Below are positions 1 through 64,000 of a stretch of DNA of 64,000 nucleotides, one piece after another. The notes beneath the pieces were generated by a model that was given only the letters and a program-made list of their open reading frames with translations, was not told the DNA's origin and ran no database searches. Origin of the DNA: an uncultured Thermodesulfobacteriota bacterium (GTDB taxonomy: Bacteria > Desulfobacterota > CAZCTP01); contig CAZCTP010000004.1 in assembly GCA_964501575.1 (NCBI GenBank), positions 9,402 to 73,401 of the forward strand. Reading direction: 5' to 3'. The position numbers were made by a program, and so were the translations under genes. Numbering within the stretch: the first letter of the stretch is position 1; the number at the start of each line of letters is the position of its first letter.

Positions 1-149
1 CTCACTGTCACAATATCAACACCTTCCTCAATAGGTTCATATTTAATCGCTCCATCGTATGAACCCGACTCATATGGATCTGTTAATATTTTTGTACCAC
101 TCTCCGAAGTAATAATAAAAGCTGCGTGACCTAACCATTTTATCTTCAT
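1..149 (-). CDS. MBL-fold metallo-hydrolase (UPF0173-like), N-terminal 49 codons only; gene runs off the window start
   Basis: Reverse complement of 1..149 translates MKIKWLGHAAFIITSESGTKILTDPYESGSYDGAIKYEPIEEGVDIV, a typical beta-lactamase-fold hydrolase N-terminus. Its ATG overlaps the recJ stop in an ATGA junction. Confidence 0.5.
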   Translation of the reverse strand, partial: MKIKWLGHAAFIITSESGTKILTDPYESGSYDGAIKYEPIEEGVDIVTV

Positions 150-1855
150 TTCATACCTCCTTCTCTAATATCCTTCAACCTTAGTTGAAGGTATTCTAAT
201 CCTTGCCATGTATTTATCCGGGGAGAAAATGCAATATCAGCCTTCTCATATAGTAATGGATAAATTCTTCCCAAATCAAATCCGATTCCATCCCATGTAA
301 AATTACCATCTTTCAATGTAACTTTTAGATGATTATCACCAACTATCTTGCAATCAGAAATCTTAATATTTGAAGATGCTATAACAGGTTCTGGATTTGA
401 TGGACCAAAAGGCTCTAACAGTTCAAACTCCTTAACAATTTCTGCAGTGAGGTCTCTAAGCATTATCTCACTATCTATATTTATAACTGGATATAAATCT
501 TCATCTCTTAGTTTTGACTTTGCTACTTCCTCAAAAAGTTCTTGAAATTCAGATATTTTATCAATTGATACTTTCAATCCAGCAGCATGTTTATGACCTC
601 CATAACCCTCTAATAAATGCTCACAACTTCTTAATCCTTCATACATATGAAATTTCTCAATACTCCTTCCCGAACCTTTACCAATTCCATCCGCTATGGA
701 TATAAGGATTGTTGGTCTGTAATATTCTTCAACTACTCTTGACGCCACAATACCTATTACTCCAGCATGCCAATTTTCGCTGGCAAGCACAATAGATTTA
801 TTCATTAACAAAGACCTATTCCCCTCTAATATATTTAATACCTCCTTAAATATCTTATTTTCTATATTCTGCCTTTTTGAATTCTCACTATCTAATGTTT
901 TAGCAATTTCGAAAGCCTTATTCTCATCAGAAGTAGTCAAAAGCTCGACTCCAAGATTGGCATTGGATAATCTGCCAGCTGCATTTATTCTTGGAGCCAA
1001 TCTAAATCCCACCATACCACAATCTACAGGACCCCCGTTAATACCGCTAACAGACTTTAATGCCTTAATTCCAGGTCTATCCCCATCTGCAATCTCTGTA
1101 AGACCAAATTTTACTATTATTCTATTCTCATCTATAATTGGTGCTATATCAGCTATTGTCCCTAATGCCGCAAGATCCATATATCTTTTAAGATTTGGTA
1201 GATTATCCTCTCCCTTCTCTCTGAGCCTTGCTCTTAAACCTATAATAAGCTTGAATACAACCCCAACCCCTGTTAAATCTTTAAATGGATATGTAGAATC
1301 CTTACGTTTAGGATTAAGTACAGCAATAGCCCCTGGTATTCTTGCAGGGGGTTCATGATGGTCACATATAATAACATCCATTCCGTTATTATTACAATAG
1401 TCTATCTCCTCATAATCTGATATACCACAATCCACAGAGATTATAAGCTTAACACCCTCATTTTTAAACCTTTTAATAGCATCTATATTAATACCATAGC
1501 CGTCTTTAAGCCTGTCTGGTATATAATAAGAAACATTTGGAGAAAACTTATTAAGAAACAAAAGAAGCATAGAGGTTGCTGTAACCCCATCTACATCATA
1601 ATCTCCATATATAAGAACCTTCTCTTTATTCTTTATAGCTTTTAATATTCTATTAGTCCCTATATCCATATCACTTAATAAAAAAGGTGAATATAAATCT
1701 GACAAAGATGGGTGTAAAAATTTATAGGAATTATCAATATCCTTCATCCCTCTATTTACTAATATATGGGAAGTTAATAGAGATATATTTAAATCCTTTG
1801 AAAGAGATTCTATTAATGCATTATCCTTCTTTCTTAAAATCCATATCCTTTTCAT
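146..1855 (-). CDS. recJ: single-stranded-DNA-specific exonuclease RecJ
   Basis: 569 aa with DHH motifs (LIYGDYDVDGVTA, ICDHHEP), a DHHA1 region and an OB-fold C-terminus. Confidence 0.9.
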   Translation of the reverse strand: MKRIWILRKKDNALIESLSKDLNISLLTSHILVNRGMKDIDNSYKFLHPSLSDLYSPFLLSDMDIGTNRILKAIKNKEKVLIYGDYDVDGVTATSMLLLFLNKFSPNVSYYIPDRLKDGYGINIDAIKRFKNEGVKLIISVDCGISDYEEIDYCNNNGMDVIICDHHEPPARIPGAIAVLNPKRKDSTYPFKDLTGVGVVFKLIIGLRARLREKGEDNLPNLKRYMDLAALGTIADIAPIIDENRIIVKFGLTEIADGDRPGIKALKSVSGINGGPVDCGMVGFRLAPRINAAGRLSNANLGVELLTTSDENKAFEIAKTLDSENSKRQNIENKIFKEVLNILEGNRSLLMNKSIVLASENWHAGVIGIVASRVVEEYYRPTILISIADGIGKGSGRSIEKFHMYEGLRSCEHLLEGYGGHKHAAGLKVSIDKISEFQELFEEVAKSKLRDEDLYPVINIDSEIMLRDLTAEIVKEFELLEPFGPSNPEPVIASSNIKISDCKIVGDNHLKVTLKDGNFTWDGIGFDLGRIYPLLYEKADIAFSPRINTWQGLEYLQLRLKDIREGGMK

Positions 1856-2502
1856 AAAATATTTCTTAATTCATGCTCCTTTTCTTTTTTTACTAAGGCT
1901 ATAACTTTATCCTCTTCCATAAATTCAGTATCACCTCTTGGTACTATAACCTTATCATTTCTTATTATTGATATAAATATAGCTTCCTCAGGAAGCTTTA
2001 TATCCCTTATCTTTTTATTTATCAAAGGAGAAAGAGAAGATAATTCTACTTCCACAATTTCAAGATCTCCACCATGAATAGTAAGTAAGGGAACAACAGA
2101 ATCAGCCTTCACTTGCTCTTCTATTAGAGCATTTATAATCCTTGTTGCACTTACAGTAGCATCTATTCCAAAGGAGCTAAATATCTCCTCATTCTTTGGG
2201 TTATTAACCCTTGCAATAGTTTTTGGTGTTATAAATACTATCTTCACCATCTGACATATAACAAGATTATCTTCATCTTCACCTGTTGCAGATACTAAAA
2301 CATCAGCTCTATTTGCCCCCACTTTCTTCAGAACCTCTAATGACGTCCCATCCCCATACATTACAGAATCTCCTAACTCATTCATAAGGATAGAAATTTT
2401 ACTTTTATCCTTCTCGATAAGCATAACTTCATGCCCTTCTAACAGGAGAAGCTTTGTGAGATTATATCCAACCTTCCCTGCACCTACAATTATAATATAC
2501 AT
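1852..2502 (-). CDS. TrkA/KtrA-type RCK protein with NAD-binding N domain and TrkA-C domain
   Basis: 216 aa. Rossmann motif IIIVGAGKVGYNL at the N-terminus and a C-terminal TrkA-C-like region. 4-bp overlap with recJ. Confidence 0.8.
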   Translation of the reverse strand: MYIIIVGAGKVGYNLTKLLLLEGHEVMLIEKDKSKISILMNELGDSVMYGDGTSLEVLKKVGANRADVLVSATGEDEDNLVICQMVKIVFITPKTIARVNNPKNEEIFSSFGIDATVSATRIINALIEEQVKADSVVPLLTIHGGDLEIVEVELSSLSPLINKKIRDIKLPEEAIFISIIRNDKVIVPRGDTEFMEEDKVIALVKKEKEHELRNIL

Positions 2503-2511
2503 ATTCTCTCC

Positions 2512-2904
2512 TTATTTTAACATATCTATAATAAAATTTAATGTTAATTCAGTAGGACATACCGTCTCTAATCCCATATCTTTATATACCCTTGCTAAAG
2601 AAGGATTATAGATTCTAACTATTATCTTCTTTGGATTAAATCTCTTTTTTACAATTTGAGCTGCCATTATATTTATTGTATCTTTACCAGTTGCAGATAC
2701 AAATACATCAACCTTTTCAGAAAATATTTCGTTCATAATATTATCATTAAATATATTACTCCCTATTCTAAACGCAACATCTTTTTCAAGGTTTATAAAT
2801 TTATCCTCATTTTCATCAATTATTATAATCTCATTTCTTTCTTCAGCCAATAGATTCGCCAATGATGATCCCAATCTTCCACAACCTAATATTACTATTC
2901 TCAT
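2512..2904 (-). CDS. TrkA-N (RCK N-terminal) domain protein, short form
   Basis: 130 aa. IVILGCGRLGSSLANLL Rossmann motif. No TrkA-C domain. Confidence 0.7.
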   Translation of the reverse strand: MRIVILGCGRLGSSLANLLAEERNEIIIIDENEDKFINLEKDVAFRIGSNIFNDNIMNEIFSEKVDVFVSATGKDTINIMAAQIVKKRFNPKKIIVRIYNPSLARVYKDMGLETVCPTELTLNFIIDMLK

Positions 2905-2918
2905 AAAACCTCCTTAAT

Positions 2919-3548
2919 TTAGGAAGGGAGCCTATCTATTATTATCTCAAATGGAGCTTTTTTAAACAGAATATCGGCTGTTTTTCCCAATATATCCTGA
3001 ATAATCCCCTTCTTTGACATCACTCCCATAACTATCAGATCTACATCATAATCCTTCGCAGACCTGATTATACCTTCCCATGCTTCCCTTGCTCTTTCCA
3101 TCTTTGTTATTGTATTAAGCTCCCTCAATTCTACTATTTCTTTCCCCCTATCAAGAGCCTCTTTAGCATTTATTTCATCGGTTGGAAGAGGGGCATTTAG
3201 CGGGAGAGTTCGCGGAACTTCAACAACATATACCAATATTATCTCTGCCTTCTGTTCTTCACCGAGCCTACAAGCAAGCTCTATACCCCTTTCAGAATAT
3301 GGCATACCTACTGTTGGGACAAGTATTCTCTTTATTGCCCCTACAGACCTTCTTGCTTTAGCTGCTGCAGGAGGAATTGGGGGAGGAACCCTAAGCATCC
3401 ATAATATTAAGCCACTCATGGATAATGTAAATATTATTGCTAATATAACCCCTATAAAATTTATATTAACAGACATCTTTTCTCTCTTTAATATACCTGA
3501 AAACCAATACAACCCTATAAATTCCAAATATAAGAATACTTCCTCCAA
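2919..3548 (-). CDS. universal stress protein (UspA family) with N-terminal membrane anchor
   Basis: The C-terminal 140 aa show the Usp fold (ILVPTVG..., VDLIVMGVMSKKGII...GKTADILFKKAPFEIIIDR). The N-terminus is hydrophobic. The true start may be the internal MSVNINF near 3476. Confidence 0.65.
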   Translation of the reverse strand: MEEVFLYLEFIGLYWFSGILKREKMSVNINFIGVILAIIFTLSMSGLILWMLRVPPPIPPAAAKARRSVGAIKRILVPTVGMPYSERGIELACRLGEEQKAEIILVYVVEVPRTLPLNAPLPTDEINAKEALDRGKEIVELRELNTITKMERAREAWEGIIRSAKDYDVDLIVMGVMSKKGIIQDILGKTADILFKKAPFEIIIDRLPS

Positions 3549-3681
3549 TTATAATTGAATTGAGGAACCACTTCTCACCTAATGAACGAAATATTATTAT
3601 AGCTCCTAATATTACCATAGATATAGTAATAAAAATATGATAACAATCTATCATTCTAAGTCTTCTTTGAGTTCTTTCCAA
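3466..3681 (-). CDS. small hypothetical two-helix membrane protein
   Basis: 71-aa ORF with two hydrophobic segments. It overlaps the ends of both neighbouring genes, so it may be spurious. Confidence 0.25.
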   Translation of the reverse strand: MERTQRRLRMIDCYHIFITISMVILGAIIIFRSLGEKWFLNSIIIGGSILIFGIYRVVLVFRYIKERKDVC

Positions 3682-5212
3682 GTTTTTTATCCCTCTCAGC
3701 CAGTCTTATCTTATATTCTTCAAGCATATCATACTCCTCAGCTGATTCAAGAACAGATATCTGCTCTTTTTCCCACTCATGCTTTACAGTTTTAAATACT
3801 GGAAGTCCATTTCTCTTTCTATACCATGCATAATATAAGAAGCATAATAGTATCCAGGATGGTCCGGCAATTCTTCCTATATCATGGGTAAGAACTACCA
3901 TAAATAGAACACTCATAATTCCTATCATTCCCAATAGACCCAATACAGGAAATTCTACTTTCTCTCCTTTATAGCTTATTTTTATATTCAATGGCATCTT
4001 ATAAGGTCTCGGAGAATATGTATCCGAGAATCTCAACTTAATTAAAGAGATAAATACCATTGTATACCCCAATGTAGCCCCAAATGCGTACATATTTCCT
4101 AATGTATCCATTGCGCTCGGCGTCAGGAATGAGAGAAAAACTTCAATTATTCCTATAAATGAAAACGCTATAACAGCTCTCACCGGTGTCCTGTATTTTG
4201 GATGAACAACCCCAAACCACTTACTTATAATATTAAATTGACTTAATGAATATGTTAACCTTGATGCTCCCATAACCCCTGTATTGGATGATATTAAAAG
4301 TATCAGACACCCTATAAACGCAGTGAATGGACCTGCAATCAGCCCTATATATGGAATAGACTTTGCAATAATAGCAACTGGGTTATCCATATGTTTTGCA
4401 ATTTCCTGCCATGGTAAAAGCCCTAAACTCAATGTTGGAAACGCTGTAGCAAATATAAATACACTAAATATGAGTGTTAAAGATGTTCTTGGAACTATAG
4501 ATGCAGGACGCCTTGTTTCTTGAGCAGCTTGGGATATAGACTCTAATCCTACAAATGATATTATAGCAAGCGATGTTCCATACATAAAATTCTCTTTTGA
4601 AGGAAATTGGGTATACCATTGATGTATAAGAAATTCTGGTCTCCACGCAAATATAAAACCGATAATTATAATTAACGATTCTAGTATTATTACAATCCCA
4701 CCTATTACTTCATTTATTAGAGAAGATTCTCTTATCCCTCTTATATTTAGGAATATCAAAAATACAATCAGAGCAATTGTTTCTAAACACCATACTGGAT
4801 TCACAGCTTTAAATGGCCCTATATTAACAACAAAATTCTCTATACCATGGCCTATTATATAGGGGAGGAAGAAATTAAAATATCCTGCTGATGCTGTGGC
4901 AAAAAGAGCAATATCAATAGTATAATCAAGAAGTAGTGCTGCTCCTGAAATAAACCCCCAGAAATCTCCAAGCCCCCTAAGTGTAAAATATGGACCACCC
5001 CCTGCTACCGGATATGTAGAAGCAAGCTCAGTATAGGCAAGTCCTATCATTATATATACAATCCCTGCCAACGCAAAGGCTAAGCTTGTTGCTCCCTTAG
5101 CATAAGCCATAACAAGCCCTAATGCCACATAGGTATCAGCTCCAACATCTGCAAATCCCCATGTAAAAGATCCCCATACACTAACATCTCTTCTTAATTC
5201 AGGCTCTTCCAT
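3656..5212 (-). CDS. APC-superfamily amino-acid/cation permease with about 60-aa charged C-terminal tail
   Basis: 518 aa with about 12 predicted TM helices and the APC-family signature (FALAGIVYIMIGLAYTELASTYPVAGGGPYF). It shares one base with the secF stop. Confidence 0.8.
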   Translation of the reverse strand: MEEPELRRDVSVWGSFTWGFADVGADTYVALGLVMAYAKGATSLAFALAGIVYIMIGLAYTELASTYPVAGGGPYFTLRGLGDFWGFISGAALLLDYTIDIALFATASAGYFNFFLPYIIGHGIENFVVNIGPFKAVNPVWCLETIALIVFLIFLNIRGIRESSLINEVIGGIVIILESLIIIIGFIFAWRPEFLIHQWYTQFPSKENFMYGTSLAIISFVGLESISQAAQETRRPASIVPRTSLTLIFSVFIFATAFPTLSLGLLPWQEIAKHMDNPVAIIAKSIPYIGLIAGPFTAFIGCLILLISSNTGVMGASRLTYSLSQFNIISKWFGVVHPKYRTPVRAVIAFSFIGIIEVFLSFLTPSAMDTLGNMYAFGATLGYTMVFISLIKLRFSDTYSPRPYKMPLNIKISYKGEKVEFPVLGLLGMIGIMSVLFMVVLTHDIGRIAGPSWILLCFLYYAWYRKRNGLPVFKTVKHEWEKEQISVLESAEEYDMLEEYKIRLAERDKKLGKNSKKT

Positions 5213-6126
5213 TAGGCTCTTCTCTTCTTAATTAAATTTCCAGCACCTCTAAAGGATACAATAATAGGTGATGCAATAAATATTGAGGAATATGTTCCGG
5301 TAATAACTCCTATTATAAGAGCAAAAGCAAAATTATGTATAACCTCACCACCAAAAAAGAATAGAATAATAACAACAACAAGTACGGTAAAAGAGGTTAA
5401 TATAGTTCTACTTAAGGTCTGGTTTATACTCATATTTATTATATCTTCAAATCTTCCCTTTCTTCTTAGATTGAGATTTTCTCTTATTCTGTCAAATACC
5501 ACAATAGTATCATTAATTGAATATCCAACTATTGTCAAAAATGCAGCTACAACTGTTAAGTCTATCTCTTTATTCGTCAATGAGAATATACCAAGTGTAA
5601 TGGATACATCATGAATAAGAGCTATCACTCCTGCAGCACCCCACAATGGTTTAAATCTAAATCCAACATATATCAAAATTCCAATAGTAGCATATATTAC
5701 CGCAAGTATACCCTTTCTCCTTAAATCTCTACTTACCTTTGGCCCTATCATCTGAACTCCTTTAATATCAAAAGGATTTTTAGGAAAATTTTTCTTTAAT
5801 TTATCTTTAATCCTATTCTCCAATCCATTGGGATCTATTCCTTTGCCACTAAATCTTATAATTACCTCATTTTCTCTACCATATTCTTGAATTATAATAT
5901 CCTTTATACCTATATTTTCAAGAGAATTTCTTATCTTGTCATAAGACGGCTTTTCTTTAAAAGATATATTTAAAGCAATACCACCTGTAAAGTCTATTCC
6001 ATATTTGGGTCCACCTTTTATAATAAGTGAAATAATTCCAGACAAAATCAATATAAATGAAATAGCCAAGCATATACTCCTTTTACTCATAAAATCTATA
6101 TTTGCTGTCTTCTTAAATAACTCCAT
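5212..6126 (-). CDS. secF: protein-export membrane protein SecF
   Basis: 304 aa. SecF/SecD C-terminal 6-TM domain (YGIDFTGG, DVSITLGIFSL, FDRIREN). Confidence 0.9.
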   Translation of the reverse strand: MELFKKTANIDFMSKRSICLAISFILILSGIISLIIKGGPKYGIDFTGGIALNISFKEKPSYDKIRNSLENIGIKDIIIQEYGRENEVIIRFSGKGIDPNGLENRIKDKLKKNFPKNPFDIKGVQMIGPKVSRDLRRKGILAVIYATIGILIYVGFRFKPLWGAAGVIALIHDVSITLGIFSLTNKEIDLTVVAAFLTIVGYSINDTIVVFDRIRENLNLRRKGRFEDIINMSINQTLSRTILTSFTVLVVVIILFFFGGEVIHNFAFALIIGVITGTYSSIFIASPIIVSFRGAGNLIKKRRA

Positions 6127-6135
6127 ATTAACTCC

Positions 6136-7722
6136 TTATATACTTAATTTCTTCATTCTTCTTTTACCTACCCATAGGTCAAATATTACTCTACATACAA
6201 ATATTGCTGTAAACATACTTGCCAACAACCCTATATTTAAAGTAACTCCAAATCCCTTTATAGGTCCGGTTCCAAATTGGAACAGGACTACAGCAGCAAT
6301 AAGAGTAGTTAAATTAGCATCCAAAATAGTCAGAAATGCCCTTGAAAATCCAGCTTCTATTGCAGCTCTTATACCCTTACCAGTTTTAAGCTCTTCTCTT
6401 ATTCTCTCAAATATCAATACATTTGCATCTACTGCCATACCTATAGTTAAGACAATACCTGCAATTCCTGGTAATGTTAATGTAGCTCTAAATGCAGCAA
6501 GACAAGAAAGTATGAGTAACATATTTAAAATCAAAGCAACATTAGCTATTAGTCCTGATAAATTATAATATATTACCATAAATATCACTACCAACAAACC
6601 ACCTATCAATATAGAATTAGTCCCTTTATTAATAGAATCCTTACCTAAGGAAGGACCGACTGTTATCTTCTCCAATATATTTACTGGGGCTGGGAGTGCA
6701 CCAGCCCTTAAAACTATTGCAAGGTCACGGGCATCTTCATCTGTAAAATTACCTGTTATCTGAGCCCTTCCACCCGAGATCCTTTCCTGAATAACAGGAG
6801 CCGAATATATATTATCATCAAGTATTATAGCCAGCTTCTTCTTAACATTTGCTGCTGTTATCTGATCAAATAGTCTTGCTCCTCTATCATTAAATTCTAT
6901 AAGAACATATGGTTCATTTAGCCTTGTATCAATTCTTACCATAGCATTCTTAATAAGATCCCCTGTCATTAGAGTTCTTTTCTTAATTAGATAAGGAGTT
7001 TGAGATATAGCACCAGTATCTCTATCAACCCTCCTTTGATATAATATCTCATCCCCCTCCGGGATATCTCCTGCTAATGCCTTCTCAATGCTATTTTCTT
7101 CATCAACAAGTTTAAATTCAAGTATAGCTGTCTTCCCTATCAATGCGATAGCCCTATCAGGATCCCGTATGCCAGGCAATTGAACAACAATCCTATCTTC
7201 TCCCTCTCTATGAATATCTGGTTCTGCAACACCAAACTGATCTATTCTATTTCTTATAGTTTCTAAAGCCTGATCTATAGTAGATTCCTTTATCTTCCTT
7301 TCTTCTTTATTATTAAATTCCAATTCTACCCTTAGTTCATCACCTACCTTTTTATAATTTCCTATAAGGTTTGAAAATCTACTCTTTAAAATATTGTTGA
7401 ATTTATACTCATCATCTGGATTTAACAAATATATGACTATCTTCCCCTTAATCATTTCTATAGATCCATATGGGATACTATTCCTTCCAAGTATATGTTT
7501 AATATCTTCTATATCCCTATCAAGTATATTCTCAAGAGTCTTTGAAGTATCAACCTCAAGTATTAAATGCATCCCTCCCTGCAAATCAAGACCTAAATGG
7601 AGTTTTGATAGATAATTCTCAAGAGATTTTGGAGGTGTGAAACCGAGAGAAGGTAGAATAAATATAATTCCTAATATAACTACAAATATTATAAAAATAA
7701 GCCTCCATTTAAGATTATACAT
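6136..7722 (-). CDS. secD: protein-export membrane protein SecD
   Basis: 528 aa. Large periplasmic domain plus C-terminal SecD/SecF TM domain (LDLQGG, FERIREE). Confidence 0.9.
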   Translation of the reverse strand: MYNLKWRLIFIIFVVILGIIFILPSLGFTPPKSLENYLSKLHLGLDLQGGMHLILEVDTSKTLENILDRDIEDIKHILGRNSIPYGSIEMIKGKIVIYLLNPDDEYKFNNILKSRFSNLIGNYKKVGDELRVELEFNNKEERKIKESTIDQALETIRNRIDQFGVAEPDIHREGEDRIVVQLPGIRDPDRAIALIGKTAILEFKLVDEENSIEKALAGDIPEGDEILYQRRVDRDTGAISQTPYLIKKRTLMTGDLIKNAMVRIDTRLNEPYVLIEFNDRGARLFDQITAANVKKKLAIILDDNIYSAPVIQERISGGRAQITGNFTDEDARDLAIVLRAGALPAPVNILEKITVGPSLGKDSINKGTNSILIGGLLVVIFMVIYYNLSGLIANVALILNMLLILSCLAAFRATLTLPGIAGIVLTIGMAVDANVLIFERIREELKTGKGIRAAIEAGFSRAFLTILDANLTTLIAAVVLFQFGTGPIKGFGVTLNIGLLASMFTAIFVCRVIFDLWVGKRRMKKLSI

Positions 7723-7723
7723 T

Positions 7724-10169
<2,446 letters not shown>

Positions 10170-10512
10170 AAATAAACCTTATTATCTCTTTTTATTTAAA
10201 TTTAGACCTCTGGAATATCATAATTAGATAAATTCTTTGAAAAACAGATAATATTAATACTAAAAACTTTAATCTCAAAAGAATCAATAATCCTCCTATT
10301 AGGAGATTAATTTAACATAGAGTATATAGGATGTCAATAATACCACCACTTCTATACATAGAAATTCCTTACTCATAAATTTAGATAACAATATTTTCCT
10401 TATCACACACTGTACTTCTTTTAGAGTGATTTCTTTAATATTTTCAAGAAATTCAAAAGAGGTGTTTAATTCTCTATCCAGCAATAAGATTGAAAATATC
10501 CTATTAAACTTA

Positions 10513-11340
10513 TTATTTATGCACTTCCCTCCCCCTTGGAAGTGGAATATATTCAACAGTAGACTGCCGTCTAACTGGTTGTGGATATAAGCTCATTAAT
10601 TCAAGAAATTCACTTGGCATATCTGAACTCACATGTAGTCCCAATTCCTTAGCTTTTTCAAATGTTATAGGATAATCATGGGTCCATGTCCCCTGTGAAA
10701 GAATATGTGAAAGTTCTTCAATTTTATCCGGTGAGTATCTATCCTGTAGAAGCTCTTTAATACCCTCTTTAAGGTGATTCATAGCCTTTTTAGCTATATC
10801 TGCAAGCACTAAAGTTTTATCTTCTATCTTATCAATTGGTTTTTCTTCAACCACTTTCACAAGGGAAGCTGCGGGATATTCCCCTAATTGCGGATCTACC
10901 GGGCCCAATACTGCATGTGGACTCATTATTATCTCATCTGCAGCTAAAGCAATAAGGGTCCCTCCAGACATGGCAAAATGAGGAACACATACCGTTACTT
11001 TCCCTTTATGTTTTTTTATAGCTCTCGCTATTTGCAATGATGCAATAACAAGCCCTCCAGGAGTATGTAATACGAGATCTATTGGAACTTCAGAATCAGT
11101 CATATTAATAACCCTTATAATCTCTTCGGAATCTTGTATATCTATATAACGGAGTACAGGAAATCCTAAAAATCCCATTGTTTCTTGCCTATGTACCATA
11201 AGAATAACTCGAGAATTTCTTTTACGTTCAATCTTTGCAATTAATCGTTGTCTGGAAACTTCTAATAACCTTTTGCGAATAACTGGCTGAAGGGAAATAA
11301 TGATAAAGAATAACCATAAAACATCAAATAAACCTGCCAT
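10513..11340 (-). CDS. membrane-anchored ClpP-fold serine protease (SDH / NfeD-like family)
   Basis: 275 aa. N-terminal TM, then LVLHTPGGLVIAS...SGGTLIALAADEI, characteristic of the serine-dehydrogenase-proteinase / ClpP class. Confidence 0.6.
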   Translation of the reverse strand: MAGLFDVLWLFFIIISLQPVIRKRLLEVSRQRLIAKIERKRNSRVILMVHRQETMGFLGFPVLRYIDIQDSEEIIRVINMTDSEVPIDLVLHTPGGLVIASLQIARAIKKHKGKVTVCVPHFAMSGGTLIALAADEIIMSPHAVLGPVDPQLGEYPAASLVKVVEEKPIDKIEDKTLVLADIAKKAMNHLKEGIKELLQDRYSPDKIEELSHILSQGTWTHDYPITFEKAKELGLHVSSDMPSEFLELMSLYPQPVRRQSTVEYIPLPRGREVHK

Positions 11341-11564
11341 AATTCCTCCTTTATATCTATTAAATTTTCATTCTTTATTCTGTATCAGAATAAAACTCAC
11401 TTTATGAATGCCTCTGATATTTCTTCAGGAATTTTATACAATTAGACACTTTCTTGAACTTATATACTTTTAAATAATTAGCTCCAGAAAACCTTCTTCA
11501 TCAGTATAAAGCAGATTTATAACTTAGTTATTCTTTCTTAAAGGACATCCCTGATCTGGAAGAA

Positions 11565-12317
11565 TTAATATCTCAAATATATTCCTCTCGGATCAATCTT
11601 TCTTAAAAGCTTTATCTCATCCATATCAATTTCTGTTTCCTTAACATCTTTACCCACTTTAATATCAAATCCTGTATTCTCTTTTATTCTATCTATAGTA
11701 ACCCCAGGATGATATGAATATATATACATCTCCTTTGTTACATCATCAAATCTAAATATTCCAAGGTCTGTAATTAAAGCCAATGGGCCATCTCCAGGTA
11801 GATTAAGAGATTTCCTTGAATTTCCTCCTTTGTAATGTCCAACAGATGTAATATAATCTAACTTATCCACCAATTTATTTTTCTCATGCCTCATTATTAT
11901 AAGAACCTTATGGGCAATTGATGCTATATCATTTGCTCCACCACTTCCTGTAAGCCTTATCTTTGGATTATAATAGTCCCCTATAACTGTTGAATTTATA
12001 TTCCCATATTTATCTACTTGAGCACCTCCAAGAAAACCTATATCAATATAAGGAAGCATTCCACCTAATATATGAGTCATTGATCCAGCAAATGTAGCAT
12101 TCTGCAATAATATTGGATCAGCTATGGAGGTAGGCATTCTGTCAGACTTGCCAGCTACTACTCCAAGCTCTATAACTACAACTAGATTAGGAGCATGGGT
12201 TAACTGGGCAAGATATGCTGCTCCCATAGGCATTCCAGCTCCTACTAAAACCACATAACCATCTTTAAGCTCATGAGCGGCTGCACAAAGCATTATCTCT
12301 GCAGGTTTTATATCCAT
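11565..12317 (-). CDS. CoA-transferase beta subunit (3-oxoacid / glutaconate CoA-transferase B family)
   Basis: 250 aa. Resembles beta subunits of family I CoA transferases (VVLVGAGMP, LTGSGGANDIA). No alpha-subunit gene is adjacent. Confidence 0.65.
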   Translation of the reverse strand: MDIKPAEIMLCAAAHELKDGYVVLVGAGMPMGAAYLAQLTHAPNLVVVIELGVVAGKSDRMPTSIADPILLQNATFAGSMTHILGGMLPYIDIGFLGGAQVDKYGNINSTVIGDYYNPKIRLTGSGGANDIASIAHKVLIIMRHEKNKLVDKLDYITSVGHYKGGNSRKSLNLPGDGPLALITDLGIFRFDDVTKEMYIYSYHPGVTIDRIKENTGFDIKVGKDVKETEIDMDEIKLLRKIDPRGIYLRY

Positions 12318-12328
12318 TATTTACCTCC

Positions 12329-12937
12329 TTATAAAAACTCTGATATTTTTTTAATTATTGGTCTTTGATCCCTTATATGCTTTGGCATCTTCTCTATAAA
12401 TAGTTTTGCCTCTTCCTTGGTCTTATATATACCCATCAATACTCTATAACATTTCTTACCTTTAAAATCTCTTTCTAAGACATAAATTTTACCATTTTTT
12501 GATAGAGTTTCAAAATTCTCATCGATGGATATCTTTTTACATGACAGCTCCACTTGGATTGTATAACTATTTAAAGGAAATCCCCTTATCCACTCACTCC
12601 ATTTCTTAGACGCATCTGTTAGATTCCCTTCATTATAATATTTTAAACCCTCAAGATAGGGATCTACTTGTTTTTCACCTTCAATATTTTTACTCTCCAC
12701 AGCCTCTTTTTCTATCTTTACACTTTTATCCTCTGATGCTGAGGTCTCTTCAGGTCCAGGCGATAAAGATTCAGGTTTTAAACTGTTTTCAATCTCTGAT
12801 AGATTTTTAAAAGGACCTCTTATTCTTACTCCTCTCTTCTGATGTATATTATCTATATTAAAAATATATATAACATAGATAATAGAGAAAATAATTGCTA
12901 TTAGAAAGACAAATATTAATTTTTTGACCCTGGACAT
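12329..12937 (-). CDS. membrane protein with C-terminal SPOR (septal peptidoglycan-binding) domain
   Basis: 202 aa. N-terminal TM helix, an acidic linker, and a C-terminal KKCYRVLMGIYKTKEEAKLFIEKM segment matching the SPOR YRVQ.G.F...A pattern. Confidence 0.55.
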   Translation of the reverse strand: MSRVKKLIFVFLIAIIFSIIYVIYIFNIDNIHQKRGVRIRGPFKNLSEIENSLKPESLSPGPEETSASEDKSVKIEKEAVESKNIEGEKQVDPYLEGLKYYNEGNLTDASKKWSEWIRGFPLNSYTIQVELSCKKISIDENFETLSKNGKIYVLERDFKGKKCYRVLMGIYKTKEEAKLFIEKMPKHIRDQRPIIKKISEFL

Positions 12938-12979
12938 TTTTAGAAAATTTTTCTAAAATTTAAAGAACAATTAAAATAT

Positions 12980-13053
12980 TGGCGGTGCAGGGATTTGAAC
13001 CCCGGACACTGCGGATATGAGCCGCATGCTCTAACCAACTGAGCTACACCGCC
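12980..13053 (-). tRNA. tRNA-Met (anticodon CAT), CCA encoded
   Basis: Minus-strand sequence GGCGGTGTAGCTCAGTTGGTTAGAGCATGCGGCTCATATCCGCAGTGTCCGGGGTTCAAATCCCTGCACCGCCA folds as a cloverleaf. Anticodon loop is CTCATAT. Confidence 0.85.
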
Positions 13054-13055
13054 CT

Positions 13056-13445
13056 TTAACCCTTTTTCTTAACCTTCTTACCCTCCTTCTTTTCTGAAAT
13101 AAGTTCTAAAATAGAGACAGAACTCCCATCACCTGCTCTTCTACCTAATTTTATGATCCTTGTATACCCTCCCTGTCTATCTCGGAACCTATCGGCTATG
13201 GAACTAAATAATTTCTTTAATGCTCTCTTATCTCTTATAAATCTTGCAGCAAGCCTCCGAGAATGAAGGTCTCCTTTCTTACTATAGGTAATAATCTTCT
13301 CTGCTATACTTTTGAGTTCCTTTGCTTTAGGATCTGTAGTCCTAATCCTTTCGTGAATAAAAAGAGAAACCAACATATTCTTAAACATAGCCATTCTATG
13401 GCTTGTTGTTCTACCTAATTTACGATGAGCCTTTAAGTGACGCAT
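13056..13445 (-). CDS. rplQ: 50S ribosomal protein L17
   Basis: 129 aa, [24 protein letters not shown]... Last gene of the alpha operon. Confidence 0.95.
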
Positions 13446-14467
13446 TACTTATCTCCTTTTATTTTATCAAGTTCTTCCCTGGAAGGAAAGTTATCAAGTT
13501 TCATACCAAATGAAAGTCCCATTTCAGACAATACTTCCTTAATCTCATCCAACGATTTCTTTCCAAAGTTCTTTGTCTTAAGCATCTCAGTCTCTGTCTT
13601 TTGAACAATTTCCCCAATATATTTTATATCTGCGCTCTTTAAACAATTTGCAGCTCTTACAGAAAGTTCAAGTTCATCAACAGTCTTATATAGATATTCA
13701 TTTATTATCTCTTTTTCCTCTTTTTTAATTTCCTCTTCAAATTTTTCTGCTTCTTCTACCTTATCTTCACTAAATCCACAGAAAATATTAAGCTGTTCCT
13801 GTAAAATATTTGCTGATTCAACAATAGCCTCCTGAGGAGTCACACTACCATCTGTCCATATCTCTATGGTTAATTTATCATAATCTGTTATTCTACCAAC
13901 CCTGGCATTAGTTACTTTATATGAAACCTTCTTAATAGGCGAAAATATAGCATCTATTGGAATTGTTCCTATAGGCATATCCTCTCTCCTATTCCTATCA
14001 GATGGGGAATACCCTCTACCATGTTCTACCATCATCTCCATACGCAATTTAGCATCTTTCCCTAAGGTAACAATATGGCGATCCGGATTCAACACTTTAA
14101 CTTCATTATCAACTATAATATCCCCTGCTTTAATTTCTTTTTCTCCAGATACATCAATTATTATAATCTTTGGGTTATCGGAATAAAGTTTTAGAACAAC
14201 ACCTTTCAGGTTTAATATTATATCTGTAACATCCTCTACTACACCAGGAATTGTTGAAAATTCATGATATATTCCTTCTATTCTAACCGAGGTAATAGCA
14301 GTACCCATAATTGAAGAAAGTAAAATTCTCCTTAATGAATTACCTATTGTTATACCGAACCCTCTTTCTAAAGGCTCACAATAAAATTTACCATAGGTAC
14401 TGGTTAAAGTCTTTTTCTCTACTTCAAGTCTTTTGGGAGAGATTAAGTTCCTCCAATTTCTTACCAT
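13445..14467 (-). CDS. rpoA: DNA-directed RNA polymerase subunit alpha
   Basis: 340 aa. N-terminal dimerisation domain and alpha-CTD ([11 protein letters not shown]). Confidence 0.95.
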
Positions 14468-14482
14468 ATATCCCCTCTTTTT

Positions 14483-15109
14483 TTATTTTGAATAATATTC
14501 AACAATTAATTGTTCTTTAATAGGTGCAAGGATAGATTCTCTTGTAGGAAGAGATTTTATAATTCCTTTAAAACTATCCTTATCCAGCTCAAGCCAATCA
14601 GGTATTCCCTTCTTCTCCACAGCTTCTAGAGATTCTACTATTCTTGCAATATCTTTGCTTTTATCTTTAATAGAGATAACATCTCCAACTTTGACTAAAT
14701 ATGATGGAATATCAACTTTTCCCCCATTGACCATAAAATGTCCATGTCGTACAAATTGCCTTGCCTCATTCACAGAACAACAGAATCCCAGTTTATAGAC
14801 CACATTATCCAATCTTCTCTCAAGCAATATTAATAAGTTATCCCCGGTTATTCCCTTCTTTCTATCTGCTATCTCGAAATACTTCTTAAACTGTTTTTCT
14901 AATATACCGTACATCCTCTTAACCTTCTGTTTTTCTCTTAAATGAATTCCATAGTCAGTAAACCTAGACCTCATTAGACCATGCTGCCCTGGTGGATAGT
15001 TTCTCCTCTCAATAGCACACTTATCTGTATAACATCTTTCTCCTTTTAAATGAAGTTTAATACCTTCTCTCCTACAAAGTTTACAAACAGGCCCCCTATA
15101 TCTACCCAT
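14483..15109 (-). CDS. rpsD: 30S ribosomal protein S4
   Basis: 208 aa. [15 protein letters not shown] zinc-type N-terminus and an S4 RNA-binding domain. Confidence 0.95.
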
Positions 15110-15502
15110 TTAAACCCTCCTTCTCTTTGGAGGACGACAGCCATTATGTGGTATTGGCGTTACATCCTTTATTAGCTTTATAGCAAATCCTGAAGATTGT
15201 AATGCTCTTAAAGCAGCCTCTCTACCTCCACCTGGTCCCTTAATATATACATCAAGACTTTTAACCCCACAATCCATAGCTTTTTTGGCGACATCTTCAG
15301 CTGTCATCTGAGCTGCAAAGGGTGTCCCTTTCCTTGACCCTTTAAATCCCTGAACTCCACAACTTGACCATGCGATAACATTATCATTCATATCTGTAAT
15401 AGTAATTATCGTATTATTAAAAGTAGCCTGAATATGAGCAATAGCATGAGGGATATTCTTCTTTTCCTTTTTCCTAACTCCTTTTCTTCTCTCTCTGGCC
15501 AT
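15110..15502 (-). CDS. rpsK: 30S ribosomal protein S11
   Basis: 130 aa. [16 protein letters not shown]...GFKGSRK. Confidence 0.95.
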
Positions 15503-15504
15503 TC

Positions 15505-15876
15505 TTATCCTCCTCTCTTCTTACCAATCATACTTCCTCTTGGTCCCTTCCTTGTCCTAGCATTTGTATGAGTCCTCTGCCCTCTTACAGGAAGGGAACG
15601 TCTGTGTCTGAGTCCTCTATATGTTCCAATATCCATCAATCTTTTTATATTAGATGATATTTCTTTCTTCAAGTCTCCTTCCACTTTATACCTCTCAACA
15701 GCGTTCTTAATCTTCGTAATCTCTTCATCTGTAAGCTTCTCAGTCTTTTTATTAAAATCTACTCCGGTCTCCCTTAAGATAGATTGAGCAGTAGGCCTAC
15801 CTATACCAAATATATAAGTTAAAGCTACTTCAACTCTTTTATTTTTTGGTAAATCTACACCAGCTATCCTTGCCAT
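15505..15876 (-). CDS. rpsM: 30S ribosomal protein S13
   Basis: 123 aa. [26 protein letters not shown]. Confidence 0.95.
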
Positions 15877-15886
15877 ATTTTATCTC

Positions 15887-16000
15887 CTATCCTTGTCTCT
15901 GTTTATGTTTTGGATTTTCACATATAACACGAAGTACTCCCTTTCTCTTTATAATCTTACACTTATCACATATCTTCTTTATTGATGCTTTAACCTTCAT
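15887..16000 (-). CDS. rpmJ: 50S ribosomal protein L36 (zinc-binding C+ form)
   Basis: Hand-translated 37 codons, [37 protein letters not shown], with a CxxC...CxxxxH zinc ribbon. Missing from the ORF track because it is under 60 aa. Confidence 0.85.
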
Positions 16001-16008
16001 AAACTCTC

Positions 16009-16242
16009 CTATTTTCGATATATTATCCTTCCCCTGCTAAGATCATAGGGAGAAAGTTCAACTGTAACTCTATCACCAGGTAATATCTTTATATAATGCA
16101 TCCTCATTTTCCCTGATATATGTGCAAGAACTCTATGACCATTATCAAGTTCTACCCTGAACATAGCATTGGGAAGTGTTTCCACTACTTTCCCCTCTAC
16201 CTCTATAGCTTCTTCCTTAGGCATATACCTCCTTAAATTCAC
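16009..16242 (-). CDS. infA: translation initiation factor IF-1
   Basis: 77 aa S1-like OB fold ([20 protein letters not shown]). Confidence 0.9.
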
Positions 16243-16978
16243 TTAATATAATGGGGCCTTCTTCAGTAATAACAATAGTATGCTCAAAATGAGCAGAAAG
16301 ACTACCATCTCTTGTCACAGCAGTCCATCCGTTTGGCAATATAGTGACTTCACTTTTACCAACATTTATCATAGGCTCTATAGTAAAGACCATACCTACT
16401 CTTAATCTTATACCTGTACCTGGCTTCCCAAAATTTGGGATTTGAGGATCTTCATGCAAATTCTTACCGATACCATGACCCACAAAATCCTTTACAACAG
16501 AAAAGCCATTATTTTCAGCATATGACTGAATAGCATATGATATATCAAAAACTCTATTGTCTTTCTGGGCCATTTTAACACCTATATATAAAGATTCCTC
16601 TGTTATTCTAAGTAACCTTTCAGCTTCAGGTAAAACCTTTCCAACAGGAAATGTTATAGCAGCATCTCCATAATAACCATCATATATAACTCCAAAATCA
16701 AGGCTCAATATATCACCCTCTTTAAGAACTCTCTTAGATGGAAGCCCATGAACAATCTCATTATTCAAAGAAGTACACAATGAAAATGGAAAGCCTCTAT
16801 ACCCTTTAAATGCTGGTTTAACTCCTCTTTTTTTAGCCAAATCTTCCGAAATTCTATCAAGCTCCAATGTAGTAATTCCAGGAATAGCCTTTTTTTTTAC
16901 TTCATTCAATATTTCAGCAACTATCATACTACTATATTTAATCTTTCTTACCTCTTCAGGTGATTTTAAAATGATCAA
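16217..16978 (-). CDS. map: type I methionine aminopeptidase
   Basis: 253 aa. Pita-bread metal ligands (D..D..H..E..E context: [21 protein letters not shown]). Confidence 0.9.
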
Positions 16979-17616
16979 CTTATAGCCTCTACAATCTCTT
17001 TATGTATCTGCTCAATCCCTCCTATTCCAGAAATAGTCTTTAATATCCCCCTATCTTTATAATAACTTACCAAAGAGGATGTTTCTTCATTATATACATC
17101 TAATCTTACTTTTACCGTATCCTCTCTATCATCCTCCCTCTGATATAGCTCTCCACCACACTTATTACATATCCCATCATTAACAGGAGGATTATATATA
17201 ATATGGTATCCCTCTCCACAATTTCTACAGACCCTTCTTCCAGAAAGCCTTTTTATTATCTCTTTTTCATCTACTTCTATATACAACACATAATCTATAT
17301 TCAAATTTACCTCGGCAAGGTAGCTATCAAGAACCTCACCTTGATAAAGATTTCTGGGAAACCCATCAAGTATAAAACCATTTTTGCAATCCTTCTCTGC
17401 TATCCTTTCCTTAACTATTTCTACAATTATATCATCTGGAACTAGAGCCCCTTTTTTCATATATTCTTTAGCTTTAATACCAAGGGGAGTTTTATTTTTC
17501 ACTGCATCTCTCAACATATCTCCGGTAGATATATGAGGTATCTCATACTTATTACATAATAATTTAGCCTGTGTCCCTTTCCCTGACCCTGGAGGACCTA
17601 AAAATATTATATTCAT
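16975..17616 (-). CDS. adk: adenylate kinase (zinc-finger lid)
   Basis: 213 aa. P-loop GPPGSGKGTQ. Lid has CRNCG...CNKCGG. Confidence 0.95.
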   Translation of the reverse strand: MNIIFLGPPGSGKGTQAKLLCNKYEIPHISTGDMLRDAVKNKTPLGIKAKEYMKKGALVPDDIIVEIVKERIAEKDCKNGFILDGFPRNLYQGEVLDSYLAEVNLNIDYVLYIEVDEKEIIKRLSGRRVCRNCGEGYHIIYNPPVNDGICNKCGGELYQREDDREDTVKVRLDVYNEETSSLVSYYKDRGILKTISGIGGIEQIHKEIVEAIS

Positions 17617-17619
17617 TTA

Positions 17620-18936
17620 TTATCTCCTTCTCCCTCTGAATCTTGTACCCTTTGGACCTAAAAATCCATCATAATGCCTCATAACGAGGTGAGATTCAAT
17701 TTGCGCTATAGTATCTAATGCCACTCCAACAACAATAAGAAGTGATGTACCACCAAAATAGAATGGAACATTGAATCGAGTTATTAGAATTGATGGAAGA
17801 ACACATATAGCTGATACATATATTGCTCCACCAAAGGTTATTCTTACCAGAATCCTATCTATATATTCAGCTGTCCTCTTACCTGGTCTTATTCCCGGAA
17901 TAAAACCACCAAATTTTTTCAAATTATCCGCTATATCCATAGGATTAAAGATAATTGCTGTGTAAAAATAACAAAAGAAAAATATTAATGCTATATATAA
18001 TAACTCATAAATGGTTTTTCCAGGAGTTAAATTTAATGCTATATATTTCATCCATTTATTTTCGACAAAGTTGGCTATAGTAGCTGGAAACATTATAAGA
18101 GAAGATGCAAATATTGGAGGAATAACTCCAGATGTATTCATCTTCAATGGCAAATGGGTACTCTGACCCCCGTATACCCTTCTCCCTACAACCCTTTTGG
18201 GATATTGTATAGGGACCTTTCTCTGACCTCTCTCTGCAAATATTATAACTCCAACTACACCTACCATAAGTACAACCAATAATAGCACTCTAAATATACT
18301 TAATTCCCCACTTCTAAACAACCTTACGGTATTTATAATAGCATTTGGCATTCTTACTAAAATCCCTGCAAATATTATTAAAGATATACCGTTACCTATA
18401 CCTCTTTCTGTTATCTGCTCCCCAATCCACATTATAAAAGCAGTTCCTGCAGATAATGTAATCATTGTCATTAATCTAAATGACCACCCAGGATTAGCAA
18501 CAATGATTGCTCCTCCAGGAGCAGTCATATTTTCAAGCCCTATACTTATCATAAAACCCTGAAACATACTTAATAGTATAGTTGCATACCTTGTATACTG
18601 AGTAATTTTTCTTCTACCTACCTCTCCTTCCTTGGATAACTTATCTAACTGCGGTATAACCGCTGTTAAAAGTTGGAAGATAATTGAAGCACTGATATAA
18701 GGCATAATTCCTAAGGCAAACACTGTAAGCCTTTCTAAAGCACCACCAGAAAACATATCAAATAATCCTAAAAGCGTCCCTCTCGCTTGAGCAAAAAAAG
18801 ATGCTAATGCATCAGAGTTTATACCTGGAGTAGGAATATGAGCACCTATACGATACACTATAAGCATAAAGAATGTAAATGCCAATCTCTTTTTAAGTTC
18901 TGGTATCTTACCTATATTGGGAAAAGAAGAATTCAT
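17620..18936 (-). CDS. secY: preprotein translocase subunit SecY
   Basis: 438 aa, 10 TM helices, SecY signature. Confidence 0.95.
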   Translation of the reverse strand: MNSSFPNIGKIPELKKRLAFTFFMLIVYRIGAHIPTPGINSDALASFFAQARGTLLGLFDMFSGGALERLTVFALGIMPYISASIIFQLLTAVIPQLDKLSKEGEVGRRKITQYTRYATILLSMFQGFMISIGLENMTAPGGAIIVANPGWSFRLMTMITLSAGTAFIMWIGEQITERGIGNGISLIIFAGILVRMPNAIINTVRLFRSGELSIFRVLLLVVLMVGVVGVIIFAERGQRKVPIQYPKRVVGRRVYGGQSTHLPLKMNTSGVIPPIFASSLIMFPATIANFVENKWMKYIALNLTPGKTIYELLYIALIFFFCYFYTAIIFNPMDIADNLKKFGGFIPGIRPGKRTAEYIDRILVRITFGGAIYVSAICVLPSILITRFNVPFYFGGTSLLIVVGVALDTIAQIESHLVMRHYDGFLGPKGTRFRGRRR

Positions 18937-19373
18937 ACTATTTCCACTCTTCCTCCTGCTTTCTCTATCTTTTCCTTTGCTCCTTTACTCACCTTATTGG
19001 CCTTTACTATAATAGGAATATTTATATCTCCTCTACCTAAGATCTTAATACCATCGTATGTATTTTTAATAATTCCTATATCAAGTAGAGAACTCGAGTC
19101 TATTAGAAGATTAGGCTCAAATCTATTCAAACTACCAACATTCACAATAGCATATCTCTTCTTAAAGGGATTTCTAAACCCTCTTTTGGGAACCCTTCTA
19201 AGCAAAGGCATCTGTCCACCTTCAAAGCCAGGAGAAACTTTACTCCCTGACCTTGATTTATAACCTTTGGTTCCACGACAGGCTGTCTTTCCATGACCGG
19301 ATCCAGGCCCTCTTCCAAGCCTCTTTCTCCCTTTTTTACAATTAGTTATATTTCTCAACTCACTAAGATTCAT
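18933..19373 (-). CDS. rplO: 50S ribosomal protein L15
   Basis: 146 aa. [11 protein letters not shown]. Confidence 0.95.
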
Positions 19374-19548
19374 ATTCTACCTCTATTAAATGGGATACTT
19401 TATTAATCATTCCTCTAATAGATTGAGTATCTTTAAGATAAACTGTTTTATTCAATTTAGTCAGCCCCAAGCACCTCAAAGTATCACGTTGCCTCTTAGG
19501 TCTCCCAATCTTACTCTTTTTAAGTGTAACTTTAATCGTCCTATCCAT
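19363..19548 (-). CDS. rpmD: 50S ribosomal protein L30
   Basis: 61 aa. IKVTLKKS..G...Q..TL.ALGL. Confidence 0.9.
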
Positions 19549-19549
19549 T

Positions 19550-20041
19550 TTATTCCTTTCTACCTTCTCCTTCCTCTAAAATCTTATCGCTTAAACTCTT
19601 TAGCCCTTTTAACCCCTCCAAGGTAGCTTTAACTAAATTATGTGGATTATTTGAACCTAAAGATTTAGTAAGTATATCACTTACACCCGCCATTTCTACA
19701 ACAGCTCTTACTGCTCCACCAGCTATAACACCTGTCCCTTTTGAAGCAGGTTTCAGTATTACATATGATGCTCCATATTCTCCAATAACTTCGTGGGGTA
19801 TTGAATTACCGGTAATAGGAACCTTTATCAGCTTCTTCTTTGCCTCTTCAATTCCTTTCCTTATAGCCTCTGATACTTCATTAGCTTTACCTAATCCAGC
19901 ACCAACATAACCTTCACCATTGCCCACGACTACTAAAGCACTAAATCTAAATCTCCTGCCTCCTTTAACAACCTTAGCAACTCTATTTATATAAACAACC
20001 TTCTCCTTAAGATCTAATTCTGTTGGATCTATCCTACTCAA
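19550..20041 (-). CDS. rpsE: 30S ribosomal protein S5
   Basis: 163 aa. [19 protein letters not shown]. Confidence 0.95.
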
Positions 20042-20051
20042 TATAAACCTC

Positions 20052-20411
20052 CTAAAATTCTAGTCCATTCTCTCTAGCAGAATCAGCTAATTCCCTTATT
20101 CTTCCATGATACAAAAAACCATTTCTATCAAACACTACCTTCTTAATTCCTATTTCAACAGACTTCTTGGCAATAAGCTCTCCCACTTTCCTTGCAGCAT
20201 CTTTCTTACCCAAAGAATCTAAAGAATTTCTTAATTCTTTACTTAATGTTGAAACCTGAATCAATGTAGAACCTGTATTATCATTTATAATTTGGGCATA
20301 TATATGTTTTGCGCTTCTAAATACACATAATCTCGGCCTTTCATCGGTACCTTTAACTTTCTTTCTAATGCTTTTTTTTCTTCTTAATCTTGTCAATCTT
20401 TTATAATCCAT
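20052..20411 (-). CDS. rplR: 50S ribosomal protein L18
   Basis: 119 aa. [17 protein letters not shown]-like. Confidence 0.95.
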
Positions 20412-20419
20412 ATCAACTC

Positions 20420-20983
20420 CTATTTAACTACTGTCTTCCCAACTTTTAGTTTAATAACTTCATCACTATATCTTATCCCCTTCCCTTTATAAGAATCAGG
20501 GAGCTTAATTCCTCTAAGCTTAGCAGCAATATCACCAACAAGTTCCTTATCCATTCCCTTCAATTTTATGATTGTCTGTTTCTCAACTTCACATTTTATT
20601 CCCTTAGGAATATCAAATAATACCTGGTGAGAAAATCCTAAATTCAATTTAAGCTTATTATCGCTCAACTCAGCCCTATATCCCACTCCCACAATCTCTA
20701 ATGTCTTCTCAAACCCCTTACTAACTCCTGCAACCATATTATTAATCAAACTCCTATAAAGTCCATGAAGAGCCCTTAGCTTTCTGCTATCATTCTCTCT
20801 CTTAACATACATAACTTTACCCTCTTCATCTATATCTATATATATACCTTTAGTAATTTCTCTCTTTAAACTACCATTAGGACCTTCAACATATAAAACA
20901 GGGGCTTCCGATTTAACCTTTACACCATCTGGAATTAAAATAGGTAACTTTCCAATTCTTGACAATTTTATCCTCCTTACCAA
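20420..20983 (-). CDS. rplF: 50S ribosomal protein L6
   Basis: 187 aa. [13 protein letters not shown]. Confidence 0.95.
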
Positions 20984-21387
20984 ATTGAACAGATTAACTC
21001 TCCACCAACCTTTAATCTTCTTGCTACTTTATCAGTAATAATGCCTTTAGGGGTAGACAATATAGTTATTCCAAATCCATTTAATATTAAAGGTATCTTA
21101 TCACTCTTAACATATTTCCTCAAACTCGGCTTGCTCAACCTCCTTATCTCTTTTATAACTGGTTCTCTATTATCATCATATTTTAAGTATATTATCAATA
21201 TACCCTGCTTACCATCGTTCATAACCTTAAAATTCTTTATATACCCCTCCTCTTTAAGAATCCTTGCAATACTCACCTTAATCTTAGATGAAGGAATATC
21301 AACTTTTTCTGCCTTTGTCTTGAGTGCATTTCTAATTCTTGTAAGCATATCTGCAATAGGATCTGTCATCGCCATATCAAACCTCAC
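20977..21387 (-). CDS. rpsH: 30S ribosomal protein S8
   Basis: 136-aa ORF. The canonical S8 N-terminus [15 protein letters not shown] begins 6 codons in, so the true start may be at 21369. The long form makes an ATGA overlap with rpsZ. Confidence 0.9.
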
Positions 21388-21569
21388 CAGCTAGATTTAA
21401 TAACACCTGGAAGATCTCCCCTTAAAGCATGGACCCTAAAACATATTCTACACATACCAAACTTTCTGTAGTAAGCTCTTGCCCTCCCGCATAAAGGACA
21501 ACGATTATACTTCCTTACTTTAAATTTTGGTTCTCTTTTAGCCTTTATCATTAGTGCCTTTCTTGCCAA
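21384..21569 (-). CDS. rpsZ: 30S ribosomal protein S14 type Z (zinc-binding)
   Basis: 61 aa. [22 protein letters not shown]. Confidence 0.95.
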
Positions 21570-21580
21570 ATTCTCCTCCT

Positions 21581-22120
21581 TTATCTTCTAAATGGCATCC
21601 CTAATCTTGAAAGCAACGCTTTCCCTTCTTCATTACTCTTAGAAGTTGTTACAATTGTTACATTCATCCCTTTAACTCTATCTACCTTATCATAGTCAAC
21701 TTCGGGAAATATTATTTGCTCTCTTATACCTATAGTAAAATTTCCATTACCATCAAAACTACTTTCAGAAACTCCTTTAAAATCTCTAATTCTTGGTAGA
21801 GCAACATTAACTAATCTATCATAAAATTCATACATTCTATTACCTCTTAAGGTTACCATACATCCTATTGGCATACCCTTACGTACCTTAAAAGAAGCTA
21901 TAGACCTTTTAGCCCTGGTAACAACTGGCCTTTGTCCAGTTATCATTGATAACTGATAAACAGCGGAATCTATAAGCTTTATATTATTGATAGCCTCTCC
22001 TAAACCCATATTTAAAACTATCTTAACTAACTTGGGGACCTCCATAATATTCTTATATCCAAACTCTTTCATCAGTGCAGGAATAACCTCTTTATGATAT
22101 AACTCCTTTAACCTACTCAT
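21581..22120 (-). CDS. rplE: 50S ribosomal protein L5
   Basis: 179 aa. Confidence 0.95.
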
Positions 22121-22441
22121 CTAAATCTCCTTATCCAATATCTCATTACACTTCTTACAATACCGCACTTTCATACCATTATCCAATACCTTTCTCCCAA
22201 TTCTAACCCCATTATTACAACTATTACATAACAGGAGAAGATTTGATATATGAATAGGAGCCTCTCTTTCAATTATACCTCCTTGCGGATTATTAGTATT
22301 TGGGCGTACATGCTTCTTAATAATATTAACCTTTTCAACAACAGCTCTATTCTCCTTGGGAATAACTCTTAATACCTTACCGGTTTTCCCCTTTTCTTTG
22401 CCAGCAATAACCATTACTATATCGTCTCTCTTTATATGCAT
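22121..22441 (-). CDS. rplX: 50S ribosomal protein L24 with C-terminal CxxC...CxxC motif
   Basis: 106 aa. KOW motif IKRDDIVMVIAGKEKGKTGKV. The C-terminal 35 aa contain CNSC...CKKC. Confidence 0.9.
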   Translation of the reverse strand: MHIKRDDIVMVIAGKEKGKTGKVLRVIPKENRAVVEKVNIIKKHVRPNTNNPQGGIIEREAPIHISNLLLLCNSCNNGVRIGRKVLDNGMKVRYCKKCNEILDKEI

Positions 22442-22810
22442 TTATAATACCTCTGGTGCCAATGATATAATTTTTGTAAATTTCTTAGCTCTAAGCTCTC
22501 TTGCAACAGGACCAAATATCCTCGTACCTATAGGCTCTCCCTGGGAATTAATAAGAACAGCAGCATTATTATCAAATCTAATATATGAACCATCAGGCCT
22601 ACTTATTTCCTTCTTTGTTCGAACAATAACAGCTCTATAAATATCTCCTTTTTTAACCTTTGTATTTGGTATAGCTTCTTTTACAGATACAACTATTATA
22701 TCACCCACTGTAGCGTACTTCCTCTTCGTACCTCCCAATACCTTAATGCAAAAGAGCCTCTTTGCTCCTGAATTATCTGCAGATTGAAGCATTGTCTGTG
22801 TCTGAATCAT
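22442..22810 (-). CDS. rplN: 50S ribosomal protein L14
   Basis: 122 aa. [17 protein letters not shown]. Confidence 0.95.
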
Positions 22811-23064
22811 ATATACTGCGTTCCTTTCCTTATTATTCCTTTAACAACCCACCTTTTTTCTTTACTTAATGGTCTTGATTCCATTATTAATACTTCGTCA
22901 CCAACTCTACATTCATTCCTCTCATCGTGAGCCTTAAATTTAGACCTCTTTCTAATATATTTCTTATACCTTGGATGCTTTACAATCCTTTTAACACTAA
23001 CAACCACAGTCTTATCCATTTTATCACTTATAACAACTCCATTCATAAACCTTCTTGGACTCAT
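22807..23064 (-). CDS. rpsQ: 30S ribosomal protein S17
   Basis: 85 aa. [17 protein letters not shown]...HP.YKK. Confidence 0.95.
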
Positions 23065-23258
23065 TTTATCCCCTTCTCTTTTTCTTTAATAATTGTTCTA
23101 ATTCTCGCTATATCTTTTTTAATATTCCTGATCATCATAACATTTCTAACCTGTCCAAGAGAATGCTGAAACTTCAAATTAAATAATTCCTGCCTAAGCT
23201 CTTCTTCTCTTATCTTTAATTCATCATCACTAAACTCTCTTAATTCTTTAGCCTTCAT
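23061..23258 (-). CDS. rpmC: 50S ribosomal protein L29
   Basis: 65 aa. [27 protein letters not shown]. Confidence 0.9.
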
Positions 23259-23670
23259 GTAATCCCTCTCTTACAATAAATCTTGTAGATATAGGAAGTT
23301 TATGAGATGCCAATCTGAAAGCTTCCTTTGCAGTCGAAAGATTAATTCCCTCTACTTCACATAGTATTCTACCTGGCTTAACAACAGCTACCCACCCTTC
23401 AAGAGCTCCTTTACCTTTGCCCATTCTTGTTTCAGCAGGCTTAGAAGTTATAGGCTTATCAGGAAATATTCTTATCCATACCTTACCACCTCTTTTTATA
23501 AACCTAGTTATAGCAACTCTAGCTGCCTCTATCTGACGTGCTGTAATCCATCCACATTCAGTAGCCTGTAAACCAAAATCTCCAAAATTTAGATTACAAC
23601 CCCTTAAAGCTATCCCTTTCATTCTACCTCTCTGCTGTTTTCTATATTTTACCTTTTTGGGAGAAAGCAT
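23248..23670 (-). CDS. rplP: 50S ribosomal protein L16
   Basis: 140 aa. [16 protein letters not shown]. Confidence 0.95.
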
Positions 23671-24314
23671 TAATCCCTCCTCATATCAAGAATTTCCTTC
23701 TTAAAAACCCATACCTTAACGCCTATTATTCCATAGGTTGTCTTTGACTCAGCAAATCCATAATCTATATCCGCTCTCAATGTCTGTAAAGGTATCCTAC
23801 CCTCTTTATACCATTCTGTTCTTGCAATTTCAGCCCCAGCGAGCCTACCAGCACATGCAATCTTAATACCTTTAGCACCAAATTTAAGAGCTGATAGAAT
23901 ACTCTTTTTCATAGCTCTCCTATGTGATATTCTTCTCTCTAACTGGAGTGCAATATTTTCAGCAATAAGCTGGGCATCACATTCTGGCTTCCTAACCTCT
24001 TGAATATGAATATCAATTAAAGAGTCTTCATCTATAATTTTATTAAGGTCCTTTTTAAGATTTTCTATCTCTACCCCTTTTTTACCTATAATAATACCTG
24101 GCCTGGATGTATATATTATAACCTTAACCTTATTCCCGCTTCTCTCAATATCTACTTTTGAAATACCAGCATGATAAAACCCTTTTTTTATGAAATCCCT
24201 TATCTTCAAATCCTCATGAATAAACTTCACATAATCTTTCTCAGAATACCATCTTGAATTCCATGTTTTTAATCCCCCTAATCTGAAACCTACTGGATGA
24301 ACCTTTTGCCCCAC
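23670..24314 (-). CDS. rpsC: 30S ribosomal protein S3
   Basis: 214 aa. [15 protein letters not shown] domain. Confidence 0.95.
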
Positions 24315-24315
24315 T

Positions 24316-24648
24316 TTAACTCTCCTCCAGAATCATTGTTATATGACTCATTCTTTTTTTATAAGGTTTAACTCTCCCCATAGGACCTGCATGATATCTT
24401 TTCAATGAAGGTCCTTGATTTACAAATACACTTTTTACATATAAAGTATCTACATCTATCTTCTCACTCTCCTGAGCATTCGCGACAGCGGACTCTAAAA
24501 CCGCTTTAAATATTTTTGAAGACTTCTTCGGCAGAATATTTAAAATATTCATTGCCTCTCCAACACTTTTACCCCGGATCAGATTTGCCACCAAACCAAA
24601 CTTTCTATGGGATCCTCTAACATATCTTGCAATAGCTCTTGCCTCCAT
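24316..24648 (-). CDS. rplV: 50S ribosomal protein L22
   Basis: 110 aa. Confidence 0.95.
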
Positions 24649-24650
24649 TT

Positions 24651-24941
24651 CTAACCTCTTTTAACATCCTTAGATTTCCTATCTCCTGAATGGGCATAAA
24701 ATGTCCGGGTTGGAGAAAACTCCCCTAATTTATGACCCACCATATTCTCAGTTATAAACACAGGAATAAATTTCTTTCCATTATGAACAGCTATTGTAAG
24801 ACCAATCATCTCTGGAATAATTGTAGATCTTCTAGACCATGTTTTTATCACCTTTTGACCACCCTCCTCCTTTGCTGCTCTTACCTTTTTAAGCAGGCTC
24901 TCATCCACAAATGGACCTTTCTTAAGAGATCTTACCATCAC
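24651..24941 (-). CDS. rpsS: 30S ribosomal protein S19
   Basis: 96 aa. [16 protein letters not shown]...GHKLGEF.PTRTF. Confidence 0.95.
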
Positions 24942-25759
24942 TTCCTCCTCTTAATTATATATTTACCCGTAGATTTATTCTTCCTTGTTTTATAGCCCTT
25001 TGAAGGCACCCCCCACGGAGAACATGGGTGACGACCTCCTGAAGTTTTCCCTTCTCCTCCTCCAAGTGGGTGGTCAACTGGATTCATTGCCACACCCCTA
25101 ACTTTTGATCTTCTTCCAAGCCATCTGGTTCTTCCAGCCTTACCTATTGAAATATTTTCATGGTCTATATTACTAACCTGTCCAATTGTAGCGTAACATT
25201 CTTTATAAATAATCCTGATCTCCTGAGAGGGAAGTTTTACATGTACATAATTCCCCTCCTTTGCAACAATCTGTGCATAACTTCCAGCACTCCTAACCAA
25301 TTGTCCTCCCTTACCAGGCCTAAGTTCTATATTATGGATAAAGGTTCCTAAGGGAATATTCCTTATAGGTAATGAATTACCAGGTCTTATATCAGCTTCT
25401 GGGCCAGATAATACATAGTCTCCAACTTTAATATCTAATGGAGCAATTATATATCTTTTCTCTCCATCAATATAATGTAATAAAGCTATATAGGATGATC
25501 TATTAGGATCATATTCTATAGAAACTACCTTAGCCCTCACTCCTATCTTATTCCGCTTAAAATCTATAATCCTGAATCTTCTTTTATGTCCCCCGCCTCT
25601 ATGACGAACAGTAATTCTACCATATGAATTTCTTCCACCACTCTTTTTTGAAGGGACAAGTAAGGATTTTTCGGGAGTATCCTTCGTTATCTCCTCAAAT
25701 GTCAAAACAGATTGAAATCTTCTACCAGGTGATGTTGGTTTATATTTTTTTATACCCAT
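24938..25759 (-). CDS. rplB: 50S ribosomal protein L2
   Basis: 273 aa. [16 protein letters not shown]. Confidence 0.95.
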
Positions 25760-25761
25760 AT

Positions 25762-26052
25762 TTATTTCCCTTCAAGAAAATCTATTTTATATCCCTCTTT
25801 CAATTTTACTATTGCCTTTTTCCAACTCGATCTTTTCCCCATATTCCTTCCTATTCTTCTCACTTTTCCAGGAACTATTATTGTATTAACATCTAACACT
25901 TTAACCTTAAAAATCTCTTCTATAGCATTCTTTATCTCGATTTTATTCGCATTCCTTTTTACCTCAAATACATATTTATTATTATTCTCCCTTGCTATAT
26001 CACTCTTCTCTGTAATCAATGGTCTCTTTATTATATAATATGCAAAACTCAT
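25762..26052 (-). CDS. rplW: 50S ribosomal protein L23
   Basis: 96 aa. Confidence 0.9.
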
Positions 26053-26669
26053 GATAATCTTTCTTCAATCCTTTCTAAAGCAGATTTTGTAATAACAAGA
26101 TCCTCATACCTTAGTATATCATATACATTTAACCCCTCAACCCTAAGTACCTTAATATCAGGAATATTTCTTGCAGATTTTTCAATTACCTCATTCCTAC
26201 CATCTATTACTATAAGAGCTTTACTAATACCTATATTTTTAATAATTCCAACAAATTCCTTTGTTTTTATATGGGGTAACTCTATATTATCTAATATTTT
26301 CAGTTTATTTTCTTTAACCTTTAAACTTAACACAGACCTTAAAGCAACCTTTCTTGCTTTTTTAGGAATAATATATGAATAATCCTTTGGATGTGGTCCA
26401 AAAACCACCCCTCCACCTTTCCATAAAGGCGATCTAATACTTCCAGCCCTAGCCCTACCTGTCCCCTTCTGACGCCAAGGCTTCCTCCCTCCTCCACTTA
26501 CTTCTCCTCTTGTTTTTGTGGATGCTGTACCTTTTCTCCTATTAGCAAGTTGCATGTGTACAACTTCTTTAATGAGTTGCTCTTTTATATCTGCAGAAAA
26601 TATATCTTCTCTCAAGTTTACCTGAGAAACCCTATTATTCTTAATATCAAAAACATCAAGAAGAGGCAT
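26049..26669 (-). CDS. rplD: 50S ribosomal protein L4
   Basis: 206 aa. [16 protein letters not shown]. Confidence 0.95.
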
Positions 26670-27294
26670 TTTTAACCCCCTCTTTTATAATAAGAACTCC
26701 GCTCTTAGGACCAGGAACTGCTCCTTTTACCAATATAATGTTATCCTCCTTTTTTACATCGATTATTCTAAGATTTTGAACAGTTACCCTTCTATTACCA
26801 AGATGTCCTGGCAATTTCTTCCCCTTAAATACCCTTGAAGGGAAAGAGCTTGCACCTATTGAACCCGGTGCCCTATGAAACATTGAACCATGGGAAGCAG
26901 GACCACCCTTAAAGCCCCATCTCTTTATTACTCCAGCAAAACCCTTACCTTTTGAAATTCCCGAAATATCAACTTTATCCCCGGGTTTAAATATATCCAC
27001 TGTTATCGTCTCTCCAAGTTGATATTTATCAATATTATCAACTCTGAATTCTTTGATATAATAATAAGCTTTATCCCCTGCTTTTTTTAAATGCCCAAGC
27101 AGTGGTTTATTTACTCTTTTGATCTTTTTTTCCATAAATCCTAATTGTATAGCATTATACCCTTCTTTTTCAATACTTTTTTTCTGTATTATCTGACAGG
27201 GACCCGCTTCTATAACTGTCACAGGAACTTTTATACCATCCTCTATAAATATCTGTATCATTCCTAACTTTCTTCCTATGATTCCACTATTCAT
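26656..27294 (-). CDS. rplC: 50S ribosomal protein L3
   Basis: 212 aa. IGRKLGMIQIF. Confidence 0.95.
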   Translation of the reverse strand: MNSGIIGRKLGMIQIFIEDGIKVPVTVIEAGPCQIIQKKSIEKEGYNAIQLGFMEKKIKRVNKPLLGHLKKAGDKAYYYIKEFRVDNIDKYQLGETITVDIFKPGDKVDISGISKGKGFAGVIKRWGFKGGPASHGSMFHRAPGSIGASSFPSRVFKGKKLPGHLGNRRVTVQNLRIIDVKKEDNIILVKGAVPGPKSGVLIIKEGVKNASS

Positions 27295-27304
27295 TCATAC
27301 ACTC

Positions 27305-27613
27305 CTAAATCTTTATCTCTACATCAATACCTGATGCTAAATCAAGCCTCATTAAAGCATCAACAGTCTGTTGAGTAGGTTCAAGTATATCCAGCAACCT
27401 CTTATGGACTCTTATTTCAAACTGTTCCCTTGATTTTTTATCTACATGAGGAGACCTCAATACACAATATCTATTAATAGAAGTTGGAAGTGGAATGGGA
27501 CCTGCTACCTTTGCTCCGGTTCTTTTAGCAGTATCTACAATCTCTTTTACAGACTGATCCAACAATCTATGATCGTATCCTTCTAATCTTATTCTTATTT
27601 TCTGAGTCTCCAT
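27305..27613 (-). CDS. rpsJ: 30S ribosomal protein S10
   Basis: 102 aa. [18 protein letters not shown]. Starts 3 bp after the tuf stop. Confidence 0.95.
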
Positions 27614-27616
27614 ATC

Positions 27617-28816
27617 CTATTCCAGTATCTCGCTTATTACTCCAGCCCCCACTGTCTTACCCCCCTCTCTTATAGCAAATCTCAACTCCTTCTCCATAGC
27701 TATAGGAGTTATCAAATTAACTATTAATGATACATTATCCCCAGGCATCACCATCTCAACACCCTCAGGTAAATCAACTATACCAGTCACATCCGTAGTC
27801 CTAAAATAAAACTGCGGCCTATAACCCCTAAAAAATGGCGTGTGCCTACCACCCTCCTCCTTACTCAATATATATACCTCACTCCTAAACCTCTTATGCG
27901 GAGTCACACTCCCGGGCTTAGATAATACCTGACCCCTCTCAACCTCATCCTTCTTTATACCCCTCAATAAACAACCTATATTGTCCCCTGCCCTACCCTC
28001 ATCCAATATCTTCCTGAACATCTCTACACTCGTAACAACCGTCTTAGTAGTCTCCTTAAACCCAACTATCTCTACCTCCTCCCCAGACTTTATAATACCC
28101 CTCTCAACCCTACCAGTAACTACCGTACCCCTACCACTTATACTAAATACATCCTCTATAGGCATCAAAAACGGCTTGTCCACATCCCTCTTGGGATCAG
28201 GAATGTAATTATCTATAGCATCCATTAACTCAAACACTACCTTACACTTATCACAATCCTCCTTACCACAACCACACTCCAATGCCCTCAATGCACTACC
28301 CTTAATAACCGGTATCTCATCACCAGGAAAATTATACTCACTCAATAACTCCCTAACCTCTAACTCAACTAAATCTAATAACTCAGGATCATCAACCATA
28401 TCTACCTTGTTCAAAAATACTACTATATACGGTACCCCAACCTGCCTCGCTAATAATATATGCTCCCTCGTCTGGGGCATAGGACCATCTGCAGCACTAA
28501 CAACTAATATAGCCCCATCCATCTGCGCAGCACCAGTTATCATATTCTTTATATAATCAGCATGCCCAGGACAATCCACATGCGCATAATGCCTCCTATC
28601 CGTCTGATACTCCACATGCGCTATCGCTATCGTAATACCCCTCTCCTTCTCCTCAGGAGCCTTGTCTATATCATCAAAAGGCACATAACTCGCTAACTTC
28701 CTATTAGCCAGTATCTTGGTTATCGCTGAAGTCAATGTAGTCTTACCATGATCCACATGACCCACAGTCCCTATATTAATATGTGGCTTAGTCCTCTCAA
28801 ATCTTGCCTTGCCCAT
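27617..28816 (-). CDS. tuf: elongation factor Tu, copy 1
   Basis: 399 aa. [27 protein letters not shown]. Contains an unusual [12 protein letters not shown] segment. The protein and, where I compared it, the DNA are identical to the copy at 43114..44313. Confidence 0.97.
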
Positions 28817-28826
28817 AAAACCTCCT
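27617..28826. repeat. 1.21-kb perfect direct repeat (tuf copy 1, stop codon to 10 nt upstream of ATG)
   Basis: Sequence is identical to 43114..44323 wherever I compared lines. Identity stops exactly at the stop codon on one side and 10 nt past the start codon on the other. Confidence 0.85.
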
Positions 28827-28838
28827 ATATTTAAAACT

Positions 28839-30917
28839 CTAAAATTTAAACCTACTTATAATCCCTTCTGAAACTGCTACAGGAACTTGATCATAATGGG
28901 AAAATTGCATACTATAATTTGCTCTCCCCTGAGTAATAGATCTTAGATCTGTAGTATATCCAAACATTTCAGCAAGTGGAATCTTAGCATCTATTACCTG
29001 CAAATCATTTCTTGGTTCAATACCTATAACTCTGCCTCTTCTTGAATTTAGATCTCCTATTACATCTCCCAGAAATTCATTGGGAACAATTATCTCTACA
29101 TACATTATAGGCTCAAGAATTACAGGAGATGCTTTCATGCATGCCTCTTTTAAAGCCATAGATGCTGCAATCTTGAACGCTAATTCTGAAGAATCTACCT
29201 CATGATAAGAACCATCATATAATGTAACTTTTATATCTACTATAGGATAGCCTATTAATACGCCTTTCTCCATAGCTTCTAAGATACCCTTTTCTATTGC
29301 AGGGATATATTCCCTTGGTATAGCTCCACCAACAATTTTATTAACGAATTCAAACCCTTTACCTCTCTCCAGAGGCTCCAATTCAATAAATATATGCCCA
29401 TACTGTCCTCTTCCACCCGACTGTTTTATATATTTACCTTCTGCCTTAGCACTTTTTATAACTGTCTCTTTATATGCTACTTCTGGCTTCCCAACATTCG
29501 CTCCTACATTGAATTCCCTTAATAATCTATCCACAATTATCTCAAGATGAAGTTCACCCATACCAGATATTATAGTCTCTCCTGTATCTTCATCAATGCG
29601 AACTTTAAATGATGGATCCTCCATAGCAATTTTATGTAAAGAACCTGATAATTTATCCTGATCATCCTTCGTCTTAGGCTCTATAGCAATAGAAACAACC
29701 GGCTGAGGGAAGGCAATAGATTCCAATATTATAGGATTAGACCCATCACAAAGAGTATCACCTGTAATTGTATCTCTTAATCCAACAGCTGCAGCAATAT
29801 CCCCTGCATAAACCCTTTTTATCTCCTCTCTCTTATTAGCGTGCATCTTAAGTAAACGTCCTATTCTTTCCTTTTTACCTTTAGTAGAATTATATACATA
29901 AGATCCAGAATCCAAAAATCCAGAATATACACGGAAAAATGTCAATTGTCCTACAAAAGGATCATTCATTATCTTAAATGCCAATGCTGAAAAAGGAGCA
30001 TCATCTGAAGTATTCCTAGTATCCCTCTCTCCGTTATCGGGGTTTATACCAACAATATCTGGGATATCGATAGGTGAAGGAAGATAATCTACTATTGCAT
30101 CAAGAAGGGGTTGTATCCCTTTGTTTTTAAAAGCAGCTCCACATAAAATGGGAACTCCCTCGTTATTAATTGTAATCTCTCTTAAACTCCTTTTTATCTC
30201 ATCCATGGATATCTCTTCACCATTAATATATTTTTCCATAAACCTATCATCAAAATCAGCTATGGATTCAAAAAGCTTCTCTCGGTATTCTTCAGCAATC
30301 GATATCATATCATCTGGGATATCTGTCATTCTAAATTTTGCTCCTAATTTACTTCCATCATAAATAATAGCTTTCATATTTATAAGATCCACTACCCCAA
30401 CAAATTTTTCCTCTTTACCCACAGGAAGTTGAATAATAATAGGATTTGTTTTCAGTCTGGTTCTAATCATTTCTATTGTATTAAAATAGTCAGCTCCAAC
30501 TCTATCAAGCTTATTAATAAAAGCTATTCTTGGTATTTTATATCCATCAGCTTGTCTCCAAACCGTTTCAGATTGAGGCTCAACTCCCTCGACCCCAGAA
30601 AATATCGCTACTACCCCATCAAGTACCCTTAAACACCTTTCAACCTCAACAGTGAAATCTACATGCCCAGGAGTATCTATTATATTTATTCTGAAATTTT
30701 TCCAGAAACATGTAGTAGCAGCAGAAGTTATAGTAATACCTCTTTCCTGCTCCTGTTCCATCCAGTCCATTACAGCTGTTCCAGCGTCAACCTCCCCCAT
30801 CTTATATGAAACTCCTGTATAATAGAGTATCCTTTCTGTGGTAGTTGTTTTACCAGCATCAATATGAGCTATTATACCTATATTTCTAATTCTATGTAAG
30901 GGAATAACTCTCTTCAT
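28839..30917 (-). CDS. fusA: elongation factor G
   Basis: The ORF is open to 30929 (MVIIMKRV...). [29 protein letters not shown] aligns with canonical EF-G N-termini, so I take the start at 30917. Confidence 0.93.
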
Positions 30918-30922
30918 AATAA

Positions 30923-31393
30923 TTACCAACGATAATGTGCAAAGGATCTATTAGCCTCTGCCATTCTGTGAACCTCTTCTTTTTTCTTAATTGTACTTCC
31001 ACGATTATTTACAGCCTCTACAATTTCTGCTGCAAGTCTCTCAGACATACTTTTCTCACTCCTCCTCTTAGCAAACTGAACTAACCACCTAATTGCTAGA
31101 GACAACCTCCTTTCAGCTCTCACCTCAACTGGAACCTGATAAGTAGCTCCACCAACTCTTCTAGACTTCACCTCAATCACTGGCTTCGCATTCTCTATAG
31201 CCTTTTTTAATACATTAACCGGATCCTCTTTAAGCTTATTCCCAGCTATATTAATAGCTTCATAACATATAGACTCAGCAACACTCTTCTTCCCCTTTTT
31301 CATAATCACATTTATAACCTTAGCTACAGTAATATCATTATATTTAAGATCAGGTAATGTTCCTCTTCTCCCTGCTTTTTTTCTTCTAGGCAT
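30923..31393 (-). CDS. rpsG: 30S ribosomal protein S7
   Basis: 156 aa. Confidence 0.95.
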
Positions 31394-31401
31394 ATATACC
31401 T

Positions 31402-31773
31402 CTATCTAGGCTTTTTTGAACCATATTTAGATCTTCCCTTCTTTCTATCCTGGACACCAAGTGAATCCAGCGCACCTCTTATAACATGATACCTAACCCC
31501 TGGTAAATCCTTCACTCTACCACCTCTTATAAGAACCACTGAGTGCTCCTGAAGATTATGACCGATTCCAGGAATATAGGTTGTAATCTCAAATCCATTT
31601 GTTAACCTAACTCTTGCAACCTTCCTTAAGGCAGAATTTGGCTTTTTAGGAGTTGTTGTATAAACCCTTATACAAACCCCTCTTCTTTGAGGAGAACCCT
31701 GAAGCGCTGGAACAACGCTCTTCTTCTTAACCTTCTCTCTACCTTTTGTAATTAATTGATTAATAGTTGGCAT
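31402..31773 (-). CDS. rpsL: 30S ribosomal protein S12
   Basis: 123 aa. [22 protein letters not shown]. Confidence 0.95.
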
Positions 31774-31783
31774 ATAATACTCC

Positions 31784-34700
31784 TTATAAAGCTGCTAAAA
31801 ACTTATCTTCCATTATAACCTCATCCTCTTTACCTTTTATCATTATATCTGTATCCCTATAGGAGGGGAATCCTGTTCCAGCAGGAATTATTCTTCCCAT
31901 AATAACATTTTCTTTAAGACCTAATAAATTATCTATTTTACCTGATATTGCTGCCTCAGTCAAGACTTTTATAGTCTCCTGGAATGAAGCAGCTGATATA
32001 AAGCTTTCCGTAGATAATGAAGCCTTTGTAATTCCTAAGAGAAGCGGCTCACCTATTGCTGGTCTTCCACCATTTTCTACTACTTTCTTATTCTCTTCAC
32101 CAAATATATGCCTTTCTACCTGCTCTCCTACCAAGAAATTTGTATCTCCAACATCCTTAATTTTTACTCTCCTAAGCATTTGACGAACTATAACCTCTAT
32201 ATGTTTATCATTTATCTTAACTCCCTGGAGTCTATATACTTCTTGAATTTCATCAACAAGATATTTTGCCAGTTCCTTAACCCCCAACACATTAAGTATA
32301 TCATGAGGATTGGATGACCCTTCCATTAATGATTCCCCCGCTTTAACCTTTTCTCCTTCATGGACACTAACATGTTTGCCTTTCTGGATCAGATATTCCT
32401 TTGGTTCACCAACTTCTGGGGTTATTATAACTCTCCTCTTACCCTTTAAATCCTTCCCAAAGGAAACAATACCATCTATCTCACTAATTATAGCATGTTC
32501 CTTGGGTATCCTGGCTTCAAATAGTTCAGCTACTCTTGGTAATCCTCCGGTTATATCCTTAGCCTTTGTGGTCTCTCTCGGAATCTTTGCAATAATATCA
32601 CCTGCATATACAACATCTCCTTCTGAAACCATAATATGGGCACTAACAGGAAGTAGATAATTAGCCTTTGATCCAAAACCAGAAGATTTCCCCGGTTTCT
32701 CTTTCTCATTTTTAATAGAAATTCTCGGACGAAGATTCACATCTTTTGATTCCACGATTACCTTTCTTGCTAAACCAGTAACCTCATCCACCATCTCCAT
32801 CATTGTCACTCCCTCAATAATATCTGCAAATTTAACTTTTCCGGATATCTCTGTAATTATAGGAACAGTAAAAGGATCCCATTCAGCAATCAAATCTCCT
32901 CCTTTAACTTTATCACCATCTCTTACCTTTAATTTAGCACCATATATAACCGAATATCTCTCCTTCTCTCTACCACCCTCTCCTATTATAGCTAATTCAC
33001 CATTTCTATTCATAACCACAATATTCCCATCTCTGTCCTTTACATAATTTATATTTATAAATTTTATTGTGCCACCATTTCTGGCCTCAAGGGTTGTTTG
33101 CTCAGCCCCCCTACTTACAGCTCCACCTATATGGAACGTCCTCATGGTTAGCTGGGTTCCTGGCTCTCCAATAGATTGAGCAGCAATAATTCCTACCGGT
33201 TCACCAAGATTTACCATTTTACCAGTAGCAAGATCCCTACCATAACACTTTATGCATATTCCCCTCTTTGACTGACAGGTAAGAGCAGACCTTATCTTCA
33301 CCTTCTCTATTCCTGCTTCCTCGATTTTTTTGACCTTATCTTCATCAATCTCTTCATCCCCTTTAATCAATACTTCCCCGGTAATAGGATCATCAATATC
33401 TTCTAAAGCAACCCTACCCAATACTCTATCGCCCAAAGTCTCAATTATCTCTCCACCTTCTACCAATGAAGTAATCCATATTCCATCTAATGTCTTACAA
33501 TCCTCTTCAACTATTATATTATCTTGAGCCACATCTACAAGTCTTCTTGTTAAATAGCCCGAATTCGCTGTTTTTAAAGCAGTATCTGCTAATCCCTTTC
33601 TTGCTCCATGGGTTGATATAAAGTATTGAAGAACTGTTAACCCTTCTCTAAAATTTGCTGTGATAGGAGTTTCAATAATCTCACCTGAAGGCTTTGCCAT
33701 AAGTCCTCTCATACCAGCAAGCTGTCTTATCTGTTGTGCACTCCCTCTGGCCCCGGAATCAGCCATCATAAATATGGAATTAAAACTCGGAATATTTACC
33801 TCATTACCATCCTTATCCTTTATTTTCTCTGTTCCTAATTCCTTTAACATCTCATTTGCAACACTTTCAGTAATCTGAGCCCATATATCTACTACTTTAT
33901 TATATCTCTCGCCATCCGTAATATATCCCTCTTTATATTGATTCTCAATCTCTAAGACCTCTTTCTTTGCCTTCTCAATAAGTTCGCCTTTCTTGCCTGG
34001 TATTTTTATATCATCTATACATATAGATGTTCCTGATTTGGTTACATAATAGAAACCAAGATTCTTCAACTTATCAGAAAGTATAACTGTAGCTTTAATT
34101 CCTGCGTTACGGTAACATTGATCAATTAATGAAGCTACCTCTTTTTTATTCATCACTTTATTTACTGCATCAAATGGAACCTTCTTAGGAACTATTTCCC
34201 ATAAGAGCACTCTCCCGACTGTAGTATCAATAAGTTTTCCATCTATCCTTACCTTTATACTTGCCTGCAAATGAACCTCATCAGCATCATAAGCTACTCT
34301 TACCTCTTCAACATCTGAAAATATTTTACCCTCTCCCTTTACAAAAGGCCTCTCTCTTGTTAAATAATATAATCCAAGCACAACATCCTGGGTAGGAACT
34401 ATCATAGGCCGCCCATGTGCTGGTGAAAGTATATTATTAGTCGACATCATTAATGTCCTTGACTCTACCTGAGACTCTATTGAAAGAGGGACATGTACAG
34501 CCATCTGATCACCATCAAAGTCTGCATTAAATGCCGTACACACAAGAGGATGTAACCGAATTGCCTTTCCTTCTGTAAGGACAGGTTCAAATGCCTGAAT
34601 TCCAAGTCTATGTAGAGTAGGAGCCCTGTTTAAAAGAACAGGATGCTCTTTTATAACGTCTTCAAGAACATCCCATACAGCCTCTTCTTCATTCTCCACC

Positions 34701-35902
34701 ATCTTCTTTGCAGCTTTAACAGTACTTACAAACCCTTTCTCCATCAATTTATTAAATATAAATGGCTTAAAGAGCTCTAAAGCCATCTTTTTCGGAAGTC
34801 CACATTGATGAAGCCTAAGGTCCGGACCAACAACAATAACAGATCTTCCAGAATAATCGACCCTCTTTCCAAGTAAATTCTGTCTGAATCTTCCCTGTTT
34901 ACCTTTCAACATATCACTTAACGATTTCAAAGGCCTCTTGTTTTGACCAAGGATAGCCCTCCCTCTTCTCCCATTATCAAAAAGAGCATCAACTGCTTCC
35001 TGTAACATTCTTCTCTCATTCTTTATTATTATTTCAGGAGCATTAAGTTCTATCACCCTTTTTAACCGATTATTTCTATTAATAACCCTTCTATATAGGT
35101 CATTTAAATCTGATGTAGCGAATCTTCCACCTTCTAAAGGAACAAGCGGCCTCAGATCAGGAGGAAGTACCGGAACAACATCCAAAATCATCCATTCAGG
35201 CTTATTATCTGAGTTCTTGAAAGACTCAATTACCTTTAATCTTTTTGATATCTTCCTTCTCTTGGCTTCTGAGAGAGATTCTTTCATATCCCTCCTTAGC
35301 TCTTCTGAAATAAGATCAAGATCCACTCTCTTTAATAATTCTTTTATACCAGCAGCACCGATCTCAACAACAAAGTTATCTCCAAATTCCTCTCTATATC
35401 TTTTATACTTCTCCTCTGAGAGTATATCGCCAGTGCTTAGTGATGTATCTTTGGGATCTATAACTACATATGATTCAAAGTATAATATGCTCTCTAACTC
35501 CTTAAGAGTGAGCCCCAAGATACTTCCAATTCTACTTGGAAGACTCTTCAAAAACCATATATGAGCCACAGGACTAGCTAACTCAATATGTCCCATACGT
35601 TCCCTTCTCACCTTTGATTGAATAACCTCAACGCCACATTTTTCACATACAACTCCCCTATGCTTCATCCTCTTATATTTACCACATTTGCACTCATAAT
35701 CTTTTGTTGGACCAAATATTTTTGCACAGAACAATCCATCTCTTTCAGGTTTAAATGTCCTATAATTAATAGTTTCAGGCTTCTTAATCTCTCCAAAGGA
35801 CCAGGATCTTATCTTCTCTGGAGATGCTAAAGATATCCTTACAGCATTAAAACTGAGTGGATTCTTTGTTTTTTCAAAAAGTGTATAAAGTTCCTTTTCC
35901 AT
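31784..35902 (-). CDS. rpoC: DNA-directed RNA polymerase subunit beta'
   Basis: 1372 aa. Zinc site [23 protein letters not shown] and the NADFDGDQM catalytic motif. Confidence 0.97.
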
Positions 35903-35911
35903 ATATTTCCC

Positions 35912-38900
35912 CTATGATTCCTCCTGTAAAAGTTCTACATTAAGGGCGAGACTCTGTAATTCTTTAACAAGAACATTAAATGATTCTGGTACGCCTGACT
36001 CATAATTTGTCTCTCCCTTAACAATAGCTTCATAAATAGATGTTCTACCAACTACATCATCAGATTTTACAGTAAGAAATTCATGTAATATATGAGCTGC
36101 TCCATAAGCCTCTAATGCCCATACTTCCATCTCACCCAATCTCTGACCTCCAAACTGCGCTTTGCCCCCAAGAGGCTGCTGAGTAACTAAAGAATATGGG
36201 CCTACCGATCTTGCGTGTATCTTATCTTCTACCAAATGATGAAGTTTCATCATATACATAATTCCTACTGTGACCTTTTTATCAAATGGTTCTCCCGTTC
36301 TACCATCATATAAAATAGTTTGACCATCTAACGGTAATTCTGATAATTTTAGAAATTCTTTAATTTCTTCTTCATTAGCTCCATCAAATACAGGTGTTGA
36401 TATTGGAACACCATTCTTAAGAGACCTTGCTAACTTTATTATCTCCTCATCTGTGGCAGAATCAAGGAATTCATCCATAACTTTTGATGAATATATCTCT
36501 TTTATCTTTTCCTTTATCACCTGAGGACTAAAATTATTATTTATATAGTCTTCTATCTGTTTCCCTAATTCCTTTGCTGCCCAACCTAAATGAGCCTCTA
36601 ATATCTGACCTATATTCATCCTTGAAGGAACCCCTAAGGGATTCAGAACCATATCCACTGGTGTTCCATCCTCTAAATAAGGCATATCCTCCTCTGGAAC
36701 TATTCTGGACAATACCCCTTTATTACCATGTCTACCAGCCATCTTATCTCCAACACATAATTTCCTCTTAATTGCAATATATACTTTAACCATCTTAATA
36801 ACACCTGGCGGTAACTCATCTACTCTTCTTATTCTATCTATCTTGCTTTCAAATACGAGTTTTATGAGGTCTATCTGTTCCCGCATCTCCTTCATTATCC
36901 TATTTATTCCCCTTTTTACATCTCCATTCTCTTCTGCCACAGAGAGTTCAGCCCATCTTTCTTTAGGAATCTTTAACAACACCTCCTCTGTTACCATCTC
37001 ATTCTTTGGTATAATAACACCCTCATCTAACACGATTCCTTGAGATAGAACTTTCCCAAGAAGTATATTCTTTATCTTTTCATAAGCCTCTCCTTCTATA
37101 ACCGATATCTCATCCCTCATATCATTCTTTATCTTTAAAATTTCTTCATCTTCAATAGACTTAGTTCTTTCATCCTTCTCAACACCCTTCCTTGAAAAGA
37201 CTTTAGCACCTATAACAATTCCTTCAATACCAGGAGGAACTCGAAGTGAGGTATCTTTAACCTCTCCAGCTTTCTCACCGAATATAGCTCTGAGTAACTT
37301 CTCTTCAGGTGAAAGTTGGGTCTCACCTTTAGGAGTGACCTTACCTACCAATATATCCCCAGATTTTACTTCCGCACCAATTCTAACAATGCCGCTTTCG
37401 TCAAGATTTTTCAATGATTCTTCAGGAATATTAGGAATGTCTCTTGTAATTTCTTCTTTACCCAATTTTGTATCCCTTGTCACAGTATCAAACTCTTCTA
37501 TATGGATTGAAGTAAAATAGTCCTCTTTAACAATCCTTTCACTTATTAATATAGAATCTTCAAAGTTATATCCTCCCCATGACATAAAAGCAACAAGAAC
37601 ATTCCTACCAAGTGCTAATTCACCCTTAGATATAGAAGGACCATCAGCTATAACCTGTCCTTTTCTAATTCTATCTCCATTTAATACAATAGGTTTCTGA
37701 TTTATCAATGTATTCTGATTGGAACGTTGATATTTTGTCAAATTATATATATCTATCCCACCTTCATCCCTTTTTACAACTATTCTATTAGCATCAACAC
37801 TTTCTACTATACCATCATTTTTAGCTATTACTGTTACTCCTGAATCTTCAGCAACAACCTTCTCTATTCCAGTACCAATTAATGGAGCCTCAGTCTTTAT
37901 AAGAGGTACTGCCTGACGCTGCATATTGGATCCCATAAGCGCCCTATTAGCATCATCATGTTCTAAAAAAGGTATTAAAGCAGTTGCTACACTCACTAAC
38001 TGTTTTGGAGAAACATCCATAAAATCTACTTCTTCAGGCTTTACCATTACAAATTCTCCACCAATACGAGCTGATATAAAATCAGATACAAATCTATTAT
38101 TCTCATCAACTGGAGCATTTGCCTGAGCAATTACATGATCTTCCTCATCTAAAGCAGATAGAAATCTAATATTATCAGTAACAACTCCATTAACAACCTC
38201 TCTATATGGAGTTTCAATGAATCCGAATTCATTAATACGTGCATATGTACTCAAAGAAGCGATAAGCCCTATATTAGGACCCTCTGGGGTTTCAATAGGA
38301 CACACCCTTCCATAGTGGGTTGGATTAACATCCCTAACTTCAAAACCTGCTCTTTCTCTTGTTAAGCCACCAGGGCCCAATGCGGAAAGTCTTCTTTTAT
38401 GTGTAATTTCGGATAAAGGATTGGTCTGATCCATAAACTGGGATAATTGACTGCTCCCAAAGAATTCTCTTATAACAGCTGTTAGTGGTTTTGAATTTAT
38501 CAAATCATGAGGCATAAGAGTTTCTACATCTTGGAGGGTCATCCGCTCCTTAATAGCCCTCTCCATCCTTACCAATCCTATTCTATATTGGTTTTCTAAA
38601 AGCTCTCCTACTGTCCTTACTCTTCTATTCCCAAGATGATCTATATCATCAACCTCTCCCCACCCATTCTTCAATTGTATAAGATATTTAACAACCTCAA
38701 GTATATCCTCCTTCGTAAGAGTTGTATGATCTAATGAGAAATTTAAACCTAACCTATAATTTAGCTTTAGTCTTCCAACTTTTGAAAGATCATAACGATC
38801 AGGATTAAAGAAGAGATTGTTAAATATGGTGGTTGCTGTTTCAATAGTTTGAGGCTCTCCTGGACGTAGCTTCTTAGCAATTTCAACTATTGCTTCCTCT

Positions 38901-39964
38901 TTACTTGATACTCTATCTATCATAAGTGTATTTCTTAAGTATGGACCAGCATTTATACTATCAATAAATAAGAGATCTATTTTATCTATATCTAACTCCT
39001 TTAATCTATTAATTTTATCAATTGTTAATTCTTCATTACTCTGTAAAATAACTTCCCCAGTATTTTTGTCTACCACATCATAAGCAATAACTTTATCTAA
39101 TATATCTTCAATTCCAACTGGTATATACTTAATGCCAGCATTTAACATCTTATTCAATATTTGCTTAGTATACTTTCTATTCTTTTTTATCAGGACCTCT
39201 CCGGTTTTTTTATCTATTATCTCTTCCTTTGCCCTTTTTTCAAGAAGTATATCAGGATCCACGCTTCTCAATATTTTATCATCTTTAAAAACTATTTTTT
39301 CTTTCTTATAAAAGTAATCCAAAAGCTCTTGTTCAGAATACCCTAAAGCCTTAAGCAAAACAGTCACAGGAAACTTCTTCCTTCTATCAATTCTTACATA
39401 TAATATATCCTTTGTATCAAACTCAAAATCTAACCATGATCCTCTATAAGGGATTATTCTTGCAGAATATAAAAGTTTACCTACAGAATGACTCTTCCCT
39501 TTATCATGCTCAAAGAATACTCCAGGAGAACGATGAAGCTGGCTAACTATAACTCTTTCGGTCCCATTTATTATAAATGTTCCTTTATTTGTCATTAAAG
39601 GAATGTCTCCAAAATAAACTTCTTGCTCTTTTACATCTCTTATACTCTTACCAACTTCGTTATCATCCCAGACAATAATTCTTATAGTAACTTTGAAAGG
39701 AGCAGCATAAGTCATACCTCTTTGTCGACACTCATCTATATCATATTTAGGATTACCTATATCGTAACTAACAAATTCCAGAGAGGCTCTATTATTAGGA
39801 TCTTTTATCGGAAATATACTCTTAAATACTCCCTGTAGTCCTATATCTTTTCTCTCCTCTGGCCTAACATTCATTTGTAAAAATTTCTCAAAAGACTTTC
39901 TTTGAACATCAATTAAATTGGGTATACCAATAATTTCAGAAATTTTCCCATAATACTTTCTCAT
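35912..39964 (-). CDS. rpoB: DNA-directed RNA polymerase subunit beta
   Basis: 1350 aa. Rif-cluster region [34 protein letters not shown]. Confidence 0.97.
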
Positions 39965-39976
39965 AGATATCCCTCT

Positions 39977-40360
39977 CTATTTTATTTCTACTGTTGCTCC
40001 TACCTCTTCAAGTTCTTTTTTAATCTTATCTGCCTCTTCTTTTGGAATCCCTTCTTTAACAGGTTTTGGTGCACTATCCACAAGCTCCTTTGCCTCTTTT
40101 AAACCTAATCCTGTTATACTTCTCACTACCTTAATAACCTGAATCTTTTTATCCCCTATATTGGATAAAATAACATTAAATTCCGTTTTCTCTTCTGCCT
40201 CCTTAGCTTCAGCTGTAACTTGTGCCTGAGCTGGAGCGGCTACTGTTGGAATAGCACTCACACCAAATCTTTCTTCAAGCTCCTTAACAAGGGAGGAGAG
40301 CTCCAAAACTGTCATATTTTCTATAAAATTTATTACATCCTCCTTTGTAATCTCTCCCAT
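39977..40360 (-). CDS. rplL: 50S ribosomal protein L7/L12
   Basis: 127 aa, Ala/Pro hinge. Confidence 0.95.
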
Positions 40361-40361
40361 T

Positions 40362-40874
40362 TTAGCTTAATCCTCCTTTTTGTTTTAATATATATATAAA
40401 TTCTCTTATAGGACCATTTAAAGCATTAACCAATCTATATTGAGCGTTTGAAAGTATAAATAGCAGTTTCCCGATGATAACCTCCTTAGGTGGAAGTTCA
40501 GATAATAGTTTTACATCTTCAGAAGATATAAATTTACCCATTAACATACCAGCCTTTATCTCTAACTTAGAATTATCCTTTTTGAAATCCATAAGCACTT
40601 TTACAGGCTCAACGGGATCATCATAAAATAGAGCTACTGCTGTGGGCCCCACTAAGTAATTAGTTAGCCCTTCAAAATCTGTATCCTTTGATGCTAAATT
40701 TAAAAGTCTGTTATTAATAACCCTATATTCTACTCTTTTTTCCTTTAGTTCATTCCTCAATTTATTAATCTCCGGGACACTTAATCCCCTATAGTCTGTT
40801 AATACGATAGCCCTTGCCTTTAAGAGCTTATCATGAAACTTCTCAACAAATTCTACTTTTTTTTCTCTTTTCAA
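40362..40874 (-). CDS. rplJ: 50S ribosomal protein L10
   Basis: 170 aa. Confidence 0.9.
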
Positions 40875-40940
40875 TTTACTCCTCTTCCTTATAAATAAAA
40901 AATTCCCCCCTGAAATTCAATAAAATATAATCTTACCCAT

Positions 40941-41648
40941 TTATTTAATATATTCCCTAATATTATTAGAATCTATCTTTATGGATGGACCCATAGTAGA
41001 AGAGATGGCTACATTTCTCAAATATACCCCTTTGCTTGTTGCAGGTTTTGATTTCATAACTATATCTAAAAATGATAACATATTATTTAATAATTTTTCA
41101 ACCCCAAATGATACTTTACCAATAGGAACATGAAGATTACCAAATTTGTCTACTTTAAATTCGATCTTCCCACTCTTTATCTCTTTTACAGCTCTTTTAA
41201 TATCGAATGTAACAGTACCAACCTTTGGGTTAGGCATTAATCCTCGGGGTCCCAATATTTTACCTATCTTACTAACCGCCCCCATAAGATCAGGAGTTGA
41301 AATAGCTTTATCAAATTCCAACCATCCTTGAGAAATCTTATTTATTAAGTCCTCTGCACCAACATAATTTGCACCCGCTTCTATTGCTTCCTTCTCCTTT
41401 TCACCCTTTGCAAATACAAGTACTTTTACCTCCTTACCAATTCCATGGGGCAAAAGTACAGTACCCCTCACCATTTGATCTGCCTTCCTTGGGTCAACTC
41501 CCAAATTAACTGCCACCTCAACAGTTTCGTCAAATTTAGCAGGATGGGTATCTATAACGAGTTTAATACCCTCATCTAAATTATACTTTTTAGTTGAATC
41601 TATTTTACTTTTAGCCTCTAAATATTTTTTACCCTTCTTTGCCATCAC
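40941..41648 (-). CDS. rplA: 50S ribosomal protein L1
   Basis: 235 aa. Confidence 0.95.
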
Positions 41649-42070
41649 TTTACTACCTCTATTCCCATACTTCTTGCTGTTCCTTTAATAATCTTAACAG
41701 CAACATTAATATCCGAAGTATTCAGGTCTGGAAGTTTAGTTTTTGCTATTTCTATAACATCTTCTTCTTTCACAGTCCCAACCTTTTCCTTACCCGTATT
41801 AGATGCCCCCTTAGCTAATCCAGCTGCTCTCTTTAGAAGTATAGAAGCAGGAGGAGTCTTTTTAATAAAAGAGAATGTCCTATCAGAATATATACTAATA
41901 AGAACAGGAATAATCATTCCTTCTTGATCCTTAGTCTGATCATTAAATGCTTTACAAAATTCCATTATATTTACACCATACTGCCCTAATGCTGGCCCAA
42001 CTGGAGGAGCAGGTGTTGCTTTTCCAGCTGGAATTTGAAGTTTTACTGTTGCTATTATCTTTTTTGCCAT
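41645..42070 (-). CDS. rplK: 50S ribosomal protein L11
   Basis: 141 aa. [16 protein letters not shown]. Confidence 0.95.
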
Positions 42071-42072
42071 AT

Positions 42073-42603
42073 TTAGCCCCTTTCTACCTGTTCTATATCA
42101 AGTTCTACAGGTGTAGCCCTGCCAAATACACTCACCAAGACTCTAATCTTTCCCTTTTCAGGTTTTACCTCATCTACAATCCCAGAAAAATTTGTAAATG
42201 GACCATCTATAACCTTAACACTCTCACCTTTTTCTAAGTATGCCTTATGTTTTTTCTTAAGTATACCGGTCTCTATCTGAGTCATAATTTCTTTAACCTC
42301 GTCATCAGAAAGAGGAACAGGATTTCTATTACCACCCACAAAACCAGTAACTTTTGGAGTATTCCTAACAATATACCATGTATCATCTGTTAATTCCATA
42401 TTTACAAGAATGTAACCAGGATAAAAACTTTTAGTAACATTTCTTTTCTTACCTCTAACAACTTCTACAACACTTTCTGATGGAACCAAAATTTCACCAA
42501 AAAAATCCTCTTTAGAGTAAAGTTTAATTCTCTCCTCGAGAGACATTTTAACCCTATTTTCATATCCTGAATATGTATGCACTACATACCACTTCTTCGC
42601 CAT
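42073..42603 (-). CDS. nusG: transcription termination/antitermination factor NusG
   Basis: 176 aa. [18 protein letters not shown] domain. Confidence 0.95.
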
Positions 42604-42609
42604 AATAAC

Positions 42610-42813
42610 TTAACCTAATATAAATGTAATTATCTTCTGTAAACCTAAATCTACAATACCCAAAAATAAAGAAAATATAATAACTGTTATCAAAACTACA
42701 CCTGTAGCTTTTACCGTTTCTTCTCTTGAAGGCCAACTTATTCTTTTAAGTTCAACCTTTACCTCTTTAAGAAATTGAACACCTTTTGAGACCTTTTCTC
42801 TTACATCGTTCAT
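42610..42813 (-). CDS. secE: preprotein translocase subunit SecE
   Basis: 67 aa, single TM. Canonical position upstream of nusG. Confidence 0.85.
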   Translation of the reverse strand: MNDVREKVSKGVQFLKEVKVELKRISWPSREETVKATGVVLITVIIFSLFLGIVDLGLQKIITFILG

Positions 42814-42872
42814 TTAATTTGTCTTATTATACCCTTTATATCCTAAATTAATTTGAAAAAATCCTTTACATC

Positions 42873-42946
42873 CAGGCCAGGAGGGATTCGAACCCCCACC
42901 CCCCGGATTTGGAGTCCGGTGCTCTCCCTATTAGAGCTACTGGCCT
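42873..42946 (-). tRNA. tRNA-Trp (anticodon CCA)
   Basis: Minus-strand AGGCCAGTAGCTCTAATAGGGAGAGCACCGGACTCCAAATCCGGGGG...TTCGAATCC...CTGGCCTG. Anticodon loop CTCCAAA. Canonical rpmG-secE neighbourhood. Confidence 0.85.
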
Positions 42947-42951
42947 AACTA

Positions 42952-43101
42952 TTATTTTATCTCCCTATGAATAGTATGTTTATTACAGAAGGAACAATAT
43001 TTTTTAAATTCCAACTTATCAGGAACGTTCCTTTTATTCTTAGTTGTTGAATAATTTCTTCTTTTACACTCATTACAGGATAAAGTTATTATCTCCTTCA
43101 T
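42952..43101 (-). CDS. rpmG: 50S ribosomal protein L33 (zinc-binding C+ form)
   Basis: Hand-translated 49 codons, [49 protein letters not shown]. Under 60 aa, so not in the ORF track. Confidence 0.85.
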
Positions 43102-43113
43102 TATCAATCCCCT

Positions 43114-44313
43114 CTATTCCAGTATCTCGCTTATTACTCCAGCCCCCACTGTCTTACCCCCCTCTCTTATAGCAAATCTCAACTCCTTCTCCATAGCTAT
43201 AGGAGTTATCAAATTAACTATTAATGATACATTATCCCCAGGCATCACCATCTCAACACCCTCAGGTAAATCAACTATACCAGTCACATCCGTAGTCCTA
43301 AAATAAAACTGCGGCCTATAACCCCTAAAAAATGGCGTGTGCCTACCACCCTCCTCCTTACTCAATATATATACCTCACTCCTAAACCTCTTATGCGGAG
43401 TCACACTCCCGGGCTTAGATAATACCTGACCCCTCTCAACCTCATCCTTCTTTATACCCCTCAATAAACAACCTATATTGTCCCCTGCCCTACCCTCATC
43501 CAATATCTTCCTGAACATCTCTACACTCGTAACAACCGTCTTAGTAGTCTCCTTAAACCCAACTATCTCTACCTCCTCCCCAGACTTTATAATACCCCTC
43601 TCAACCCTACCAGTAACTACCGTACCCCTACCACTTATACTAAATACATCCTCTATAGGCATCAAAAACGGCTTGTCCACATCCCTCTTGGGATCAGGAA
43701 TGTAATTATCTATAGCATCCATTAACTCAAACACTACCTTACACTTATCACAATCCTCCTTACCACAACCACACTCCAATGCCCTCAATGCACTACCCTT
43801 AATAACCGGTATCTCATCACCAGGAAAATTATACTCACTCAATAACTCCCTAACCTCTAACTCAACTAAATCTAATAACTCAGGATCATCAACCATATCT
43901 ACCTTGTTCAAAAATACTACTATATACGGTACCCCAACCTGCCTCGCTAATAATATATGCTCCCTCGTCTGGGGCATAGGACCATCTGCAGCACTAACAA
44001 CTAATATAGCCCCATCCATCTGCGCAGCACCAGTTATCATATTCTTTATATAATCAGCATGCCCAGGACAATCCACATGCGCATAATGCCTCCTATCCGT
44101 CTGATACTCCACATGCGCTATCGCTATCGTAATACCCCTCTCCTTCTCCTCAGGAGCCTTGTCTATATCATCAAAAGGCACATAACTCGCTAACTTCCTA
44201 TTAGCCAGTATCTTGGTTATCGCTGAAGTCAATGTAGTCTTACCATGATCCACATGACCCACAGTCCCTATATTAATATGTGGCTTAGTCCTCTCAAATC
44301 TTGCCTTGCCCAT
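43114..44313 (-). CDS. tuf: elongation factor Tu, copy 2
   Basis: Identical 399-aa translation to copy 1. Preceded by four tRNA genes as in E. coli tufB. Confidence 0.97.
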
Positions 44314-44323
44314 AAAACCTCCT
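43114..44323. repeat. 1.21-kb perfect direct repeat (tuf copy 2)
   Basis: Partner of the 27617..28826 repeat. Confidence 0.85.
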
Positions 44324-44334
44324 CATTTTTATTA

Positions 44335-44406
44335 AGCCCACGACCGGGGTTGAACCGGTGACCTCTTCCTTACCAAGGAAGTGCTCCACCACTGAGCTAC
44401 GTGGGC
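44335..44406 (-). tRNA. tRNA-Thr (anticodon GGT)
   Basis: Minus-strand GCCCACGTAGCTCAGTGGTGGAGCACTTCCTTGGTAAGGAAGAGGTCACCGGTTCAACCCCGGTCGTGGGCT. Anticodon loop TTGGTAA. Confidence 0.85.
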
Positions 44407-44420
44407 AAATAATCACCCTT

Positions 44421-44497
44421 TGGAGCGGGAAACGGGATTCGAACCCGCGACCCCCAGCTTGGAAGGCTGGCGCTCTTGCCAACTGAGCTATTCCCGC
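44421..44497 (-). tRNA. tRNA-Gly (anticodon TCC), CCA encoded
   Basis: Minus-strand GCGGGAATAGCTCAGTTGGCAAGAGCGCCAGCCTTCCAAGCTGGGGGTCGCGGGTTCGAATCCCGTTTCCCGCTCCA. Anticodon loop CTTCCAA. Confidence 0.85.
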
Positions 44498-44514
44498 ATT
44501 ACTATCACTCTATT

Positions 44515-44597
44515 TGGAGAGGGGAGGATTCGAACCTCCGAAGGCCTATGCCAACAGATTTACAGTCTGCCCCCTTTGGCCACTCGGGAACCTCTCC
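44515..44597 (-). tRNA. tRNA-Tyr (anticodon GTA), long variable arm, CCA encoded
   Basis: Minus-strand GGAGAGGTTCCCGAGTGGCCAAAGGGGGCAGACTGTAAATCTGTTGGCATAGGCCTTCGGAGGTTCGAATCCTCCCCTCTCCA. Anticodon loop CTGTAAA. Confidence 0.85.
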
Positions 44598-44602
44598 TTT
44601 AT

Positions 44603-44675
44603 AGCTGGCGATGGGACTCGAACCCGCAACCTGCTGATTACAAATCAGCTGCTCTACCTGTTGAGCTACGCCAGC
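44603..44675 (-). tRNA. tRNA-Thr (anticodon TGT)
   Basis: Minus-strand GCTGGCGTAGCTCAACAGGTAGAGCAGCTGATTTGTAATCAGCAGGTTGCGGGTTCGAGTCCCATCGCCAGCT. Anticodon loop TTTGTAA. Confidence 0.85.
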
Positions 44676-44686
44676 ATAATTCTTTT

Positions 44687-44715
44687 ATTCTATTTCTTAT
44701 TAAAGATAAGAGCAA
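44687..44715 (-). promoter_or_regulatory. putative sigma70-type promoter for the tRNA-tuf operon (TTGCTC-17 nt-TAGAAT), about 11 nt upstream of tRNA-Thr(TGT)
   Basis: Read by eye on the minus strand in the AT-rich divergent intergenic region. No experimental support. Confidence 0.25.
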
Positions 44716-45063
44716 TCTCTATATAACACAAATTTTCACTATTTTCTAATAAAAAATGTTTATTATTATCTATTTCTTAATATTTTCTCATAATTTCTTT
44801 TATTATAACCCTTTTTAATATATTTTCAAACTAACATTAACAAGGAAAACTTCCAATACTAAATATATATCTCCTTCTATTTACCCAACAAATAAGTTAT
44901 TGGAATAATTATATCTCAAAAAAATAAAAAAAGCAAAGACTTCTTAATTATTTTTTTAAAGTCCAGGAATAAATCTTCTTGGAAAAAGCTTCATTGTATT
45001 ATATATTATTAAAAATTATATAATAATTTTTTATAGATAGATATAGAAATAAAGGAGGGGATA

Positions 45064-45465
45064 ATGAAAATTATAAGAGAAAGATTTATCATATTATTAA
45101 TATTAATATTAACACAAGGTTGTATTGGATCTTTAAAAGCTCAGCTTAGCACTCAAATGGGTAAAAAACCAAATTTTTCAGCTGAAGAAGTAAATAAAAT
45201 AAAAGTTGGTCTTACAACATTAGAAGAAATTAAGGATATGTTTGGAAAACCAAACTATATATCAAAATCAATAAATGGTGAGAATACATTTGGATATATA
45301 TGGGTCAAAGCTACCGGGACTATAAGAGGATCAGGGAAGAGAACCTCTACAGAAGGCGCAGGAACTATAACATCCAATAATATATTTCTAATTATTAAAT
45401 TTAATAGAGAGAAAATTGTTAAATCTTTTGAATTTTCTGATGTTCCTCCGTTTTTATTTAGATAG
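45064..45465 (+). CDS. small lipoprotein, possibly BamE/SmpA-OmlA-like
   Basis: 133 aa. Strong RBS AAAGGAGGGG. Signal peptide ending in the lipobox LTQGC. The mature part resembles SmpA/OmlA (VGLTTLEEIKDMFGKPNYI). Confidence 0.55.
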   Translation: MKIIRERFIILLILILTQGCIGSLKAQLSTQMGKKPNFSAEEVNKIKVGLTTLEEIKDMFGKPNYISKSINGENTFGYIWVKATGTIRGSGKRTSTEGAGTITSNNIFLIIKFNREKIVKSFEFSDVPPFLFR

Positions 45466-45985
45466 AAAAATTACAACTATTTACCTAAATAAATTACTGA
45501 AATAAAGTATCATAAATACTACTTTAAAATCTTAACTACCAAAGGTATTTGAGGTTAAAAATTATGAATATCATTTTTAAATCTTAAGACTATTTTTAGT
45601 AATTTCCTACAGTAATTATAGGTGAAAATTTACACAAACTTTTTGCTTAAAAGTTCATAGATGGAATAGTGTGGAAGTGAGATTGCTTCGCCTTCGGCTG
45701 GCAATGACGTAGCCCGGGAATCGGGGACCGGAAACCGTTGATCGGGAACCGGTAGATATAGGTGATCACAATGACTGCTGAGGACGGAAGACAGATACAG
45801 AAGATATACGAGATAAACGAAATCAACCAGATAAGCACGGAAGTTAGGAAATGAAAAAGTGTAGAAGAAAAGAGTTCATTACTTAATTTAGAATCACTGA
45901 ATTTCCTAAAAAACCTTTGACATCTCAAAGGAAAAATGGTAAAAAATGATTAATAATTTTCCCAAAGAAGGGGGGTGACAGAGGA

Positions 45986-46153
45986 GTGTCTTATAAAATA
46001 ACCGATGAGTGCATTGCCTGTGGAGCATGCCAACCAGAATGTTCTGCAGAAGCTATAAAGGATGGGGATAAATATTCTATAGATCCTGAAAAATGTACAG
46101 AATGTGGGTCATGTGCAGATGTTTGCCCCGTAAGTGCCTGTATACCTGCTTAA
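45986..46153 (+). CDS. 2[4Fe-4S] clostridial-type ferredoxin (55 aa, GTG start)
   Basis: Hand-translated (M)SYKITDECIACGACQPECSAEAIKDGDKYSIDPEKCTECGSCADVCPVSACIPA. Two CxxCxxCxxxCP motifs. RBS AAGGGGGG sits 9-10 nt upstream of the GTG. Under 60 aa, so absent from the ORF track. Confidence 0.8.
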   Translation: MSYKITDECIACGACQPECSAEAIKDGDKYSIDPEKCTECGSCADVCPVSACIPA

Positions 46154-46268
46154 TGTTTATTGATAGAAGCAGGAATTTAAAAAGGGGGATTTATATGGAA
46201 AAGATTTTGATGATTGTTATAAAAATCTTTAGAACCAGAGGATAAAGGTATGAAATTAATTATTATCA

Positions 46269-46293
46269 TCAGAGAGATCCCCCCACTCTCTGA
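46269..46293 (+). terminator. candidate hairpin (8-bp stem TCAGAGAG/CTCTCTGA, loop ATCCCCCCA) followed by a T-rich tract, between the ferredoxin and the ATPase operon
   Basis: Inverted repeat read directly from the sequence. It lies 116 bp after the ferredoxin stop, so a terminator role is uncertain. Confidence 0.3.
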
Positions 46294-46401
46294 TTCATTG
46301 AAAGATGGGAATAGATTCGTAGTAAATTTAATTCACTCTGAGAAAGAGAGATAAAGAAATTTTACTTATAATTATAAAAACTATGTTTAATATATAATTT
46401 T

Positions 46402-48594
46402 ATGGAAGAGAAAGAAAAGTTAGGAACGCTTCTTGTGAAGAAAGGGTTGCTTACACCCTTCCAACTATCTGAAGCATTAAGAATTCAGGAAAAGGGAGAT
46501 CCTAAATCAGGGATTAAGCCTGGTGAAAAACTTGGAAAGATTATAATAAAGAAAGGATATGTTCCTCCCATGGAATTAGTAAGGATTCTATGTGAACAGA
46601 ATAGGAATACCGATTACTTTCTCGTAGGCAAATATTTTTTAATAGAACCCCGATTAACCCGCTTAATACCAAGAGAATTAGCTCTCAGATTTGAAATACT
46701 CCCATTAGTTAGTATAGGAAATGATTTGATTTTGGTAGCTACAAATAGACAATTAAGTAAATATATTATAGAGAATATAGAATACCAGATAAAAAAGAGT
46801 ATAGAACCGATTGTTATAGAAGAAAAGGATTTTATATCAAATATAAAATTATGCTATGACAGATTTGAAAAATTGGAGATGGGGGATGAAAAATTTGGAG
46901 AGCTTTTAGTTAAAGAAGGTCTTTTAATAAAAGGGGATGTAGAATGGGCTATTAAAAAGAGTAGAGAAGAACAGAAGAAACTTATCAGGGTATTGGTAGA
47001 ATATCTAAATATAAATGAAAAAATTCTCTATGAATTTTTAAGTAAAGAGCTGAAGTTAAAGCTTATTAGTGGAGAAGAGGTAATAAAAAATTTGGACAAA
47101 AATATAGCTAAAACATTTTCCAAACCTTTTCTAACATATAATCTACTCGTCCCCTATAAAAGGGGAAATAATACAATATTTATTGCTGTGGCTGACTATA
47201 ATGTAGAGATAGAAGGGATTAAAAAAAATTTTGATATACCGAGTATAGATGTCAGATTGATCTCTTTAACAGATATAAATAGAGTATTTAAATACCTCTT
47301 CCCAGAAGAATCACCTGAAGTTCCTGCAGTTGTGGAGAGTATGGAGTTTGAAGATATTGGTATTGAAGAAGAAGGTTACCCGCTACATGTTACCGATATA
47401 GAGAGCTTAAAACATAGGTATCAAAAGGCTGTGAATAATATATTATTTGAGGCTATAAAGAAAAAAGCAAGTGATATACACTTAGAAAACTATGAAGATG
47501 AGGTCGTTATGAGATTAAGAATTGACGGAACATTGTATGATGAGAAAGGAATAAATATAGGCAAAAAAGATATACCAGGAATAATAAATGTATTCAAGGT
47601 AATATCAAATCTTGATATTGCAGAAAGAAGATTACCTCAGGGAGGAAGATTCAGGAAGAAAACAAAAGGTGGCAACATATACGACTTTAGAATACAGACT
47701 CAACCAACCTTTTTTGGAGAAAACATTGTAATAAGGATATTAAGTCAATCGGGGTCTTTACTGTCACTTGAAGAGCTTGGTTTCTCTGAAGAATTAGAGA
47801 AAAGGTATTTAAGGATTATTCGTAATCCCAATGGATTGATACTATTTGTTGGGCCAACAGGAAGTGGGAAAACAACTACTCTATACTCTACTCTTGAAAT
47901 CCTGAAGAAGGATAAGAAGAAAAAGATAATCACAATAGAAGACCCTATAGAATATTCTTTAAACAGGATTCAACAATCCCAGGTAAAGGAAGAAATAGGC
48001 TATACATTTGCAAGTGCTACAAGAGGATTTCTAAGAGAGGATCCCGATATAATATTAATAGGTGAAATAAGAGACAGTGAAACCGCTATGGAGGCAATAA
48101 GAGCAAGTCAAACAGGCCATCTTGTATTTTCTACTATTCATTCCAATGATACAATAGCTACGGTGCAAAGACTTATGGATATGGGAATCCATCCTAATAG
48201 TATAGCCTCTGAACTCCTTTTATTAATATCACAAAGACTTGCAAAAAAGATATGTCCCCACTGTAAAATAGAATATACTCCTGATAAAGAGATATTGAAA
48301 GAATTCTATGGAAATAATTTACCAAAGGGGATAAAATTTCTAAAAGGAAAAGGTTGTGATAATTGCGATAATCTCGGTCACAAAGGAAGGATAGCTATAT
48401 TTGAGTTCTGGGAGATAGATAATGATATAAAGCTCCTTATAAGTAAGGCATCTGATCCTGTAACACTTTATAATAAAGCTAAAGAGAAAGGATTCACAAC
48501 CCTTCTTGATGATGGATTAAAAAAGGTGGAAGCAGGGATAATAGATATCGAAGAACTCTTAAATATAATCCCTTTATCTATGATATCACACTAA
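46402..48594 (+). CDS. GspE/PilB/MshE-family secretion ATPase with duplicated N-terminal MshEN-like and GSPII_E_N regions
   Basis: 730 aa. Walker A GPTGSGKTT. Asp box, Walker B IITIEDPIE and His box present. C-terminal tetracysteine CPHC...CDNC. The N-terminus has LGTLLVKKGLLTPFQLSEALRIQ / LGKIIIKKGYVPPMELVRIL and a second FGELLVKEGLLIKGDVEWAIKK unit (MshEN-like c-di-GMP-binding motifs). Confidence 0.85.
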   Translation: MEEKEKLGTLLVKKGLLTPFQLSEALRIQEKGDPKSGIKPGEKLGKIIIKKGYVPPMELVRILCEQNRNTDYFLVGKYFLIEPRLTRLIPRELALRFEILPLVSIGNDLILVATNRQLSKYIIENIEYQIKKSIEPIVIEEKDFISNIKLCYDRFEKLEMGDEKFGELLVKEGLLIKGDVEWAIKKSREEQKKLIRVLVEYLNINEKILYEFLSKELKLKLISGEEVIKNLDKNIAKTFSKPFLTYNLLVPYKRGNNTIFIAVADYNVEIEGIKKNFDIPSIDVRLISLTDINRVFKYLFPEESPEVPAVVESMEFEDIGIEEEGYPLHVTDIESLKHRYQKAVNNILFEAIKKKASDIHLENYEDEVVMRLRIDGTLYDEKGINIGKKDIPGIINVFKVISNLDIAERRLPQGGRFRKKTKGGNIYDFRIQTQPTFFGENIVIRILSQSGSLLSLEELGFSEELEKRYLRIIRNPNGLILFVGPTGSGKTTTLYSTLEILKKDKKKKIITIEDPIEYSLNRIQQSQVKEEIGYTFASATRGFLREDPDIILIGEIRDSETAMEAIRASQTGHLVFSTIHSNDTIATVQRLMDMGIHPNSIASELLLLISQRLAKKICPHCKIEYTPDKEILKEFYGNNLPKGIKFLKGKGCDNCDNLGHKGRIAIFEFWEIDNDIKLLISKASDPVTLYNKAKEKGFTTLLDDGLKKVEAGIIDIEELLNIIPLSMISH

Positions 48595-48595
48595 A

Positions 48596-49999
48596 TTGTT
48601 CAGATTAAAAAGAGAGAATCTTATAGACAAAATAAAAAGACTTTTAGAATTAAGGGAGAAAGAGCCTCTGTCACCCAGATATAGCCAGTTGATAGGAGAC
48701 CTTTATGTGATGAATGGTAATATAGATGAAGCGGTTAAATACTATCTTGAATCTGCCTCATTATATGAAAATATGGACGAGCTTAATAAAGCTATAGCCC
48801 TTTATAGAAAGATATTAAAATTAGTTCCTGACAATTATGATACTTATAATAAAACAGGGAATCTTCTTATTAAGATGGGGTTAATTGGAGATGCAAAGCT
48901 GTGTTATCTATTATTGGCTAAATTATATCACAGTAGGAAGAAATATTTAGATGCCATGAATATATTGGACAAAATATTAACCATTGATCCGGATAATATA
49001 GAGATTCTCAACATGTATGCAGATATCGCAGCAAAGGAAAATATGAATTATATCAGTGCTCAGAAGTTATTTAAGATAGGAGATATATATTTTAATCGTT
49101 CTGAATTTAATAAAGCTATTTGTTATTATAAAAAGGGACTAAAACTTGAGCCTGATGAGAAAGAAATAATCGATAAAATAAATGAGATAAGATTAAAGTT
49201 TAATATAGAAGAAGAGGAAATAGATGAAATAGAAGACAGAGATAATAAAATCTTTGAAGGAATTGAGATTGATACATTAAATAAAAGATTGGAAGAAAGG
49301 GGGGATTTGAAATCAACAAATATTAGGTATACTCCTCTCAGAAAAAATATTATTACATATTTATCTATAATATTTTTAATATTTGTTATATCAATTATAA
49401 TGATAAAATTACTTAAAAATGAAAAGATTGAAAAGGTCTTCATTAAATCCATCCCAAAATCTGAGAATAAAATATCTATTAAAAAGAAAGAAATCCCCAT
49501 TCAAAGGAAGAAGACTATTACTGAGGACAAGGAACCTCTTTCTCAAAGGGAAAGAAGTATTAAAGAAAAACTTGAAACTATATGGGAGAATAATACAAGA
49601 TTTAGTGATGTAATAAAGATAACTCTTATTACTCCAAAAGAGATAGAGATATTAAATAGGATAGAAGCAGAAGAAAAGAAATGGAACAAGGAAAGAGAGG
49701 AAAAGGAGTTAGAGAATAAGCTTAATATATTTAATAAATTTGATAAATCCTACTATTTTCTTGTTGAAATCCTAAATAGAGAGAAAGTAAATATAGATAT
49801 TATAAAAAAATCTCTATTATTAATATATAATGGTAAAGAGATAAAAGGGAATTTTATGAAGAATTTACCCTATGATAAGGAAAGGAGAATCTTTTACCTT
49901 AAGTTTAATACAAAAGAAAACATAAAAGAGTTAAACCTTTTATTTAGATACAAAGATAGGGAAAAGGTCTTAAAATGGAATATCTCAAAAGAATATTAA
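48596..49999 (+). CDS. TPR-repeat protein with central TM helix and Lys/Glu-rich C-terminal domain
   Basis: 467 aa. Starts 2 bp after the ATPase stop. N-terminal about 230 aa are TPR-like repeats. TM helix ITYLSIIFLIFVISIIMIKLL. No recognisable catalytic motif. Confidence 0.6.
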   Translation: MFRLKRENLIDKIKRLLELREKEPLSPRYSQLIGDLYVMNGNIDEAVKYYLESASLYENMDELNKAIALYRKILKLVPDNYDTYNKTGNLLIKMGLIGDAKLCYLLLAKLYHSRKKYLDAMNILDKILTIDPDNIEILNMYADIAAKENMNYISAQKLFKIGDIYFNRSEFNKAICYYKKGLKLEPDEKEIIDKINEIRLKFNIEEEEIDEIEDRDNKIFEGIEIDTLNKRLEERGDLKSTNIRYTPLRKNIITYLSIIFLIFVISIIMIKLLKNEKIEKVFIKSIPKSENKISIKKKEIPIQRKKTITEDKEPLSQRERSIKEKLETIWENNTRFSDVIKITLITPKEIEILNRIEAEEKKWNKEREEKELENKLNIFNKFDKSYYFLVEILNREKVNIDIIKKSLLLIYNGKEIKGNFMKNLPYDKERRIFYLKFNTKENIKELNLLFRYKDREKVLKWNISKEY

Positions 50000-51429
50000 A
50001 AGCTTTTTACTTACTACCAATTATACTGTTAATATCCCATAGAGTAAATGGAGATTCTTCGTTGGATAAGTTTATTAGAGATATTAAAAGTGCTAAACCT
50101 GCCAAACATATAGGAGTAAGGTACCAAGTAAATCCTAAAGATACTATATGGGATATATTGATAAGGATATATCGAATACCTCCAGATAGATATAAAAATT
50201 ATATAGAAAGTATAAAATCCCTAAACCCAGAAATAAAAGATATTAACAGAATATACCCAGGAGAAGTAATAATCATTCCCGAATTGCCTTTAAAGAACAA
50301 TTTAATCTTAAATAAAAATATATCTATCTCTCATAAAAGGGACTATTATATTAAGCCTTCAAAAGATAGAGTATTTGAACTATTTTCAAAGCTCAATGAG
50401 GATATAGATTCAGGAGATATATCAATTCCTATATTCAAAAATGGGAAGATAAAAATAAATGGTAAAACTTATCCTACTATTAAGCTAAGAAATGGGAAAA
50501 TAATAATATTAGATTTTGATAATAAAATATCTTCATCTCTAAGAAAAATCATTGAAAAATATCTAAAGGGTTCAGAGATAGTAAGAGTGGAAGGTCCTAT
50601 GAAAAATTTTATTAATAATATATTAAATATCTCAGGTTATTATTCTGTGAGGAAAAATGACAAGATTATTCTTGGGGAGAAGGCTAAAATTATAATAAAT
50701 TGTGACTTCATAGTAGAAAAGAGTAGAAATTCTATAATAGGGGGAAAGATTTACATAATAAATCTTGCAATGAATAGTTCATCATATTTGCCCCAGAATT
50801 TAATAGACTATCTTGAAAGTAGAGAATTCAGAGTTATAGAGATAAAAGGTAATAGGTATAATGATAGAAGAGGTGGTATATACCATAAAGGTGTTATAAT
50901 ATTGATGAACAACTTTAGTCCAAAAGATTTAGTCATAAAATTCCTTGATATAATGGGAGAGAAATATGAAAGAGATATCCCCATAGATGTCACAAGAAGC
51001 TTGTTAGACGGAATAAAATTTACAATAAAAGGAGATATTTCTTTTAAGAAGAATGGCAAGATATATATTATTACATTCTCTGATGTCCCGGAGGATATAT
51101 CCAAGTTTGTAGAAAGATATGGTTTTAAGCTAATAAACATAAAAAATAGTGATAAATTCAGAGATATAATTGACAAGGTATATGGAGAAATAGAATATAA
51201 CTATAAATATGGATCATATATACTTCCTAAGGAACATCCGGTATATAATAGAATAGACATAGAGATTCCTGGTGTTTATATATCAAAATCTAATAAGCAT
51301 CCATTTTATTACAAAGGTTGTTTATCTTTTGCTCCATCTAAGGATTCCCTCATTATTACAGATGTAAAATTATTCAACCCTTTAAAAGATATAATTAAAG
51401 ATGAGGGTTTTAAAATAATAGAATATTAA
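49975..51429 (+). CDS. secreted protein with N-terminal LysM-like domain
   Basis: 484 aa. Overlaps the previous gene by 25 bp. Signal peptide MEYLKRILKAFYLLPIILLISHRVNG. Residues about 50-105 (DTIWDILIRIYRIPPDRY...INRIYPGEVIIIPE) match the LysM pattern. The rest is unassigned. Confidence 0.55.
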   Translation: MEYLKRILKAFYLLPIILLISHRVNGDSSLDKFIRDIKSAKPAKHIGVRYQVNPKDTIWDILIRIYRIPPDRYKNYIESIKSLNPEIKDINRIYPGEVIIIPELPLKNNLILNKNISISHKRDYYIKPSKDRVFELFSKLNEDIDSGDISIPIFKNGKIKINGKTYPTIKLRNGKIIILDFDNKISSSLRKIIEKYLKGSEIVRVEGPMKNFINNILNISGYYSVRKNDKIILGEKAKIIINCDFIVEKSRNSIIGGKIYIINLAMNSSSYLPQNLIDYLESREFRVIEIKGNRYNDRRGGIYHKGVIILMNNFSPKDLVIKFLDIMGEKYERDIPIDVTRSLLDGIKFTIKGDISFKKNGKIYIITFSDVPEDISKFVERYGFKLINIKNSDKFRDIIDKVYGEIEYNYKYGSYILPKEHPVYNRIDIEIPGVYISKSNKHPFYYKGCLSFAPSKDSLIITDVKLFNPLKDIIKDEGFKIIEY

Positions 51430-51444
51430 AAAGACTTAATAAAG

Positions 51445-52755
51445 CTATATTCTTTTTAGGCATGCTGCGAAGAATCCATCCATAATATCTATAAATGGAA
51501 GGGTATTAAAAAATCCATTATTATTAAATAAATTTAACCATTTAGGAACTTCTATTAATATAAAATCTTTGTTATCTTCTAAAAATTTCTTTATAATATC
51601 CTCATTTTCTTCCTTTTCAAGAGTACATACACTATAGACCATAATACCATCCTTCTCTAAAAATCTTGAAACATTATTAATAATATTAAGCTGGAGCTCA
51701 GATAATAAATATATATCCTCTTCCTTTCTTCTCCATTTTATATCAGGATTACGCGATAAGACACCAAGTCCAGAACAGGGGGGATCAATGAGTATTTTAG
51801 AAAACTTAATATTCTTTATACTATCTAAATAAGAAAGGACATCTTCTATAATTATTTTTACGATATCTATCCCAAGCCTTAAACAGCTCCTCTTAAGAAA
51901 TAATTGCCTATTTCTATTTATATCAATAGAATATATTTCCCCTTCATTACCCATCAATTCTGCAATATGAGTTGTCTTTCCTCCGGGAGCAGAACATATA
52001 TCAAGTACTCTATCACCCAAATTTGGACTTAATATATAAGATATTAACTGAGAAGCTTCGTCCTGAACCTGAAACAAGCCATCTCTAAATGACTTAAACC
52101 TCTCAATACTACCAGAACCCCTAATATATATTCCATCTTTTGAAAATTTTGCAGGTGATACCTCTCTCATACCTTCTTTTCGTAATATCTCTATGAGATC
52201 ATCCCTATTTATCTTTAACTTATTCGCCCTTATTGTAATCTGAGGCACTCTATTATTCAATTCACATATTCTCCTTGTTTCCTCAGGGCCATACCTACTA
52301 TACCACCTCTTAACCATCCATTCAGGATGAGAGTATAATATAGAAATATTAGATATAGAGTTATCCGGATACCTTATATATTCTCTATTTCTATCAATAT
52401 TTCTTAAAACAGCATTAACAAATGCTTTAGCATGTTGTTTAACAAGTTTTACAGCTTCATTTATGGCTGCTGAAGGAGGAACTCTATCAAGAAATAACAA
52501 TTGGTATATCCCTAATCTTAGGGCATTCATAATATCGGTATCTATCTTCTTTATATTAGAAAATTCTCCTATTATCCAATCTATCCTTAATCTGTGTCGG
52601 GTGACTCCATATACAAGATCTGTTATAAACGCTCTATCAAGAGAGGATAGGGCCTTTTCTTTATTTAATATATTATTTAATACTATATTAAGATAAGAAT
52701 CTCTCTTTTCTATTCTATTAAGAATTTTTAAGGCTAGTTCTCTCGGGCTCATCAA
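51445..52755 (-). CDS. rsmB: 16S rRNA (cytosine-C5)-methyltransferase RsmB/Sun
   Basis: 436 aa. NusB-like N domain, then SAM MTase with DICSAPGGKT and the PCSG motif (DPPCSGLGV). Confidence 0.85.
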   Translation of the reverse strand: MMSPRELALKILNRIEKRDSYLNIVLNNILNKEKALSSLDRAFITDLVYGVTRHRLRIDWIIGEFSNIKKIDTDIMNALRLGIYQLLFLDRVPPSAAINEAVKLVKQHAKAFVNAVLRNIDRNREYIRYPDNSISNISILYSHPEWMVKRWYSRYGPEETRRICELNNRVPQITIRANKLKINRDDLIEILRKEGMREVSPAKFSKDGIYIRGSGSIERFKSFRDGLFQVQDEASQLISYILSPNLGDRVLDICSAPGGKTTHIAELMGNEGEIYSIDINRNRQLFLKRSCLRLGIDIVKIIIEDVLSYLDSIKNIKFSKILIDPPCSGLGVLSRNPDIKWRRKEEDIYLLSELQLNIINNVSRFLEKDGIMVYSVCTLEKEENEDIIKKFLEDNKDFILIEVPKWLNLFNNNGFFNTLPFIDIMDGFFAACLKRI

Positions 52756-52782
52756 TCTTTTAACCTATTAAATTTTTAAATA

Positions 52783-53214
52783 TTAATCTGTTGATCCAAA
52801 TCCTCTTTCTCCTCTTATGGTATCAGTAAGCTCCTCTACTTTCTTAATATCAACATATAATACAGGTTTAATAATCATCTGGGCAATTTTCATTCCTTTT
52901 TCAACCACAAACGGCTTCCTTCCATGATTTATTAAAATAATTCTAATCTCACCCCTATAATTAGAATCTATCGTCCCTGGAGAGTTCAAAACGGTAACCT
53001 GATTCTTTAATGCCAATCCGCTTTTAGGCCTAATTTGAGCCTCAGTGCCTCGAGGAAGCTCTATAGCAATACCTGTATGAATCAATTTACTCTCTCCGGG
53101 ATTTATAATAACGCTCTCTATTGAAAAGAGGTCCAATCCAGCATCACCTTCATGTGCATATTCCGGGAACCTTGCTTTTTCATTTATAAGCTTAACCTTT
53201 ATACTATTAGCCAC
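52783..53214 (-). CDS. dut: dUTP diphosphatase
   Basis: 143 aa. [23 protein letters not shown] motifs. Confidence 0.9.
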
Positions 53215-53216
53215 AT

Positions 53217-54353
53217 TTATGCTCCTCTTTCTGGATTGGGTAGAACTGTTTCTACTAATTCTTCATCAAAAGAACGACCCTCAGCAATCAATTGACGATA
53301 TCTTATATAATCTATATTAGCCTTACCAGTCAATCTTTGAGTATTAAATGCGTTAAATCCTAAATAGGCTTCAAAATTCATATTAGCACCCAACCAATAC
53401 ATTCCACTTATTTTATTATACTCCCAAAAATACCTCTTCTTATACCTCAGGGTTTCAATAGATTTCATTAAACAGGTGGGCATAAGATTAGCGAATTTCC
53501 ATACCGCTTCATTTACTGCTTCATCTAAAAGCTCAAAATCGGTAACTGCTTTTTTTAGAATCTCCTTCCCTTTTCTTGTTTCTTCACCGTCTTTAAACTC
53601 TCCATATACAATTTCTCCATCTTCAACATACTTATCAATAATTACCAATGGGTTTCTTATCCATTCTCCATCTATCTTTTTTACAGGCACTACTCTACTT
53701 ATAAGCCCTAATCTCTTCATCTTATAAGCGCTCCAGAGCTCATTTGAAACGCAGTTCCATATTGCATCTTCAATTGTCAAAAACCATGGAAGGAAATCAG
53801 TAGAACCACCATCAGGGGTAGAACCATGCTTTGTACCCGCCTGACCAAATAGTGCCATATCAGAAGCTATAGTATGGTCACAGGCTAGTCCAATCTCCTG
53901 ACCTCCAGCAACTCTCATACCATTAGCACGGCAGATTACTGGTTTACGACATTTTAGAATAGCATCTACCATCCCTGAAAATAAGTCCATATAATCCATA
54001 TATTCCTTAGGTCTTTTTGTATAATATTCAGCATATTCCTTAACATTTCCACCGCTACAAAAAGCTTTATCCCCTGCCCCTGTAAAAACAACTGCTACAA
54101 CGCTCCTATCTATAGAGGCTTTATGAAAGCCTGCGATAACACCTTTAATCATTTGGGTAGTATAGGAATTATATTGGGCAGGATTATTAAGAGTTATCCA
54201 CGCTGTATATAATCCTTTAATCTCATTTCCATCAGGATCAACCAAAGGTTTCAGTTCATAAGTGGTACATGGTGGAGTTGTCCCGAAATGCTCATCCCCA
54301 AAAAGATTATGGTCCTTTAATATATTATCCCTCTCTAACCATTCTAAAGACAT
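53217..54353 (-). CDS. long-form crotonase (enoyl-CoA hydratase/isomerase) family protein; possibly 6-oxocyclohexene-carbonyl-CoA hydrolase (Oah/BamA)-like
   Basis: 378 aa. Crotonase-fold motifs [17 protein letters not shown] and [13 protein letters not shown]. The length fits ring-hydrolysing members rather than the 260-aa hydratases. 2-bp gap to dut. Confidence 0.7.
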
Positions 54354-54578
54354 ATTTAACCTCCTATTTAATTTAAGTTTATTTGAAGATAAAAATAATA
54401 TTTATATAAAAATGGATCAAAGTCAAGTATATAACTTCTTATCTGGAGATAGAAATACCTGAGCAAAGGTATCCCTTTGGAAAAGATATAATGTAATTGG
54501 AGAATCCTCCGGATTTTGGATAATTTATACGAAGAGATAACAGATTATGTTATTAAAGAATAAAACAAAAATAATAGA

Positions 54579-54639
54579 CCCAGCTTACCCTTTCTTGATA
54601 CATAAGACTTTAAGTGGAATCCAGAAAGGGTAAGTTGGG
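54579..54639 (-). terminator. rho-independent terminator candidate: 16-bp stem (CCCAGCTTACCCTTTC / GAAAGGGTAAGTTGGG, one G-U), 29-nt loop, then a U-run on the minus-strand transcript
   Basis: Inverted repeat read directly. Lies 7 bp after the stop of the thioesterase gene that ends the recG operon. Confidence 0.5.
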
Positions 54640-54645
54640 ATATAA

Positions 54646-55059
54646 TTAAAAGTTATTTTTATATTTTATATACGTGGCAATAGCCTTTGCTAATAATTCC
54701 CTACTGCTATTTAGAACATCTATATCTGTTACTATAATCCTGTCACCGGGGCTGATTACTTTTGCCTCTGCTATAATAGGACCTTCTTTTATACCCACCA
54801 GATAACTTACCTTAAGCTCTACAGTATATACCAGCTCATCCTCTTTAATAACAGTAAATGAAGCAAAAGCTCCGGCTGAATCTACAAGAGATGCTATAGC
54901 TCCTCCATGAATGAATCCCAGCGGCTGAGTTAAATCCATCTTATATGGCATCTCAAGTTTTGCATAACCTTTATCAATATCTAATACTCTTATACCGATA
55001 TTTTTACAAAATGGAGTATCATTTATCCTATCTTTAATATCCTTAGCCAATATTTGCAA
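54646..55059 (-). CDS. hotdog-fold acyl-CoA thioesterase (PaaI/4HBT family)
   Basis: 137 aa. LGFIHGGAIASLVDSAGAFA motif. 17-bp overlap with the recG end. Confidence 0.75.
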   Translation of the reverse strand: MQILAKDIKDRINDTPFCKNIGIRVLDIDKGYAKLEMPYKMDLTQPLGFIHGGAIASLVDSAGAFASFTVIKEDELVYTVELKVSYLVGIKEGPIIAEAKVISPGDRIIVTDIDVLNSSRELLAKAIATYIKYKNNF

Positions 55060-57415
55060 GTTCTAACCTCCCTTTCCATCTTCTTTCTAAAATTGCTTTT
55101 AATGCTCTATGTTCTGGCATTGAAAGATTTGGATCCCTATTAACAACTTCAAAAGCCTCCTTCCTTGCTTCTATTAATATTTTATAGTCATGTATTATAT
55201 CAGCAACTCTAAAATCTGGTATACCAGATTGTCTTGTCCCTATAAAATCTCCAGGTCCTCTTATAGCAAGGTCTTCTTCTGAAATCTTAAATCCATTGAT
55301 TGTATCTTCCATTATTTTAAGCCTTCTTTTAGCATCATCGGATTTCTTGTATTGAGCTAAAAGTATACATTTTGAAGGATATTCTCCTCTCCCAACTCTA
55401 CCCCTTAGCTGATGGAGTTGAGAAAGTCCAAATCTTTCAGCATGTTCAATAACTATAATAGAAGCATTTGGTATATCTATACCGACCTCAATAACTGTTG
55501 TTGCTACAAGAATACTTATTTTCTTATCTTTAAAATCAAGCATTATTCTTTCCTTCTCTTCACTCTTCATCTTCCCATGTAAAAGTCCAAGATTAAAATG
55601 TGGAAATATTTCTGTTTTAAGATGCTCATACATTCTTTTTGCATCCTTTAAATCAAGTTTTTCTGACTCTTCAATAATCGGATATATAATATATGCCTGT
55701 CTTCCTTTTTTAACCTCTTCAAATATAATCTTGTATACCTTATCCCTATCCCTCTCATGGTAGACCTTTGTATATACTGGGGCTCTTCCAGGGGGCATTT
55801 CATCAATAATAGATATATCAAGATCACCATATATAGTTAAAGATAGAGTCCTCGGTATCGGGGTTGCTGTCATAACAAGTGTATCGGGATTTGTACCCTT
55901 CTTTTTGAGTAAACCCCTTTGAATAACACCAAATCTATGTTGTTCATCAATTATTCCAAGCCCTAACTTCTTAAATACAACTTCCTTCTCAATCAACGCA
56001 TGAGTCCCTATTATTATATCAATCCTTCCTTCACTTATATCCTTATAAATCCTTTCCTTTTCGCTCTTTTTTATACTGCTGGTTAATAAAACAATTTTTA
56101 TACCAAGGTTTTTTACTAGTCTATTTATATTCAGAAAGTGTTGCTCTGCCAGGATTTCGGTAGGAGCCATAATCGCAGTCTGATATCCATTTTCAAAACT
56201 TATCAATGAAGCCATCACAGCTACTATTGTCTTTCCGCTTCCAACATCTCCCTGAATCAACCTATTCATAGGATAAGGTTTCCCCATATCCTTTTTTATT
56301 TCCTCTATAACTCTCTCTTGAGCCCTGGTCAATTTAAATGGTAAGGCCTCTTTTAATCTATTTATATATAACCCATCTGTTTTAAAAGATATCCCTTCTT
56401 CAAATAAAACCCCCTTCTTTCTTAATGCAAGTCCCAGCTCAAGAAAGAAAAATTCGTCAAATATAATACTCCTGTGGGATTCTGACTTAAGCAAATTAAG
56501 CTTCTCTATATCATCATTTATATCCGGGAAATGAACCCTCCTTATAGCATCTGGCAAATCAACAAGACTCTGCCTCTTTAGGATATAGTATGGTACATTG
56601 TTTCTAATTTTATTGGAATATTCGTCAACAACTCTCTTCATTATTTTTCGTATAATCTTCTGATTAAGCCCTTCGGTCTCTGAATATATAGGTATTATCC
56701 TTTTAAAATCTGTGTCATCCATATCTTCAAATATCTCTATATCTGGATGATGTATCTCTAATCCTCCCCTGAATATATTTATCTCACCACTTAATATAAC
56801 CTTCTTACCAGACTTAAAATTTTTCCTCATATACCCTTCATTAAACTGAAACCACTTTGCCTTCATAAAACCTGTCTCATCGCCTATTATCATCTCAAAT
56901 ATTCTTCTACCAGTTGACACCCTGATCACATCCATTGATATTATATCTCCAATAAATGTATTTATTTTGCCAGGTTTTAAACTTGAAATTTTTCTTATCT
57001 CTCTTCTGTCTTCATATCTTCTTGGAAGAAAATACAGAGCATCTTCGATACTGATTATACCCTTCTTTTTGAACTTTTCTGCTATCTTGGGTCCCACTCC
57101 TTTCAAGAACTGTATGGATATAGAAGAAAGATCTTCTATATCATTTTCTTTAAAATTTATTAATATCCTTAATGACTTTCTAATCCTTTCTTTTTTCTCT
57201 TCAACTCTCAGAGATTCATACCCTTTAAAGTTATACTTTAGGCTGTTAAGAATTTCTCTTTTTTTATTATTTAATCTGAGTAAGAGCCCATCTTCTGAAA
57301 GGCCGGTTATTAGCTTTTCCAATCCTTTGAGATTCTCAAGGTTAGAGTAGGAATTCCTTGAAGCATATAACAGAGGTTTTTCTATAGCTGATATAATATC
57401 ATCAAATTCCTTCAT
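55043..57415 (-). CDS. recG: ATP-dependent DNA helicase RecG
   Basis: 790 aa. Wedge/OB domain, helicase motifs GDVGSGKT, DEQHRFGV, TATPIPRT, and the TRG motif region. Confidence 0.9.
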   Translation of the reverse strand: MKEFDDIISAIEKPLLYASRNSYSNLENLKGLEKLITGLSEDGLLLRLNNKKREILNSLKYNFKGYESLRVEEKKERIRKSLRILINFKENDIEDLSSISIQFLKGVGPKIAEKFKKKGIISIEDALYFLPRRYEDRREIRKISSLKPGKINTFIGDIISMDVIRVSTGRRIFEMIIGDETGFMKAKWFQFNEGYMRKNFKSGKKVILSGEINIFRGGLEIHHPDIEIFEDMDDTDFKRIIPIYSETEGLNQKIIRKIMKRVVDEYSNKIRNNVPYYILKRQSLVDLPDAIRRVHFPDINDDIEKLNLLKSESHRSIIFDEFFFLELGLALRKKGVLFEEGISFKTDGLYINRLKEALPFKLTRAQERVIEEIKKDMGKPYPMNRLIQGDVGSGKTIVAVMASLISFENGYQTAIMAPTEILAEQHFLNINRLVKNLGIKIVLLTSSIKKSEKERIYKDISEGRIDIIIGTHALIEKEVVFKKLGLGIIDEQHRFGVIQRGLLKKKGTNPDTLVMTATPIPRTLSLTIYGDLDISIIDEMPPGRAPVYTKVYHERDRDKVYKIIFEEVKKGRQAYIIYPIIEESEKLDLKDAKRMYEHLKTEIFPHFNLGLLHGKMKSEEKERIMLDFKDKKISILVATTVIEVGIDIPNASIIVIEHAERFGLSQLHQLRGRVGRGEYPSKCILLAQYKKSDDAKRRLKIMEDTINGFKISEEDLAIRGPGDFIGTRQSGIPDFRVADIIHDYKILIEARKEAFEVVNRDPNLSMPEHRALKAILERRWKGRLELANIG

Positions 57416-57623
57416 CAGCCCCTTTTTTATTTATAAATTCATTTAAGGTATCAATAAATTCATTTATATCTATCCCATGATATTTTGCGCCCTTTTCCAG
57501 CGTCTCGGCCTCTGCTCCCCCGCATCCTATACATTCCATATTATATTTTTCAAATATTCTTAAAGTTTCAGGATAGAGTTTCAATATCTCCTTAATTTTC
57601 ATCTCCTTTGTTACCCTTTTCAA
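57402..57623 (-). CDS. DUF1858-like small redox protein (hybrid-cluster-protein-associated disulfide domain)
   Basis: 73 aa. ECIGCGGA CxxC-type motif. ATGA overlap with carB and a 14-bp overlap with the recG start. Confidence 0.5.
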
Positions 57624-60600
57624 TTTCCCCTCCTGTGATAATATTGAAGTGGATTAACATCTATACCCATATTTTTAATAGATTCTATAGACCTCACTGC
57701 AGCCATAGCTCCTGAAATAGTAGTAAAGTATGGTATATTACAATGTATAGTTGTTCTCCTTATAGAGTACGAATCAGCAAGCGATTTCGTCCCAGATGGT
57801 GTATTTATAACCAAAGACACTTCTCCACTCTTTATAATATCCACAATATTAGGACTACCTTCTTGAACTTTATTTACAGTTCTAACACTAATTTTATTAT
57901 CCCTTAAGAATGAAGCTGTTCCTCTTGTAGCAAATATATTGAATCCATTTTTTAATAACCTTTCTGCAACCGGGAGAACTGCTTCTTTATCCTCATCCCT
58001 TACACTTATAAAAACATTCCCTTCAAGGGGCAATCCCAAACCAGTAGCTATCTGTGATTTTGCAAAAGCCATCTCAAAGGACTTATCTATACCCATAACT
58101 TCTCCTGTAGATTTCATTTCTGGTCCTAATATTGTGTCAACCCCAGGGAATTTTATAAATGGAAATACAGACTCTTTAACAGATATATATTCCGGAATAA
58201 CCTCCTTTGTAAATCCTAAATCTTTCAATCTCTTTCCAACCATAATCTTTGTGGCTATCTTAGCCAAAGGAATACCTATAGCCTTACTTACAAAGGGTAT
58301 TGTCCTTGATGCTCTTGGATTTACTTCAAGTATATATATCTCTTTATCCTTAATAGCATATTGAATATTCATTAATCCCACAACCTCAAGTTCATAAGAT
58401 AACGCTTTTGTCTGTTCCACTATTTCATTTAAAAGCCCTCTATCCAATGAATACGGTGGGAGTGAACATGCACTATCTCCAGAATGTATTCCTGCTCTTT
58501 CAATATGCTCCATTATACCCCCAATTACCACATCATATCCATCGCTTATTGCATCAACATCTATCTCGATAGCATCCTCTAAAAATTTCTCTATTAATAT
58601 TGGATGGTCTGGAGATGCTTTAACAGCATTCTCTATATATTCCCTTAATCCTTCCCTATCATATATAACTTCCATTGCTCTACCACCAAGAACATAGGAA
58701 GGTCTGACCAATACCGGATAACCTATAATCTCTCCTACTTTTAGAGCCTCTTCATAAGACCTTGCTATTCCATTTTTAGGCTGTTTTAGATTTAGTTTGT
58801 TTAACAGATCCTTAAATCTCTCTCTATCTTCAGCTCTATCAATACTATCAGATGTTGTTCCCAATATATTAACCCCCTCTTTTTCAAGTGATATCGCCAA
58901 TTTTAAGGGAGTTTGTCCCCCAAACTGAAGAATAACCCCATATGGCTTCTCTTTATCAATAATATTTAAAACATCCTCCAGGGTTAATGGTTCAAAGTAT
59001 AATCTATCAGATGTATCATAGTCAGTGCTCACAGTTTCTGGATTACAATTAACCATTATTGTCTCAAAACCCTCCTCCCTCAATGCAAAAGAGGAATGAA
59101 CACAACAATAATCAAACTCTATTCCCTGGCCTATTCTATTTGGCCCACTACCCAATATAACCACTTTTTTCCTATCTGTAACCCTCGCTTCATCCTCAAC
59201 TTCATAGGTAGAATATAGATAGGGAGTATATGCCTCAAACTCTGCAGCACAGGTATCAACCCTCTTATATGTGGGAATTATACCCATACTTTCCCTTAAT
59301 CTTCTTATTTTCATTTCATCATTCCCTGTTAACTGAGCTATTCTAACATCTGAAAAACCAAATTCTTTCGCCTCTTTTAATAATTCATAGGAAGGGAATA
59401 TATATCTATTAGATATGATCCCCCTCTCCATATCAACTATCTCTTTTATATTGTACAGAAACCATTTATCAATCTTTGTTAAACTATATATTTCCTCTAT
59501 AGAGGTTCCAATCCTTATAGCATCAGCTATATACCACAATCTATCAGGATTTGGGATCCTGAGTTTTTCCTTTATTAAATTAATATCTGACGATTTGATT
59601 TCAAATCCAAAACTTCCTATCTCTAAGGACCTCAAACCTTTCTGAAGAGCCTCTTTAAATGTTCTTCCGATTGCCATAGCCTCCCCAACAGATTTCATCT
59701 GAGTTGTAAGGGTTGGATCTGATTGAGGAAATTTTTCGAATGTAAATCTTGGTATCTTCACGACCACATAATCAAGAGTAGGTTCAAAGGATGCCTTTGT
59801 TTCTCGAGTTATATCATTTGGTATTTCATCCAGAGTATATCCTATTGCCAACTTTGCTGCTATTTTTGCAATAGGAAATCCTGTAGCCTTTGATGCCAAT
59901 GCTGAACTTCTTGATACCCTTGGATTCATCTCAATTACAACAAGCTCACCATTATCTGGGTTTACTGCAAATTGTATGTTTGAACCTCCGGTATCTACAC
60001 CTATTTCTCTTATTATAGCTATCGCTGCATCTCTCATTATCTGATATTCCTTATCACTTAAGGTCTGAGCTGGAGCAACAGTTATACTATCTCCGGTATG
60101 TATACCCATTGGATCAAAGTTCTCAATTGAACATATTATAACTACATTATCCTTACCATCTCTCATAACTTCGAGTTCATATTCTTTCCATCCAAGGACA
60201 GATTCTTCAATCAACACCTCTCCTACTGGACTTATATTAATGCCCCATTCAACATACTCTTCAAACTCCTCCCTATTATAAGCAACACTACCTCCAGTAC
60301 CACCAAGTGTAAAGGACGGCCTTATGATAACAGGATAACCTATATCTTTAATTATCTTCAATCCCTCTTTAAGAGATTTAATATATCCACTCCTTGGAAC
60401 CTTAAGTCCTATCCTCTCCATAGCATCTCTGAACTCTTCCCTGTTCTCAGCCTTTTTTATTGCACTTAAATTCGCCCCGATTAGCTTGATTCTATATTTA
60501 TCAAGGACTCCTCTTTCTGCCAGTACAACAGAGGTATTTAGGGCTGTTTGTCCACCTAATGTTGGCAAAATAGCATCTGGCTTCTCTTTATCAATAATTT

Positions 60601-60826
60601 TCTCTATAATTTCAGGCGTTATAGGTTCAATATATGTTTTATCAGAGAAATCAGGATCCGTCATTATTGTTGCAGGATTACTATTGATAAGGACAACTTC
60701 ATATCCTTCTTCCCTTAATGCTTTGCATGCCTGGGTTCCAGAATAGTCAAATTCACATGCCTGTCCAATTATTATTGGACCGGACCCTATTATCAATATT
60801 CTTTTTATATCATTTCTCTTTGGCAT
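57620..60826 (-). CDS. carB: carbamoyl-phosphate synthase large subunit
   Basis: 1068 aa. Duplicated ATP-grasp halves plus MGS-like C-terminal domain. Confidence 0.95.
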
Positions 60827-60829
60827 ATA

Positions 60830-61738
60830 TTATATCTCCTGAATCCATCCGTTATTAATATTACACTCATTGAGGATGTTCATAACCTCTATGAATTCTT
60901 TATTAGAAATCTTTCTATTAATATATTTATCATCAACACCCTTATAAGCTGGAAAATATTGAGTCATAATACTAAGGAATATATTTCTTGAAATATTATT
61001 AACTATAAATTTAATAACATTTCTTGTTCCAGATATATTATTAGGAAGTATTAAATGTCTTATAATAACTCCTCTTACAGCTATCCCATCATCACTTGTT
61101 ACTAGATTCCCTACCTGCCTGAACATTTCCTTTATTGCTTCTCTATTTACTTCACAATATCCATATACATATGAATATTTATAAGCCATATTATCATCTG
61201 AGTATTTCATATCAGGAAGATATATATCTATAATTCCATCAAGCAAATTTAATGAATCTACAGATTCATATCCGTTACAATTATATACTATAGGAATATT
61301 TAAACCATTATATCTTGCAAAATATATTGCCGCTAAAATATGAGGATGAAAATGAGATGGAGTAACAAGATTTATATTATGAGCCCCTTTCCCTTGGAGT
61401 CCTAACATCTTTTCCGCAAGCTCTTTTATTCCAATTTCTTTACCATAACCAAATTGACTTATAGGGTAATTCTGACAGAATTTACATCTAAGATTGCAAT
61501 TTGTAAAAAATATATTCCCAGCTCCCTTATATCCGGATATGGGAGGTTCTTCTCCAGAATGGATATTAATACTGGATACCATGAGTCTCAAACCAGATCT
61601 ACAGAATCCTTTCTCATTCTTAAGCCTATTAACCCCGCATTCTCGTGGACATAACCTACATTTCTTCAAAAGAGAAAAAGCTTCCTTTATCCTTTCTAAG
61701 AACTCTTTATCATTTAAGTTCAGATAATTAGGCTGCAT
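60830..61738 (-). CDS. radical SAM protein, PFL-activase-like (PflX / AmmeMemoRadiSam-type) with extra N-terminal Cys cluster
   Basis: 302 aa. [10 protein letters not shown] (CX3CX2C). N-terminal [10 protein letters not shown]...C cluster. Confidence 0.65.
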
Positions 61739-62843
61739 CTTTAATCATTTTTATAAACTTCTCAAATAGATAGTGAGAATCATGGGGACCTGGAGAAGCT
61801 TCAGGGTGATATTGAACAGAAAATATTTTAAGATCTTCACGAGATAACCCTTCAACACTATTATCATTAAGGTTTATATGGGTCAACTCTGCTATTCCTC
61901 TAAGAGATTCGATATCAATAGCGAATCCATGATTTTGAGATGTTATCTCAACTTTTCCTGTCTTAATCTCCTTAACGGGTTGATTTCCTCCTCTATGCCC
62001 AAACTTTAACTTGTATGTCTTTCCTCCAAGCGCTAGGCCTAATATCTGATGCCCGAGGCATATACCAAATATTGGCTTTCCCCCGATTAATTTTTTTATA
62101 TTCTCTATAGCATAGGTAACACCCTGGGGGTCACCAGGACCATTGGATAAAAATATACCATCAGGATTCATTCTTATAACATCTTCAGCCTTTGTAGATG
62201 CAGGAACAACTGTAACATTACATCCATTATCTACAAGCATCCTTAATATATTCCTCTTAATACCGAAATCATAAACTAAAATATTAAATATAGAGCTTTG
62301 CTTTCTCCTATATCCCTTTTTTAAGTTCCATGTTCCCTCATCCCATGTATAGGGTTCTTTGCATGTAACATTCTTCACAAGGTCTCTACCCACTAAACCA
62401 GGTAATGACCTTACTTTAGATAAAAGGGATTCTATATCAAAATCTTCAGTAGAAATTATACCCTGTTGAGCTCCTTTTATTCTTATATGTCTTGTTAATG
62501 CTCTTGTATCTATTCCATATATACCAACTATTCCGTGTGTTTCTAAAAATTCATTCAGTGTTAGCCTATATCTCCAGTTATTTGGATAAAAGCTGGGTTC
62601 TTTAACCACAAAACCTTCAACCTGAGGAGTTAAAGACTCAATATCCTCTTCGTTAATTCCATAATTCCCTATCAAAGGATATGTCATCGTCACTATCTGC
62701 CCATTATATGATGGATCTGTCATTATCTCCTGATATCCCGTCATACTAGTATTAAATACAACCTCACCTATTTTCTCTCCCCTCGCTCCAAATGACTTTC
62801 CTTCAAATGTTGTCTTGTCATCCAACACTAATATTGCCTTCAT
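61728..62843 (-). CDS. carA: carbamoyl-phosphate synthase small (glutamine amidotransferase) subunit
   Basis: 371 aa. GICLGHQ catalytic Cys, H..E triad. Confidence 0.92.
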
Positions 62844-64000
62844 TATATATTATCCTTATATATTATCCTTCCATTTATTATAGTATATATAACTTTCCCC
62901 TTTACTTTCCACCCATGGAAAGGTGTATTTTTGCTCTTTGACTTAAATTTTTCTCTATCTATTGTATATTCCCTATCAGGGTCAATAATTGTTATATCAG
63001 CATCCATCCCTATCCCTAAACTTCCTTTTTTTATATCTATTATCTTTGCAGGATTTATTGTTAACTTTGAAACTGCTTCATTTAAACTTAAAATACCTTC
63101 TTCCACAAGCTTTAATGTCAATGGGAGAGCTGTCTCCAGACCAATAATTCCATTTGCTGCTTTATTAAATTCTAAATTCTTTGAATCTATATCATGAGGA
63201 GCATGGTCTGTGGCTATAACATCAATTACTCCTTCCCTCAGCCCTACCTTAATAGCCTCAATATCCTCTTTTGTTCTTAGCGGCGGATTTACCTTCACAT
63301 TAGTATTATAATAATATACAGCCTCTTCAGTGAGTGTAAAATGATGGGGAGTTACCTCTGCTGTTATATTTATTCCTCTTTTTTTAGCCTCCCTTATTAT
63401 TCTAACAGATCCAGCAGAACTAATATGGGCAAGATGCAGCTTACACCCCGTGAGTTCTGATAAAGCTATATCCCTTGCAACCATTATCTCCTCAGCACAA
63501 TTGGGAATCCCTTTGAGTCCTAATTCTGTGGATATAAATCCCTCATTTACCTGCCCATCCTTTGAAAGATTTAAATCTTCACAATGAGATATAATAGGCA
63601 TATTGAATCCTTTTGCATATTCCATTCCTCTTCTCAAAACTTCGCTATTCATAACTGAACTTCCATCATCAGAAAGTGCCACACAACCAGCCTCCTTAAG
63701 CTCTCCTATCTCCGAGAGATTCTCTCCTTTAAGTCCCTTTGTTATAGCTCCTATAGGATATATATTAACTAATCCCTCTGTAGAAGCCTTTGTAAGAATA
63801 TACCTTGTTACAGAGGCATTATCATTTGTAGGGTATGTATTTGGCATACATGCAATTGATGTAAACCCTCCTGCTGCTGCTGCTAAGGAACCTGTTTTTA
63901 TACTCTCCTTATATTCATAACCTGGTTCTCTTAAATGTGTATGAATATCTATTAACCCTGGCACAACAATATATCCCCTTGCATCAATCATTTCCCCATC
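62843..64000 (-). CDS. pyrC: dihydroorotase; N-terminus probably beyond the window edge
   Basis: [14 protein letters not shown]...DHAPH motifs. The ORF reaches the window end. Confidence 0.8.

Follow-up and report, generated by a model that had tools for sequence, protein, structure and literature searches.

G-ending codon usage confined to two identical tuf genes of an uncultured Thermodesulfobacteriota bacterium, and a possible basis in selection on synonymous sites

Codon bias in tuf, the gene for elongation factor Tu (EF-Tu), is a textbook product of translational selection. In the classic cases, ribosomal protein genes are nearly as biased as tuf. The two copies tufA and tufB of Salmonella and E. 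coli reportedly undergo concerted evolution by gene conversion, as described by Abdulkarim and Hughes in 1996. The second tuf of enterococci is said to be xenologous (work of Ke and colleagues in 2000), and Lynn and colleagues are said to have described a codon signature of thermophiles in 2002. In thermophiles, AGG, AGA, ATA, AAG and GAG are over-used and CAA is under-used (PMC6195531). Selection against non-optimal tuf codons was measured in Salmonella at 0.2–4.2 × 10−4 for each codon per generation (Brandis & Hughes 2016, PMC4786093). According to a survey of optimal codons in bacteria, C-ending codons are preferred in NNY boxes in all genomes, AGY, CGR and those Ala, Val and Thr codons that end in G are non-optimal, and GGG is avoided; the optimal codons of Ile and Arg end in Y, with AGA as an occasional choice in low-GC genomes (PMC5066170).

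We analysed a stretch of 64,000 nucleotides, hereafter the window, from an uncultured Thermodesulfobacteriota bacterium (assembly GCA_964501575.1, contig CAZCTP010000004.1). The codon bias of its tuf genes takes a form that the textbook does not predict. It breaks the surveyed rules for optimal codons, with no preference for C in NNY boxes and with AGY, AGG and ATA raised (PMC5066170).

Two tuf copies and their codon signature

The window contains two tuf copies (Table 1). Pfam domains PF00009, PF03144 and PF03143 (GTP_EFTU, D2, D3) are recorded for the exact protein sequence, the G motifs are present in the translation, and the genes lie in the conserved contexts fusA-tuf-rpsJ and tRNA-tuf-rpmG-secE-nusG. 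We discarded P0004, a 491-aa EF-Tu that carries an internal duplication and stems from an unrelated contig of a stromatolite metagenome. The copies differed at 0 of 1200 nt and shared the signature described below, as the initial annotation had stated, and both sets of repeat junctions were reproduced exactly in independent assemblies. The JGI data sets 3300023548, 3300023444, 3300038380 and 3300038381 contain the same population. Gene conversion between tuf1 and tuf2 is supported by the lack of differences. The next gene, rpsJ, is co-transcribed with tuf1; no terminator-like site was found on the minus strand between them.

Table 1. Positions of the tuf copies, their neighbours and the control gene in the window
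Feature	Position	Strand	Evidence and remarks
tuf copy 1 (tuf1; EF-Tu, 399 aa)	27617..28816	−	ORF, Pfam, codon tables; last in the rpsL-rpsG-fusA-tuf cluster
tuf copy 2 (tuf2)	43114..44313	−	Same sequence and signature; tRNA cluster upstream, rpmG-tRNA-Trp-secE-nusG downstream
Identical repeat, copy 1	27616..28826	−	Flank alignment; from SD AGGAGGTTTT (10 nt 5' of ATG) to 1 nt past the stop
Identical repeat, copy 2 (partner)	43113..44323	−	
fusA (EF-G)	28839..30929	−	Directly upstream of tuf1, ends 22 nt before it; genome-typical codons
rpsJ	27305..27613	−	Start 3 nt past the tuf1 stop; normal codons; sharp 3' edge
rpmG (L33)	42952..43101	−	ORF; start 12 nt past the tuf2 stop; normal codons; sharp 3' edge
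tRNA-Thr(UGU), tRNA-Tyr(GUA), tRNA-Gly(UCC), tRNA-Thr(GGU) cluster	44335..44675	−	ARAGORN; directly 5' of tuf2; thrU-tyrU-glyT-thrT-tufB arrangement
Promoter-like site TTGAAA-16-TATAAT (11/12 matches)	44802..44829	−	Consensus scan only; 5' of the tRNA-tuf2 unit
rplL (L7/L12)	39977..40360	−	Internal control for very high expression; without the signature

Of the Lys, Glu, Gln and AGR Arg codons of tuf, 89 ended in G and 4 in A, compared with 499 and 581 in 25 ribosomal protein genes (Fisher's exact test, p = 2 × 10−23; against fusA, p = 1 × 10−20; against rplL, p = 7 × 10−11). Thus, the dominance of AAG, GAG and AGG and of GGT and GGG for glycine, reported in the initial annotation, was confirmed for Lys (AAA 0, AAG 26), Glu (GAA 1, GAG 34), Arg (AGA 3, AGG 23, CGN 0) and Gly (GGA 1, GGT 23, GGG 11, GGC 1); Gln followed the same pattern (CAA 0, CAG 6). 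The third-base G fraction of NVR codons was 0.88 in tuf and 0.354 ± 0.060 (maximum 0.54) in 57 other genes (z = 8.8). Raised codons were AGG, AGT, ATA, ACG, GCG, CCG, GTG, GGG and TTG. The share of ATA rose to 85% in Ile and that of CTN fell to 7% in Leu, while AGT made up 67% of Ser.

Third positions in tuf consisted of 0.03 C, 0.18 A, 0.39 G and 0.40 T. The further statement of the initial annotation that tuf almost never ends a codon in C was therefore correct for the gene, but not as a discontinuity, because C3 was 0.05–0.06 genome-wide and the rarity of C is not gene-specific. Two-fold NNY codons did not move toward C (TTC 7%, TAC 10%, AAC 11%, GAC 11%, and ATC 0%, equal to or below other genes; TTT 93%, TAT 90%, AAT 89%), and ln(C/T) changed by −0.06 relative to the neighbours. 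The discontinuity is a shift from A3 to G3, joined by the loss of Leu and Ser codons that contain C, and does not lie in C3. Non-preferred codons clustered at the two gene ends, within the 11 codons at the 5' end and the 21 codons at the 3' end. Relaxed codon preference at the 5' end is usually ascribed to constraints on translation initiation. Signature loss in the last 22 codons was considered as a special feature and rejected, as it is a general tuf trait tied to a Gly-rich C-terminal motif.

Codon usage changed exactly at the edges of the coding sequence. In line with the initial annotation, fusA was rich in A-ending codons (AAA 30/AAG 15, GAA 29/GAG 26, AGA 24/AGG 11, GGA 23), and its base counts matched, or came close to, what the codon usage of neighbouring genes predicts, the largest departure being −0.13 for G. 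Usage was likewise mixed in rpsJ (A-/G-ending: Lys 5/3, Glu 4/3, Arg 6/4) and rpmG (Lys 6/3, Arg 2/2; G3 0.19). The 25 ribosomal protein genes, rpoA, rpoB, rpoC, secY and adk had an A3 of ~0.35 and a G3 of ~0.18–0.25. L7/L12 is present in at least four copies per ribosome, so that synthesis from rplL is comparable to that from a single tuf copy; rplL contained 23 A-ending and 19 G-ending Lys, Glu, Gln and AGR codons, had base counts near expectation (departures of at most 0.11) and lacked the shift in all three genomes examined. The codon shifts of ribosomal protein genes weakly paralleled those of tuf (Spearman 0.35, p = 0.009), were ~13-fold smaller and went the opposite way for Ile. No other highly expressed gene within the window had a tuf-like AAG/AGG/GAG bias, and the bias did not scale with expression there; groEL, rpsA and tsf lie outside the window and were also absent from the contig flanks, which hold only housekeeping and low-expression genes on both sides.

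The signature in related tuf genes

The closest relative of tuf, at locus L087 (86% nt and 89% aa identity), had the same bias (A-/G-ending: Lys 5/22, Glu 5/33, Arg 5/18; ATA 26/ATT 6), and the adjoining fusA was genome-like (Lys 13/6, Glu 16/6). L087 was closest for both tuf and fusA. Codon identity with the window was 0.70 for tuf (chance 0.58) and 0.68 for fusA (chance 0.51), and synonymous sites were ~70% of the way to saturation. The tuf genes of the nearest RpoB relatives, L096 (~50% GC) and L097 (~64% GC), were G-enriched as well. Expressed as a fraction of the distance to the synonymous limit, the change was +0.24 to +0.67 for G, while T stayed at expectation with −0.06 to +0.02; A and C were depleted, GGG and CGG were raised, and rplL was normal. 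The tRNA cluster upstream of tuf was also found in L096. Arginine is encoded by AGG in the tuf of the window and by CGG in those of L096 and L097; as the Arg family switches and the G ending is kept, the common factor is the G-ending codon and not avoidance of C. The enrichment of tuf in G alone thus recurs in relatives across 34% to 64% GC. The signature, its limitation to the coding sequence and its retention in L087, L096 and L097 are direct observations.

For a wider background, tuf loci were collected by an EF-Tu search of genome contigs; the matches listed were 70–79% relatives from many phyla and were reused for comparison. Among the 72 diverse loci listed, the tuf of the window ranked third in divergence from its neighbours. 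Of 78 tuf loci compared, roughly one in four was enriched in G, and the enrichment recurred in other phyla. Firmicute-type low-GC tuf genes shifted the opposite way.

Selection on synonymous sites and its alternatives

With moderate confidence, we favour a tuf that is native and under strong gene-specific selection on synonymous sites, likely at the level of decoding, with gene conversion keeping the copies identical. Support comes from the confinement of the bias to the coding sequence, its retention in L087, its like direction in L096 and L097, the Arg family switch with the G ending kept, the weak parallel shift of ribosomal protein genes, the placing of non-preferred codons at the gene ends, a depletion of A3|A1 codon borders specific to tuf, and the selection on tuf codons measured in Salmonella. 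This selection is probably decoding-related, directed at G-ending, C34-readable codons and at the avoidance of AA and A-runs, and the selected property is most likely decoding efficiency or fidelity with an involvement of C34 tRNAs. Selection would favour the G-ending codon wherever one is available (AAG, GAG, CAG and AGG, with ACG, GCG, CCG, GTG, GGG and TTG raised), would leave overall T use, and hence T-ending codons, unchanged, and would disfavour A- and C-ending codons and AA across codon borders. Dedicated C34 tRNAs, besides U34 tRNAs, can read NNG codons, and A-runs are slippery. In the rest of the genome, selection would be too weak, so that codons would drift to A and T endings under AT mutation pressure.

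Translational selection specific to EF-Tu and extreme in degree, one of the causes proposed in the initial annotation, is the best-supported class of explanation. The selection does not look canonical, given that rplL and the ribosomal protein genes are essentially unaffected and that the C-ending preference in NNY boxes, typical of classical translational selection, was absent from tuf. The genome shows no preference for C-ending codons, which puts a Sharp-type S at ~0, yet one of its genes has been driven nearly to fixation for G-ending codons. Six tRNA genes are visible in the window and none in the contig flanks. Two of them, tRNA-Gly(UCC) and tRNA-Thr(UGU), are co-transcribed with tuf2, and tuf avoids their Watson–Crick codons GGA and ACA, which argues against simple supply matching. 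In an Akashi-type accuracy test, preferred codons were not associated with conserved residues (p = 0.92). Shine–Dalgarno-like motifs in tuf were neither avoided nor enriched beyond codon usage, and five AGGAGG were tolerated.

Alternatively, selection might act on the nucleic acid and not on decoding, a G-rich, C-poor and AA-poor transcript being resistant to attack on nascent or mature mRNA, so that EF-Tu synthesis is protected when translation is compromised. We regard this as possible, though unlikely. Proposed attackers are Rho, whose loading favours RNA rich in C and poor in G, endoribonucleases or toxins specific for A-rich sequences, and A-run slippage. Base changes in tuf follow one simple pattern at three genomic GC levels, with G gained, A and C lost and T unchanged (345 T in tuf against 346 expected; at expectation in four genomes), and the NNY boxes, which offer no G option, stay put. 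Serine moves to G-containing codons (AGY and TCG, 73% in tuf against 35% in ribosomal protein genes; 100% in L097 tuf). Runs of A are scarce: A3|A1 codon borders numbered 13 against 25 expected (z = −4.4; other genes, z = −0.3 to −1.2; L087 tuf, z = −3.0), AA dinucleotides had covered 83% of the distance to their theoretical minimum, and AAA occurred 3 times in all frames against 38.5 expected. TC, CC, AC and CA were about half-way to the minimum. The breach of the tRNA-based rules for optimal codons also speaks for a transcript-level constraint.

Other features of tuf do not fit such a constraint. In L096 tuf, CGN codons, which contain C, take the place of AGR, contrary to C minimisation; GGT exceeds GGG in the window tuf, and neither the change from ATT to ATA nor the retention of TA is accounted for. 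ACA was lowered and not removed (9 against 19.5 expected), and the 55 NTA codons left would confer no immunity to A3-specific ribosome-dependent toxins. Avoidance of toxin motifs as such (MazF ACA, A3-specific HigB-type) was rejected because of these remaining ACA and NTA codons. No reason is apparent why fusA and ribosomal protein genes in the same operons should be exempt, and the opposite shift of Firmicute-type tuf genes suggests lineage-specific decoding and not a universal RNA constraint.

A non-equilibrium lag, in which tuf retains an ancestral GC-richer state, and codon choice set by mRNA secondary structure were together judged improbable. The RpoB relatives are indeed GC-richer and have G-rich tuf genes; however, C-ending codons are abundant in their tuf genes (C3 0.24–0.29) and completely lost here, which excludes a general lag, and the bias in the window lineage and L087 has persisted through the turnover of ~70% of silent sites. 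Compared with recodings that follow genome usage, the tuf mRNA was predicted to have a slightly higher stability (z = −1.9 at 37 °C and −2.4 at 65 °C). Its folding energy nevertheless equalled that obtained when the codons of tuf were shuffled (z = −0.45 at 37 °C and −0.9 at 65 °C), indicating that no specific structure was selected; the mRNA-structure constraint suggested in the initial annotation was accordingly not borne out.

A mutational origin, by transcription-associated strand asymmetry or by GC-biased gene conversion between the copies, seems very improbable. The coding strand had a window-wide skew of G over C that flipped with gene orientation and was strongest in tuf (0.53, compared with 0.30 in fusA), and sequence exchange between the copies is clear. 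Strand asymmetry would be expected to extend over the entire transcription unit and to raise T, with C changing to T on the non-template strand. Since T was at expectation, deamination of C to T was not the driver; the net change in L097 was from C to G, and the co-transcribed rpsJ and rpmG, which start 3 and 12 nt past the tuf stops without an intervening terminator, were unaffected. GC-biased conversion is expected to raise both G3 and C3, but G3 rose from 0.18 to 0.39 and C3 fell from 0.06 to 0.03, and C was depleted in L096 and L097 tuf too. The changes from TCN to AGT, CTN to TTR and ATT to ATA are not single-step outcomes.

The initial annotation had also proposed xenologous replacement, in which a tuf from another lineage kept the donor's codon usage and was copied to both loci by conversion. 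The conversion stands; the foreign origin is highly doubtful. The atypical GC content of tuf (43% against ~35%), its sharp compositional edges, the identity of the copies and a four-Cys insert in EF-Tu, common to L088-type EF-Tu and missing from L096, would agree with it. Against it, L087 shows the bias in tuf alone next to a co-diverged fusA, and at this degree of silent-site saturation foreign codon usage not upheld by selection would have faded; the nearest RpoB relatives, L096 and L097, have G-enriched tuf genes too. EF-Tu identity and mean ribosomal protein identity ranked 44 genomes congruently (Spearman 0.62), as an identity ranking and not a full tree, with L088 best for both; the named top matches of RpoB did not differ in broad group from those of EF-Tu, both belonging to Thermodesulfobacteriota and Deltaproteobacteria-type MAGs. 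The C3 of tuf lies below that of the host, its combination of G3, T3 and C3 is implausible for a donor genome, and the operon position and SD are native. Judged from these sequence comparisons, tuf is native to the lineage and not a xenolog, and the signature is inherited.

Should the selection on tuf be decoding-based, silent-site selection in slow-growing uncultured bacteria may be visible only in EF-Tu, and their optimal codons may differ from the set compiled for fast-growing bacteria in culture. This would matter for growth-rate predictors based on codon bias, and detectors of horizontal gene transfer would wrongly flag tuf. A transcript-based cause would add a new protective layer for EF-Tu expression. 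Only tentatively do we suggest that recurrent, gene-specific and GC-independent selection for silent-site G in tuf, sparing ribosomal proteins and L7/L12, implies an undescribed constraint on the EF-Tu transcript, for example, one making EF-Tu synthesis immune to Rho, RNases or the U34 tRNA modification status when translation falters.

Comparison with known systems

The tuf of the window resembles classic major-codon preference in tuf and highly expressed genes in that the bias is limited to the coding sequence, conserved in relatives, relaxed at the 5' end and weakly paralleled by ribosomal protein genes. It differs in lacking the NNY preference for C and in leaving the ribosomal protein genes and rplL almost untouched. 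The favoured codons AGG, AGT, ATA and ACG, GCG and GTG (here) and GGG and CGG (in the relatives) are not among the optimal codons of the survey (PMC5066170), and the A-ending Lys and Gln codons expected to be optimal in low-GC genomes are the opposite of those used.

AGG, ATA, AAG and GAG are favoured and CAA is absent, as in the thermophile signature; however, that signature is genome-wide and here concerns tuf alone, and AGA is avoided. The IVYWREL fraction of the window proteins was 0.445, and the tRNAs had 56–64% GC in a 34% GC genome. These values are compatible with thermophily, although the temperature estimate is inflated by the AT-rich amino-acid bias.

The xenologous tuf of enterococci is likewise unlike its own genome in composition, but the enterococcal copies are not identical and give an incongruent phylogeny, whereas the copies in the window are identical and the ranking is congruent with that of ribosomal proteins. 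As in Salmonella and E. coli, tuf is found here in the two contexts fusA-tuf and tRNA-tuf-secE-nusG, with copies identical from SD to stop. Conversion of the tufA/tufB type accounts for the presence of the signature in both copies and not for the signature itself, and its GC-biased form is contradicted by the low C3.

Codon usage of the two tuf copies

The ORF of tuf1 was identified as tuf since its exact protein matched the Pfam models GTP_EFTU, D2 and D3. The gene order around tuf1 was rpoB-rpoC-rpsL-rpsG-fusA-tuf-rpsJ-rplC. The second copy, tuf2, followed tRNA-Thr(UGU)-Tyr-Gly(UCC)-Thr(GGU) and was followed by rpmG, tRNA-Trp, secE and nusG. The two copies differed at 0 of 1200 positions, as the initial annotation had claimed, and thus carried the same signature. 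The shared stretch ran from 10 nt 5' of the ATG, with the Shine-Dalgarno sequence AGGAGGTTTT, to 1 nt past the stop codon. Both sets of junctions were recovered exactly in six independent assemblies (JGI, Logan), so tuf is not a mis-binned fragment. Direct joins of fusA-tuf to genes downstream of tuf2 were seen in L082 (JGI 3300038381; secE, nusG) and in L087, the contig with the closest tuf relative (tRNA-Trp); L097, a locus of a near RpoB relative, had the order rpsL-rpsG-tuf-rpmG-secE without fusA. These joins could be repeat-induced chimeras or true recombination between two tuf copies.

Positions of features in the window
Feature	Position	Strand	Description
tuf1	27617–28816	−	399-aa ORF
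tuf2	43114–44313	−	
Four-cysteine insert, tuf1	28244–28276		EF-Tu domain 1, aa 181–191
Four-cysteine insert, tuf2	43741–43773		EF-Tu domain 1, aa 181–191
Final 22 codons, tuf1	27620–27685		Gly-rich REGGRTVGAGVV motif
rplL (L7/L12)	39977–40360	−	control for very high expression
tgt, queA	8026–10169	−	queuosine-34 tRNA modification (Pfam matches)
Ferredoxin gene	45986–46153	+	2x[4Fe-4S], 55 aa; GTG start, G-rich Shine-Dalgarno
GC-skew sign change	~45000–51400		

Codon counts and Fisher tests confirmed the sharp discontinuity proposed between tuf and the fusA and ribosomal protein genes. In tuf, Lys was encoded by AAA/AAG 0/26 times, Glu by GAA/GAG 1/34, Gln by CAA/CAG 0/6, Arg by AGA 3, AGG 23 and CGN 0, and Gly by GGA 1, GGT 23, GGG 11 and GGC 1. 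In fusA, 22 nt upstream of tuf1, the counts were AAA/AAG 30/15, GAA/GAG 29/26, AGA/AGG 24/11 and GGA 23, and 25 pooled ribosomal protein genes used A- and G-ending codons at about 50:50. The third-base G fraction of NVR codons was 0.88 in tuf versus 0.354 ± 0.060 (maximum 0.54) in 57 other genes (z = 8.8), and the signature was significant against ribosomal proteins (p = 2 × 10−23), fusA (p = 1 × 10−20) and rplL (p = 7 × 10−11). ACG, GCG, CCG, GTG and TTG increased three- to seven-fold, ATA rose to 85% of Ile, CTN fell from ~44% to 7% of Leu and AGT rose from ~22–26% to 67% of Ser. The two-fold NNY boxes of tuf did not move to C (TTT 93%, TAT 90%, AAT 89%, GAT 89%). That tuf codons almost never end in C was correct, but this is not a trait of tuf only, as C3 was 0.05–0.06 genome-wide.

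The window has a GC content of ~34%, and its coding strand is G-rich and C-poor throughout (C3 ~5%). GC skew of the + strand was about −0.3 to −0.5 where genes lie on the − strand and positive where they lie on the + strand (45–51 kb), tracking transcription direction. Anaerobes often express ferredoxins at very high levels; the ferredoxin gene of the window lacked the tuf signature, and its A-ending usage was ordinary (K 3/1, E 4/1, G3 0.07). Queuosine-34, for which tgt and queA are present, could contribute to the missing preference for C over T in NAY codons.

The signature in related genomes

The closest tuf among 5.8 billion proteins (P0003, 89% amino acid and 86% nucleotide identity) lies on L087 and had a similar bias (K 5/22, E 5/33, R 5/18, ATA 26/ATT 6), next to a fusA fragment with K 13/6, E 16/6, A3 0.41 and G3 0.15. 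In two loci of the nearest RpoB relatives, L096 (NCBI GCA_042573375.1, Thermodesulfobacteriota; RpoB 68% identical, ~50% GC) and L097 (67%, ~64% GC), tuf was also distinct from adjacent ribosomal protein genes and rpoB. G-ending codons made up 95–100% of Lys, Glu and Gln in both, alongside GCG and GTG (each 71–84%), ACG (57–79%), GGG (43–85%) and CGG (43–68%), and C-ending codons were fewer (e.g. L097 GGC from 54% to 12%). The favoured Arg codon was AGG in the window and CGG in L096 and L097, so the G-ending codon is the constant feature, not C avoidance as such. In L088, the best locus for EF-Tu and ribosomal protein identity, the G-ending fraction of tuf did not exceed that of the neighbours by >0.2, and tuf had a classical C-ending pattern instead. 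rplL showed no base shift in any genome tested (absolute value ≤0.11). The tuf signature is thus older and wider than the window genome.

Change in tuf base counts, scaled between the expectation from neighbour codon usage (0) and the synonymous limit (±1)
Base	Window	L087	L096	L097
G	+0.42	+0.24	+0.51	+0.67
A	−0.35	−0.21	−0.72	−0.52
C	−0.61	−0.32	−0.13	−0.33
T	−0.01	−0.01	+0.02	−0.06

The four-cysteine insert, a possible zinc knuckle, was common to the EF-Tu of the window, L087 and L088 and missing in that of L096.

Selection on silent sites and rejected causes

AA dinucleotides numbered 49 in tuf, 83% of the way from the genome-usage prediction (117) to the minimum for the protein (35), and AAA in any frame occurred 3 times versus 38.5 expected. 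A3–A1 codon junctions numbered 13 versus 25 in own-codon shuffles (z = −4.4), so part of the AA avoidance exceeds codon choice. The deficit recurred in L087 tuf (z = −3.0) and was not seen in fusA, rpoB, rpoC, carB or ribosomal protein genes (z −1.2 to +0.9). The remaining A-ending codons mostly followed T (ATA, TTA, GTA), and the 28 leftover A- or C-ending non-NTN codons concentrated at the ends (4 in the first 11 codons, 6 in the last 21). Preferred codons were not enriched at conserved residues of tuf (p = 0.92).

Genome-wide, A3–T1 borders were enriched in fusA, rpoB, rpoC, carB and ribosomal protein genes (z +2.3 to +3.5), A3–C1 borders were depleted in every gene set tested (z −2.0 to −3.8) and G3–T1 borders in most (z −1.4 to −5.0). 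In a set of 80 diverse tuf genes (loci L001–L097), G-ending codons in the final 22 codons reached only 0.71 of the number predicted by the usage of each gene for each amino acid, versus 0.93–1.12 in all other 22-codon windows; avoidance of long G runs is a plausible cause. All four GGC codons of L097 tuf lay in this region.

The tuf bias is real, native and selected, and the results support selection confined to the silent sites of tuf, each change being carried into both copies by gene conversion. We lean slightly towards selection at the level of decoding. NNG codons would be readable by C34 and U34 tRNAs and four-fold-box NNU codons by G34 and modified U34 tRNAs, and NNA and NNC codons would each rely on a single tRNA species. 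With such redundancy, four-fold boxes should rank G > T > A, C, NNR boxes should favour G over A and NNY boxes should stay unshifted, which matches the observed pattern. Avoidance of A runs would fit selection against slippage, and a bias direction that varies by phylum, opposite in Firmicute-like genomes, would be expected if tRNA pools decide. Ribosomal proteins shifted weakly the same way (rho 0.35, p = 0.009). Against decoding, rplL was flat, the gap between tuf and ribosomal proteins was ~13-fold with an opposite Ile trend in the latter, the CGG and AGY preferences were out of line, and the tuf2-operon tRNAs Gly-UCC and Thr-UGU read codons that tuf avoids.

Selection on the nucleotide content of the tuf mRNA is a less probable, rather unlikely alternative. 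It would account for the very simple base balance (a gain of G, losses of A and C, constant T, NNY unmoved) and the shift of Ser to G-containing codons, and the codon-border effect resembles selection on nucleotide content. Its purpose may be a lower C/G ratio recognised by Rho or fewer A-rich nuclease or slippage sites; a rationale specific to EF-Tu would be the breaking of a loop in which low EF-Tu slows ribosomes and exposes transcripts. However, L096 tuf moves to CGN, and fusA and ribosomal protein genes are exempt.

Horizontal transfer, mutation bias, GC-biased gene conversion and mRNA structure were each contradicted by direct test. The xenologous origin offered in the initial annotation conflicts with the tuf-only bias on L087, where the fusA fragment was 83% identical to window fusA, so that tuf and fusA co-diverged. 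At identical amino acids, codon identity between the window and L087 was 0.70 for tuf (chance 0.58) and 0.68 for fusA (chance 0.51); silent sites are therefore roughly 70% toward saturation, and an unselected imported signature would be largely decayed. EF-Tu identity followed mean ribosomal protein identity (up to nine S10-operon proteins per locus; Spearman 0.62, p = 8 × 10−6, 44 loci with both genes), with L088 the top locus for both. The named top matches of RpoB (63–69%) and EF-Tu (81–83%) agreed in their broad taxonomy (Thermodesulfobacteriota and Deltaproteobacteria-type MAGs), and no ordinary donor genome would have G3 0.39, T3 0.40 and C3 0.03.

A mutational artefact is contradicted by sharp borders and a flat T count. 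The starts of rpsJ and rpmG lie 3 nt past the tuf1 stop and 12 nt past the tuf2 stop, with no terminator-like site found on the − strand between either pair, and both genes used AAA, AGA and GAA ordinarily; a mutation bias tied to transcription could not end at such borders. Relative to neighbour codon usage, window tuf had G +88, A −58, C −29 and T −1, whereas C-to-T deamination would raise T. The switches from TCN to AGT and from CTN to TTR need selection or long-lasting directional pressure. The suggested mRNA-structure constraint failed since the mean minimum free energy of 120-nt windows equalled that of own-codon shuffles (z = −0.45 at 37 °C, −0.9 at 65 °C); it was slightly below genome-usage recodings (z = −1.9 and −2.4) because tuf has a higher GC content. 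GC-biased gene conversion would raise C3 along with G3, but C3 falls in tuf.

Comparison with tuf codon bias elsewhere

Among the diverse tuf loci in the matches listed in the EF-Tu scan, 71 had usable tuf and neighbour gene sets. Divergence of tuf from its neighbours averaged 0.16 ± 0.12 bits per codon and was 0.44 in the window (rank 3 of 72 among the matches listed); a stronger bias in tuf than in neighbouring genes is thus the general rule, with the window in the upper tail. In low-GC background genomes (Clostridium, Helicobacter, Christensenellaceae and others), tuf shifted oppositely, to A- and C-ending codons. The G-ending fraction of the tuf body exceeded that of the neighbours by >0.2 in 23 of 78 loci among the matches listed, from several phyla (Rokubacteria, Synergistota, several proteobacterial classes and Desulfobacteraceae). 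L091 (ENA ERZ909567, stromatolite metagenome), unrelated to the window organism, encoded a 491-aa EF-Tu with a ~90-residue internal tandem duplication, probably an assembly artefact.

In a survey of optimal codons, C-ending codons were optimal in NNY boxes of all genomes, A-ending codons for Lys and Gln in low-GC genomes, and Y-ending codons for Gly, Val, Thr, Ala and Arg (PMC5066170); window tuf contradicts most of these rules. The window case belongs to the known kind of tuf codon bias as an unusual variant. The bias affects tuf alone and favours only G-ending codons, its host genome lacks classical translational selection, and relatives show it again whatever their GC content.

What the first reader, a model, noticed from the sequence alone, without database searches (positions are those of the whole stretch)
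28210..28290. EF-Tu carries a four-cysteine insertion ([12 protein letters not shown]) in place of the usual acidic segment
E. coli-type EF-Tu has ...ALEGDAEWEAKILELAG... here. Both copies in this window instead read ...[25 protein letters not shown].... That is a C-x-C-x5-C-x2-C cluster at the end of the G domain, just before domain 2. Four clustered cysteines in a cytosolic thermophile protein suggest a structural Zn knuckle or a redox-sensitive site on the most abundant translation factor. I know of no such site in characterised EF-Tu.
Basis: seen in the sequence. Interest (0 to 1): 0.62.

Follow-up and report, generated by a model that had tools for sequence, protein, structure and literature searches.

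The report
Conserved four-cysteine metal site in EF-Tu
Both copies of the translation factor EF-Tu here carry a conserved four-cysteine loop, very probably a structural zinc site, which occurs in bacteria of many phyla but which I found in no solved structure or searchable paper.

Summary
Both tuf genes (27617-28816 and 43114-44313, minus strand, 100% identical DNA) encode EF-Tu with C181-G-C183-G-K-E-D-C188-D-K-C191. This is a net 5-residue insertion relative to the E. coli segment EGDAEWEAK.

It is not peculiar to this genome. Of those hits, 119 were EF-Tu with C-[GA]-C-[GA]-x3-C-x2-C, from more than 15 phyla, many of them mesophiles.

In an unselected metagenome sample of 119 EF-Tu with the same segment length, the four positions were CCCC (26), HCCC (3) or held at most one Cys (90). 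None had two or three ligands. The only substitutions seen in otherwise intact sites are His at position 1 and Asp at position 2.

AlphaFold2 places the cysteines in a high-confidence loop between the last two G-domain helices. No PDB EF-Tu has the site, and ten literature searches found no description of it.

Best reading: a structural metal site, most likely Zn(Cys)4. It would be a "C+" form of EF-Tu, like the C+/C- forms of ribosomal proteins and the adenylate kinase lid. Metal binding and site geometry were not tested.

The parts
27617..28816 (-). tufA: EF-Tu, 399 aa, in the str operon between fusA (28839-30929) and rpsJ (27305-27613)
   Evidence: ORF and translation. TIGR00485 736 bits against a cut-off of 522.4. 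PDB EF-Tu hits at E about 1e-213.
28244..28276 (-). Cys4 core C181-G-C183-G-K-E-D-C188-D-K-C191. Codons: C181 28274-28276, C183 28268-28270, C188 28253-28255, C191 28244-28246.
   Evidence: Motif located. AlphaFold2 gives helix 175-181, loop 182-191 and helix 192-204, with block pLDDT 93-95.
43114..44313 (-). tufB: second EF-Tu gene, identical to tufA. It is preceded by tRNA-Thr/Tyr/Gly/Thr and followed by rpmG and tRNA-Trp.
   Evidence: 100% protein identity. 0 DNA mismatches in the CDS. tRNAs. L33 identified.
43741..43773 (-). The same Cys4 core in tufB

Best explanation
The four cysteines form one structural metal site, most likely tetrahedral Zn(Cys)4, in a short zinc-binding loop. The loop is inserted between the last two alpha-helices of the EF-Tu G domain. 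C181 ends helix 175-181, and C183 sits in the following turn. C188-x2-C191 forms a knuckle that caps the N-terminus of helix 192-204. The metal would staple this 10-residue surface loop and clamp the two helices together. This would stiffen the part of the G domain that leads into the linker to domain 2, without touching the GTP, tRNA, EF-Ts or ribosome contact surfaces. On this reading it is a 'C+' form of EF-Tu. Other lineages carry a same-length metal-free 'C-' form (Ser, Ser, Ala/Asp and Tyr/Phe at the four positions, with a Pro-rich DPxAPEY loop) or have the loop deleted (E. coli type). Shown here: the sequence pattern, its conservation, its distribution and its predicted secondary-structure setting. 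Inferred: metal binding, the identity of the metal, a stabilising role, and the location away from partner-binding surfaces. The last point comes from general knowledge of EF-Tu complexes and was not computed here.
For: (1) The pattern C-[GA]-C-[GA]-x3-C-x2-C occurs in EF-Tu in 119 of 120 genome hits from many phyla. The four Cys are invariant by construction of the pattern, but the flanks are also conserved: Gly after C1 in 113/119, Gly after C2 in 114/119, an acidic residue before C3 in 108/119, and G or K after C4 in 96/119. (2) In an unselected sample of 119 metagenomic EF-Tu of the same segment length, the ligand quartet is CCCC in 26, HCCC in 3, and holds at most one Cys in 90. There are no 2- or 3-ligand intermediates. 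This is the all-or-none pattern expected of one cooperative four-ligand site. (3) The only substitutions in otherwise intact sites are C1 to His (P0208, P0223, P0234, L212, L215, L218) and C2 to Asp (P0164, P0196, P0235). Both are zinc ligands. (4) The AlphaFold2 model has block pLDDT 93-95 across residues 171-200. The Cys lie at a helix C-terminus, in the loop, and at the N-cap of the next helix. (5) The same genome keeps the Cys4 forms of S4, S14 (type Z), L33, L24 and the adenylate kinase lid. (6) About 115 of the 120 closest full-length homologues (79-89% identity) keep the site.
Against: No metal content was measured. No coordinates were returned by the structure tool, so S-S distances and tetrahedral geometry could not be checked. 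No solved EF-Tu structure contains the loop. The first ligand pair is CxC rather than the commoner CxxC. The stabilising role is not specific to heat, because many carriers are mesophiles. The C+ state of the adjacent L33 does not track the EF-Tu state: 38/38 in C+ loci against 21/23 in C- loci. There is therefore no independent genomic signal of a shared zinc-economy regime.
Confidence: 0.68

Rival explanations
1. The site is a redox or zinc sensor. A Zn-thiolate centre would release its metal and form disulfides on oxidative or thiol stress. This would reversibly destabilise or inactivate EF-Tu and throttle translation, as in Hsp33 or RsrA-type switches. It is compatible with the site also being structural.
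For: Many carriers are anaerobes or microaerophiles: Moorella, Pelotomaculum, Desulforudis, Syntrophomonas, anammox bacteria, sulfate reducers and Omnitrophota. EF-Tu is a known redox target elsewhere, through a different Cys (titles and abstracts of PMC10212517 and of PDB 8ym3/8yly).
Against: Carriers include lineages that are largely aerobic: Sulfobacillus, Gemmatimonadota, Thermoleophilia and Binatia. His and Asp replacements preserve metal binding but would blunt a thiol switch. The loop lies away from the nucleotide and switch regions (plus general EF-Tu knowledge). No partner or regulator gene is linked to it.
Confidence: 0.12
2. The site binds iron in vivo. It would be a rubredoxin-like Fe(Cys)4 centre, or would ligate an Fe-S cluster, in iron-rich anaerobes.
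For: There are four Cys with a CxxC-G knuckle in about half of the sequences. The carriers are predominantly anaerobic.
Against: Only one of the two pairs is a CxxC knuckle, and the other is CxC. The aromatic core typical of rubredoxin is absent. An Asp or His substitution is more typical of zinc sites. An electron-transfer role has no rationale in EF-Tu. The site is also present in aerobes.
Confidence: 0.07
3. There is no metal. The cysteines form one or two intramolecular disulfides that staple the loop, as in the disulfide-rich cytoplasmic proteins of some thermophiles.
For: The organism looks thermophilic: the IVYWREL fraction of 0.4375 gives a rough growth-temperature estimate of about 75 C. 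The four Cys are close together in sequence.
Against: The motif is widespread in mesophilic anaerobes with reducing cytoplasm. His and Asp substitutions would leave an unpaired Cys. The all-or-none pattern involves four positions, not independent pairs.
Confidence: 0.05
4. The site is a neutral lineage marker or indel with no functional role, or a sequencing or assembly artefact.
For: The loop is a known variable region of EF-Tu. Thermus has a 10-residue insert at this position, and a Thermotoga-like sequence has a Cys-free insert.
Against: There are two identical copies in the window. The quartet has been maintained across more than 15 phyla, while the residues between the Cys vary freely. 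The pattern is all-or-none.
Confidence: 0.02

Closest known systems
C+/C- forms of bacterial ribosomal proteins (S14, S18, L28, L31, L32, L33, L36; Makarova, Ponomarev and Koonin 2001, cited from memory)
   Same: A universal translation component exists in a Cys4 zinc-binding form and a Cys-free form. The distribution across phyla is patchy and the state has switched repeatedly: 8 inferred changes in a 131-sequence NJ tree, against 37.5 for shuffled labels. The window itself carries C+ S14, L33 and S4.
   Different: The EF-Tu site is a short loop (CxC-x4-CxxC), not a zinc ribbon. In this genome there is no C- paralogue, because both tuf copies are identical C+. The Zur-regulated zinc-sparing pair arrangement is therefore not seen here. 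I found no description of EF-Tu in this context.
Adenylate kinase LID domain: a Cys4-Zn form in many Gram-positive, thermophilic and anaerobic bacteria, against a hydrogen-bonded His/Ser/Asp/Thr form in E. coli (own knowledge)
   Same: It is a housekeeping nucleotide-binding enzyme in which a structural Cys4 site is replaced, at the same length, by polar residues in other lineages. EF-Tu shows the analogous swap: C, C, C, C becomes S, S, A/D, Y/F. The window's Adk has the Cys4 lid CRNCG...CNKCG.
   Different: The fold context differs, and the Adk site has been demonstrated experimentally. The EF-Tu site has not.
Thermus EF-Tu 10-residue insertion at the same position (PDB 1EFT, 1EXM, 1TTT) and the Cys-free insert in PDB 5W75 (ALEAPDDPNHEAYKPIQELL)
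   Same: The insertion point is the same, between the last two G-domain helices (alignments, with Thermus chains 5 residues longer over the same span). The models superpose globally, with TM 0.88 to 1EXM.
   Different: Those inserts contain no cysteines and bind no metal. Their lengths also differ: +10 and +4 relative to E. coli, against +5 here.
aIF2-gamma / eIF2-gamma zinc knuckle in the G domain of an EF-Tu-family GTPase (Schmitt et al. 2002, own knowledge)
   Same: It is a Cys4 knuckle inserted into the G domain of a tRNA-carrying translational GTPase of the same superfamily. The window protein hits eif2g_arch at 125 bits, far below that family's cut-off.
   Different: From memory, the aIF2-gamma knuckle is inserted much earlier in the G domain, near switch 1. 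That makes it an independent insertion and not homologous. I did not verify the position here.

Membership tests
Bacterial elongation factor Tu (TIGR00485) | Whole-protein score above the curated cut-off | tested here: met
   736 bits against a cut-off of 522.4, with the full length aligned 1-399.
Bacterial elongation factor Tu (TIGR00485) | GTPase motifs and three-domain architecture | tested here: met
   [17 protein letters not shown] and GSAL are present in the translation. PF00009, PF03144 and PF03143 are on record for the identical protein P0121. Foldseek gives TM 0.88 to Thermus EF-Tu-GppNHp.
Bacterial elongation factor Tu (TIGR00485) | Canonical genomic context | tested here: met
   rpsL-rpsG-fusA-tufA-rpsJ arrangement, and tRNA(Thr,Tyr,Gly,Thr)-tufB-rpmG-tRNA(Trp)-secE-nusG.
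Structural Zn(Cys)4 site (zinc knuckle / short zinc-binding loop) | Four potential ligands (C/H/D) close together in sequence | tested here: met
   C181, C183, C188 and C191 lie within 11 residues.
Structural Zn(Cys)4 site (zinc knuckle / short zinc-binding loop) | Ligands conserved together (all-or-none) across homologues | tested here: met
   Among 119 same-length EF-Tu: CCCC 26, HCCC 3, at most one Cys in 90, and none with 2 or 3 ligands.
Structural Zn(Cys)4 site (zinc knuckle / short zinc-binding loop) | Substitutions in intact sites limited to other metal ligands | tested here: met
   Only C1 to His and C2 to Asp were seen.
Structural Zn(Cys)4 site (zinc knuckle / short zinc-binding loop) | Tetrahedral geometry (S-S about 3.5-4 A) in the 3D structure | not testable with these tools
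   The AlphaFold2 run returned only pLDDT and DSSP: a loop between two helices with pLDDT 93-95. No coordinates were available.
Structural Zn(Cys)4 site (zinc knuckle / short zinc-binding loop) | Stoichiometric metal actually bound | not testable with these tools
   This needs ICP-MS, a PAR assay or anomalous diffraction on purified protein.
Zur-regulated C+/C- paralogue pair (zinc-sparing response) | A Cys-free paralogue alongside the Cys4 copy in the same genome | tested here: not met
   Both tuf copies in the window are identical C+. The rest of the genome was not available.
Rubredoxin-like Fe(Cys)4 | Two CxxCG knuckles on a rubredoxin fold | tested here: not met
   The first pair is C-G-C, not CxxC. 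Only the second pair is CxxC, followed by G in 60/119. The whole site is an 11-residue loop.
Thiol-based redox switch (Hsp33/RsrA type) | Reversible oxidation with metal release that changes activity | not testable with these tools
   There are no biochemical data, and the taxon distribution is mixed between anaerobes and aerobes.

The most novel reading that the evidence does not exclude
EF-Tu, usually the most abundant cytoplasmic protein, is an unrecognised stoichiometric zinc protein in a large and phylogenetically broad set of bacteria. On this reading the Cys4 form is the older state and has been lost repeatedly, either to a same-length Ser/Ser/Ala/Tyr loop or by deletion. EF-Tu would then hold a cellular zinc pool comparable to that of the ribosome and would make translation zinc- and oxidant-sensitive in these lineages. 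Published ancestral EF-Tu reconstructions, which are the closest solved structures to this protein and lack the loop, would be missing a stabilising metal site.
Probability: 0.2. Interest if true: 0.75.

Novelty: new variant of a known kind. Interest (0 to 1): 0.55.

Why it matters
If the site binds zinc, each EF-Tu molecule would hold one zinc ion. From general knowledge, cells carry several EF-Tu molecules per ribosome. EF-Tu would then be one of the largest zinc sinks in the cells that carry it. It would extend the well-known C+/C- zinc polymorphism from ribosomal proteins to a translation factor.

That has four consequences:
- **Zinc economy and oxygen sensitivity.** It bears on how anaerobes, anammox bacteria, sulfate reducers and many uncultured phyla budget zinc and tolerate oxidants.
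- **Thermostability.** It bears on how EF-Tu thermostability data are interpreted.
- **Ancestral reconstructions.** Reconstructed ancestral EF-Tu proteins have been used to infer ancient temperatures (own knowledge). The solved reconstructions lack this loop.
- **Heterologous expression.** These EF-Tu proteins may need zinc and reducing conditions when expressed in other hosts.

The idea is cheap to test, because cultured carriers exist (Moorella, Carboxydothermus, Desulforudis, Sulfobacillus, Thermosulfurimonas, Kuenenia).

Tried and rejected
- **First genome scan.** My pattern had a spacing error: 11 codons instead of 10 between C4 and the conserved Asp. It returned nothing. I corrected it after testing on the window.
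- **Fragment query of the protein database.** It returned only short partial proteins. These showed the motif in other lineages but were useless for estimating frequencies.
- **Measuring Cys-Cys distances.** The structure tool gives no coordinates, and no model file appears in the sandbox.
- **Foldseek against the PDB.** It only re-found EF-Tu and gave no information on the loop.
- **Link between EF-Tu state and the neighbouring L33.** L33 is C+ nearly everywhere (38/38 against 21/23), so this is uninformative.
- **Naming the organism.** The exact-sequence look-ups returned unnamed metagenome contigs. The nearest EF-Tu sequences in a crude tree are from Nitrospirae MAGs.
- **Literature.** Ten full-text searches found nothing on a Cys4 or zinc site in bacterial EF-Tu. 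Two papers checked by text search did not mention it (PMC7264889, PMC2749021). The Makarova 2001 paper is not held. Subscription-journal literature was not searchable.
- **Readings rejected.** Chance or sequencing artefact, and a thermophile-specific adaptation.

Full report
**1. What is in the sequence**

It encodes a 399-aa protein reading ...[38 protein letters not shown]....
- The motif [12 protein letters not shown] is residues 180-191, at window 28244-28279. A second copy lies at 43741-43776 in ORF 43114-44313.
- The two proteins are identical. The two genes have no DNA mismatch over the CDS plus 10 nt upstream, which points to gene conversion.
- The protein is a genuine EF-Tu. TIGR00485 scores 736 bits against a cut-off of 522.4, and PDB EF-Tu chains match at E about 1e-213.
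- The context is canonical. One copy sits in fusA-tufA-rpsJ. The other follows tRNA-Thr/Tyr/Gly/Thr and precedes rpmG, tRNA-Trp, secE and nusG.
- The protein has six Cys in total: 82, 181, 183, 188, 191 and 282.

Between the conserved GSAL and D-x-Y-I-P, the window protein has 25 residues and E. coli has 20. The feature is therefore a net 5-residue insertion. C188 and C191 occupy the positions that flank 'EW' in E. coli. Many Cys4 sequences read C-E-W-C at this point.

**2. It is not chance and not specific to this genome**

- About 115 of the 120 best full-length homologues (79-89% identity) carry C-[GA]-C-[GA]-x3-C-x2-C. The named ones are Nitrospirae, Desulfobacteria, Thermodesulfobacteriota and Tectomicrobia.
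- A degenerate DNA pattern for GSAL-x4-C[GA]C[GA]-x3-C-x2-C-x10-D was checked on the window.
- Of those loci, 119 translate to EF-Tu with the motif.
- The record titles name many lineages:
  - Bacillota: Moorella, Pelotomaculum, Desulforudis, Sulfobacillus, Symbiobacterium, Caloramator, Syntrophomonas, Negativicutes and Dethiobacteria.
  - Delta-proteobacterial lineages, Nitrospirota, Aquificota and Thermodesulfobacteriales.
  - Anammox Planctomycetota: Kuenenia, Scalindua and Jettenia.
  - Omnitrophota, Saccharibacteria and other Patescibacteria, Elusimicrobia and Coatesbacteria.
  - Actinomycetota (Thermoleophilia), Chloroflexi, Acidobacteriota, Gemmatimonadota, Binatia, Armatimonadia, WOR-3 and Leptospiraceae.
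- Many of these are mesophiles, so the site is not a thermophile trait. The window organism itself does look thermophilic: its IVYWREL fraction of 0.4375 gives a rough estimate of about 75 C.

**3. Test of the 'one site' idea**

I scanned metagenome contigs with a pattern that fixes only the flanks and the segment length, with no Cys requirement. The first 120 hits gave 119 EF-Tu segments. At the four ligand positions they read as follows.

| Residues at the four positions | Count |
|---|---|
| CCCC | 26 |
| HCCC | 3 |
| SSAY, SSAF, SSSY, SSDY and similar (no Cys) | most of the remaining 90 |
| C1 only (CSAY, CSDY, CSDF) | 11 |
| Two or three ligands | 0 |

- Together with the C2-to-Asp variants among close homologues, the only replacements in intact sites are His and Asp. 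Both are zinc ligands.
- The single irregular sequence was P0007, a 109-aa fragment with C1 and C2 followed by a shortened, scrambled-looking stretch. It is probably a frameshift.
- The flanks are also constrained in the Cys4 class: Gly after C1 in 113/119, Gly after C2 in 114/119, Asp or Glu before C3 in 108/119, and Gly or Lys after C4 in 96/119. The residues between the Cys vary.
- This is the signature of a cooperative four-ligand metal site.
- The scan also shows that a common metal-free loop of identical length exists, with consensus ALE-S-x-S-x-D-P-x-A-P-E-Y.

**4. Structure**

- An AlphaFold2 model built with a 48-sequence alignment has mean pLDDT 79.9 and block pLDDT 93-95 over residues 171-200.
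- DSSP gives helix 175-181, loop 182-191 and helix 192-204.
- C181 therefore ends one helix, C183 is in the turn, and C188-x2-C191 caps the next helix.
- That arrangement is typical of zinc knuckles.
- The model superposes on Thermus EF-Tu-GppNHp at TM 0.88.
- No EF-Tu in the PDB contains the cluster. Alignments show a 5-residue gap in E. coli-like and reconstructed ancestral proteins, a Cys-free insert in 5W75, and a longer Cys-free insert in Thermus.

**5. Evolution**

An NJ tree of 131 full-length same-length EF-Tu sequences was built without the segment columns. It needs 8 C+/C- state changes, against 37.5 for shuffled labels.
- The state is therefore heritable but has switched repeatedly.
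- The window protein groups with two Nitrospirae MAGs.
- The direction of change (loss or gain) is not resolved. The tree is crude and midpoint-rooted, and the sample is biased.

**6. Context in the window**

The genome keeps the Cys4 forms of S4, S14 (type Z, 61 aa), L33, the adenylate kinase lid, and an L24 with CNSC...CKKC. This fits a lineage that generally retains structural zinc sites. However, the state of the neighbouring L33 does not discriminate between C+ and C- EF-Tu loci.

**7. Interpretation**

- **Best explanation (0.68).** A structural metal site, most likely Zn(Cys)4, staples the loop between the last two G-domain helices. It would be a 'C+' form of EF-Tu, analogous to the C+/C- ribosomal proteins and the adenylate kinase lid.
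- **Rivals.** A redox- or zinc-responsive switch, not mutually exclusive (0.12). An iron site (0.07). Disulfides without metal (0.05). A neutral indel or artefact (0.02).
- **Not demonstrated.** Metal binding, metal identity and functional effect are all inferred.

**8. Novelty**

Ten full-text searches and two targeted paper checks found no description of a Cys4 or zinc site in bacterial EF-Tu. The PDB has no example.
- The sequences have long been public, and non-open literature could not be searched. A prior mention therefore cannot be excluded.
- I rate it a new variant of a known kind: a lineage-variable structural zinc site in a core translation component.
- It is of moderate to good interest because of EF-Tu's abundance and because the idea is directly testable in cultured carriers.

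Noticed in passing
window 27617-28826 and 43114-44323: tufA and tufB are 100% identical at DNA level across the CDS and 10 nt upstream. Identity stops at the stop codon. This is consistent with ongoing gene conversion between the two copies.
   Followed up: partly
window 22121-22441 (-): Ribosomal protein L24 (TIGR01079, 130 bits) carries a CNSC...CKKC pair. This looks like a Cys4 site in a protein that, from memory, is not among the classic C+/C- ribosomal proteins.
   Followed up: no
window 14483-15109, 16975-17616, 21384-21569, 42952-43107 (all -): S4 (CKLC...CYTDKC), the adenylate kinase lid (CRNCG...CNKCG), type-Z S14 (61 aa) and L33 are all in their Cys4 zinc-type forms. The translation and housekeeping set of this genome is consistently 'C+'.
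   Followed up: partly
loci L125-L244 (metagenome contigs), e.g. L137 8339-8470: A very common Cys-free EF-Tu loop has exactly the same length as the Cys4 loop. Its consensus is ALE-S-x-S-x-D-P-x-A-P-E-Y-k-c-I-w-E-L, and it occurs in human-gut contigs among others. Eleven of these sequences still keep a Cys at ligand position 1.
   Followed up: partly
L084 (JACQXV010000210.1) and P0003: A MAG labelled Woesearchaeota archaeon holds a bacterial EF-Tu whose motif matches anammox bacteria (compare L094 Jettenia). A partial EF-Tu labelled Klebsiella pneumoniae matches Syntrophomonadaceae-type sequences (compare L003, L023, L024). Both look like mis-binned or contaminant records.
   Followed up: no
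window 45986-46153 (+): A 55-aa ORF has two CxxCxxCxxxCP motifs, which makes it a 2x[4Fe-4S] ferredoxin-type protein. It lies just upstream of the tRNA-tufB cluster on the opposite strand.
   Followed up: no
whole window (52 ORFs): G+C is 34.4%. The IVYWREL fraction of 0.4375 gives a rough optimal growth temperature near 75 C. The nearest EF-Tu neighbours in a crude tree are Nitrospirae MAGs. The source may be a Thermodesulfovibrio-like thermophile, but it was not identified.
   Followed up: partly
PDB hits: The closest solved structures by sequence (about 75-77% identity) are laboratory-reconstructed ancestral EF-Tu proteins (6I8R, 6GFU, 5W76). All lack the 5-residue Cys loop.
   Followed up: no

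Follow-up and report, generated by a model that had tools for sequence, protein, structure and literature searches.

Three tightly packed genes were found on the plus strand at positions 46402-51429 of the window (the whole 64-kb stretch of DNA analysed), lying co-directionally within a minus-strand region and with ORFs exactly where the first-pass annotation had placed them. Gene 1 (46402-48594) starts with ATG and encodes a 730-aa ATPase. Gene 2 (48596-49999) starts with TTG, with an identical JGI gene call, and encodes a 467-aa bitopic TPR protein, while gene 3 (49975-51429) starts with ATG and encodes a 484-aa exported LysM protein. The junction sequence leaves a gap of 1 nt between the stop of gene 1 and the TTG start of gene 2, the last 25 nt of gene 2 are shared with gene 3, and an AAGG motif precedes the ATG of gene 3. 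This gap and this overlap suggest translational coupling of the three genes. The convergent rsmB gene that had been annotated downstream was located at 51445-52755 on the minus strand. The same three proteins were called in four independent metagenome assemblies. The GC3 values of the three genes matched those of their neighbours (0.22-0.26), indicating that the genes are native.

The product of gene 1 matched the Pfam model T2SSE (PF00437) at aa 341-720 (47422-48561, plus strand) with 385.4 bits against a gathering score of 24.9, which places it in the GspE/PilB secretion ATPase superfamily. Walker A, inside the T2SSE core (G484-T491; 47851-47874, plus strand), the Asp box (E513-E517), Walker B (G554-D558) and the His box (T571-H580) were invariant in a 26-sequence alignment (A2). 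The same alignment showed that the four cysteines of the Zn site (C618/C621/C652/C655; 48253-48366, plus strand) are invariant in the 26 orthologues, including the window protein. The earlier description of a full GspE/PilB core, with Walker A and B, Asp and His boxes and a Zn site, is thus borne out by the T2SSE score and the invariant residues. The equivalog models gave 496.6 bits for PilB (TIGR02538, cutoff 675.65) and 446.4 bits for GspE (TIGR02533, cutoff 630.25), both below the cutoff. The closest solved structure was the Geobacter-type PilB 5zfr (352 bits), aligning aa 163-722 of the query with chain residues 18-577, and the Thermus thermophilus PilF structure 6f8l scored 339 bits with the core. 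Judged from its sequence, the protein is a secretion ATPase of the PilB/GspE family, with the predicted architecture of a Geobacter-like PilB carrying an extra N-terminal MshEN module.

Two N-terminal MshEN-like units had been proposed, and both were detected. Two stretches of the ATPase matched Pfam MshEN (PF05157, 47.3 bits against 23.1), which identifies the domain, and two matched the NCBIfam c-di-GMP_motif model (NF053729, 65.7 bits against a cutoff of 38), the best at aa 6-66. In MshEN-1, both 24-aa half-motifs (aa 6-29 and 43-66; 46417-46599, plus strand) are intact and fit the strict consensus. They are followed by a GSPII/T2SSE_N-type alpha/beta subdomain at aa 80-154 (46639-46863, plus strand), the best PF05157 stretch. 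The part of the proposal that needed amending for MshEN-1 is the spacer between its half-motifs, which is 13 aa long (EKGDPKSGIKPGE) and not 5 aa. A nine-sequence alignment (A3) showed invariant G32 and G41 in the spacer and invariant E42 and G45 as first residues of motif II; G32 and G45 were also invariant across all 26 orthologues. The site of Vibrio cholerae MshE has a 5-aa spacer (PMC5013675). MshEN-1, with a spacer unlike that of MshE, is probably a c-di-GMP sensor.

The second unit is present, but its binding site did not hold in full. The MshEN-2 motif pair (aa 164-187 and 193-216; 46891-47049, plus strand) has a 5-aa spacer. Its first half fits the relaxed motif only, and its second half (KLIRVLVEYLNINEKILYEFLSKE) has lost both glycines and the terminal Gln. 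The window protein reads KLIRVLVEYLN in this half, with the changes G->I, G->L and a terminal Q->E, while the consensus of the 26 orthologues retains LGKVLIExGKVNExDFFxxLSxQ. V. cholerae MshE loses its binding with G40I (PMC5013675). MshEN-2 is therefore considered degenerate in the window species.

Gene 2 encodes a TPR array at aa ~11-190 (48626-49165, plus strand), matched by the models TPR_1, TPR_2, TPR_8 and TPR_14. After the array come an acidic linker (aa 200-250; 15 D+E versus 10 K+R) and a single TM helix at aa ~252-272 (49349-49411, plus strand). With a 19-residue Kyte-Doolittle mean of 2.96 at aa 252, this helix was the sole segment above 1.6. The Pfam TPR models and the hydropathy profile thus agree with the previous call of a TPR array and one TM helix. 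A K/E-rich linker and a C-terminal domain complete the protein (49412-49996, plus strand). No signal peptide was found in it and no Pfam match in the region after the TM helix. A single-sequence AF2 model of the C-terminal part had a pLDDT of 48 and was thus unusable. The top NCBIfam match, SgmX (53.9 bits), lay far under its 1800-bit cutoff and can be put down to the TPRs alone. From this arrangement we infer that the TPR array is cytoplasmic and the C-terminal part periplasmic.

The signal peptide and the LysM domain reported for gene 3 were both confirmed. The hydrophobic N-terminus (KD15 2.27) corresponds to a signal peptide at aa ~1-26 (49975-50052, plus strand), a feature present in nearly all of 62 aligned family members, and the LysM domain spans aa 47-102 (50113-50280, plus strand). 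The ~380 aa previously left unassigned turned out to consist of a small alpha/beta domain of ~85 aa that occurs four times in tandem (aa 125-206, 207-295, 312-392 and 393-484; 50347-51426, plus strand), for which there is no Pfam model. These repeats have a restriction-endonuclease-like alpha-beta-beta-beta-alpha-beta core, that is, the PD-(D/E)xK fold. The catalytic D...(D/E)xK pattern was not conserved in the 62-sequence family alignment; the conserved residues were mostly Gly, Pro and hydrophobic, with no conserved catalytic or obvious DNA-binding motif in the repeats. An exhaustive phmmer search returned 525 cluster representatives at E<=1e-3. By its predicted domains, gene 3 is a member of a large family of exported proteins with LysM and four repeats, for which Pfam has no model beyond LysM. 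Across the three proteins, all the domain calls of the first-pass annotation were upheld.

The lack of a nearby pilin, PilC, PilT or secretin gene, noted before, was found to hold for the whole 64-kb window. No match was obtained there by phmmer with E. coli HofC, GspF, GspD, GspC, GspL, GspM, GspO, PpdD and GspG or with a PilQ query, the prepilin-motif scan was empty, and no second T2SSE ATPase was detected. The window thus contains none of the genes for the PilC platform, the pilins and PilMNOPQ, the usual partners of PilB.

Orthologues of the gene 1 ATPase (26 sequences from uncultured MAGs) were full length, with 43-54% identity and a conserved architecture. They form a conserved, uncharacterised orthogroup, found so far in MAGs of uncultured Thermodesulfobacteriota/"Deltaproteobacteria" and Planctomycetota. 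The usual context was a ruvCAB-queH-metK-DksA-like-ATPase-rSAM-NUDIX array. No PilC platform or secretin gene was found within 10 kb at ~16 distinct orthologous loci, and the description of the ATPase as an orphan can be extended to the orthogroup. A type IV pilin gene was located immediately upstream of the orthologous ATPase at two loci (L019 and L024), with N_methyl and ComP_DUS both above gathering score, which ties the ATPase family to type IV filaments. At L015 a short prepilin-like ORF lies upstream of the ATPase, and at L007 the distance to an upstream pilin gene is 9 kb. Neither the TPR-TM nor the LysM protein had a relative encoded within 10 kb at the ~16 loci; the cassette is known from one species only, and the three-gene operon was not supported as a conserved module. 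The tight spacing, taken earlier as a sign of function, is also seen at L026, where 3-24 nt separate the orthologous ATPase gene from metK on one side and radical-SAM/NUDIX genes on the other. It is therefore not specific in these compact genomes.

Three other contexts of the LysM family were read. At L005 the family member adjoins a gene for a PilW/Tgl-like TPR lipoprotein and pilQ, whose product passes TIGR02515 (401 bits against 284). The other two showed no pilus gene, except that at L006 the family member is 1.2 kb away from a PilW/Tgl-like TPR gene; at L027 the member lies between smc/ftsY and efp.

The reading that we tentatively favour, at slightly less than an even chance, is that the trio is not a new stand-alone machine and instead serves, as an uncommon set of accessories, an ordinary pilus machine whose genes lie elsewhere. 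Gene 1 would be the extension-type ATPase of a type IV filament, like PilB, PilF or MshE. With its catalytic boxes and Zn site intact, it would most likely form a hexamer, hydrolyse ATP and drive pilin assembly via a PilC-type platform whose gene would lie elsewhere in the genome. Genes 2 and 3, native and probably co-transcribed, would encode accessory proteins of the envelope that are specific to the lineage. The cytoplasmic TPR array of gene 2 may dock or position the ATPase, as SgmX, the FimV TPR and MshN provide precedents, and its product would span the inner membrane to reach the exported gene 3 protein. The latter may bind peptidoglycan through LysM, and its four alpha/beta repeats would form a scaffold in the periplasm, perhaps at the secretin. 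Against this accessory-set reading, the linkage of the trio is seen in one species only and the ATPase scores below the PilB equivalog cutoff. Its other weak points are the unspecific tight spacing, the two LysM-family contexts without a pilus gene, the absence of PilC, pilin and secretin genes from the window and the 13-aa spacer, a length at which no MshEN site is known to bind c-di-GMP. The size and wide distribution of the LysM family (525 clusters) also fit a general envelope role.

The adjacency could instead be incidental, an explanation that we regard as somewhat unlikely. The ATPase would then act as its orphan orthologues do, either in a pilus or in signalling that responds to c-di-GMP, and its two neighbours would encode general envelope or peptidoglycan-associated proteins. 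The missing partners at all orthologous loci examined, the equally tight packing with unrelated genes at L026 and the very widespread LysM family, with housekeeping contexts at L027 and L006, are consistent with it. However, all three proteins have features typical of trans-envelope filament machines, the 25-nt overlap and 1-nt gap suggest translational coupling, and it would be surprising if, with one family member next to pilQ and a pilW-like gene, another abutted a PilB-type ATPase by chance. A bolder proposal, which we consider improbable, is that the gene 3-type family would be a new peptidoglycan-anchored periplasmic scaffold of type IV filament machines across Thermodesulfobacteriota, functionally replacing TsaP/FimV. 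In the lineage of the window, the bitopic TPR protein would wire this scaffold to a c-di-GMP-sensing PilB paralogue and so link the second messenger directly to the cell-wall/secretin layer. In a more extreme version, the trio may function without any PilC platform.

The first-pass annotation had gone as far as a self-sufficient, minimal c-di-GMP-gated envelope machine without pilins, PilC platform or secretin. Platform, pilin and secretin genes are indeed absent from the 64-kb window, no platform or secretin gene lies near any orthologue, and the ATPase falls under both the PilB and the GspE equivalog cutoffs. Yet the pilin genes adjoining the orthologues at L019 and L024 speak against a machine without pilins, the partners do not accompany the ATPase at its orthologous loci, and absence within 64 kb says little on the whole genome. 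To our knowledge, moreover, every characterised PilB/GspE-family ATPase works through a polytopic platform protein, and we judge this machine to be very unlikely. Marginally less probable still is a DNA-uptake (competence pilus) module, in which a PilF-like ATPase would act with a LysM protein that holds or binds incoming DNA via its endonuclease-fold repeats. The restriction-endonuclease-like fold would suit such a role, but the repeats lack a conserved catalytic or obvious DNA-binding motif. The pilins beside the orthologues match ComP_DUS, yet this is a general pilin-fold model; the position of orthologues after ruvCAB would likewise suit DNA uptake but reflects a housekeeping operon. Thermus PilF, with several GSPII domains, does drive transformation (PMC11731258), whereas comEA, comEC and dprA genes are absent near the trio.

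Besides FimV/HubP and TsaP or GspA/B, a functional linkage would reveal a third, non-homologous means of coupling the motor of type IV filaments to the cell wall. The function of two families could then be approached for the first time, namely the two-MshEN PilB-like orthogroup, usually alone in a housekeeping operon, and the large exported family of LysM and four nuclease-like-fold repeats that Pfam does not cover. The unusual 13-residue spacer tests the tolerance of the c-di-GMP pocket. If the linkage is incidental, three ordinary, poorly annotated envelope and pilus genes remain.

Compared with known systems, gene 1 has the T2SSE core, Walker A/B, Asp and His boxes and tetracysteine Zn site in common with PilB of the Geobacter/Myxococcus type (5zfr, 5tsg, 3jc8), of which one MshEN/GSPII N-domain aligns with it in 5zfr. 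It differs in the extra N-terminal MshEN module (aa 1-160) and in lying outside any pilB-pilT-pilC cluster. Consecutive MshEN/GSPII modules ahead of the core, with motifs kept to a differing degree, are also seen in Thermus thermophilus PilF, which has three GSPII domains, two of them binding c-di-GMP (PMC11731258). A mixture of binding and non-binding modules is likely in both proteins. In contrast to PilF, gene 1 has two modules, a 13-aa spacer in module 1 without a counterpart described there, and a different lineage, in Thermodesulfobacteriota-like MAGs. In the mshM-mshN-mshE genes of V. cholerae, as here, a c-di-GMP-type MshEN domain on an extension ATPase is combined with an adjoining TPR gene, mshN (PMC5013675, PMC4624765). 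There, mshE is part of a full MSHA operon that includes the secretin, platform and pilin genes, whereas the window has no other msh-like gene, and its TPR gene lies downstream of the ATPase gene and encodes a bitopic product.

SgmX is a TPR protein needed for PilB localisation (PMC7519303). Like the cytoplasmic, PilB-positioning TPR proteins Myxococcus SgmX and Bdellovibrio Bd2492, the gene 2 array is a candidate adaptor of a PilB-type ATPase, although SgmX is soluble and has 1060 aa, while the gene 2 product is bitopic and has 467 aa. All the parts of FimV/HubP, from the periplasmic LysM and the single TM helix to the acidic cytoplasmic region and the TPRs, recur in genes 2 and 3, and the trio had been described as a split FimV-like module. 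This was reduced to an analogy of domain content. FimV/HubP is a single polypeptide with the periplasmic LysM at its N-terminus and the FimV TPR motif at its C-terminus. Here, two genes share the parts, and the polarity is the opposite, with the TPRs at the N-terminal end of the gene 2 product and its periplasmic part at the C-terminal end; the four alpha/beta repeats are absent from FimV, and no FimV-named NCBIfam family matched either product at E<=1. TsaP, a LysM protein, forms a ring on PilQ and has FlgT-C-like beta-rolls as C-terminal domains (bioRxiv 10.1101/2020.05.29.123786). It is comparable to gene 3 in being exported and in its layout, in which LysM at the N-terminus is joined by a flexible linker to tandem domains at the C-terminus, and one gene 3 relative neighbours pilQ. 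Gene 3 falls outside the TsaP family, defined by LysM and two FlgT-C-like beta-rolls ringing PilQ, as its repeats are alpha-beta-beta-beta-alpha-beta and endonuclease-like, and its sequence is unrelated outside LysM. By analogy, the trio resembles FimV, TsaP or GspA/B in logic and is not homologous to any of them.

The window has a G+C content of about 33% and is dominated by minus-strand genes, among them those for ribosomal proteins, rpoBC, two copies of tuf, secDF, tgt/queA, recG and carB. A plus-strand island is bordered by tuf with its tRNA cluster on one side and by the convergent rsmB on the other. Besides a lipoprotein-like ORF and a ferredoxin gene, it carries the cassette of three genes (46402-51429, plus strand) that the first-pass annotation had described, and the coordinates were found to be exact. 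These genes encode an ATPase (gene 1, 46402-48594, 730 aa), a TPR protein with one membrane helix (gene 2, 48596-49999, 467 aa) and a LysM protein (gene 3, 49975-51429, 484 aa). The packing is tight: a single nucleotide separates the stop codon of the ATPase gene from the TTG start of gene 2, and the end of gene 2 overlaps the start of gene 3 by 25 nt. In four independent metagenome assemblies the identical three proteins were called, with the gene order unchanged. No recognisable Shine-Dalgarno sequence was found before the ATG of the ATPase gene (46402) or the TTG of gene 2 (48596); AAGG precedes the ATG of gene 3. Promoter and terminator scans gave no excess over the shuffled expectation.

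A gene for a 55-aa 2x[4Fe-4S] ferredoxin (45986-46153, plus strand) lies 250 nt upstream of the ATPase gene, and both may be on one transcript. The cassette is placed 0.9 kb downstream of a 133-aa lipoprotein-like ORF on the same strand (45064-45465, plus), which has the signal ...LTQGC and no Pfam match. This ORF was considered as a pilin and ruled out, given its lipoprotein-like character and the lack of a prepilin motif. The segment between this ORF and the ferredoxin gene (45650-45830) appeared G+C-rich by eye; a non-coding RNA at this position was dropped as a candidate, since no Rfam match was obtained at E<=1 and the fold was not unusually stable (z = -0.4). The products of the two tuf genes (27617-28816 and 43114-44313, both on the minus strand, 399 aa each) are 100% identical; the genes are about 14 kb apart, one after fusA and the other beside the tRNA cluster.

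The assignment of gene 1 to the secretion ATPases was borne out by HMM searches, with 385 bits for the Pfam T2SSE model and two matches to MshEN, which place the protein in the T2SSE superfamily and among MshEN-domain proteins. The NCBIfam c-di-GMP motif domain also matched twice, above its cutoff. Neither the PilB equivalog (496.6 versus a cutoff of 675.65) nor the GspE equivalog (446.4 versus 630.25) was reached. The closest solved structures were Geobacter-type PilB, Thermus PilF and Myxococcus PilB. Residues 163-722 aligned with PilB 5zfr over essentially its full length, so the ATPase corresponds to PilB with one extra MshEN module in front. The homologue search defined an orthogroup of 730-765 aa proteins with full-length identities of 43-54%, whose named sources are uncultured Deltaproteobacteria/Thermodesulfobacteriota MAGs and one Planctomycetota MAG. 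The catalytic boxes and the four zinc cysteines, intact in the window protein, were invariant in an alignment of 26 orthologues. The enzyme is most likely a type IV filament ATPase and belongs to an unnamed two-MshEN orthogroup.

Of the c-di-GMP sites that had been proposed, the first has both half-motifs intact and the second is degenerate in part. In module 1 (MshEN-1, motif pair at aa 6-66) both half-motifs fit the strict 24-residue consensus (PMC5013675), and the spacer between them is 13 residues long, not 5. This spacer is partly conserved (G32 in 26/26 orthologues, G41 in a nine-sequence alignment), as is the start of motif II (E42, G45). Module 2 (MshEN-2, aa 164-216) shows the canonical spacing of 5 residues. 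The two glycines and the glutamine of its second half-motif, present in the orthologue consensus, have been lost in the window species. In V. cholerae MshE, binding is abolished by the G40I substitution (PMC5013675), and Thermus PilF combines binding and non-binding GSPII modules in one protein (PMC11731258). Judging from its motif residues, the ATPase would bind c-di-GMP despite the 13-aa spacer.

In the product of gene 2, the region matched by TPR models (within aa 11-190) leads into an acidic stretch and one strong hydrophobic helix (aa ~252-272); the C-terminal residues beyond it, about 195, include a K/E-rich linker and match no family. The protein lacks a signal peptide, and the predicted topology therefore has the TPRs in the cytoplasm and the C-terminus in the periplasm. 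SgmX was the best NCBIfam match (54 bits versus a cutoff of 1800), which reflects TPR similarity only. The single-sequence AF2 model reached a pLDDT of 48 and was left out of the fold search.

The LysM protein defines a sizeable uncharacterised family. Word-indexed searches with the single sequence or with a 62-sequence profile gave two matches each, and an exhaustive HMMER search retrieved 525 cluster representatives at E<=1e-3 and 285 at E<=1e-10. The matches cover most of the length of gene 3. Most relatives have two LysM domains, and nearly all family members carry signal peptides. Their entries, from MAGs of Deltaproteobacteria, Thermodesulfobacteriota, Syntrophobacterales and Syntrophaceae, are labelled just "LysM peptidoglycan-binding domain-containing protein" or hypothetical. 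In 62 family members Pfam recognised nothing besides LysM. The structure that AF2 predicted from the family alignment is confident (mean pLDDT 84.5) and consists of a signal helix, the LysM domain (47-102) and, after a disordered linker, small alpha/beta units that repeat. When the four tandem segments of about 85 aa (d1-d4, aa 125-484) were compared as profiles, the scores (97% for d3-d4, 95.7% for d2-d3 and 79-84% for d1 with d3/d4) identified them as repeats of one another. They adopt the PD-(D/E)xK fold without its catalytic motif, no conserved D...(D/E)xK pattern being found in the repeats, and are most likely structural rather than catalytic. Foldseek against the PDB returned weak matches (TM below 0.3) to multi-domain proteins, namely the PrgH periplasmic repeats and gelsolin. 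They were taken to indicate no more than small alpha/beta domains in tandem; those to PrgH, whose periplasmic domain has three repeats, are compatible with a scaffold of tandem domains and are no evidence of homology.

The genomic contexts of this family vary. In one locus (L005, 2762-3559 and 3529-4815), a distant member (P0002) is followed by a TPR lipoprotein gene, whose best specific NCBIfam matches, PilW and Tgl, are below cutoff, and lies beside a convergent PilQ gene that passes its model (401 bits versus 284). In another (L006), a PilW/Tgl-like TPR gene is found 1.2 kb from the LysM-family gene, with no other pilus gene, and in a third (L027) the family member is flanked by smc/ftsY and efp. 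The pilus link of the family is therefore suggestive, not general.

The ATPase N-terminal alignment recovered 9 loci from the genome collection, none of them in the window's own genome, and one short contig from metagenomes; in all, about 16 distinct orthologous ATPase loci (L007, L024 and L026 among them) were inspected. At these loci phmmer detected no TPR-TM or LysM relatives within 10 kb of the ATPase, and no genes for PilC/GspF, a secretin, GspL/M or a prepilin peptidase were present, so the family is "orphan" as a rule, as had been noticed for the window. The usual array is yebC-ruvC-ruvA-ruvB-queH-(archaeal-type AdoMet synthase)-(DksA/TraR zinc finger)-ATPase-(radical SAM)-(NUDIX), which recurs in L007, L008, L010, L012, L013, L015 and L026. 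The small DksA/TraR-type zinc-finger gene is immediately 5' of the ATPase in L008/L009, L012, L015 and L019; in L010/L011 a similar gene is located downstream on the opposite strand. Type IV pilin genes with N_methyl and ComP_DUS above the gathering score were found in L019 (846-1310) and L024 (1021-1470), immediately 5' of either the ATPase gene or the DksA-like gene next to it. L015 has a short prepilin-like ORF upstream of the ATPase (1768-1944), and L007 a pilin gene 9 kb upstream (500-1081). These neighbours link the ATPase family with type IV filaments and count against the machine without pilins that the first-pass annotation had envisaged.

On the best-supported reading, gene 1 encodes an extension ATPase that responds to c-di-GMP and serves a type IV filament, the platform and pilins of which would be encoded elsewhere. 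In the window lineage, two envelope proteins would be co-expressed with it, probably tethering or positioning the motor. The TPRs of gene 2 would face the motor in the cytoplasm, a trans-membrane link would join them to the periplasmic side, and the peptidoglycan-bound repeat protein would form the outer part of the tether; all contacts among the three proteins are proposed ones. Horizontal acquisition of genes 2 and 3 was rejected: GC3 is 0.22-0.26 in the cassette genes, matching that of neighbouring genes, and the low overall G+C of genes 2-3 (27%) is attributed to proteins rich in K, I, N, Y and F rather than to foreign DNA.

The main rival is that the ATPase and genes 2-3 are adjacent by chance. 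The partners are missing from every orthologous ATPase locus, and the LysM family also occurs in housekeeping contexts. In the L026 housekeeping array the gaps are just a few bases, so in these genomes close packing, that of the cassette included, says little about a common function. A stand-alone minimal machine is a slight possibility, against which stand the pilin genes adjoining orthologous ATPases; a role in DNA uptake is similarly faint. The original observation stands and its interpretation does so in part: in the cassette, seen in one species, an ATPase of the two-MshEN orthogroup is joined in one lineage with a pair of unusual envelope proteins. There is no sign of a novel type of machine; what merits a note is the two families and the unusual MshEN spacer.

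The description of the cassette as a split FimV was not sustained, since its parts are divided between two proteins, the polarity is reversed and no FimV model matched. TsaP differs from gene 3 in the C-terminal fold. The likeness of genes 2-3 to FimV, TsaP, GspA/B and MshN/SgmX is one of logic, and the motor would work like PilB, PilF and MshE.
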